Shown here: in pieces, positions 1 through 25,301 of the stretch | Position numbering within the stretch: position 1 is the stretch's first letter | How the letters are laid out: each line of letters opens with the position of its first letter | NCBI GenBank assembly: GCA_021160955.1 | Contig: JAGHBM010000003.1 | Location: 1 to 25,301 of the forward strand | Length of the DNA: 25,301 nt | Reading direction: 5' to 3' | Source of the DNA: Candidatus Aenigmatarchaeota archaeon | GTDB taxonomy: Archaea; Aenigmatarchaeota; Aenigmatarchaeia; PWEA01; JAGHBM01 | Position numbers and translations under genes: made by a program | The notes under the pieces: generated by a model | What the model saw: only the letters and a program-made list of their open reading frames with translations | Told to the model about the DNA's origin: nothing | Databases searched by the model: none

Positions 1-815
1 CCGAATTTCCAGGGACAACCACCTCTGAGAGATCCAGAACCCAGAGATTTGATCTCCTCTATGGCGCTACCGGAGTGACAAGAACCTATTTGAAGGTATT
101 GCTCTTTAGAGGGGATTTTGTCGAGAAAATATATTATGTCTTCATAGAACTGAATTGAGTTAGAATCATCTCCGTTGAAAAAGAATAAGTCGTATCCTCC
201 ATGTCCGTTGAGAGAGATATAGACTATATCATTTTCATCTGAGATGTTGGAAATCTTGTCGACTGCTTTTACAAAGTTTTCATACGTGGCATTGGGATAT
301 CTGAGATCTATGATGTTTTGTTTTGGAATTCTCATCTTGTTGTGAAAGAAATCGTACTGTTTGTCCATCTCTTCACTTACCAGTTTACTTATAACTCCAT
401 CGAAGATTCCTAAATCAAATTTGACCGGATTTATCAACAACACGTATCTATCGTTCGGTGTGAGTGGATCAAGATGAGCAATGTTCCTCTCGAACCAAGA
501 CGTCATATTGTCGCGATCAGGATCATCACCATCCAGAAGACCATCACCGTCACAGTCTGGATTCTTTGGATCGAGACCGAGAAGATACTCCTGAAGATTG
601 GTGTATCCGTCGTGATCGAAATCATTCTTTGCATCGCTGTGATCCCATTTGTTGAGTCCATGTGCATCCTCCCAGGAATTTGGTATATCATCTAGATCGA
701 AATCGTTGTAGACGTGGAATATTTTACCGGGTAATTTTTCAACAACGTAACCAAGAGATACAGCAGGAACTCCTATGAGTAGAGCAGTAGATGCGATGGC
801 ACCAAACTTCTTCAA
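1..815 (-). CDS. Secreted/membrane-anchored clan CD cysteine peptidase (caspase/legumain C13/C14-like) with Ca-binding TSP3-like DxDxDG repeats; 3' end runs off the window
   Basis: Not in the ORF track. Hand translation from TTG at 815 (overlapping the TGA of the upstream ORF) is open to the window edge. It reads MKKFGAIASTALLIGVPAVSLG (signal/TM), then DFDHDGYTNLQEYLLGLDPKNPDCDGDGLLDGDD (repeats), then ISLNGHGG (His codon 203-201) and IGSCHSG (Cys codon 80-78), the His-Gly/Cys dyad pattern of clan CD. Confidence 0.8.
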   Translation of the reverse strand, partial: MKKFGAIASTALLIGVPAVSLGYVVEKLPGKIFHVYNDFDLDDIPNSWEDAHGLNKWDHSDAKNDFDHDGYTNLQEYLLGLDPKNPDCDGDGLLDGDDPDRDNMTSWFERNIAHLDPLTPNDRYVLLINPVKFDLGIFDGVISKLVSEEMDKQYDFFHNKMRIPKQNIIDLRYPNATYENFVKAVDKISNISDENDIVYISLNGHGGYDLFFFNGDDSNSIQFYEDIIYFLDKIPSKEQYLQIGSCHSGSAIEEIKSLGSGSLRGGCPWKF

Positions 816-1348
816 TTTCTTCTTTTTTCTGATTCTTTCTTTCCTTGAACGTAGACGGGATATGGAAGATTTAAGAATGGATCGACAAAATCTTCATCGG
901 CAACTGAACCGATCATTTCCCAGACTCTCTTATCGGGAAGATCCTCTTTTTTGAAACCGCCTTTCTTCATCCAGTTGATAACACTTTCCTTCGTGATTCC
1001 TAAGTTCTGGAGGTATTTTTTCGATTCGTCAGCAGAAATTTTGTTGAAACAAGAAACTTCATCAATAATACCGTTGTAAATAGCAGGAGCAAAATATCTC
1101 TGTGGCAAACCCATTACTTCTTCCATTCCCAAGAGGTTTTTTTGAATTGAATCGTAAAGAACTTTGGTGGCATGGCCAAGGTCTTGTTTGGGCGTTAAAT
1201 AGATTATTTCACGAGTTACATTCTTGTATTGTTCTAAATTCTCAGAATCTATTTTCTGATTTGCATGAGCTATCTTTAGCTCCCTTTCTATTAGATCTAA
1301 AGCTGCATTATATATTGGATCTTCTAAATGGGATTCCTTGAATATCAT
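812..1348 (-). CDS. Hypothetical protein (178 aa), translationally coupled to the clan CD peptidase
   Basis: Long ORF with a GGTGA Shine-Dalgarno just upstream of the ATG; its stop overlaps the next start (TTGA). No motif recognised. Confidence 0.7.
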   Translation of the reverse strand: MIFKESHLEDPIYNAALDLIERELKIAHANQKIDSENLEQYKNVTREIIYLTPKQDLGHATKVLYDSIQKNLLGMEEVMGLPQRYFAPAIYNGIIDEVSCFNKISADESKKYLQNLGITKESVINWMKKGGFKKEDLPDKRVWEMIGSVADEDFVDPFLNLPYPVYVQGKKESEKRRN

Positions 1349-1359
1349 GAAACGTCACC

Positions 1360-1405
1360 GAAACATTTATATATTGGTCAAGCACATATATAAATATTAT
1401 ATTAC
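1360..1405. promoter_or_regulatory. Divergent archaeal promoter region (TATA-like TTTATATA / TATATAAATA)
   Basis: AT-rich TATA-like boxes lie between the divergent starts at 1348 (-) and 1426 (+). Confidence 0.5.
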
Positions 1406-1425
1406 TATCTGGTGGTGAAATTATT

Positions 1426-2217
1426 ATGAAACTCTACAAAAAGAGAAGACAAAGGAGAATGTCTGGTATTGGCGGGTTCGCCACTGGATTCGCAACAAGG
1501 GCATACGTTCATGAGCCAGGACATTGGATCCCCTCTAAAATAACTGGACTAAATCCAGAGATGGAATTAGAAAGTTATGGAATAAGTGGAGGATGTGTGA
1601 AGATGAAACAAGTGAATAGCAACTTTTTGGATTCTATAATATCTGCAGGTGGTTGTGCCTTCAATTATCTGGCCGGGCTTGGGTTTGGATATGCAGCGAG
1701 CAAGTTGGACAAGAAAACACATCCAAATGAAAAAGCATTTTTGACCGGACTTTCGATATTCAACTCTGTTTATCCCGCATACTATGCGATAATAGACAAA
1801 ATGAACATAGCTGGAAACGATTTTTGGAATTTGAATCGCGATGGACTTCCGTACGAAGTAACCATTCCTTTAACAATGGTGATTTCATCGGCAATGGTTT
1901 ATTACAATTGGAAGGGTTGGAAGGATGACGTTGGGAAGATGAAGAAAAGAATAAATTACTATGGATTACCCTTGAGAGAAAAAATGGGAAAATGGAAGAC
2001 TGACAAGGAAAAAACCATAGAAGAATTGGAAAAATTTTTTGAAAGCGAAAGAAATCCGAGGAGAAAGGCCAAGAAAGCTTTTAAAAAACTGAACAAAATA
2101 GAAGTCATTGGTAACGAATACAAAGAAAAGGATTTGGAAAAATTTGGGAAGTACTTAGGATTGGATTTAGATGAGACTAAAGACTTTGTCGAAAAGTACG
2201 TTTGGGGTGAATTTTGA
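1426..2217 (+). CDS. M50-like (HExxH) intramembrane zinc metallopeptidase with a charged C-terminal domain
   Basis: YVHEPGHW motif, later IISAGG and a GND Asp-ligand-like motif, several hydrophobic segments, and a GGTGGTGA SD upstream. Confidence 0.65.
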   Translation: MKLYKKRRQRRMSGIGGFATGFATRAYVHEPGHWIPSKITGLNPEMELESYGISGGCVKMKQVNSNFLDSIISAGGCAFNYLAGLGFGYAASKLDKKTHPNEKAFLTGLSIFNSVYPAYYAIIDKMNIAGNDFWNLNRDGLPYEVTIPLTMVISSAMVYYNWKGWKDDVGKMKKRINYYGLPLREKMGKWKTDKEKTIEELEKFFESERNPRRKAKKAFKKLNKIEVIGNEYKEKDLEKFGKYLGLDLDETKDFVEKYVWGEF

Positions 2218-2263
2218 ACTAAATATTTAAATAGAATTTGAACAACTAGATGATTGATGTTAT

Positions 2264-2755
2264 ATGTATAGAATACCGAGTTCTCTGAGAGAGTTTATGA
2301 AAAAGGCAAAAGAACTGGAAGAAGAAATAGGTGTTAATTTATTTCTCAATGGAAATGAGCTATATGTAGTTGCTACGAATGAAGACAAAAGTATTAAATA
2401 TCAGGAACTAATCGGTAACGTTGAGGAAAGCTCTCTTGAATATGACCCAGACAATGGCGAAATTATTGAAGTAATAGATCCTATGAAACCGCTGCGAATT
2501 ATCGCAAGATCCAATGAAAGGATGAAAGAGCTGGTAGCATATCTCAGAGAGAATGGCGTAGATGCATACGATGTAGAAGAGAGAAAGATGGAACTGAGAT
2601 TTGTAGAGACAATAGGGAGAAGCAAGCTCAAAGAGAAGGGATTTAAAAATCTCGTGAAGGGTAAAGATGATGAAGAAATCAGAAAACTTGCAATAAAAAT
2701 TGGTATGAAAGTAATAGAACAAAATAAAGACAAAGATATTAGATGCTCCAAATGA
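2264..2755 (+). CDS. Hypothetical protein (163 aa, E/K-rich)
   Basis: Long ORF with genome-typical composition; TATA-like TTTAAATA about 35 nt upstream. Confidence 0.7.
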
Positions 2756-2759
2756 AATA

Positions 2760-2767
2760 TTTAAAAA
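2760..2767 (+). promoter_or_regulatory. TATA box of fen (probably a leaderless mRNA)
   Basis: TTTAAAAA begins 27 nt before the ATG at 2787, preceded by purine-rich GAAA; no SD seen. Confidence 0.55.
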
Positions 2768-2786
2768 GCATCCGACTACTCTAATT

Positions 2787-3818
2787 ATGGGAGTTAATAT
2801 TTCGGAATTGGTTGAACCTGTGAAAAAAGAAGTTGAAATCGAAAGCCTTGTTGGAAGGAAGATAGCGATAGATGCAATGAACGTTTTGTACCAGTTCTTG
2901 TCAATCATAAGACAACCGGATGGGACGCCGTTGAAAGATTCAAAGGGTAACATCACTTCTCATCTATCCGGATTATTTTACAGGACTACAAAGCTTTTGC
3001 AGGCCGGGATAAAACCGTGTTACGTGTTTGATGGAAAGCCGCCCCAATTCAAGGAAAAGACAAATCTCGAGAGAATGGAAAGAAGGGAAGAAGCAAGAAG
3101 GAAATACAAAGAAGCTTTGGAAAGAGGCGATGTTGAGGAAGCGAGGAAATGGGCACAACAGGGTGTCAAGGTCGACGAAGACATAGTGAAGGATGCCAAA
3201 GATCTCTTGGATGCGATGGGAATACCATACATTCAGGCACCATCCGAAGGGGAAGCCCAAGCAGCTTTTCTTTGTAAGGAGGGGAAAGTTTGGGCGGCAT
3301 CATCTCAGGATTATGATTCTCTGTTGTTTGGAACACCAATACTTTTGAGGAACATAACGATAACTGGAAAGAGAAAGTTGCCAGGAAAAGAAAGTTACAT
3401 AGAAATAAAACCGGAAATGATAAGATTGGAAGATCTATTGAAACACCTTGGAATAGAAAGAAAAAAGCTGATATTGATCGGCATTCTCGTGGGAACCGAT
3501 TATGATCCCGGAGGAATAAGTGGAATTGGTCCCAAAAGAGCATTGGAACTGGTAAGGACAAAGAGTGTTGAAAAAGTTATTGAAGAAATCAAAAAAGACT
3601 GGAAATTTGACGTGAAACCGGAAGAGATATTGGAATTCTTTGAAAATCCGCCCGTAGAAAAGAATTGCGAACTCAAATGGAAAGAACCTGATGAAGAAAA
3701 AGTTAAAAAAATATTGTGCGATGAACACGACTTCTCAGTGGAGAGGGTCGAAAACACCCTGGCAAAGCTCAGAGATTCGAAGGGAACCCAAAGCAGATTG
3801 GACAGCTGGTTCAAATGA
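2787..3818 (+). CDS. fen: Flap endonuclease 1 (archaeal FEN1)
   Basis: Motifs [40 protein letters not shown] and [15 protein letters not shown]; C-terminal PCNA-binding PIP box QSRLDSWF. Confidence 0.97.
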
Positions 3819-3870
3819 CTTTAAAGAGAATAAAATTAAAGATAAATAGTTTTTTGATTTTTATATTATC

Positions 3871-4398
3871 ATGGTTGATGAAGAAGAAATGAAAAAAAGA
3901 TTAAGAGAACTGGAGGAAAAGCTAAAGGATTCTTCTATCATCAAGATATCTCCAGGGGATCTCAGTGAAGCAAAAGATCCTCTGGAACGGTATGTATCTT
4001 TTTATTTGGGTGCTTCTGCTCTCATCGGAGAGTCTGTTGGAAAGAAAGTTGGAATAGATGTGAAATCTAAAGGATGGGAATTGATAAAGGCAGGAACAGT
4101 AGCACTCGATAAACTTTTCAGAATGACAATGGAACATAGAAAAGATAAATTGTACGGAAAATTTAAGGAAGATGAAATGAGAGAAATAACAATTCTTACG
4201 GCAAAGGAGTATTTGTTGGGCAAAGGTATTCTCCCCGAAAATGAAACAGAAGAAGTATTGAAAGGTATGAAAAAATATGAAGAAGCATTTGAGAATGAAC
4301 TAAAATTCTATGAGATCGAAGAAGAAGATGATAAAATAAAAAATTACAGTATAAAGAGACATGACACTTTTAAGATTTTAGGAAAGAGCCATAAGTAA
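3871..4398 (+). CDS. Hypothetical protein (175 aa)
   Basis: Long E/K-rich ORF with a 21-nt convergent overlap with the 3' end of hppA. No motif recognised. Confidence 0.7.
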
Positions 4399-6375
4399 TG
4401 GGACAAAAACCAGTGATATCATCGCCATGAGTTTTATCAAGATGTTCAAAGAAGGTCCAGAAGTATCCTTGAATGGATCACCAACTGTGTCACCAACCAC
4501 GGCTGCCTTGTGGGCATCGCTACCCTTTCCACCAAGATTTCCACTTTCTATGTACTTCTTTGCGTTATCCCATGCCCCACCCGCATTTGCCATAAAGACC
4601 GCGAGGAGAAATCCACTTGCCGTTGCACCGATTAGCATTCCACCGAGTGCCTGAGGTCCAAGTAAGAATCCGACGAGAAGGGGAGATGCTATCGCCAACA
4701 GACCTGGTAGAATCATTTCTTTCAGCGCGTGATTGGTGCTTATTTCAACACATCTCGAGTAATCGGGCTTACCCCTGCCACTGAGAAGTTTTAGTTCCTT
4801 GAACTGTCTTCTGACTTCTTCAACTATTTTTTCTGCAGTACGACCAACAGCCCTCATGGTCATGGAGGAAAACAAGAAAGGAAGCATTGCACCCAAAAAC
4901 AAACCCACGATCACAATTGGACTCGCCACCGTGAGTGAGGACGTATCCATTCCCATTGATTTGATGTAGGCAGATATTAGTGCGAGTGCGGTCAAGGCTG
5001 CAGAACCTATGGCGAATCCCTTTCCCGTTGCAGCGGTCGTGTTCCCTATTGCATCGAGGGCGTCCGTTCTCTCCCTCGTGGATTCTGGCAGGCCGGACAT
5101 CTCCGCTATACCACCGGCGTTGTCGGCAACCGGTCCATAAGCATCGGTGGAAAGTGTTATTCCAAGTGTAGATAGCATTCCTATCGCAGCGAGAGCAATA
5201 CCAAACAGACCTGAGAAATGATAAGACGAAAGTATCGCGGCCGACACAACTATTACCGGTATTACAGTGGACAACATGCCGACAGAGATTCCTGAAATTA
5301 TCACCGTTCCCGGACCGGATAAAGAAGAGTGGGCAATGAACTTGGTTTGCCCATAACTTTGAGAAGTGAAATACTCAGTGGAATAACCAATTATCACACC
5401 AGCAACTAAACCTGAGACCACGGACAGGAATATGTTCATACCATTTGGAAAGTATCTGGATAAGAGATATGTGAATATCACAACTAATATGGCGGAAGAA
5501 AAGACTCCCTTTCGCAGTGCCCACAGTAGTTTTCTTATTTCAACTTGCTCGCCGGTTCGAATGAAAAACGTCCCAATCAGTGAGGAGAGAATTCCTATTC
5601 CAGCAATTGCCAAAGAAACGTATATACCATTCATTCCCATAACGAGGTATCCAAGTATCATGGCAGAGATTATGGAACCGACATAAGATTCGAACAAGTC
5701 GGCACCCATTCCAGCCACATCGCCAACGTTGTCTCCAACTTGGTCTGCTATTACACCCGGATTTCTTGGATCATCCTCGGGAATCCCTTCTTCAACTTTT
5801 CCAACGAGATCGGCACCAACATCGGCACCCTTTGTATAAATTCCTCCACTGACCCTGGCAAAGAGAGCTATTGAAGAGGCACCAAAGCCAAAACCAACTA
5901 TGAAGTTCAGCGCACCGTTGATCCCGTTGAAATTTTTGAGCAAAAGGAAAACCAACACCAACCCAAGCAACCCGAGACCAACGACGGACATTCCCATAAC
6001 TGATCCAGAAGAGAATGCAATCCTGAGTGCCTTGTTCAAACTTTTTTCAGCAGCTTCAGATGTCCTCGCATTTGAATTGGTTGCAATTTTCATGCCAAAG
6101 TAACCTGCGGATGCCGAGAGAACCGCACCGATGAGAAAAGCAAGAGAAACCCACGGACTTATCAAAAGCCACAGAACGATGGCCATCACAATTGCATAGA
6201 TGGAAACTATCTTGTACTCACTCTTGAGGTAAGCGTTGGCACCCTCTTTTATGGCGACATTTATTTCAAGAACTTTCTTATTTGAAATGGGAATTCTCAA
6301 TATTTTGAGAGAAACCAAGAGGGAGTATATCAAAGCCAAGACAGCCATAACGATTGAAAATATCAAGAGATCCAT
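4378..6375 (-). CDS. hppA: Membrane-integral ion-pumping pyrophosphatase, K+-dependent, probably Na+-translocating
   Basis: Motifs [82 protein letters not shown] and [14 protein letters not shown]; GGTGA SD upstream. Confidence 0.97.
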
Positions 6376-6411
6376 AATATCACCAAAACAAAAGAATAAT
6401 GAAAAATATAA

Positions 6412-6419
6412 TTTATAAA
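6412..6419 (-). promoter_or_regulatory. TATA box upstream of hppA
   Basis: TTTATAAA on the minus strand, preceded by A-rich AAAAAC, 44 nt upstream of the ATG. Confidence 0.5.
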
Positions 6420-6449
6420 AGTTTTTGAAGCATCTTTTGATGGTCTACA

Positions 6450-8324
6450 TCATCCAACAAACTTAGGTCTCTTGGATAGGAGTCTTGGCAACGGAAGTGG
6501 TTTGAAGGGATAATCTTTTGTTTCGTTTTTTATCAAATTTGCCAACTCTTCTACAGACATCTCCTTGACTTCACCAGTCTCCCGGAATCTCACCGCGAGT
6601 TTTCCTGACTTTTTCTCCTTTTCACCCACGACGACGATGAACGGTATCCATTCAACTTCGGCGTCTCTTATTTTTCTCTGGACGCTCTCACTTCTATCAT
6701 CCACATCGGCGCGTATGTTCTCTTTTTCAAGTACATCAACGAGTTTCTCGCAATAATCTATGAAAGAATCATTGACGGGACAAAATCTAACTTGCGTGGG
6801 GGAGAGCCACAGTGGAAACGTTGGATTTTTCTTATCTTGAGATTCCATGTAAGCCTTTTCGAGCAATGCGTACATCACCCTTTCAATTGCTCCGGAGGGG
6901 GATAGATGAAGAATCAAGGGGTATTTCTCCTTGTTGTCCTTGTCTGTAAATTTTATATCGTATCTCTTGCTGTTCTCCACATCTATCTGATCTGTGGTCA
7001 AACAAGCGGCTTTGTCCAATGCATCGACAAAATTCCACTCATACTTCAAAACAAAATAGAAGAATTTCTCCTCCCATAGCTCTATCAACGCGGGTCTACC
7101 CCATTTCCTGACCAACTCCTTTACGAAGTCTTTGTTTTCCTCATAGAAATCCTTGACGACTCGAATGGCCAACTCAAGATCATTGGTGAGATTGAGACCA
7201 TCCTGTATTTTTTTGGCAATGTCAAATCTTCTTAGCATCTCTTCCTTTGCCTGATCGATATCTTTACAAATGGCATGGCAGTCGGGCATCGTGAAAGTTC
7301 TCAACCTTCTCAAACCAGCGAGCTCTCCTCTTTGCTCAACTCGAAAACTGTATTTTGTCAATTCGTAAAGGCTCATTGGGAGATTTCTGTAGGATATGTT
7401 TGCATTGTGAAGAATTAAAAATTGACCAAAGCATGCCGCAAACCTCAAAAATACTTTTTTGTTCGGAGTTTTTATGGTGTACTGACGTGCGGGAAACCTG
7501 TTGAGATAATTCTTCAGCGCGGGATGTTCATAATCATACATTATTGGTGTTTCAACTTCCATTGCACCACTTTTTACCATATTGGTTGTGACCCAATCCT
7601 CTATCAGTGATTTTATCAGACGTCCTTTGGGGAAAAACTTAAAGTTTCCAGGATCGCTCGCATTCTCGTAATCTGCTATTTCCATCTTTCTCATAAGTTT
7701 TATGTGTGGTGGCTCTTTATCCACAATTCTGTTCTTGGAAATCTCGTATTTGACCAACTTTTCAAATCTCGGATATTTGGAAAAATCGAATCCAGATATA
7801 TTTCCATCATCAACTTTGAGGAAGTTCTCCTTTCCGTCTGGTTCGAGAACCATCCATTCAGATTTTAGTTTTTTCTCCTTCTGGAGTGCTTCAGGAATCT
7901 TCTCTCCTTCTCCCTTTATTTCTCGACTAAGCTCTGCGAGAGGATGACCTTTAACCGATATTTCAAATGATTTGTACCATCCGAAGGGGGCTTTTTTAAC
8001 GGCATATTCTTTGCTCAACTCATCAACTATTTCATCAAGAACTTTCTTGGCAAACGTAGGAGAACTCGGATTCTTAGTTAGGTGAACATAGGGATATATG
8101 ACTATTTCTTTTGCCTTGACTTGATCGAAGACGTCGACAATTTCTTTAACGACCCCTTTGAGAACCTCTTTGGGATTTTTTTCATCCGATTCTTCTACGG
8201 CTGTGAAGATCACCAACGCTTCTTTGCTTTCCAGTAATTTTTTCTTTATCTCATCGGCATTCTTCACTGCCTTCTTCGCTGGTTCAACTTTTATATAATT
8301 TGAATGAAGACACAATATTTTCAC
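6450..8324 (-). CDS. thrS: Threonine--tRNA ligase, archaeal type with N-terminal DTD-like editing domain
   Basis: N-terminus MKILCLHSNYI (archaeal editing domain); Zn-site motifs FAACFGQF, FTMPDCH and LHLSPSGAIER; YRVEQRGEL-like motif 2 (FRVEQRGELAGLRRLRTF); anticodon-binding domain. Start moved from GTG 8333 to GTG 8324 because GAGGTG at 8336-8331 fits as the SD. Confidence 0.97.
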   Translation of the reverse strand: MKILCLHSNYIKVEPAKKAVKNADEIKKKLLESKEALVIFTAVEESDEKNPKEVLKGVVKEIVDVFDQVKAKEIVIYPYVHLTKNPSSPTFAKKVLDEIVDELSKEYAVKKAPFGWYKSFEISVKGHPLAELSREIKGEGEKIPEALQKEKKLKSEWMVLEPDGKENFLKVDDGNISGFDFSKYPRFEKLVKYEISKNRIVDKEPPHIKLMRKMEIADYENASDPGNFKFFPKGRLIKSLIEDWVTTNMVKSGAMEVETPIMYDYEHPALKNYLNRFPARQYTIKTPNKKVFLRFAACFGQFLILHNANISYRNLPMSLYELTKYSFRVEQRGELAGLRRLRTFTMPDCHAICKDIDQAKEEMLRRFDIAKKIQDGLNLTNDLELAIRVVKDFYEENKDFVKELVRKWGRPALIELWEEKFFYFVLKYEWNFVDALDKAACLTTDQIDVENSKRYDIKFTDKDNKEKYPLILHLSPSGAIERVMYALLEKAYMESQDKKNPTFPLWLSPTQVRFCPVNDSFIDYCEKLVDVLEKENIRADVDDRSESVQRKIRDAEVEWIPFIVVVGEKEKKSGKLAVRFRETGEVKEMSVEELANLIKNETKDYPFKPLPLPRLLSKRPKFVG

Positions 8325-8385
8325 GTGATTCACCTCAAATCTTATCCCCAGGGACCATAAACATCACATAACAATAATTAATAGT

Positions 8386-8393
8386 TTTTTAAA
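8386..8393 (-). promoter_or_regulatory. TATA-like box upstream of thrS
   Basis: TTTAAAAA on the minus strand, about 65 nt upstream of the thrS start. Confidence 0.4.
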
Positions 8394-8399
8394 TAAATT

Positions 8400-8480
8400 T
8401 AAAGTAAAGTAATAAAATAACAAACAGCAAAACAAAAACATAAAACTATTAAAAAAACAAAAGTAACAAAAAAGTTTTGA
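8400..8480. repeat. Low-complexity, strand-asymmetric A-rich tract (imperfect AAAAC/AAAGT units)
   Basis: aaagtaaagtaataaaataacaaacagcaaaacaaaaacataaaac... is mostly A on the + strand with very few G. Confidence 0.6.
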
Positions 8481-8481
8481 T

Positions 8482-8496
8482 AAAAATAGCCCCGTA
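8482..8496 (+). repeat. Direct repeat of the tRNA-Gln 5' end (AAAAATAGCCCCGTA; second copy 8584-8598)
   Basis: Exact 15-nt match spaced 102 nt apart, containing tRNA positions 1-9. Confidence 0.85.
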
Positions 8497-8604
8497 ACCG
8501 TAGGAAACTTTTAAAAAAGTTTCATCAAAACTTAGATGAAGGCAATTTGGCAATGAATAAAAAGACACCAACAAAAAATTATAAAAAATAGCCCCGTAGT
8601 CTAG

Positions 8605-8685
8605 GAGGCCTTTTCTTTCACAAAGAAAAGCACTCGTGGAAAAGAAACTTCCACGAATTTTGTGAAATAGGAAAGGCCTAGGCAA
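8605..8685 (+). other. tRNA intron 1 (81 nt, D-loop position 15/16)
   Basis: Central helix G10-U13 (GUCU) pairs with AGGC 8680-8683. Bulges are AG|G and AA|U. Inner helix AGGCCUUUU 8606-8614 pairs with GAAAGGCCU 8671-8679. The outer helix is absent (relaxed motif). Confidence 0.85.
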
Positions 8686-8708
8686 TGGCCAAGGATGCCG
8701 GGCTTTGG

Positions 8709-8748
8709 TTTTAAAACCAAAGCATTGAGCTTTGCAATGAAAGAAGAA
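8709..8748 (+). other. tRNA intron 2 (40 nt, canonical position 37/38)
   Basis: BHB: C32-U35 (CUUU) pairs with GAAG 8743-8746; bulges GG|U and AA|A; inner UUU/AAA; outer helix is the anticodon stem. Confidence 0.88.
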
Positions 8749-8769
8749 ACCCGGTGACCCAGGTTCGAA

Positions 8770-8940
8770 CCCCTACGGAGGGAACACATTTCCCTCCTTA
8801 TGGACATATCCTCCCTTTGTAATTTTGGGCAAACTGAAAGTTTGCCATGATATTGGTTGGGTCCCATAGTCTGGACCAATGTGGACAACCCAACCAAAAT
8901 TTAAGGGAGGGGTCAGACGGATAGCGGTTCCGCGCGGAGA
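8770..8940 (+). other. tRNA intron 3 (171 nt, T-loop position 59/60)
   Basis: BHB: U54-G57 (UUCG) pairs with CGGA 8935-8938; bulges AA|C and GA|U; outer helix is the T-stem; inner closure is only C8771-G8934. The body holds several strong stems. Confidence 0.85.
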
Positions 8941-8958
8941 TCCTGGCGGGGCTACCAA

Positions 8959-8978
8959 TTTTTATTTCTTGAATTTTA
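8959..8978 (+). terminator. Oligo-T terminator of the tRNA gene
   Basis: TTTTTATTTCTTGAATTTTA immediately follows the CCA. Confidence 0.6.
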
Positions 8979-9275
8979 TCACTTGTCATCATTCGGCTCG
9001 CTCAAAATTTCATAGGTGATTATCTCCGTGTATATCTTTTCTACGGACAGTATGGGAGTGATGATTCCATAGCTCATTCTCGAACCTTCAAACTCTCCCA
9101 TGGGAGCAGATGAAAATTTTTCATCTTTGAAAATAAACACATCAAGAAGCCTACCTTTTGAGAAGAAATAGACGAAAGGTGTGAGGATTCTCACCTCTTC
9201 CCATAGGTTTAATTTATCTTCAATGGTTTTCCAGTCATCGGAGCGAGAAAAATTATCATTAGATATCCTTCCCAA
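8979..9275 (-). CDS. Small hypothetical protein (start uncertain, TTG)
   Basis: 98-aa ORF with plausible composition; overlaps the 9209-9379 ORF in another frame. Confidence 0.45.
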   Translation of the reverse strand: MGRISNDNFSRSDDWKTIEDKLNLWEEVRILTPFVYFFSKGRLLDVFIFKDEKFSSAPMGEFEGSRMSYGIITPILSVEKIYTEIITYEILSEPNDDK

Positions 9276-9379
9276 CCTTCTTCAGGTTCCATTAAAAAAG
9301 TTCTCATTACTCTCAACTCTTTTTTCTTAAGGAATTTTTCTTCCTCGACGAGAAGAGCTCCCTCCAGCAAATAGACCAT
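9209..9379 (-). CDS. Small hypothetical protein (56 aa, MVYLLEGALLVEEEKFLKKKELRVMRTFLMEPEEGWEGYLMII...)
   Basis: Hand translation, below the ORF-track cutoff. The ATG lies 28 nt from a minus-strand TTTATAAA, the spacing expected for a leaderless mRNA. Confidence 0.45.
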   Translation of the reverse strand: MVYLLEGALLVEEEKFLKKKELRVMRTFLMEPEEGWEGYLMIIFLAPMTGKPLKIN

Positions 9380-9398
9380 AATCAATTGTTTGAAAAAA

Positions 9399-9407
9399 TT
9401 TTATAAA
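9399..9407. promoter_or_regulatory. Near-palindromic, probably bidirectional TATA box (TTTTATAAA)
   Basis: Reads TTTATAAA on both strands; starts lie at 9433 (+) and 9379 (-). Confidence 0.55.
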
Positions 9408-9432
9408 AAGCAACCTTTAAACTATTTTTGAT

Positions 9433-10590
9433 ATGAACAAAAAATATTTTTTTGGAATCAGTTTGAATGTATTGATTCTCGGTTTGGTTAGCTTCTTGAA
9501 CGATATGAGCAGCGAGATGATAATGCCAATCCTTCCCATGTTCATAACTGCATTGGGTGGCGGTAGCATAGCAGTTGGATTGATAGGTGGATTGAGAGAC
9601 AGTATATCCAACGTGCTGAAGGTTTTCTGCGGTTATTGGTCAGACAAGACGGGCAAAAGAAAAACATTCATCTCTTCTGGATATACACTATCTTCAGTAT
9701 TCAAATTCATGTTGGTATTTTCGAGAACTTGGGAACATGTACTTTTGTTTGCAAGCTCTGAGAGAATTGGAAAGGGGCTGAGAACTGCACCGAGAGATGC
9801 CATCATATCAGAGTCTATGCCCAAAAGCAAGGGAAAGGGATTTGGAATTCACAGGGCTTTGGACACCCTGGGCGCAATCGTCGGTTCGTTGATCGTATTC
9901 TTTCTCTTCTGGTTCTTGAAGTTTGACTTCAGAACAATAATCCTCATCGCTTCGATGATAGCATTAACATCTTTGATCCCGTTGTATTTCGTGAAGGAAA
10001 AAAAGAAGAAGCAACAAAACATCACACTCAGAGTAAGTTTAAAGAATTTACCAAGAGACTTGAAATTCTTTTTGTTGATATCCTTCGTATTTTATCTGGC
10101 GAACTTCAGTTACATGTTTTTCATACTTAGAGCACAGGAATATTTCACCGGGAGATACTCGATAGGGATACCGATCTTGTTGTATGCTTTGTTCAACGTA
10201 TTCTATGCAGGTTTATCGGAACCTTTTGGAGCGCTCTCAGACAGAATTGGAAGGGAAAAAATCATTGCGCTGGGATACTTGTTGTTTTCCTTGACTTCAC
10301 TTGGGTTCATATTTTCGAATTCCCTACCAATGTTTATGGTCTTGTTCGCTTTTTATGGAATAACTTATGCAATGATAGATGGAAACCAGAGGGCATTTGT
10401 ATCGGATATTTCTTCAGAGAAATTTAGGGCAACTGCATTGGGAACATTTCACACGACCATCGGCATAGCATCACTACCAGCCAGTATGTTGGCGGGAATT
10501 CTCTGGCAAATAAATCCATCAATAACATTTGCATATGGCTCGTTGGTTAGTTTGATTGCGGTTGTATTGTTCATTTACAAATTTTATTAA
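9433..10590 (+). CDS. Major facilitator superfamily transporter
   Basis: About 12 hydrophobic segments; [14 protein letters not shown] start; motif-A-like [11 protein letters not shown] and [11 protein letters not shown]; [14 protein letters not shown]. Confidence 0.93.
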
Positions 10591-10612
10591 AAACATAGAA
10601 CAAAAACTAAAC

Positions 10613-11140
10613 ATGATCGTAGTTCTAAGATTGGGACACAGACTTGGAAGAGACTCGAGAATATCTACCCACGTGGGGTTGGTTGCCAGAGCCTTCGGAG
10701 CCGATGGAATTATTTATTCTGGAGAGAAGGACCAAAAGATGATGGAAAGTGTGAAGAAGATAACAGAAGAATGGGGTGGTCCGTTCGAGGTAGAGTATGA
10801 AAAGAATTGGAGAAGGGTGATTAACAACTTCAATGGCATCAAAATACATCTGACTATGTACGGTATACCTGTGCAGGAAAAAATCGAAGACGTGAGAAAA
10901 AAATCGAATGGAAAAGATTTGATGATTATCGTTGGTGGGGAAAAGGTTCCTGGAGAGGTATATGATATGGTAGACTACAACATTGCAATAACCAATCAAC
11001 CACACAGCGAAGTCGCAGCATTGGCTTTGTTCTTACACGAGTACTTTGAAGGGGAAGAATTGGAAAGGAATTTTGAAAAACCAAGAATAAGGGTAATCCC
11101 TCAAGAGCGTGGAAAGAAAATTAAAAAGATCAAGAAGTGA
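10613..11140 (+). CDS. trm56: tRNA (cytidine(56)-2'-O)-methyltransferase, archaeal SPOUT family
   Basis: Motifs [43 protein letters not shown] and [11 protein letters not shown]. Start moved to ATG 10613. Confidence 0.95.
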
Positions 11141-11144
11141 TCAT

Positions 11145-12071
11145 TCAAGAATTAAAAATTTTGTATTTCTTCGGAATTTTGACGGTTCTTAAATCCAAGA
11201 TTCCAACAGAATCCACAAAAAGTGTAACAATCCTCGATAAAATTAAAAAAGCTACGCCATCGCCAGGAGAAAGTCCCAACAAACTGAAAATCAAGGCACC
11301 GCCGGACTCACCGAGTCCCAGGGCATTGGGAGAGATCGGTATGAACAGGATTGCCGAGAGAAGCGGCTGTAAGAACAGGCAAGTTAGATATGGTAAATTT
11401 AATCCAATGGAGTGTATCAAAAAATAGTAAGTCATCCCCCAAAAGGTCCACCCAATGACATCCAAGAGTATCATTAGTACCGCGTTTTTAAACGAGACTT
11501 CTCTCACAGCTTTCTGCATCAGCTCTATGTATTTGACACCTTTCCTCAAGAGAGGAATCCTCAAGAATGCCCGTTTAGAACTTTTTGAATACAGAACAAT
11601 AAAAACCAACGAAACTATCAAAACAGGCATCAAGAAAGACAACAAAAAGTAATTTGGTATGGAAAACAAAAATGAAAAGTATATGAGGGATGCTGTGATC
11701 AAAAAAATCTTGGAGAGCATCATCAGAGCCATTACCAGTGAAACTTGTCCGACTTTTCCGCTGATACTCACGGATTCTTTCTTCGCAAGAGAATATGAAG
11801 TGTAAAAATATCCAGCTTTTCCCGGAGTCAACTGCCCGAGAAACATTCCACCAACATGAGAAAAGAATATCTCCTTGAACTTAAGATTTGATATGAATCT
11901 AAGCTTCAGTGCGGCAAGTATCTCGGCAACAAGATAAGATATTGAAGCGAAGATGAAAAATGAAATGTTCGTCTTCAGCAAGAGAGAAAATATTTTTTCA
12001 ATGCCAAAGAGATAGAGGACTAAAACGAAGAGAGCAACTCCAAGCAGCGAAGTGATAATTGTTTTCTTCAT
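11145..12071 (-). CDS. Lysylphosphatidylglycerol-synthase TM-domain / flippase-like membrane protein
   Basis: Polytopic protein with GQLTPGKAG and IPISPNALGLGESG motifs typical of this family; last gene of the glycosylation operon. Confidence 0.8.
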   Translation of the reverse strand: MKKTIITSLLGVALFVLVLYLFGIEKIFSLLLKTNISFFIFASISYLVAEILAALKLRFISNLKFKEIFFSHVGGMFLGQLTPGKAGYFYTSYSLAKKESVSISGKVGQVSLVMALMMLSKIFLITASLIYFSFLFSIPNYFLLSFLMPVLIVSLVFIVLYSKSSKRAFLRIPLLRKGVKYIELMQKAVREVSFKNAVLMILLDVIGWTFWGMTYYFLIHSIGLNLPYLTCLFLQPLLSAILFIPISPNALGLGESGGALIFSLLGLSPGDGVAFLILSRIVTLFVDSVGILDLRTVKIPKKYKIFNS

Positions 12072-12075
12072 ACGA

Positions 12076-13764
12076 CTACTTCCTCTTCATGTAGTACAAT
12101 GTGAAAGTCTTCCCGTTCTTTGAAACTGAATCATATGGTATTAATTCGAAGTTGTCGTGGAAGTATTTACATGGTCCGGATTTCCATGGCTCGGCGTTAC
12201 ACCAATACTCCTCGTAAAACATCACGCAATTGCTCTCTGAAAATAGTTTGTTAACAATTTTTGGATTCTGTGCATACCAAGCCTGGAGAGAATTCCTTCC
12301 GTTCACGAGAACTACACTCGGGACGTGGGTGAATATCCAGCAATCCTTGTCAAGATTATCCAATCTCTCCACTATGAAATCATGAGCCAATCTGGCATCC
12401 CAGGCCTTCTGACCAACTTCAGAGACAAAGGGAACGAACTGAGAAAATGCCAGCAACACTATGACGATTGGAATAGAGATTGAAATTATTTTATTACCAA
12501 AACGATCGTCTAAAAACTCATATATCAAGAGGCATCCCATTGCACCAAGAATTGATATGGGTATATATAGGTTTAGAGAAAACCTAACATCGACACCGTA
12601 ATTGAAGCTTCCCGCATAAAATAGTAAATACAAACCAAAGAAAGTTAAGAACCATACAACCAGAAAACTTTTTTCTTTCCAATACCTTTTGAACGGATAC
12701 AGACCGAGCAATGACAAAATCGTGAAAACTACGGGAAATCTTGTGTTTTCAAAGAAGAACATCCCATTGTCTTTGAGATTTTTGTGAATGTAATTCAACC
12801 CGAGCTTGTTGCCACTTGCCCCCCAACTTTCTGACTTGACAGTTTCAAGATGCAACAAATGAGGAGCAATTAAAACAGAAAACAAAACCAAAACAACTAA
12901 AAACTTCTTGTTGTTGAGCTCAGTAAATAATTTTTTGTCAAATAAGATGAACATCAAACCGACCAACAAAATCAAGAGAGTTCCCTCTGGTCTGATCTGA
13001 ATGGCATACGCAAGTGAAGAAAAAGAAAACAAGAGCAATGGATATTTTCTAATTTTAAAGTACGCCAAAAAACCAAAAAAGGTCAGTGCTGTGAACAGCA
13101 CGAAGACCGAACCGGCGGACGTCGTCGGTGCCCATCTTATATTTATCGGTATCAGAGAAAAGATCAGCGACGAGAACAGAGAGATCCTGTTGTCCTTGGT
13201 CAATAAATATGAAACGAAAAATACGAACACGATCGTAAGGGACGAAAGAAAAGAGGTAAAATAAGATGCTACAACTTCGTTCACTCCTGTTAAAAGGAAC
13301 AACAAACTGATCAAGAACGGATAACCATTTGGTTGCTTGTTGTAAATTCCTTCCACACATTTTTCAGTTGTACCGTAATTACACAAAATCGCTCTTCCTT
13401 CATTTTTGATGTTCTGGGCTATGTTAAGGTATATATCTTCATCGTAGTAGAGCCTGTGGGTATGCGGGGCAACGAACGTCCTGAAATAGAATCCTAAGAC
13501 AAAAATCAAAACCAAGATTACCCAAATTCTCTTGTCAATCCCATTGAACAGCTTTCCAATGTGTTTGAGACTGAAGGCAAAGGACAAGATAATTAATCCG
13601 AGAGTCACGCTAAAGAATATCGGTGTAATCCACATCAAGTTGTTCTGTATGACAGCTTTTGTGTACGTTGATGTTACGTAATTCGTAAATATGTGGAGAA
13701 AGAGAACAATCAGAGCTATTGGGATGAGTGATAGAATTTTTTCAACTTTTTTGCCTCCGGACAT
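12076..13764 (-). CDS. GT-C fold glycosyltransferase (PMT/ArnT, GT39/GT83-like)
   Basis: N-terminal TM, luminal YYDEDIY acidic motif, more than 10 TM segments, late RF motif. Confidence 0.8.
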   Translation of the reverse strand: MSGGKKVEKILSLIPIALIVLFLHIFTNYVTSTYTKAVIQNNLMWITPIFFSVTLGLIILSFAFSLKHIGKLFNGIDKRIWVILVLIFVLGFYFRTFVAPHTHRLYYDEDIYLNIAQNIKNEGRAILCNYGTTEKCVEGIYNKQPNGYPFLISLLFLLTGVNEVVASYFTSFLSSLTIVFVFFVSYLLTKDNRISLFSSLIFSLIPINIRWAPTTSAGSVFVLFTALTFFGFLAYFKIRKYPLLLFSFSSLAYAIQIRPEGTLLILLVGLMFILFDKKLFTELNNKKFLVVLVLFSVLIAPHLLHLETVKSESWGASGNKLGLNYIHKNLKDNGMFFFENTRFPVVFTILSLLGLYPFKRYWKEKSFLVVWFLTFFGLYLLFYAGSFNYGVDVRFSLNLYIPISILGAMGCLLIYEFLDDRFGNKIISISIPIVIVLLAFSQFVPFVSEVGQKAWDARLAHDFIVERLDNLDKDCWIFTHVPSVVLVNGRNSLQAWYAQNPKIVNKLFSESNCVMFYEEYWCNAEPWKSGPCKYFHDNFELIPYDSVSKNGKTFTLYYMKRK

Positions 13765-13769
13765 TTAAA

Positions 13770-15458
13770 TCACTTCAACTGAACAAAGAAATTCTCAGCC
13801 GCGAGATATTTGTTTCCAGTCTTAAGCATCACATTGACCACGTCTTCAGGAGTGTTCACGATAGGATAACCATGCAAATTCAAACTCGTGTTGAGGACGG
13901 CACCTACTCCCGTATTCTTCTTTATCCTCTCCAGTATCTTTCTGTACCTGGGGTTCTCATCGGTAAGCATCTGTGGTCTTGCCGAACCGTCAACGTTTAT
14001 GACCGCTGCCATTTTCTTCCTCATTCTTTCCTTTACCATAAAGCCCATGGTCATGAACCTTTCTATGTAGTCAAAATCGGAGAATAATTTCTTTACCTCC
14101 TCCGCAAGTACACTTGGGCAAAATGGTTGATACCAAACCCTTCTCTTTATCTTCAAATTCAGGTCATCTTTGGCTTTCAACGAATCTGCCGGAGCGAGAA
14201 TACTCCTATTTCCAAGGGCACGTGGACCGAACTCCATCCTTCCTTGGTAGAGGAATACTATCTCACCACTGGACACCAAGTCACCAACCCGCCTATGTAT
14301 GTTCTTATCATACTCGTAAACAAGCTTATCCTTGTGTCTTTTGAGGACACTCTCTATTTCATTTTCAGAATAATCTGGACCAAAGTAAACATCTTTGAAG
14401 TTATACTTCCATAACCCAAATTTCTCATAATTCAAATACAGAGCAGCCCCAAGAGCCAATCCACCGTCGCCCATGTGAGGAAATACGAACCACTTGTCAA
14501 CTTCTGGAAGATGTCTTATTTCCATGTTGGCCTTTATGTTTGATGCCACACCGCCTGACCATGCAACGTCGTGAAGACCGGTTTCTTTTATCGAGTTTTT
14601 GAACAACTCTATGAGTTTTCTCTTGAGAGTCTCCTGAGCCATCCAAGCAAACTCCTCGGGAGGAGTGTGCCAAAGAATTTTTTTCAACTCCTTCCACATT
14701 CTCGTGGAACTGTATTTTGCTTTTAAGTCCATGCCCCTCACTTCAAAGAAGTCCAGCATTTCATTCTTTTCGTCCGGGATGGAATAAGCGAAATCAGAGA
14801 GAGCCATAACTTTTCCTTCGTCCTCGAGCTCCCTCATGCCCATTAAATTAGTGACATGCTCAAAAAATATTCCGAGGGAATGTCTCGATGATATGGACGA
14901 AATCCTTTCAATTTCTCCATGATCAAATATGTTCACACTTCCAGACAAACCATCGCCAACGCCATCTACCGTGATGACGAGGGACTTCTTCATGCCGGAG
15001 CAGTATCCCGCACCTGCCGCGTGTGCCAAATGATGATCCACGATTTTCAGCTCGAAATCTTTGAAACCCATTTTTTTAAGTTCTTTTCTAAGCAACCACT
15101 CGCTGATCTTTCTGGTTGGATAACTCGGACCAAATTCAGTGAGCTTGTATTTCAAGTCCTTTCTCCACTGGGCAAACCTTGGATATATTTTTCTTCTCCT
15201 CAGAAGATAGTACTTGTCCTTCATGGAAGGAAAAATTCTTGTGAGAGTTTTAGAAAAATCGGAGGTGCACGCCGCAACTATATCTATGTCCTCGGGTTTG
15301 ATGTTGAGATAGTCGAGACACGCCTTTATAGATTCCCTTGGAAATCCCACGTCCAGCTTCCTACGAGTTACCCTTTCTTCGTTGATGGCAACTCTTATCT
15401 TGTTGTCTTCCACAATTGCAGCACCAGCATCGTGTCCATCCCATATTCCTAAAATCAT
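13770..15458 (-). CDS. O-carbamoyltransferase, CmcH/NodU/TobZ family
   Basis: Motifs DGHDAGAA, NEERVTRRK, DHHLAHA, DGVGDG, EGKVMAL, SGGVASNIKAN, GRMEFGPRALGNRSIL, QPFCPSV, DGSARPQ and LNTSLN. Start moved to ATG 15458 (GGAGGT SD). Confidence 0.93.
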   Translation of the reverse strand: MILGIWDGHDAGAAIVEDNKIRVAINEERVTRRKLDVGFPRESIKACLDYLNIKPEDIDIVAACTSDFSKTLTRIFPSMKDKYYLLRRRKIYPRFAQWRKDLKYKLTEFGPSYPTRKISEWLLRKELKKMGFKDFELKIVDHHLAHAAGAGYCSGMKKSLVITVDGVGDGLSGSVNIFDHGEIERISSISSRHSLGIFFEHVTNLMGMRELEDEGKVMALSDFAYSIPDEKNEMLDFFEVRGMDLKAKYSSTRMWKELKKILWHTPPEEFAWMAQETLKRKLIELFKNSIKETGLHDVAWSGGVASNIKANMEIRHLPEVDKWFVFPHMGDGGLALGAALYLNYEKFGLWKYNFKDVYFGPDYSENEIESVLKRHKDKLVYEYDKNIHRRVGDLVSSGEIVFLYQGRMEFGPRALGNRSILAPADSLKAKDDLNLKIKRRVWYQPFCPSVLAEEVKKLFSDFDYIERFMTMGFMVKERMRKKMAAVINVDGSARPQMLTDENPRYRKILERIKKNTGVGAVLNTSLNLHGYPIVNTPEDVVNVMLKTGNKYLAAENFFVQLK

Positions 15459-15479
15459 TCTACCTCCCATAAAAATCAC

Positions 15480-16199
15480 TCAACACAACTCAAATAGATT
15501 TCTATTCTTAAAAATTCTCATTCTCAAAATTATTAGATTCAGAAACATATTTAAAGCATCTCTTAAAGTGTTCACTTTGGTTTCTTCACTCTCTTTCCAT
15601 TCCACGGGAAACTCCTTGACACGATAGCCACACCTTTGTGCCAAGACCAATATCTCTGTGTCCCAGAACCAGTGGTTGAATTTGGACAACTTGTTGAGCC
15701 TGAGTACGACATCCCTCTTGAATCCTTTGAAACCACATTGATGATCGTGAACCTTAGAATTGAGTACGAACCTCACCAAGAGATTATAGACAGAGCTTAA
15801 AAGCCTTCTCTTCAATGTCCTGTTGGCCATGCTTTTTTTCATGTAACGGGAACCGGTCACAACATCGTAATTTTTGAGGTAGTTGATCAAATCTCTTAAG
15901 GATTCTAAACTCGTCGCGAGATCTATATCCATGTATGCCACGTAGTTACCTTCAGCTCTACGAAATGCTATTTTGAGTGCACGCCCTCGACCCAACCTAT
16001 GTGGATGGTGAAAAAATCTCACATTGTCATATTTCTTGCTCAATTCCAATCCTATCTCGTAAGTTCTATCGGTGCTTCCATCCTCAGCAATTATTATTTC
16101 ATAATCAATACCAAGTCGCTCTAACCGATCCATGAGTACCTTTACGTTCTTTTTCAGATTCTTTTCTTCATTGTAGACAGGCAAGACCACAGAGAACAT
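15480..16199 (-). CDS. GT2 family, dolichyl/polyprenyl-phosphate sugar synthase-like
   Basis: Motifs VVLPVYNE, AEDGSTD, YMDID (DxD), VTGSRY, DHQCGFKGF and WFWDTEIL. Confidence 0.9.
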   Translation of the reverse strand: MFSVVLPVYNEEKNLKKNVKVLMDRLERLGIDYEIIIAEDGSTDRTYEIGLELSKKYDNVRFFHHPHRLGRGRALKIAFRRAEGNYVAYMDIDLATSLESLRDLINYLKNYDVVTGSRYMKKSMANRTLKRRLLSSVYNLLVRFVLNSKVHDHQCGFKGFKRDVVLRLNKLSKFNHWFWDTEILVLAQRCGYRVKEFPVEWKESEETKVNTLRDALNMFLNLIILRMRIFKNRNLFELC

Positions 16200-16216
16200 T
16201 TAACCACACTATGGTT

Positions 16217-17833
16217 TTAGGGAATATAGTATATTTTCATATGGGATCCTCTGTAACTGGTTATATCTTTATCATCCTCGTAGAGAAGTCTCCAGCTCTC
16301 TGGTATTTTCTTGGGTTGCATATCCTCTATGCAGCATATCCCAACAGTTCTGGAACCTCCAACTATCGCATACGAATCTCTTATATTTTTCAACTTATGA
16401 TATTCTTTGGGTATAACAAATATTTTTGTTGAGTCATCAAATCCATGGTAATACTTCAAAAATTCTACGCAAATAGTATCGCAATAAATCGGCTTCTTAG
16501 GATAATTGCCTAAAAAAATGTATGCATCTTTAATATCACTGGTTACGTCCTTTAATTCGTTGGCACTCAAACTAACGTAATGGATCGATGTTAGAGCAAT
16601 AACCAGAATTATAACAAAAGGGAAAATCTTTCCTCCCAAGAACTTCTTCAGAGAAAATAAAAAATAGCTCAATATCAAAGCAGACGGTATGGTTATTATC
16701 ATCATGTATCGGTCATGCTTTTGTAATACCCAGTAATTCAATACATGTGAACCATCTACTGTGACAGAATTAAAACCAAATTCAAGCCACAAAAACAAAA
16801 CTAATAACCAAATCAACAACACGTCTACATTTCTATCCCTGAATATCACAAAATATAGGATGGAAAGTAGAACAAAAGAATAATAGATCCAGATCCTTGG
16901 ATAAAAATATTCTACAGGAATTGGATAACCCAAAATATACTTCGTATAAAAAAGAGGAGAACTTTCATTGTAACGAAGCTTCAAAAAATTTGAAATAGTT
17001 ATATCCTGAGAAGGTTCATAGATATGTTTTGATTTAATCATGCCATGATCCACTACCTCTCTCAAAAAGAAATGACCAGTAACCGATTGGTAAAATAGAC
17101 CCTCTAATAGAAATATTACTAGAAATGAACCAAAAAACAACACATGATATTTGTGAATTTTTCTCTTGTATAAAAGATACACTATGACTACACCGAATAG
17201 GGTAATTGCGGTTATCTTGGTTAGATATGCCAGACCCAATACCAACCCAGAGAGTACATAATATTTTTCAACTCCCCTTCCATTGAGTTTACCACTTTCC
17301 ATCCGTTTTTCTCCCATTAAGAACAAAAGAAATGATAAACCCATAAAAAATGTTAATGGTATATCTATAGAAACCCTGGTGGAATACAAAAGATCAAGAG
17401 GTAATATGGATATTAAAAAAGCCGAGAGCAATCCGACATATTTGTTAAATAAGATGTTTCCGAGAAAATAACTGACTATTATTATTCCCTGAAAACATAA
17501 GATTACCCAAAGGACCGTAGAAAAATCGTTGATACCAAATACATACCAGAATAGAGACATTGGAAACAAAAAGGCGGGCCTAAACAAAAATGCCTCAGAC
17601 GGATCATGTAATCCATTGGAAGGCAACGACTTGTAAAAATGGGGCAGATTCTCTATGAAAGTTCCCTCATACATCATATAGCTATCACGTATGTACATTC
17701 CTTCATCGCTTGGGTGTGCAGTGTATCCTATGAAGAAATTAGCCTGAAGAAAAAGAGCAAACAACATTATCAACACTAAGAGAAATGTAGGACTCTTTAA
17801 TATTTTGTGTACATCATATTTCTTCCTTTTCAT
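16217..17833 (-). CDS. GT-C fold glycosyltransferase (PMT/ArnT-like)
   Basis: PSDEGMY acidic motif, GLAYLTK, many TM segments, HDRYMMII. Confidence 0.8.
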   Translation of the reverse strand: MKRKKYDVHKILKSPTFLLVLIMLFALFLQANFFIGYTAHPSDEGMYIRDSYMMYEGTFIENLPHFYKSLPSNGLHDPSEAFLFRPAFLFPMSLFWYVFGINDFSTVLWVILCFQGIIIVSYFLGNILFNKYVGLLSAFLISILPLDLLYSTRVSIDIPLTFFMGLSFLLFLMGEKRMESGKLNGRGVEKYYVLSGLVLGLAYLTKITAITLFGVVIVYLLYKRKIHKYHVLFFGSFLVIFLLEGLFYQSVTGHFFLREVVDHGMIKSKHIYEPSQDITISNFLKLRYNESSPLFYTKYILGYPIPVEYFYPRIWIYYSFVLLSILYFVIFRDRNVDVLLIWLLVLFLWLEFGFNSVTVDGSHVLNYWVLQKHDRYMMIITIPSALILSYFLFSLKKFLGGKIFPFVIILVIALTSIHYVSLSANELKDVTSDIKDAYIFLGNYPKKPIYCDTICVEFLKYYHGFDDSTKIFVIPKEYHKLKNIRDSYAIVGGSRTVGICCIEDMQPKKIPESWRLLYEDDKDITSYRGSHMKIYYIP

Positions 17834-17835
17834 AA

Positions 17836-19410
17836 CTACTTCACATAGTATACTCTTGTCTTATATTTTGCAAATATACCATAATTCTTCAAATTTATTT
17901 CTTTCAATAATTTCCAATTCTCGGGTGGGTTCTTCATAAAATCAGGATACTGATGTCGATTTATCCAAGTGTAAGGATCCAACCACGTGATGACATAGGA
18001 ATCATGAATGAAAGAACCGTTGTTGTAATAAGGATCGGAACAGTTTATGAAGCCACACTCGTATATTTTAAGATTCTGTATGTATGTTTCATTGTATCTG
18101 AAATAGAACTTTAATTTGGAAATATCCCATCCGTCTGGTATGTAGATGGTCTTAAGTGGCATCTTTTCGAGAAAATACGCAGATTCTCTCAATGTTCCCA
18201 TACCGTTCCTAAGAAAGGTGTGACTCTGATACGTGTAATAAAGTGATGTAAAGACCAAAAACAAGATGGATGTAACTAAAAGGTATTTCCTCCATCTTTC
18301 ATTGTTGTACGTTAGAAACCTAGAAATGAGAAGAACAGATGGAATCGTGAATATCGTTAAGAATCTTGGATGCCTTGAATACAAACAGTAACTCATTATT
18401 TTTGTGCAGTAGAATTGAAGTCCATACTCAAAAAAGGAAAATAGAAAAATGAACCAGAGAAACAAAAATATAGAATTCAAATCTCTCTCGTACAAGAGAT
18501 AAGCAGATGCCAATACAACGAAATAATAAAAGAAGCCGAACATCGGAACATCATGTATCCACTTGAAATAGGATTCCTGATGGTTGAACATGACATTTGG
18601 ATACCACATAAAATCGGAATTACTGTTCTTGTCATGGGTAAAGGAATATGATCTCACCTTTTCTCCATAAAACCATTGACCGCTTAAAGTATAAAGGTGT
18701 AAAACGTATACACTGAACACCAAAGAAAATCCCAAAAAAATCAAAAAATATGTGAATATCCTTCTCTTAGTGAAATGCTTCCTAAATTTTGAACCACTGG
18801 ACAAGAAAAATATGAGTATCAAAAAAAGAAAAATTGGCAACAAAAGTACTGCGGTAGACTTAACTAAATACGCCAATCCCAAAAACAAGCCACTTAAAAA
18901 TGGATAGATGTATCTTTGATATTTCTCGGACTTTATTAATAATAGAATCGTTGTAGCAGAAAAAAATTGAAAAGGTATATCTGGTCCTACCTGACTCGCA
19001 TATACTATGTTCATAGGAAAAATTGACAGTAAAAATGCCGCTATCAACCCAGCAGAAGGGTCAAACAACTCTTTCCCCATGAAGTATATTACCACAATAC
19101 TGCCAAGAGAAGAAAGTATGAAATACATGGATGTTGACAGTTCATTTATTCCAAATAACTTCCAAAACAACACAACAGGATAATAAACACCTATTCTTGT
19201 TCCCCAGCTCACCGATGAAGGAGGTACGAATTTCTCATCCTTGTACATATGGGACGCAAACTCCAAGTAATACGAATCGTCATTAAATCCTATACCGACG
19301 AAGAAATACAATCTGATTGAGAGAGCAAATATCAGTATGAGAACTAACCAAAATTCAGGTTTCACTTTTTTTAGTTTTTTTACAAAATTCTTGGTTGGAA
19401 TTTTTTTCAT
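17836..19410 (-). CDS. GT-C fold glycosyltransferase (PMT/ArnT-like)
   Basis: FNDDSYY acidic motif, GLAYLVK, HPRFLTIF. Start moved to ATG 19410 (ATGA overlap with the radical SAM stop). Confidence 0.8.
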   Translation of the reverse strand: MKKIPTKNFVKKLKKVKPEFWLVLILIFALSIRLYFFVGIGFNDDSYYLEFASHMYKDEKFVPPSSVSWGTRIGVYYPVVLFWKLFGINELSTSMYFILSSLGSIVVIYFMGKELFDPSAGLIAAFLLSIFPMNIVYASQVGPDIPFQFFSATTILLLIKSEKYQRYIYPFLSGLFLGLAYLVKSTAVLLLPIFLFLILIFFLSSGSKFRKHFTKRRIFTYFLIFLGFSLVFSVYVLHLYTLSGQWFYGEKVRSYSFTHDKNSNSDFMWYPNVMFNHQESYFKWIHDVPMFGFFYYFVVLASAYLLYERDLNSIFLFLWFIFLFSFFEYGLQFYCTKIMSYCLYSRHPRFLTIFTIPSVLLISRFLTYNNERWRKYLLVTSILFLVFTSLYYTYQSHTFLRNGMGTLRESAYFLEKMPLKTIYIPDGWDISKLKFYFRYNETYIQNLKIYECGFINCSDPYYNNGSFIHDSYVITWLDPYTWINRHQYPDFMKNPPENWKLLKEINLKNYGIFAKYKTRVYYVK

Positions 19411-20444
19411 TTTCTTAGAACGTTTCCTATGATTGTTTGATAGGCCTCGCATGGAGTCCAGCACCCCGGACATTTGTTTTGTTTTATAAGCTCTCGTGTT
19501 TTTTCAGATAATTTGGATTTCCATATCTCTTTGAGATCATAACCGTTCTCTCTAAGGCTTCCGAGCTTCCTTTCCCAGTGGGTGCAAGGAAAAACGTTTC
19601 CCCATGGATCGATGAAACAAGAGGAAGTTAATGCCTTGCAAGGGATCGGACTCTTGCCGGTTTCATAGTATCCTTTTATTAGCTTCAAATACTTTCTCTC
19701 CAAAAATGGTATTGGTCCAAACCCACCTTTATTTTTGAGGACAAAATCAACATCCCTGAGAATTTTCTGCTTTAAATCCCCGACGTATTCACCTCGATTG
19801 CCATAATACAGGGAAGACACGTGGAATATGTTGAAATGAAAATTATCTATTGACACATTTCCTATCTCATCATCGACTTCCTTGATCGTATCTTCTATCT
19901 TTCCAAGATTGTACTGAGAGATTGTGTAACCGAAGAAAGTTTGAAATCCCGGCCTCTTCTTGGAGAGATCACGAAGTTTTTTGTAAAGACGAACGGACTT
20001 GTACCAATTCCCTTTGACTCCTCTTATGTAATCGTGAATTTTCCTTGGTCCATCGAGACTGACAACCAGAACGAATTTTGGGAAGTTGAGGTCTGCTATC
20101 TTCTTTGCCATTCTAAAAACCCTGTCTCCAAGCAATCCGTTGGTTGTAAGGTTCAAGAGGTAGGTATCGGTGTTTTCCCTTATGAATTCCGCTATCTCAA
20201 CGAGATCGCTGCGGAGAAAAGGTTCGCCCCCAGTCAGGTTCACCCAAGAAGGATCAATATTTTGGAATATTTTCTTTATCTCTTCAGTCGTCAACTCGTT
20301 CTTCGGTTTTCTTTTCCAGATTCCACAAGTCTTGCACCTCGAGTTGCAGAGGTACGTAATGGCAAATGTAATTTTGTATGGTTCGGGTAGTCTCATAAAG
20401 TTCGACTTCAAGACCCTTGAGCCAAGTTTCAAAATCTCAATCAT
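19407..20444 (-). CDS. Radical SAM enzyme with SPASM/twitch domain
   Basis: CNSRCKTC (CxxxCxxC), LTGGEPFLR, TTNG, VSLDG; C-terminal PCKALTSSCFIDPWGNVFPC...CPGCWTPC. Confidence 0.92.
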   Translation of the reverse strand: MIEILKLGSRVLKSNFMRLPEPYKITFAITYLCNSRCKTCGIWKRKPKNELTTEEIKKIFQNIDPSWVNLTGGEPFLRSDLVEIAEFIRENTDTYLLNLTTNGLLGDRVFRMAKKIADLNFPKFVLVVSLDGPRKIHDYIRGVKGNWYKSVRLYKKLRDLSKKRPGFQTFFGYTISQYNLGKIEDTIKEVDDEIGNVSIDNFHFNIFHVSSLYYGNRGEYVGDLKQKILRDVDFVLKNKGGFGPIPFLERKYLKLIKGYYETGKSPIPCKALTSSCFIDPWGNVFPCTHWERKLGSLRENGYDLKEIWKSKLSEKTRELIKQNKCPGCWTPCEAYQTIIGNVLRK

Positions 20445-21150
20445 TCAACAACCCCATCCTTATTTTAAAGGCAACCGTGAAAAATTCCAACATACTCCAT
20501 CTGGATAGTTTACTCTTTCCTTTCTTTCTGTCATAGAATATTATTGGAACGTAACCGATATTAAATCCTTCTGAATATGCCCTGGCAAGCATTTCCAATT
20601 GAAAAGCATATCCTCTGGACTTTATTTTTTTGAGATCTATCGACTCCAAAACTTTTTTTCGATATGCTCTGTATCCTGTTGTCAGATCATCTATTTTTAT
20701 TCCGGCCAGATTTCTCCCTATGAAATTTCCTCCCCATGAGATGAGTTTTCTATATAGACTCCAACCAACTACTTTTTCTCTTACACCGATGACAACATCA
20801 AATCCATCGTTTATTTTTTTAACGAACTCCGGTATGTACTTAGGATCATGAGAAAGATCAGAATCCATCTCGAAGATTATGTCGACACCATCTTCGATCG
20901 ATTTTTCAAATCCATCAATATAGGCAGATCCAAGTCCCATCTTTTTATCCCTTTTCAAGAGCCTGATGGGGTAATAATTGGAAATGCTTTCAACAAGATC
21001 AGCCGTTCCATCTGGTGAGTTATCATCAACTACCAAAATATCACCATGGATGTTGTTCTCATCGAAAACTTCAAAGATCCTGGGTATCAGAATACCCAAG
21101 TTTTCTCTCTCGTTGTAAGTTGGTAGAACTATTCTCACTTTTTGAGTCAT
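20437..21150 (-). CDS. GT2 family, polyprenol-monophosphomannose synthase (Dpm1/Ppm1)-like
   Basis: Motifs LPTYNERENL, VVDDNSPDGTA, GLGSAY, EMDSDLSHDP, DLTTGYRAY and GYAFQLE. Start moved to ATG 21150 (ATGA overlap). Confidence 0.92.
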   Translation of the reverse strand: MTQKVRIVLPTYNERENLGILIPRIFEVFDENNIHGDILVVDDNSPDGTADLVESISNYYPIRLLKRDKKMGLGSAYIDGFEKSIEDGVDIIFEMDSDLSHDPKYIPEFVKKINDGFDVVIGVREKVVGWSLYRKLISWGGNFIGRNLAGIKIDDLTTGYRAYRKKVLESIDLKKIKSRGYAFQLEMLARAYSEGFNIGYVPIIFYDRKKGKSKLSRWSMLEFFTVAFKIRMGLLND

Positions 21151-21821
21151 CTTTTGAACAACTCCGAGAATATTGTCATCAATATGTTCCAACCATCCCT
21201 AAAAGACCTCAGGTTTCCTTTACCAAACTTTCTTGACTTCTCAAAGCTCGGGACTTCCAGAACTCTAAGCTTCTTCTTAGCAGCCTTTATAGATATCTCC
21301 GTTTCTATACCAAAGCCATCCCTTTTCAGATCCAACTTATCTATTATAGATTTCCTAAATGCTCTGTAACCGTAGCACAGATCAGAGTATCTCATTCCCC
21401 AAAACAAATTGACGAGGAATACGAAGACCTTGTTTCCAAACTTCCTGAAGAGGGGCATGTCTTCTGTTCCGCCACCCTGGATGAACCTCGAACCCATGCA
21501 TATATCATATCCGGCCTCTATACCGGCCTTCAGTAGAATTATTTCTTTTGCTATCATTGAACAATCCGCATCCATGCTTATTACTATGTCTCCAGTGGCT
21601 TTTTTCATACCGAGTCTCAGAGCTGAGCCTTTTCCCTTGTTGTCGTAGAGAACCTTGCATCCGAACTTCTTCGCCACCTCAACCGTCTTATCCTTTGAAT
21701 ATCCGTCAACGACTATTATCTCATCAACTATTCCAAGTTTCTTCAGATCCTTCAGAACAATCGGTAGATTTTTCTCTTCATTCAACGTCGGAATTACAAC
21801 ACTCACCTTACTTCTTTTCAT
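21147..21821 (-). CDS. GT2 family glycosyltransferase (Dol-P sugar synthase-like)
   Basis: Motifs VIPTLNEE, VVDGYSKD, GKGSAL, SMDAD, GSRF and DLCYGYRAF. Confidence 0.9.
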   Translation of the reverse strand: MKRSKVSVVIPTLNEEKNLPIVLKDLKKLGIVDEIIVVDGYSKDKTVEVAKKFGCKVLYDNKGKGSALRLGMKKATGDIVISMDADCSMIAKEIILLKAGIEAGYDICMGSRFIQGGGTEDMPLFRKFGNKVFVFLVNLFWGMRYSDLCYGYRAFRKSIIDKLDLKRDGFGIETEISIKAAKKKLRVLEVPSFEKSRKFGKGNLRSFRDGWNILMTIFSELFKR

Positions 21822-22620
21822 TCAACCTACCTCTGAAATAGACAAAAACCAACAGTAATACAACAAAAATTAAACCGGAAACCCACAAAATTCTTTTGTC
21901 TTCCTTCCTTTCAACGACTTTAATTAATCCCCGGGCAAAGGAAGAGTGATATTCGGAGTCCTCATACTCTATAGATGCCAAAACCAAATAGGTACTTCCT
22001 GGAAGGGCACCAAAGGAAGAGACATCGAAAGATAATTTCTCTTCCTCTCTGGAACCAACGTCAACAGTTCTCTCTTCTGCGTCACATTTCAATTCATTCG
22101 GCAGGTAGAGTTTTATTTTGAGCCGATGAGTAGTGTCACCTATATTCCTAACAGTCAGATGTAGTTTTCCTCCGCCATCTTTTGGTATCTCGAGATCAGA
22201 GATCATTCCATAGATGTCAGAAGCAGTTTGTCTGCCGTACGACAAAAGATAAGGCGAGACCGTCGAGAACGGATACATGTTGGCATCGTGGTATATGGTC
22301 TTTATAACTATGGGATAGGTTCCCGGTAAAGAATTTTCAGGTATCTTTAATGTGAAATTACCGGACAGAGATTTTGTTGGATCGAGACGGTCCGTGAAAA
22401 TTGATCCTGAATAAGAAAATCCTCTTGGAATGATCGGCAATATACTGACTTGGTAGGCGGACTCATCCCCGTTTTGATCAACCTTAATTAAGAGTAAAAT
22501 CGTATTGTTGTTTATAAATTGGGAAGAAATTGTAGTAGTCATACTGATGTAAGTTGAGAGAGCCGAAGATGAAGTTACAACTAAGATAATCGCAAACAAA
22601 ACAATCGTAGGCCATCTCAT
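21808..22620 (-). CDS. Exported, C-terminally anchored beta-rich surface protein (S-layer/COG1361-like)
   Basis: N-terminal signal peptide, Ig-like strand pattern (LTVRNIGD), C-terminal TM followed by basic residues; N-glycosylation sequons NNT and NFT. Confidence 0.65.
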   Translation of the reverse strand: MRWPTIVLFAIILVVTSSSALSTYISMTTTISSQFINNNTILLLIKVDQNGDESAYQVSILPIIPRGFSYSGSIFTDRLDPTKSLSGNFTLKIPENSLPGTYPIVIKTIYHDANMYPFSTVSPYLLSYGRQTASDIYGMISDLEIPKDGGGKLHLTVRNIGDTTHRLKIKLYLPNELKCDAEERTVDVGSREEEKLSFDVSSFGALPGSTYLVLASIEYEDSEYHSSFARGLIKVVERKEDKRILWVSGLIFVVLLLVFVYFRGRLNEKK

Positions 22621-22653
22621 AAGAAAAGATTATTCTCAAAATTATTTAAAAAC

Positions 22654-23568
22654 TCATTTGCTGCTCAACAACACTATCCTACTGGGTTTGCTTTCGTTGA
22701 TTATCCTGTAGGAAGAAACTTCTTCTATTCTCTCCGCGAACTCTTGTATCTCATTGTGAAGTGGCATAGAAGTATAGGGCAACCTCGCCCTTGAGTATCC
22801 AACACTCATGAAACTCTTCACTTCGAGAAAGTCCGGTCTGTATTTTTCTACTATTTTGGCGTATCCTTCGGGATCTACAAAATTCAATCCCTTTACGAGA
22901 GTCAGCCTCACCACAGTCTTGCAAGAGAAGTTCTTCAAAAGGCTAAGGGATTTCATTATGTTATCCCAAGAATCAACGACGGGGTTGGTCGTTTTTAGAT
23001 ACACCTCTTTGTTGGGTGCCGGGAGTGTTATATAAAGGTTGGTCGGTTCGGACAAATTTTCAATCACGTGTGGATTCGTCCCGTTACTCACCAAGAACAC
23101 CGAAAATCCCCTTTCTTTGAAAGCATCGATCAACTCCGATATCTTAGGGTATTCGGTGGGTTCTCCGGCAAGAGAAATCGCAACTTGATTGGGATCCTGT
23201 GCTTCCTTCCATTTCTTTTTGTCCACGTTTGGGTTTCCCTTGAAACCGGACAGCAATTCTCTCTGTGCCTTTATTGATTCCTCTATGATTTCCTCAGGTT
23301 CATCATAGGGACCTTTCCAATTTGGATAACTTATACTGGTATCCCTCCAACAAAAGAGGCATCTATGTTTGCAGAACGGGAATGCAGGTGTCATCTGAAG
23401 GCATCTATGACTCTGTATCCCGTAGAACTTTTGCTTGTAACAAACGCCTTTACCACGCAAAGAGTTTTTTGTCCAGAGGCATATCTTTACGGCACTGTGT
23501 TTGTTCTTTCCAACGAACCTGTAACCATTTTTTTCGAACCTCTTCAAAGCCTTTTCAGGTATTATCAT
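22654..23568 (-). CDS. taw1: 4-demethylwyosine synthase TYW1/Taw1 (radical SAM, tRNA-Phe G37)
   Basis: Motifs HSAVKICLWTK, CYKQKFYGIQSHRCLQMTP, CKHRCLFCWR, ISLAGEPT, VSNGT and EVKSFMSVGYSR. Confidence 0.95.
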   Translation of the reverse strand: MIIPEKALKRFEKNGYRFVGKNKHSAVKICLWTKNSLRGKGVCYKQKFYGIQSHRCLQMTPAFPFCKHRCLFCWRDTSISYPNWKGPYDEPEEIIEESIKAQRELLSGFKGNPNVDKKKWKEAQDPNQVAISLAGEPTEYPKISELIDAFKERGFSVFLVSNGTNPHVIENLSEPTNLYITLPAPNKEVYLKTTNPVVDSWDNIMKSLSLLKNFSCKTVVRLTLVKGLNFVDPEGYAKIVEKYRPDFLEVKSFMSVGYSRARLPYTSMPLHNEIQEFAERIEEVSSYRIINESKPSRIVLLSSK

Positions 23569-24062
23569 TCGTCCTTCAACTCCTCAATCAACTTCAGGTA
23601 TTTCTTCGTGTCTTCATCTATCCATTTTTCGACTTCGTAGACTATTATATCTCCCTCAGTATCCATCGTAATGACATTTTTTATTCCCGCGTTGATGAGA
23701 ACCCTCTTGCACCTGTCACATGGATGAGAAGGTGTCGGTTCACCATTCGGGGTTTCACCGTAAATGTATAGGTCTCCATCCTTTATTCTCACACCATTTC
23801 TCGCGGCATTTATAACTGCATTCTCCTCGGCATGAACAGCAGGGCACACATCGTAACCTTCGTAGTGTGGAACCCCCTTTAAATCCTTAGCGCAACCCAC
23901 TTCGTCACAATTTATTACACCTCGAGCCGGACCATTGTATCCAGTCGAAACAATGGCATCATCGACGACTATAACAGCACCGAATTTTCTTCTGAGGCAC
24001 GGAGACCTAACTGAAACCCCTTTAGCAATACCAAGATAATAATGGTACTTATCAGGTCTCAT
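23565..24062 (-). CDS. dCMP deaminase / ComEB family Zn deaminase
   Basis: Motifs CLRRKFGAVIV, STGYNG, HAEENAV and PCDRC. Confidence 0.92.
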   Translation of the reverse strand: MRPDKYHYYLGIAKGVSVRSPCLRRKFGAVIVVDDAIVSTGYNGPARGVINCDEVGCAKDLKGVPHYEGYDVCPAVHAEENAVINAARNGVRIKDGDLYIYGETPNGEPTPSHPCDRCKRVLINAGIKNVITMDTEGDIIVYEVEKWIDEDTKKYLKLIEELKDE

Positions 24063-24087
24063 GAGAATTTATTGAGAAAATAAGAAT

Positions 24088-24634
24088 TTAAAAATTTTGA
24101 GTAAATTCTTTAACCAGGGTCTTCCACATGAGTTTCTTATATTCCTCGCTTCCAAGCATCTCTCTCAATATCTTCTCTGCCTCCTCATCAATACCATACC
24201 TCATAAAAGATTCAACGTAATTCTCATCTCCCACCATTTCGTGGATTGAATATTCTTCTCCGTATTTTAAATTGTGTTTAAAGAATGACACATTGAGGAC
24301 ATCGCAAATCTTTTCAACCCTATCCTCTTCCATGGTACTTACAGAAAACCACGCGGATTCATATCCACTCTGGTTAGATAAAATATATTTCACATTCAAC
24401 TCAGCCACATCTATTCCGTGGAGCCTAAGCTTGAAATGCCTTCTATTCTGAAGCATAAATATTCTTTCTTTTGATTCAAGACTCTCTTTGAATAGATTTC
24501 CTTTATTTTTTCTCAACATCCTCGACGAAATCTCTCATAATGTCTTCTATTTTGTTGTTCTTGAGAGCAATATCTGAATACTTAATCTCATCGCTCCAAA
24601 CGATGAAAAGGGAATAAGGATCAGAATCACTCAT
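24088..24634 (-). pseudogene. Orphan paralog of 24627-25178 interrupted by a 1-nt frameshift in an A6 run (24506-24511)
   Basis: ORF 24634-24503 (MSDSDPYSLFIVWSDE...MRDFVEDVEKK*) matches the N-terminus of the neighbour and ORF 24519-24088 matches the rest. Removing one A gives a 181-aa protein that aligns without a gap across the junction. Confidence 0.75.
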
Positions 24635-25178
24635 CTTCATCACCTGAGGAATTGTTCTCTTCATCAGCCAACAACGCCCATTTTATTTTCTTGTATTCAT
24701 CACCAAGCCCCTCTTGAAGCCTTTTCTCAATTTCCTCATCAATGTTGATTTTCTTGAGTGATTCCAACAAATTGTCTCCCACTATCTCTTTAACGTCACT
24801 CTTCCCATCGTACTTGAGCATGTATTCAATTCTTTTCTTATCTATTTCCTCTATGATCTTGCGGTATGTTCCGTCTTCCATCGAAACTACATAAAAATCT
24901 ACTTCAGCTCCACGTTCCAAACTATCTGGAATTATCCTTACCATACCTTCGTTGTGTCCATGAATTCTTATCTCAGACTTGCCATACTTACTGTACAACA
25001 AAAATATCCTGTCCTTTTTTTCGATTTTCGGACCAATGACACGGTTAATACATCTTTCAACATCTTCCGCAAAATTTCTAATAACTTCATAGAACTCATT
25101 GGAACCTTTCACTTTGTTTATGTACAATTCCTCGTTGTAAACCAAAAATGGTTCGTAAATGTCCACATCCTCACTCAT
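24627..25178 (-). CDS. Hypothetical protein, member of a tandem orphan paralog family (183 aa)
   Basis: ATGA-coupled to the upstream gene; shares N- and C-terminal motifs with its neighbours. Confidence 0.8.
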   Translation of the reverse strand: MSEDVDIYEPFLVYNEELYINKVKGSNEFYEVIRNFAEDVERCINRVIGPKIEKKDRIFLLYSKYGKSEIRIHGHNEGMVRIIPDSLERGAEVDFYVVSMEDGTYRKIIEEIDKKRIEYMLKYDGKSDVKEIVGDNLLESLKKINIDEEIEKRLQEGLGDEYKKIKWALLADEENNSSGDEDE

Positions 25179-25301
25179 TCTACATCACCCAACAATTCTC
25201 CGTATTTGTAGATCTTGTACGCCTTTGGGAATTCTTTTGAAATTCTCTTCTCCGCGTCTTCTGGTATGTGCTGTGGGTATTTCTTCAACAGATCGATCAC
25301 C
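25175..25301 (-). CDS. C-terminal fragment of a probable third paralog (5' end outside the window)
   Basis: Hand translation ...HIPEDAEKRISKEFPKAYKIYKYGELLGDVE* resembles the I-x-E-[DE]-x-E-K...Y-K C-terminal motif of the two downstream genes. Confidence 0.6.
   Translation of the reverse strand, partial: VIDLLKKYPQHIPEDAEKRISKEFPKAYKIYKYGELLGDVE

Follow-up and report, generated by a model that had tools for sequence, protein, structure and literature searches.

Multiple-intron tRNA genes have been reported in the Thermoproteales, in particular in Pyrobaculum, Thermofilum and Caldivirga (Sugahara 2007/2008, as reviewed in PMC4033280, PMC4390854 and PMC8450103). The load there averages 0.84 intron per gene, with a maximum of 71 introns in 46 genes (PMC8450103), and related introns occupy different tRNA species, a pattern referred to as intron 'transposition' (Fujishima 2010, as cited in PMC4033280). 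Among DPANN archaea, ARMAN-2 (Micrarchaeota) carries an hBH intron at position 59/60 of its pre-tRNA-Cys and two introns in the single T-loop of its tRNA-Pro (53/54 and 59/60), and its missing tRNAs were recovered only by exon searches (PMC3239211). Kaneta et al. 2018 linked the L3 loop of the splicing endonuclease EndA to tRNA gene disruption in DPANN, and the incomplete tRNA sets of new DPANN lineages were taken to point to disrupted tRNA genes still to be identified (PMC5829648). A 2026 study of Asgard archaea reported about two intervening sequences per gene, with T-arm insertions at good bulge-helix-bulge (BHB) motifs; standard annotation misses many of them and a motif-free, homology-based census was needed, and the study found no route by which tRNA introns are gained (bioRxiv 10.64898/2026.10.13.758758). 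Three-intron tRNAs, hBH introns at 59/60, relaxed motifs and related introns across tRNAs are thus already published (PMC4033280, PMC3239211, PMC8450103).

Here we analyse a tRNA-Gln(UUG) gene carried by a 25,301-nt stretch of DNA, hereafter the window (contig JAGHBM010000003.1 of assembly GCA_021160955.1). The host is a small hydrothermal-vent DPANN archaeon whose nearest labelled relatives are Aenigmatarchaeota MAGs. As in the Thermoproteales, up to three BHB or relaxed introns lie in one gene at non-canonical positions that include the D-arm and 59/60, the genes escape ordinary finders, and related introns recur in different tRNA species. As in ARMAN-2, a small DPANN genome carries hBH introns at 59/60 and yields its missing tRNAs only to exon searches, while the Asgard genes share the density of about two introns per gene, the T-arm insertions and the need for a motif-free census. 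Given the observed exon-intron anatomy, BHB geometry, conservation, natural alleles and enzyme genes, we estimate at roughly 85% the probability that this is a functional gene, the only detectable one for tRNA-Gln(UUG), which would be spliced by EndA and RtcB as one member of a lineage-wide interrupted set.

Gene organization and spliced product

The gene comprises four exons separated by introns at positions 15/16, 37/38 and 59/60 (Table 1). The exons are colinear, on one strand and within 368 nt, and the gene is neither split nor permuted. Joined together (15+23+21+17 = 76 nt), they are called by ARAGORN as tRNA-Gln(ttg) over [1,76], with A1-U72, A73 and a genome-encoded CCA. A previous sequence-only reading of the window had placed the exons at these positions and described the cloverleaf as flawless. 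The positions hold, as do the A1-U72 pair and the CCA, but the description is slightly generous, since the D stem contains two G-U pairs. The same reading expected the gene to be missed by standard finders. Indeed, the unspliced gene gives no ARAGORN call, whether introns are allowed or not, and no match to any Rfam model at gathering score.

Table 1. Features of the tRNA-Gln(UUG) locus in window coordinates; the slash within a bulge marks the predicted cut.
Feature	Coordinates	Strand	Description	Support
Degenerate direct repeat	8474..8505	+	Promoter-proximal bases and first 9 nt of exon 1 (ATAAAAATAGCCCCGTA...)	Local alignment
Exon 1	8590..8604	+	tRNA positions 1-15: acceptor 5' strand, U8-A9, D-stem 5' strand GUCU, A14 G15	Motif-free alignment, natural alleles
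Intron 1	8605..8685	+	81 nt at 15/16, relaxed HBh'; bulges AG/G and AA/U	
Exon 2	8686..8708	+	D-loop remainder, D-stem 3' strand, anticodon stem 5' strand, loop C32-G37, anticodon UUG	ARAGORN, motif-free alignment
Intron 2	8709..8748	+	40 nt at canonical 37/38, strict hBHBh'	
Exon 3	8749..8769	+	A38, anticodon stem 3' strand, 4-nt variable loop, T-stem 5' strand, T-loop U54-A59	ARAGORN, motif-free alignment
Intron 3	8770..8940	+	171 nt at 59/60, relaxed hBH; bulges AA/C and GA/U	
Exon 4	8941..8957	+	U60, T-stem 3' strand, acceptor 3' strand, A73, CCA 8955-8957	

Because the exons had first been set via the BHB motif, they were also placed by a spliced alignment (DP) in which an intron is permitted after any position and no BHB knowledge enters. 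The reference set consisted of 101 mature tRNAs from three relatives of the same class with mostly intact tRNA genes. When a relative's intact tRNA-Gln(UUG) serves as the reference, the alignment returns 8590-8604, 8686-8708, 8749-8769 and 8941-8954 exactly. BLAST-seeded exon chaining missed the gene because its exons are short, and the spliced alignment was used in its place.

The introns add up to 81 + 40 + 171 nt, or 292 of the 368 nt (79 %), a load that had been called extreme. This is justified when set against the published tRNA introns of Haloferax (31-103 nt; PMC7714728), and a literature search for a published maximum of archaeal tRNA intron length found none. However, the gene is no outlier in its own genome or family, because tRNA-Ile(UAU) on contig C7 has three introns of 23 + 25 + 228 nt (276 nt, about 78 % of the gene), tRNA-Val(UAC) a single intron of 218 nt, and the tRNA-Ala of a genome of the same family (G002) introns of about 164 + 151 nt, i.e., about 315 nt by an uncurated, DP-level estimate.

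The direct repeat lies about 100 nt upstream of the gene and has a local alignment score of 46, against a maximum of 40 in 300 shuffles; it is probably the relic of a partial duplication, outside the functional tRNA. A 98-aa ORF with a TTG start (8601-8897, minus strand) runs antisense to the tRNA gene, overlapping it, and is almost certainly a spurious prediction. A second 98-aa, TTG-start ORF (8979-9275, minus strand) has neither a Pfam domain nor a paralogue, and the ORFs flanking 18 tRNA loci share no common family; the possibility of a homing endonuclease next to the gene was rejected on these grounds.

Assembly support and natural alleles

The region was compared with public runs, all of them DNA-only metagenomes of hydrothermal vents and marine sediment. 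In two runs, overlapping contigs cover 8439-9104 and agree with the window at every position, and two further studies contain pieces of the region at 90-99 % identity. No single public-run contig spans the whole tRNA-Gln gene, because contigs break at repeats. Misassembly, which the sequence-only reading had considered, is not seen along the tiled interval.

Related strains from the same vents differ in whether a given junction carries an intron, lacks it precisely or carries another in its place. Runs X1 and X2 each hold a contig that reads ...AGCCCCGTAGTCTAG directly before 8686, so that intron 1 is precisely absent (8604 joined to 8686). In X3, 8604 is joined to 8690 via CGGT, an intron-free D-loop variant, and the 171-nt intron 3 is replaced by 32 nt between 8769 and 8940. 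Exon 3 of X1 continues into a different intron that opens with a module-A hairpin, and X4 carries 46 nt in place of 5 nt inside intron 3 (window 8803-8809), a module-sized indel polymorphism. These alleles set the exon boundaries independently, and they show recent intron gain, loss and replacement.

The repetitive nature of the introns raises the question of whether the repeated modules led the assembler to stitch different tRNA loci together, in which case intron 3 or the exon order would be unreal. Intron modules are indeed repeated across the genome, and six tRNA 3' parts adjoin contig ends with their 5' parts missing, so repeated introns do fragment the assembly. The tRNA-Val(CAC) gene appears to be split over two contig ends: its 5' 59 nt lie at C7:1-115 (minus strand) and a matching 3' exon at C65:1-287 (plus strand), which once joined are called by ARAGORN as tRNA-Val(cac), with an implied 59/60 intron of about 256 nt or more, exceeding any in the window. 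A faulty join also seems to exist elsewhere. Contig C33 (1-237, minus strand) links the 5' part of a tRNA-Asn(GUU) (positions 1-59) and a 151-nt intron-3-like element to the 3' exon of tRNA-Gln with its flanking sequence; the final ~75 nt, up to the contig end, are identical to the window. Its acceptor stem is unpaired, and C33 is therefore probably a repeat-induced chimera formed at a tRNA intron; no true tRNA-Asn 3' exon was found in the assembly. Such an artefact at the window's own gene is nevertheless very unlikely, even with no public contig across the whole of it, given that the contigs of two runs agree without a difference over 8439-9104, that two other studies agree at 95-99 %, that G002 repeats the four exons and their order around different intron sequences of its own, and that the exons pair perfectly with one another.

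Conservation of the gene and of its intron positions

A divergent ThrRS / tRNA-Gln(UUG) pair (window 6450-8957) is kept in relatives that include the loci L004, L005 and L008, and the ThrRS neighbour is retained from the intron-free to the three-intron versions of the tRNA gene. The pair thus offers a clean series for dating intron gains. The tRNA-Gln(UUG) of L004, from an Aenigmatarchaeota single-cell genome, is intron-free; several families of the class have the canonical intron only; and the closest ThrRS relatives have introns at 37/38 and 59/60. All three positions are occupied in G002 (introns of 86, 41 and 62 nt) and in family f4, where five genomes have introns of 57-140, 40-44 and 39-49 nt; the introns of G001 measure 65, 44 and 83 nt. 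The 171-nt intron 3 of the window is the longest at its place among the compared orthologues. In relatives with no intron or one, the exons are near-identical. The three positions recur in two families of the order, against no intron or one in distant relatives. These comparisons indicate that the three-intron layout is old and maintained, with drift in the sequences and lengths of its introns.

The tRNA gene set of the host genome

The host assembly (G000) covers 609 kb in 82 contigs and is 86 % complete. On the raw sequence, ARAGORN reports four 'tRNAs' and Rfam four matches above cut-off, all of which are 5' parts or mis-calls of interrupted genes. The census combined the motif-free scan with searches for intron similarity and for the conserved intron terminus, and it recovered at least 27 tRNA loci, none of them uninterrupted. 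Sixteen complete genes were curated and hold 30 introns of 12-228 nt (median 81). About 20 loci have an intron exactly at 59/60, mostly of 135-228 nt in the curated genes, down to 12 nt in tRNA-Leu(CAA). Rfam matches per genome number 1-14 in the window's family and reach 42 elsewhere in the class. Genes with several introns at these hot-spots are found throughout family f1 as well as in G012 and G045. The proposal that the gene might belong to a lineage-wide system of large, structured tRNA introns is thus borne out. An intact tRNA-Gln(UUG) elsewhere, which had been held to decide against the gene, was not found by the genome-wide exon search within the 86 %-complete assembly.

The second glutamine gene, tRNA-Gln(CUG) on contig C80, lacks the canonical intron and carries intron 3 as a 135-nt variant. 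Its 15/16 intron (C80:4605-4685) is identical to that of the window (8605-8685) at 81 of 81 positions. The exons of the two genes differ by A9/G9, by C/U in the D-loop and by a wholly different anticodon stem. This contrast suggests a recent intron transfer, or a gene conversion limited to the intron.

A genome this incomplete could in principle decode Gln from a gene missing from the assembly, and the window's gene would then be a decaying pseudogene invaded by inserts. A 79 % intron content, two relaxed motifs out of three and the degenerate upstream copy of exon 1, a sign of local duplication and decay, would all suit such a history. Yet the exons retain every base that the cloverleaf needs and match the conservation seen in intron-free relatives, none of the three BHBs is damaged, two families keep the intron positions, and no second copy was found. 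Moreover, every other tRNA gene found in the genome is interrupted alike, and these cannot all be dead; we consider decay very improbable. Since all of the at least 27 loci are interrupted, the cell must splice such genes.

Splice-site motifs and precursor folding

At all three junctions, the 4 nt that precede the 5' bulge pair 4/4 with the 4 nt that precede the 3' bulge, with the cut predicted between the second and third bases of each 3-nt bulge, in agreement with the sequence-only reading, which had seen three BHB introns in three arms. By our estimate, a 4-bp helix arises by chance with a probability of ~0.02 per junction, or ~8e-6 for three at fixed positions. The central helix of intron 1 joins 8599-8602 GUCU to 8680-8683 AGGC and is flanked by 0 exon-side pairs and an 11-bp intron-side helix (HBh'). 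In intron 2, a strict hBHBh', the central helix joins 8703-8706 CUUU to 8743-8746 GAAG and is accompanied by the anticodon stem and by UUU/AAA, with flanking helices of 7 and 3 bp. For intron 3, 8764-8767 UUCG pairs with 8935-8938 CGGA, the 5-bp T stem serving as the outer helix, with 1 pair on the other side (hBH). Relaxed forms of the kind seen in introns 1 and 3 are already on record in Crenarchaeota and ARMAN-2 (PMC3239211).

Introns 1 and 3 fold more stably than their shuffles (z = -6.8, as a long stem, and z = -4.3, respectively). A precursor fold that includes the three BHBs and the acceptor, anticodon and T stems has a free energy of -138.8 kcal/mol, 10.3 above the unconstrained minimum (MFE, -149.1). 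The MFE fold does not contain BHB 2, because a perfect 22-nt palindrome (8702-8723), which spans G31-G37 and the start of intron 2 and is present in G007 too, competes with it. Forcing BHB 2 costs about 3 kcal/mol relative to a fold that imposes the stems only. A nested intron inside intron 3 was also considered and rejected: one strict nested BHB is seen against 0.65 expected, and 86 of 200 shuffles reach one.

For intron 1, alternative BHB registers of 77 and 79 nt overlap the 81-nt one and also form 4/4 helices. The 81-nt register alone restores the D-loop common to all references (UAGUGGCCAAG) and matches the natural intron-less alleles. That the gene is functional but cut instead at 8607-8683 is very unlikely: this 77-nt register has an all-Watson-Crick CUAG/CUAG helix with 2 + 9 flanking pairs and an 80-nt product that ARAGORN still accepts, with a 13-nt D-loop, but independent tRNA-Gln references put the junction at 8604/8686, with the 9-nt D-loop AGUGGCCAA, the natural intron-less alleles read ...GTCTAG/TGGCC..., and the MFE fold uses the GUCU/AGGC helix.

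Splicing enzymes

The assembly contains one EndA gene, on contig C11, which encodes about 189 aa with PF01974 and PF02778 in one ORF, and an RtcB gene on contig C24. No heterotetrameric (alpha-beta)2 EndA with the crenarchaeal N-terminal loop is found in G000, where the EndA gene is single. Over its full length it matches M. jannaschii alpha4 (1a79) best. Located in its C-terminal domain, between the catalytic Tyr and His, is a Lys-rich insert (KLKKGPKSKK) that aligns without gaps to the catalytic subunit of N. equitans and corresponds to the L3 loop. The single-unit EndA with a Tyr-His insert resembles the DPANN alpha4-type enzymes of Kaneta et al. 2018, a study that contains neither this lineage nor its introns (PMC5829648).

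EndA architecture varies within the class. In the window's family, one N+C unit makes up the enzyme; in family f4 (G013, G016-G021), two units are fused in an ORF of 364-413 aa; and some other families, including those of G024, G033 and G039, have a pair of adjacent genes. The 15-residue Tyr-His loop is common to all architectures examined. Single-unit, alpha4-like enzymes classically need strict motifs. Here, a one-unit EndA must process relaxed D-arm and T-arm motifs on precursors five times the size of a tRNA, and the loop, which may relax specificity (PMC5829648), may permit these introns. The loop was also considered as the cause of intron accumulation, a view that we reject: all 34 genomes examined in the class have a loop of 15-16 residues, irrespective of an Rfam tRNA count that goes from 1 to 42. 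As intron-poor relatives have it too, the loop alone does not explain the intron load, and something else must set it.

Proposed splicing pathway

Altogether, these findings lead to a model in which transcription of the gene would yield a precursor 368 nt long or longer. Its acceptor, anticodon and T stems would form, and each intron would fold on itself and present a BHB site. At 15/16, the D-stem 5' strand would pair with the 3' end of the intron (HBh'), so that the D stem could form only once intron 1 has been removed. The site at 37/38 would be a canonical hBHBh', and the one at 59/60 an hBH composed of the T stem and of U54-G57 paired to the last intron bases. The single-unit EndA would then cut after the second base of each 3-nt bulge, and RtcB would join the four exons and probably circularise the introns. 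We infer that transcription, cleavage and ligation take place in this manner in vivo. The large 59/60 introns are related and modular and, in this model, were recently exchanged between tRNA genes.

A modular family of T-loop introns

The 59/60 introns are mosaics of recurring hairpins, ending in one of a few alternative 3' blocks. At least 12 other tRNA genes share the hairpin modules of intron 3 in their own 59/60 introns. One is a pyrimidine/purine hairpin (CCUUUCUU...AAGAAAGG), present in intron 1 too; another is a GCAAAC-loop-GUUUGC hairpin; a third, GGUUGRGU-loop-ACYCAACC, shows compensatory A:U to G:C variants. These variants were read at alignment level, as genome-wide counting of hairpin-module covariation by regular expressions proved too noisy. 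Every large 59/60 intron terminates in YGAGRR or CGGAGA, of which the first four bases pair with U54-R57. In 13 T-loop introns, all 52 central-helix positions are paired and the bulges are of 3 nt, and a C at intron base -6 is seen only with a G at base 57.

Sixteen of the 30 introns match an intron of another amino-acid type over at least 30 nt at 80 % identity or more, against none in five shuffles, and all large 59/60 introns share sequence with introns of other amino-acid types. Similar introns thus lie at the same position in different isotypes of one genome, as is characteristic of a 'transposed' intron family. The modules are confined to tRNA loci and contig ends, with the exception of one hairpin array on contig C43. 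This array (C43:1885-2093) is made of related short hairpins (CTTTACTCGGCGTAAAG-like); it is intron-like and has no tRNA exons around it.

Two other identities were considered for these introns and rejected. As hosts of C/D-box sRNAs like the one in Haloferax tRNA-Trp, they would carry a C box (RUGAUGA) and a D box (CUGA), and RTGATGA is absent from all 16 introns of 80 nt or more, where CTGA is sporadic. Comparison with group I/II introns and Rfam families gives no match at gathering score, only chance-level ones (19 bits or less at E up to 10).

It is tempting to propose, although we would put the odds slightly against it, that the large 59/60 introns are a currently active family, whose members copy or recombine between tRNA genes via the near-universal T-arm sequence GGUUCRAAUCC and for which a 6-nt 3' tail (YGAGRR or CGGAGA) is enough to form an hBH site that can be cut. 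If this is true, the lineage is a natural system in which to watch the arrival of archaeal tRNA introns at the population level. Modular introns at one site, an 81-nt intron identical in two paralogues and differences between strains make gene-to-gene copying directly testable.

Comparison with described systems

With 16 of its 30 introns in cross-type families, the genome displays a pattern that resembles the Thermoproteales and not the Asgard archaea, among which cross-type intron families are almost absent. The reported values for cross-type similarity are 28 % in the Thermoproteales and almost none in Asgard, a rough comparison as the criteria differ (bioRxiv 10.64898/2026.10.13.758758). 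Several aspects nonetheless set the lineage apart from the Thermoproteales. It belongs to DPANN and not to the Crenarchaeota; its EndA is a single unit with a loop in the C-terminal domain, whereas theirs is an (alpha-beta)2 enzyme with the crenarchaeal loop; 30 introns in 16 curated genes, with no gene uninterrupted, exceed both their average and their maximum load; and its 59/60 introns are much larger (135-228 nt and more) and built of shuffled hairpin modules. ARMAN-2, for its part, has a three-unit epsilon2 EndA with a loop of its own, unlike the one-unit protein found here, and no large modular intron family is described there (PMC3239211). What is new here is how large and modular the T-loop introns are and how nearly universal in the genome, together with the lack of any uninterrupted tRNA gene, the single-unit EndA and the strain-level turnover; a literature search found no description of this lineage's intron system.

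The consequences for annotation are immediate, since standard tools find 1-14 of about 45 tRNAs in the lineage, whose genomes consequently look tRNA-poor, and since assemblies break at the repeated introns. The phenomenon extends to class II tRNAs, for which a 2015 review knew of no translocatable intron (PMC4390854). The tRNA-Leu(CAA) gene, located at C42:71-232 in the host assembly and at 1293-1612 of locus L197 in G002 (contig C23, minus strand of the locus), has three introns, among which the G002 copy includes a T-loop intron of 183 nt.

Follow-up and report, generated by a model that had tools for sequence, protein, structure and literature searches.

Gene Structure and Genomic Setting

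The window, meaning the whole stretch of 25,301 nucleotides analysed here, contains on its plus strand a tRNA-Gln(UUG) gene with three introns at positions 8590-8957, as read from the sequence and compared with intron-poor homologues. The exons occupy 8590-8604, 8686-8708, 8749-8769, and 8941-8957, and the CCA end is encoded. Intron 2 (8709-8748, plus strand) has 40 nt and is located at the canonical 37/38 position; the anticodon stem is formed by 8698-8702 and 8750-8754, and the loop by 8703-8708 together with A38 at 8749. The gene was missed by ARAGORN, run with and without introns, and by the Rfam search at gathering thresholds, while a permissive Rfam scan of 8400-9100 returned noise-level matches only. 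In the whole genome (609 kb in 82 contigs, 86% complete, 38.7% G+C), ARAGORN with introns reported 4 tRNAs and the Rfam tRNA model gave 8 hits, of which 4 exceeded the threshold; several of the Rfam hits spanned model positions 8-63 only. Introns interrupt nearly all tRNA genes of this genome, and fragments of introns 1 and 3 are repeated at many loci, both here and in relatives. The sole splicing-endonuclease gene found (contig C11, 611-1225, plus strand) encodes a protein of 204 amino acids with an N-terminal and a catalytic domain, corresponding to an alpha-type unit; a second subunit was not detected in the 86%-complete genome, though introns occupy non-canonical sites.

Two minor features flank the gene. 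The first 9 nt of the tRNA, together with their A-rich upstream context, are repeated at 8488-8502, 100 nt upstream of the gene. Downstream, at 9053-9089 on the plus strand, weak Rfam matches to C/D snoRNAs (SNORD52, E = 0.19) surround a UGAUGA at about 9059-9064; this stretch, in which no CUGA box was seen, overlaps a minus-strand open reading frame (8979-9275) and is probably noise.

The Palindrome and the Splicing Fold

Sequence analysis revealed a perfect inverted repeat of 22 nt at 8702-8723, with arms at 8702-8712 and 8713-8723 and zero spacer. No other perfect zero-spacer palindrome in the window has arms of 8 nt or more, and this one is the longest in the whole 609-kb genome. When the window was simulated 300 times with a first-order Markov model, a single simulation reached an arm of 11 nt. 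The left arm consists of tRNA nt 31-37 (8702-8708), with the anticodon bases U34, U35, and G36 at 8705-8707, followed by intron bases 1-4. These coordinates agree with those given in a first-pass annotation of the locus, as do the positions of a second GCTTTG (8729-8734) and of a CATTG/CAATG pair (8723-8727 and 8735-8739) that had been listed as two further pairing options.

In the minimum-energy fold of 8698-8754 (-17.7 kcal/mol at 37°C), the anticodon stem is retained and the two arms pair as a palindrome hairpin, while the best fold of the same stretch that is competent for splicing through a bulge-helix-bulge (BHB) has -13.8 kcal/mol and relies on a CAAAGC/GCUUUG hairpin; these energies are from ViennaRNA, which scores neither kink-turns nor proteins. 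BHB-competent conformers account for 0.02-0.1% of the ensemble under a strict definition, and for 0.5-2% when the central helix alone is required, throughout the range from 37 to 80°C. In the full 369-nt precursor, the palindrome hairpin is present in both the minimum-energy and the centroid folds. The duplex is closed in cis by a 4-nt loop and places the 37|38 junction within a continuous helix, and thus the palindrome fold excludes the BHB. Folding of 8698-8754 bears out what had been annotated in this respect, namely that the palindrome hairpin is incompatible with the BHB and the other two hairpins are compatible with it.

A BHB can nevertheless be drawn for intron 2. Its 3′ strand (8743-8749) provides GAAG at 8743-8746, which pairs with nt 32-35 (8703-8706) in a central helix of 4 bp, and the two bulges are 8707-8709 (G8707 G8708|U8709) and 8747-8749 (A8747 A8748|A8749). 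The outer helix is formed by three A-U pairs between 8710-8712 and 8740-8742. Cleavage is expected after the second base of each bulge, and the splice sites fit this expectation. When compared to the canonical archaeal BHB intron, intron 2 is alike in the 4-bp central helix (nt 32-35 with GAAG), in the two 3-nt bulges cut after the second bulge base, and in its conservation, but it differs in that the BHB is not predicted to be the stable state of the naked RNA and in that its outer helix of three A-U pairs is shared with a kink-turn, described below.

Conservation and Covariation of the Putative Guide Helix

A BLAST query consisting of the anticodon arm and the intron gave matches in 96 of the 301 genomes of the class, belonging to 53 of its 151 genera. 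About 90 loci were fetched, and 72 distinct tRNA-Gln(UUG) or tRNA-Glu(UUC) genes with a 37/38 intron were parsed, a sample that is biased to module-bearing genes, as the query contained the intron. All 72 introns follow a common plan. A short spacer precedes the element antisense to nt 31-37, which is followed, after an unpaired base, by NNGA; a hairpin or short loop then leads to NNUGA (present in 71 of the 72), and beyond it lies a purine-rich tail, the final bases of which form the BHB by pairing with nt 32-35. Exactly one base separates the antisense element from NNGA in every intron, and the motif itself reads TTGA in 58 cases and CTGA in 5. The core duplex of 7-9 bp was likewise found in all 72 homologues, which come from many genera. 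Among the sampled tRNA-Gln(UUG) genes of the class, three lack a 37/38 intron, and thus the module is widespread and not universal. In the genome under study, a tRNA-Gln(CUG) paralogue (contig C80, about 4400-4720, minus strand) contains stretches that match introns 1 and 3 at about 81% identity and carries no 37/38 intron, indicating that the guide-bearing intron is specific to the U34 isoacceptor.

In the window, the antisense element is the right arm of the palindrome (8713-8723), which extends from N+12 to N+2 upstream of the NNGA motif; it is followed by the unpaired N+1 base A8724 and by UUGA at 8725-8728. The duplex runs from N+2 to N+10, or to N+12 if the loop is ignored. The palindrome of the window therefore corresponds to the conserved hairpin of the class with four additional U-A pairs, this outer UUUU/AAAA extension being common to one related genome only (G007). 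On this comparison, the palindrome is best described as the pairing of the anticodon loop of tRNA-Gln with a putative guide element inside the intron of the same gene.

Covariation analysis showed that the guide helix (nt 31-37 with the antisense element) is 96.3% paired in an alignment of 70 sequences, as compared to 18-62% when the partner is slid by 1-3 columns, and none of 500 shuffles matched the guide-helix scores. Double changes occur at three pairs of this helix, for example from G36-C in Gln to C36-G in Glu, and from U33-A to C33-G. RNAalifold predicted, without any hint, the guide hairpin and not the BHB, and added a pair between intron base 1 and N+9, both sides of which have changed in 33 sequences. 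This pair (columns 12 and 23 of alignment A1) is UA in 24 sequences and AU in 22, with GC, CG, GU, and UG in addition, and its covariation indicates that the guide duplex reads across the 5′ splice site. Since the mature tRNA no longer contains intron base 1, it is the unspliced precursor with which the antisense element has been selected to pair.

Box D-Like and Box C-Like Motifs Form a Kink-Turn Signature

Further analyses revealed that the two conserved motifs next to the antisense element have the signature of a kink-turn. The upstream GA, which is directly followed by the capping stem, represents the non-bulged strand and is box D-like, while the downstream strand, composed of a stem, three bulged bases ending in U, and then GA, is box C-like. 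At the sequence level, the GA is present in 72 of the 72 homologues and the UGA in 71. Pair counts were obtained by anchor-based script parsing and not from the alignment, as MAFFT was unable to align the box C-like region because of its length variation. By this parsing, the 4n-4b pair among 71 sequences is U-A in 60, C-G in 6, G-C in 1, and U-G in 1, both the 4n-4b and the 3n-3b pairs covary, and the 3n-3b pair is the canonical U.U in 5 sequences. In 47 of the 71, the cap forms a stem of 2 bp or more whose pairs vary and covary, and in the rest it is a short, K-loop-like loop.

In the window, UUGA (8725-8728, plus strand) would be the non-bulged strand, and its register is the same in all 72 homologues. 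The box C-like element AAUGAAAG (8736-8743, plus strand) has a bulge AAU at 8736-8738, with G8739 and A8740 placed for sheared pairs with A8728 and G8727, and with the pairs A8741-U8726 and A8742-U8725 beyond them. The cap GCUUUGC (8729-8735, plus strand), at the position equivalent to the C-stem, consists of just two G-C pairs around a UUU loop of 3 nt, which counts against a guide function of the intron. Compared to the consensus boxes, AAUGAAA matches RUGAUGA at 4 of 7 positions and UUGA matches CUGA at 3 of 4, the changes at 4n and 4b being compensatory, while near-canonical boxes are found in some homologues (CUGA with GAUGAUGG in L079, and also L059). These box-like elements beside the right arm had been overlooked in the first-pass annotation, together with the register described below.

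The 40-nt intron contains one pair of boxes only, without the bipartite C/D plus C′/D′ arrangement and the guides of about 12 nt, and thus the module is classed as a variant and not as a standard member of the box C/D family. It has a single antisense element, and the tail beyond the box C-like motif is the BHB strand, with no second guide-plus-box for nt 39. To our knowledge, half-size guides with a single kink-turn have been shown to be functional in vitro only.

The second GCTTTG, which had been annotated as an alternative partner able to take CAAAGC, belongs to this cap. The idea that it is a designed or conserved decoy was rejected, given that the same 7-mer also caps the intron of a tRNA-Glu gene (L070) whose guide does not match this cap, and that most homologues have other caps. 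The CATTG/CAATG hairpin, which amounts to the two strands of the kink-turn pairing in an alternative, Watson-Crick manner, is not conserved among the homologues.

Competition Between the Putative Guide Fold and the BHB

The central helix of the BHB joins nt 32-35 to the four intron bases that precede the final two; in 70 sequences, this helix is 98.9% paired and shows double changes at nt 33. The BHB shares the anticodon-loop bases with the guide helix, and the GA and next bases with the box C-like motif, and therefore the two folds are mutually exclusive on both strands. The guide fold was more stable than the BHB in 61 of the 72 homologues, with a median difference of 3.3 kcal/mol, and the minimum-energy fold included the central helix of the BHB in 1 of the 72. 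By the same measure, the window gave 2.2 kcal/mol and is thus typical of the set, not extreme. In this gene, capture of the guide by the GCUUUG of the cap stabilizes the BHB fold by approximately 10 kcal/mol, and the cap may, according to this model, help the hand-over to the BHB here.

A Fixed Register on the Wobble Nucleotide in Several tRNAs

The guide base opposite the wobble nucleotide 34 lies exactly 5 nt upstream of NNGA in all 72 homologues, and the pair at this N+5 position is A-U in all of them. The register is fixed despite varying spacers, the N+5 base having an intron index of 6-15, the box-to-box distance ranging from 2 to 48 nt, and the tail from 4 to 10 nt. In the window, A8720 (N+5) forms a Watson-Crick pair with U8705 (U34), and pairing starts at N+2 with N+1 left unpaired, as in standard guides. 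This constancy of the register favours a methylation guide over a bare splicing gate.

Other tRNA genes of the genome were inspected by two home-made scans, one for anticodon arms with introns and the other for 7-mer hairpins next to NNGA...UGA; the output of both was noisy, and the clear tRNA cases were picked by eye. The tRNA-Trp(CCA) gene (contig C14, minus strand, oriented offset about 4472) has a 37/38 intron of about 88 nt that carries the module with N+5 on C34. At the end of this intron, a single base separates the antisense to nt 31-37 from CUGA, which a 6-nt loop connects to a box C of the GAUGAUGG type (AUGAUGG) and the BHB tail; with its canonical boxes in the same layout, the intron represents an internal positive control for the module of tRNA-Gln. 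In addition, the order antisense, one base, UUGA, hairpin, and NNUGA, with N+5 on nt 34, was found in tRNA-Leu(UAA) (contig C2, +1744), tRNA-Leu(CAA) (contig C42, +115), and tRNA-Glu(UUC) (contig C2, +612). The same module is present in tRNA-Lys(UUU) of relatives, while a module-bearing tRNA-Lys(UUU) was not found in this genome, which is 86% complete, so that the negative result carries little weight. Each antisense element fits the anticodon loop of its own tRNA, which common descent from a single sequence cannot explain.

A Putative Intron-Borne Guide for Methylation of U34

Taken together, the anatomy of intron 2 and its comparison with homologues suggest that the intron is probably a minimal, single-kink-turn guide of the box C/D type, directing 2′-O-methylation of U34 of its own tRNA before the intron is removed. 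The proteins that such a guide would employ are encoded in the genome as open frames without stops, namely L7Ae (PF01248, E = 6e-32), Nop5 (PF01798, E = 5e-48), and fibrillarin (PF01269, E = 5e-91), on contigs C9, C42, and C72. From the local anatomy, its conservation and covariation, the competition of folds, and these protein genes, we infer the protein binding, the methylation, and an order of events as follows. During transcription, the anticodon loop (nt 31-37 and the first intron bases) would fold back on the guide and form the palindrome hairpin, which is expected first because it is local and transcribed ahead of the 3′ strand of the BHB. L7Ae would then bind the kink-turn or K-loop and recruit Nop5 and fibrillarin, and fibrillarin would methylate the 2′-OH opposite the fifth guide position, that is, of the wobble U34. 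Once the complex gives way, nt 32-35 would re-pair with GAAG (8743-8746) and the box C-like bases with intron bases 2-4, so as to form the BHB, which would be cut by the splicing endonuclease EndA before a ligase completes the reaction. The excised intron, probably circularized, could also act in trans on other precursors. As the guide fold and the BHB are mutually exclusive, methylation would precede refolding and splicing. Besides the very small cap, features that count against a guide function are the degenerate boxes of this gene, the single kink-turn where standard guides have two, and the closure of the guide duplex in cis by a loop of 4 nt, which the RNP may not tolerate.

The first-pass annotation had proposed a bistable structure that gates splicing by temperature, co-transcriptional timing, or a protein. 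The bistability holds, in that there are two exclusive folds, both conserved with compensatory changes, of which the locked one is the more stable in most homologues; the temperature trigger does not, and among the triggers considered a protein fits best. As judged from sequence comparison, there is a fair likelihood that what had been called a switch is a hand-over from a modification-competent to a splicing-competent fold.

A rather unlikely alternative is that the kink-turn binds L7Ae or another protein while the antisense element masks the anticodon, serving as a timer or quality control for splicing or folding without methylation. L7Ae binds many kink-turns outside C/D RNPs, and a timer would be in keeping with two mutually exclusive folds that are both conserved, with degenerate boxes, and with a single kink-turn. 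It would, however, have no need of an invariant 5-nt register on nt 34 in six tRNA species, nor does it account for the tRNA-Trp of the same genome, which has the same layout with canonical boxes. Moreover, C/D guides elsewhere are documented to target U34 of tRNA-Gln (PMC6009581, PMC7668247).

It also seems unlikely that the guide acts mainly in trans, in which case the excised circular intron of 40 nt would be the active guide on other pre-tRNA-Gln molecules or on another RNA, and the hairpin in cis a by-product to be melted for splicing. Precedents are the tRNA-Trp guide of Haloferax volcanii, which was reported to be trans-acting (PMC4090602, PMC11408192), and the frequent circularity of archaeal tRNA introns and C/D sRNAs (PMC7994747, PMC3491384). 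Nevertheless, the covariation of intron base 1 with N+9 indicates a precursor target, which fits action in cis or in trans on precursors and not on mature tRNA, and the extra UUUU/AAAA pairs of the window lengthen the precursor duplex only.

Very unlikely is an RNA-only bistable switch, in which the palindrome hairpin would gate EndA cleavage through temperature or the timing of transcription, without a protein partner. Such a switch could draw on the hairpin being the minimum-energy fold and excluding the BHB, and on the ability of the cap GCUUUG to capture the guide with the gain for the BHB fold mentioned above; yet the capture hairpin is not conserved, the conserved and covarying GA and UGA boxes are left unexplained, and the modelled balance flips at no temperature. 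The locked fold remained dominant at all modelled temperatures (37-80°C), and a temperature switch was rejected. Finally, chance is scarcely credible as an explanation, and so is a scar left by the birth of the intron through inverted duplication of the anticodon loop, as had been suggested earlier. The perfect 11 + 11 zero-spacer symmetry does resemble a fresh inverted duplication, and the outer UUUU/AAAA extension is confined to this genome and its one relative; yet the arm length is rare in simulations, the core helix is present in every sampled homologue across many genera and kept by compensatory double changes, and in Gln, Glu, Lys, Leu, and Trp alike the antisense is complementary to the loop of the tRNA concerned.

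Relation to Known Guides

The closest known system to the putative methylation guide of intron 2 is the intron of euryarchaeal pre-tRNA-Trp, which guides formation of Cm34 and Um39 (PMC4090602, PMC11408192). This intronic box C/D guide is attributed to Haloferax volcanii and to Pyrococcus (sR50) by Clouet-d'Orval 2001 and Singh 2004, as cited in two reviews (PMC4090602, PMC11408192), and while the 2014 review calls the tRNA-Trp intron guide unique, the 2024 review cites no other (PMC4090602, PMC11408192). The two systems are alike in the 37/38 intron, in the antisense to the own anticodon loop with N+5 on nt 34, and in the exclusive guide and BHB folds. They differ in that the intron of tRNA-Trp has about 100 nt and four boxes (C, D′, C′, and D) and targets C34 and U39, whereas the intron described here has 40 nt, one guide, and one kink-turn, with degenerate boxes in the order guide, D, cap, and C, and the hosts of the module are tRNAs for Gln, Glu, Lys, and Leu.

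A second case was proposed for Nanoarchaeum equitans, where the 66-nt intron of elongator tRNA-Met is a C/D sRNA, and this organism also has permuted, circular C/D RNAs (PMC3491384). The likeness to intron 2 consists of an intron-borne guide in a tiny DPANN-type archaeon and a degenerate box C; unlike intron 2, it involves another tRNA and a larger stable RNA, and nt 34 of the host tRNA is not established as its target.

Stand-alone guides for the same nucleotide have been described as well. U34 of tRNA-Gln is the predicted target of sR27 in Pyrobaculum (PMC6009581) and of a guide in Sulfolobus acidocaldarius, in which Um34 was observed in tRNA-Gln(UUG) (PMC7668247), and guides of Pyrococcus target the wobble base of Leu(CAA), Leu(UAA), Met, and Trp (PMC7994747). 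These guides share the nucleotide, the tRNA species, and the N+5 geometry with the module, but each of them has a gene of its own, contains two kink-turns, and acts in trans, while here the guide lies within the intron of its target. The set of module-bearing tRNAs overlaps strikingly with the known wobble targets of C/D guides.

At the level of the class, we tentatively propose, with somewhat less than even confidence, that small-genome archaea have relocated their wobble methylation guides to the very tRNAs that these guides modify (Gln, Glu, Lys, Leu, and Trp), inside the canonical introns, as single-kink-turn modules of 28-50 nt in which the modification fold comes before the splicing fold. 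If true, the principle of a guide in the intron of its own tRNA would extend to U34 tRNAs (Gln, Glu, and Lys) and to Leu in many genera of these archaea, and a natural guide could consist of a single kink-turn and approximately 9 nt of antisense, which would make it the smallest natural box C/D guide. It would also give these introns a function, and with it a concrete, testable reason why archaeal introns persist at 37/38 by the anticodon, and would build the order of modification, refolding, and splicing into the RNA. Genes of this kind are invisible to standard tRNA finders, and odd stable hairpins at splice sites deserve to be read as possible guide-target duplexes.

Other Elements in 37/38 Introns of the Genome

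In the intron of tRNA-Lys(CUU) (contig C29, +8139), a 7-nt antisense to nt 29-35 precedes ACGA, a GCUUUUGC cap, and AAUGA, and N+5 falls on C32 instead of nt 34; this element may be a guide for Cm32 or may have arisen by chance. A different repeated cassette is present in several 37/38 introns, including those of tRNA genes for His (contig C2, +7685), Gly(UCC) (contig C14, -7160), and Thr(CGU) (contig C74, -2599); in this cassette, a CAAAACUGGCU stretch and a motif resembling GUGA or UGAUGG come after a CUUUUAC...GUAAAAG hairpin. In addition, the intron of tRNA-Gly(UCC) starts with a palindrome of 12 nt, CTTCCA|TGGAAG, which is centred on the 5′ splice site.

Follow-up and report, generated by a model that had tools for sequence, protein, structure and literature searches.

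A long T-loop intron in a tRNA-Gln gene of a DPANN archaeon, probably protein-spliced and belonging to a family of shuffled hairpin cassettes

In published surveys, archaeal tRNA introns are 11-129 nt long, with medians of 12-25 nt (PMC4090602). An intron at the site studied here has been described in the pre-tRNA-Cys(GCA) of ARMAN-2 (Candidatus Micrarchaeum acidiphilum), where 13 nt between positions 59 and 60 lie in a relaxed hBH motif that is cut in vitro by an epsilon2 endonuclease (Fujishima et al. 2011, PMC3239211). In the Thermoproteales, as summarized in PMC4090602, transposed introns have nearly the same sequence across isoacceptors, indicating spread at the DNA level after the tRNAs had diverged (Fujishima et al. 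2010). The same summary describes the euryarchaeal tRNA-Trp intron, which has a box C/D guide RNA nested within it (Omer 2000; Clouet d'Orval 2001; Singh 2004). Eukaryotic nuclear tRNA genes can carry D-arm, anticodon-arm and T-arm introns in one gene, with motifs resembling the bulge-helix-bulge (2013, PMC3728597; PMC9602550). A full-text literature search that covered few subscription journals turned up no description of long T-loop introns in DPANN archaea, the Aenigmarchaeota included.

We analysed the window, a 25,301-nt stretch of DNA from an Aenigmatarchaeota-type archaeon, in which a tRNA-Gln(UUG) gene carries a 171-nt intron at position 59/60 (intron 3). Like its ARMAN-2 counterpart, intron 3 belongs to a DPANN genome, occupies the 59/60 site and has a relaxed bulge-helix-bulge motif that uses the T-arm, the upper helix being weak here. 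Unlike that counterpart, it is 171 nt long (135-228 nt across its family) rather than 13 nt, it consists of recurring hairpin cassettes present in most tRNA genes rather than in few, and it occurs together with a single alpha4-like endonuclease gene rather than an epsilon2 enzyme. As in the Thermoproteales, near-identical introns are found in different isoacceptor genes; the Thermoproteales introns, as described in that summary, are short and occupy many positions, whereas one site dominates here and the introns are mosaics in which cassettes have been swapped, nested and inverted. The tRNA-Trp intron, the one precedent in that source for a function of the intron's own, is likewise a long archaeal intron with structure beyond what splicing would call for. 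It differs in lying in the anticodon loop of one tRNA rather than in the T-loop of many, and in having the guide boxes that intron 3 lacks. The three-armed arrangement of introns has its parallel in the eukaryotic genes, whose introns are short and share no cassette family. The 59/60 site and the relaxed motif are thus known already (PMC3239211), as is the spread of introns among tRNA genes (PMC4090602). What is new is a size above the 11-129 nt range, the near-universal occupancy of one non-canonical site, and a cassette architecture with nesting and inversion.

The tRNA-Gln(UUG) gene and its splice motifs

The gene was delineated by hand from its bulge-helix-bulge motifs. It spans 8590-8957 on the plus strand, encodes its CCA end and comprises four exons (8590-8604, 8686-8708, 8749-8769 and 8941-8957). 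Intron 1 (81 nt; 8605-8685) interrupts the D-loop at position 15/16, with the central helix GTCT (8599-8602)/AGGC (8680-8683). Intron 2 (40 nt; 8709-8748) lies at the canonical position 37/38, with the helix CTTT (8703-8706)/GAAG (8743-8746) and the bulges GG/T and AA/A, the slash marking the cut. Intron 3 (171 nt; 8770-8940) interrupts the T-loop at position 59/60, with the helix TTCG (8764-8767)/CGGA (8935-8938). Each intron is bounded by a 4-bp helix with a 3-nt bulge per side. Neither ARAGORN nor Rfam at gathering score found a tRNA in the raw window, because three introns interrupt the gene. In-silico removal of all three yielded a canonical 76-nt tRNA-Gln(ttg) with a normal cloverleaf according to ARAGORN. 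The whole precursor (8590-8960) folds with a z score of -6.4. Intron 1 is rod-shaped and recurs with 100% identity in tRNA-Gln(CUG) on contig C80. DNA of the locus is present in hydrothermal-vent metagenomes, and look-ups of public runs listed no RNA run holding the tRNA-Gln locus.

The splice motif of intron 3 was read from the plus-strand sequence. Its 5' half (8764-8770) comprises TTCG (T54-G57; 8764-8767) and the bulge A58 A59/C, cut after 8769; its 3' half (8935-8941) comprises CGGA (8935-8938) and the bulge G A/T60, cut after 8940. The four pairs of the central helix are U-A, U-G, C-G and G-C, and the two 3-nt bulges are opposed, with the cut after the second bulge base, as in a bulge-helix-bulge. 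The 5-bp T-stem serves as the lower outer helix. The upper one is weak and, in this copy, not adjacent on the 3' side; because the helix above the 5' bulge is weak, the motif is of the relaxed, hBH type. Imposing this motif on the fold of intron 3 costs 1.0 kcal/mol relative to the free fold, and the corresponding cost is 1-6 kcal/mol in all 13 long T-loop introns of the genome, which have the same arrangement of T-loop and splice-site strand. The borders 8770 and 8940, proposed in the initial annotation, are borne out by the motif, by the canonical spliced tRNA and by public metagenome contigs whose match to the window ends precisely at 8769/8770 and 8940. Aligned at 85% likeness and in several cases below a depth of 5, these contigs represent related populations rather than this strain.

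The genome encodes candidate enzymes for both steps of protein splicing. EndA is a single gene (C11:611-1225) for a protein of 204 aa with one N-terminal and one catalytic domain, matching PF02778 and PF01974. Its closest solved structure, 1a79, is the alpha4 enzyme of M. jannaschii, and EndA is therefore alpha4-like. A gene for the RtcB ligase lies at C24:13894-15201. Typical alpha4 endonucleases are reported to require a strict bulge-helix-bulge motif (PMC3239211, PMC5829648), and Kaneta et al. linked an alpha4-type endonuclease with heavy tRNA disruption in DPANN archaea (PMC5829648). Given that reported requirement, the combination of relaxed T-loop motifs with an alpha4-like EndA counts against protein splicing of intron 3. 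Both tRNA-Gln genes (UUG in the window, CUG on C80) carry a T-loop insert, so splicing must work. Sequence and folding show that in the precursor T-loop bases 54-57 (UUCG) pair with CGGA, the four bases before the intron's last two; together with the T-stem below this helix and the 3-nt bulge on each side, this forms the motif cut by the splicing endonuclease. RtcB would then join the exons and probably circularise the intron. Removal of the three introns, and any order among them, is predicted from these motifs and genes.

A family of T-loop introns built from cassettes

The assembly comprises 609 kb in 82 contigs (GC 0.387, completeness 86%, contamination 0.1%), for a genome of ~0.7 Mb. A scan for acceptor stem, T-stem, TTCRA and CCA, tolerant of an interruption in the T-loop, identified 17 complete tRNA genes, 13 of which have an insert of 135-228 nt at position 59/60. 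Among the remainder, one has a 44-nt T-loop insert, one perhaps 12 nt, and three have none. Five further partial genes are truncated by contig ends within such T-loop inserts. When the insert was cut out where present, ARAGORN called 16 of the 17 genes; with inserts of 135-228 nt in most tRNA genes, standard tools find only 4-8 tRNAs in this genome. In the long T-loop introns the four bases before the last two pair with the T-loop UUCR, which creates the bulge-helix-bulge motif. Eleven of the 12 long T-loop introns other than intron 3 end in YGAGAR before T60, and the one on C80 ends in CGGAGA, as does intron 3.

A BLAST search of intron 3 against its own 609-kb assembly revealed a mosaic whose pieces recur on a dozen contigs. 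The T-loop intron of a tRNA-Asn gene (contig C33) is 82% identical across the full 171 nt, and that of tRNA-Gln(CUG) on C80 is 99% identical to the first 78 nt. Cassettes are present in at least 13 tRNA genes, including those of different isoacceptors. The search for homologues that had been suggested from the sequence was thus positive, both within the genome (at least 13 paralogous T-loop introns) and in relatives. The cassettes recur in two genomes of a sister genus (G002 and G004) and in a further one (G005), always as 59/60 introns, and 33 genomes from outside the family gave no convincing match. In G002, G003, G004 and G006 there are shorter T-loop introns (52-92 nt), consisting of the cassette M1, a linker and the cassette M2, which look like the archetype that was later enlarged in this genus. 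Standard tRNA matches number 1-14 per genome throughout the family, as compared to 15-30 in the sister family of the same order. That the inserts persist in almost every tRNA of at least three genera would not be expected of pure junk in a genome of ~0.7 Mb.

The initial annotation listed five stems in intron 3 and held that this was more structure than splicing needs. All five are present in the sequence where it had placed them. The first, hairpin H1 (8777-8797), pairs GGAGGGAA (8777-8784) with TTCCCTCC (8790-8797) around a 5-nt loop; an identical H1 is the first hairpin of two other T-loop introns of this genome, in tRNA-Gln(CUG) on C80 and in tRNA-Asn on C33, and of T-loop introns in other tRNAs of G002 and G004. 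The long-range helix H2 joins CCTCCCTT (8810-8817) to AAGGGAGG (8903-8910). Cassette M2 (8828-8846) is the hairpin GGCAAACT (8828-8835)-GAA-AGTTTGCC (8839-8846). Cassette M3 (8847-8901) is a long hairpin with the base TTGGTTGGGT (8853-8862)/ACCCAACCAA (8888-8897) and a variable tip. The 3' domain, variant C (8903-8940), contains the AAGGGAGG strand of H2, the small hairpin GCG-GTTC-CGC (8924-8933) and the splice-site strand. Variant C also ends the T-loop introns on C33, C48 and C2:580, some of which lack a small hairpin of this type.

According to RNAfold, both the minimum free energy (MFE) structure and the centroid of intron 3 contain the first four of these stems, H2 included, and the program draws a 4-bp hairpin at 8918-8932 in place of the GCG/CGC stem. 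The MFE of the 171-nt intron is -63.7 kcal/mol, as compared to -50.2 ± 4.5 kcal/mol for 200 dinucleotide-preserving shuffles, two of which folded equally well (z = -3.0). Intron 3 therefore folds beyond chance, and its description as an unusually long, autonomously folded insert stands. What splicing needs is a matter of judgement rather than observation, and all 13 long introns fold alike, at -0.28 to -0.43 kcal/mol per nt.

The cassettes have recognizable family forms. M1, near the 5' end of the intron, is a pyrimidine/purine hairpin with a purine linker after it; M2 reads GCAAAC-loop-GTTTGC; and M3 combines a GGTTGGGT/ACCCAACC base with a tip of variable length (3-25 nt). These are combined with about five alternative 3' domains. 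In this genome, M3, the H1 block and the short-loop form of M2 occur only at tRNA loci. The location of M3 varies: it is found after M2, within the loop of the first hairpin (M1), or in a D-loop intron on C74. An M1-type block also occurs in the anticodon-loop intron on C14 and in intron 1 of tRNA-Gln(UUG). The same intron sequence, whether M3 or the M1-type block, thus occurs at different tRNA positions. We considered whether M3 could be a nested bulge-helix-bulge mini-intron and rejected this on inspection, as its base has 1-nt asymmetries rather than 3-nt bulges four pairs apart.

To what extent pairing is conserved differs between cassettes. M2 is the most widely conserved element of the family, with 25 copies in five genomes. 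Two of its seven stem pairs show double-sided changes (C-G to A-U or G-C; C-G to U-A or A-U), and its covariation score of 0.276 compares with 0.082 in shuffles, none of 500 of which scored as high, and with at most 0.103 when the partners were slid. Among 14 aligned copies of M3, six of the ten base pairs are constant, and three copies share one G-C to A-U double change. The tRNA-Asn intron on C33, which has the same layout as intron 3, has a compensated M3 stem (TTGAGT/ACTCAA). H1 and H2 are identical among homologues and hence uninformative. A check for covariation, proposed at the outset, thus gave a divided answer: M2 changes in a compensatory manner across five genomes, H1 and H2 are invariant, and the lower stem of M3 is mostly so. 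The GC content of the introns, 0.50 (range 0.41-0.52), exceeds the 0.387 of the genome. Hairpin loops are not conserved; M2 loops and M3 tips vary freely. In the aligned copies, the raised GC content and the compensatory changes in M2 show selection on RNA pairing, which would also fit a functional RNA. Pairing is under some constraint, with loops and tips free.

Cassette shuffling and the fate of the excised RNA

Intron 3 contains an inverted block. Positions 8771-8848 (78 nt), holding H1, the CCTCCCTT strand and M2, align as their reverse complement with contig C29 (64/82 identities, score 68, versus 23 in the sense orientation) and with C69 (53/65 identities). The counterpart on both contigs is the 3' part of T-loop introns, M2 plus a "domain D". 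Downstream of M2, intron 3 continues with M3 and then with a sense-oriented 3' domain that begins with AAGGGAGG; the junction between inverted and sense sequence is the palindromic M2 hairpin. The two strands of H2 are thus an inverted and a sense copy of one AAGGGAGG motif, which makes H2 a product of that fusion. The paralogue on C80 shares the first 78 nt, has no M3 and ends in another 3' domain; relative to it, M3 is a discrete insertion or deletion.

Cassettes also differ between orthologues and strains. The tRNA-Asn orthologues in G002 and G004 have introns of M1 and M2, unlike the one on C33. These orthologues show the true 3' exon of tRNA-Asn, on which basis we rejected C33 as a tRNA-Asn with a tRNA-Gln 3' exon: the end of that contig is chimeric. 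A variant tRNA-Gln(UUG) contig from metagenome run X1 keeps the exons and intron 2 (three differences) and has an M1-type intron exactly after 8769; on another metagenome contig, 32 other letters replace the 171 nt between 8769 and 8940. At intron 1, a contig from run X1 joins GTCTAG straight to 8686 and another metagenome contig has CGGT in place of 8605-8689. These orthologue and strain differences indicate that cassette content turns over faster than the host gene. No reverse transcriptase (for retro-homing) was found in the 86%-complete assembly. A viral origin of the cassettes was considered and rejected: the M2 pattern matched four IMG/VR contigs, which carry unrelated AT-rich hairpins in about the number expected by chance, and the M3 pattern had no match in IMG/VR.

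Overall, these data are best explained if intron 3 is a protein-spliced T-loop intron of a lineage-specific family of cassettes, shuffled at the DNA level, in this Aenigmatarchaeota-type (DPANN) archaeon and its sister genera, an account that we consider probable. The 171-nt body is a chain of self-contained hairpins (H1, M2, M3 and the 3' hairpin) plus one long-range helix. On this account, the hairpins derive from a pool of palindromic cassettes that move as DNA between tRNA introns, by insertion, exchange and even inversion, and in intron 3 the palindromic M2 joins an inverted 3' half to one in sense orientation. Its heavy structure may have two causes. One would be the origin of the cassettes, as only palindromes would survive flipping. 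The other would be selection for an insert that folds on itself, which would bring the splice sites together and keep 171 extra bases from the tRNA fold. The excised RNA is most likely a by-product without a dedicated trans function.

Excised archaeal introns are circularised. The initial annotation had accordingly proposed that the excised circle of intron 3 may be an independent functional ncRNA of a new class, in analogy with the tRNA-Trp C/D guide. More broadly, intron 3 or its family could be a stable, trans-acting structured RNA that serves as a scaffold or guide, with the tRNA gene as its host and promoter. The fold of intron 3 (z = -3.0), the GC content of 0.50 against a genomic 0.387 and the maintenance of M2 pairing through double changes in five genomes are all consistent with such a role. 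So are the common order M2, M3, AAGGGAGG domain in tRNA-Gln(UUG), in tRNA-Asn on C33 and on C48 and C2:580, and the retention of the family despite a very small genome. We nevertheless consider a trans-acting RNA unlikely. Intron 3 is one of at least 13 paralogues with interchangeable cassettes, and cassette content differs among paralogues, orthologues (including the variant contig) and strains. The 78-nt block occurs in sense and in inverted form, with every loop complemented as a result, and this argues against a sequence-specific function. In addition, M2 loops and M3 tips vary freely, and the invariant H1 and H2 contribute no covariation.

The comparison with the C/D guide also fails in its particulars. 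We looked for a C box (RUGAUGA) and a D box (CUGA) near the intron ends and for internal C' and D' boxes, and rejected a guide reading of intron 3, which has none of the four. Allowing one mismatch, no C box was found in intron 3 or in 11 of the 12 other long introns. In the Rfam search, which had been named as a check on the proposed RNA, no family reached its gathering score in the window. Across 16 intron loci, Rfam 15, group I and II introns and H/ACA RNAs included, gave no near-threshold match, only partial tRNA matches (E ≤0.05). In the region 8400-9200, relaxing the threshold to E ≤10 yielded only noise, with snoRNA, miRNA and lncRNA models scoring 15-22 bits where their cut-offs are 35-90.

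A role in cis is, in our estimate, quite improbable. The insert would delay formation of the tRNA elbow until splicing and would thereby order or gate processing, or make modification of the T-arm dependent on the intron. T54-R57 are engaged in the central splice helix, such that the T-loop cannot fold before splicing, the same site is used in 13 of 17 genes, and intron-dependent modification is known for the tRNA-Trp intron (PMC4090602). On the other hand, the insert is missing from three or four tRNAs of this genome and from many of those in the sister family, and a 13-nt intron at 59/60 suffices in ARMAN-2 (PMC3239211), which leaves 171 nt and the turnover of cassettes unexplained. The genome also has an ordinary protein-type Trm56 gene, ~1.6 kb downstream of the tRNA-Gln gene.

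We also considered whether the cassettes encode intramolecular triple helices and are, in that sense, more than filler; this is a speculative possibility to which we give little weight. In M1, the most frequent opening cassette of the family, a pyrimidine strand CC-U(n)-C-U(m) and its Watson-Crick purine partner precede a second purine strand, A(n)-G-A(m), whose runs keep the 5'-3' order of the pyrimidine strand. Of 19 copies, 17 have matching run lengths, among them the asymmetric pairs (3,2), (4,3), (3,4) and (4,5). This mirror repeat, which no duplication or inversion can produce, is the sequence signature of a putative triplex-forming tract. Intron 1 of tRNA-Gln(UUG) has the arrangement, its pyrimidine/purine hairpin preceding a purine strand that completes a mirror repeat of run lengths (4,3), and intron 3 has only a weaker analogue (8777-8784, 8790-8797 and 8810-8817). 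There, CCUCCCUU (8810-8817) is a mirror image of the pyrimidine strand of H1 and, as a parallel third strand, could bind GGAGGGAA through C+.G-C and U.A-U triplets. For intron 3 this candidate was set aside as weak: the diverged L010 copy loses the mirror relation, and the GGAGG core is its own mirror image. If triplexes do form, they could protect excised circles from decay, giving a stable RNA class, and triplexes in the DNA could be what drives cassette-shuffling recombination.

Very unlikely, in our view, is a role of the insert as DNA, in which it would split the segment from the T-arm to the 3' end that integrases use for attachment and thus shield tRNA genes from viruses and plasmids, an idea of Randau and Soll as cited in PMC3239211 and PMC4090602. 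Nearly every tRNA gene does carry the insert in its 3' part, where conservation is highest, and protection would explain both the fixed site and the lack of constraint on sequence; a short intron, however, would serve equally. Finally, that the insert is a mis-joined repeat in a metagenome bin is scarcely credible: several contigs of the bin do break within such introns (the start of C2, C64 and C65) and the end of C33 joins the 5' part of tRNA-Asn to a tRNA-Gln 3' exon, but overlapping Logan contigs from run X1 (0-1 differences each) tile 8756-9000, although none spans the whole intron, contigs of relatives in three other studies hold parts of intron 3, the same design recurs in 13 complete genes on separate contigs, and the spliced product is a perfect tRNA.

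Implications for the lineage

Genome annotations of this lineage will look tRNA-poor. Relaxed T-loop motifs alongside one alpha4-like endonuclease are relevant to the proposal that endonuclease type has co-evolved with the disruption of tRNA genes (PMC5829648). Should the excised circles prove stable or triplex-capped, they would constitute a new abundant class of RNA in DPANN archaea. Beyond these points, the family shows with unusual clarity how introns of the protein-spliced kind grow and spread, through cassettes, nesting, inversion at a palindrome and replacement between close strains.

Mirror repeat of the M1 cassette

In M1, the pyrimidine/purine hairpin cassette of the tRNA introns, we compared the run lengths of a pyrimidine strand with those of a purine strand farther downstream. 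In 17 of 19 copies, the lengths n and m in CC-U(n)-C-U(m) (pyrimidine) and in A(n)-G-A(m) (purine) were equal, and they followed the same 5′-3′ order on both strands. The matching copies included the asymmetric (n,m) classes (3,2), (4,3), (3,4) and (4,5). This mirror repeat was found in intron 1 of the tRNA-Gln(UUG) gene (window 8605-8685) and at loci L008, L009, L014, L017, L018, L020-L023, L031, L032 and L034-L038. Neither duplication nor inversion explains the pattern; it is the signature of a putative intramolecular triplex.

Repeats at the tRNA-Gln(UUG) gene

A 15-nt direct repeat, AAAAATAGCCCCGTA, occurs at window 8482-8496 and 8584-8598, so that the 5′ end of the tRNA-Gln(UUG) gene has an extra copy ∼100 nt upstream of its true position. 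The upstream copy may be a rearrangement remnant or a decoy 5′ exon. Within the gene, self-matching revealed a perfect 22-nt palindrome (window 8702-8723) that covers the anticodon loop together with the beginning of intron 2, and that competes with the 37/38 splice motif of this intron.

The T-loop site and its modification

In a related contig from the public metagenome run X3, 46 other letters replace 5 at window 8803/8809, between hairpin H1 (8777-8797) of intron 3 and the CCTCCCTT strand. This position would be another cassette-sized insertion point within the intron. A tRNA-Gln(CUG) gene (L006; G024:C3, 1793-1895) from a different family, within the class to which the window's genome belongs, has 14 additional bases at T-loop position 59/60. 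By eye, a convincing central helix was not found at this insert, which may represent a small intron of another type or reflect a shifted border.

Trm56 is the tRNA C56 2′-O-methyltransferase, whose substrate site lies in the T-loop. Its gene is present on the + strand at window 10556-11140, ∼1.6 kb downstream of the tRNA-Gln(UUG) gene. Therefore, T-loop ribose methylation is protein-made and not guide-made.

Assembly breaks and tRNA detection

The end of one contig of the window's genome, C33:1-188 (L026), is chimeric: the 5′ part of a tRNA-Asn gene and its own T-loop intron are joined to the tRNA-Gln gene's 3′ exon and trailer. In G002 and G004, genomes of a sister genus, the tRNA-Asn orthologues have the 3′ end TCCTGCCCGAGGCGCCA. 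Contigs C2, C64, C65 and C14 are likewise broken within T-loop introns. Thus, T-loop intron repeats fragment the assembly.

With standard tRNA finders, no more than 4-8 tRNAs were detected in this genome; across its family, f1, the number per genome was 1-14. The tRNA numbers in annotations of this lineage will accordingly be under-reported.
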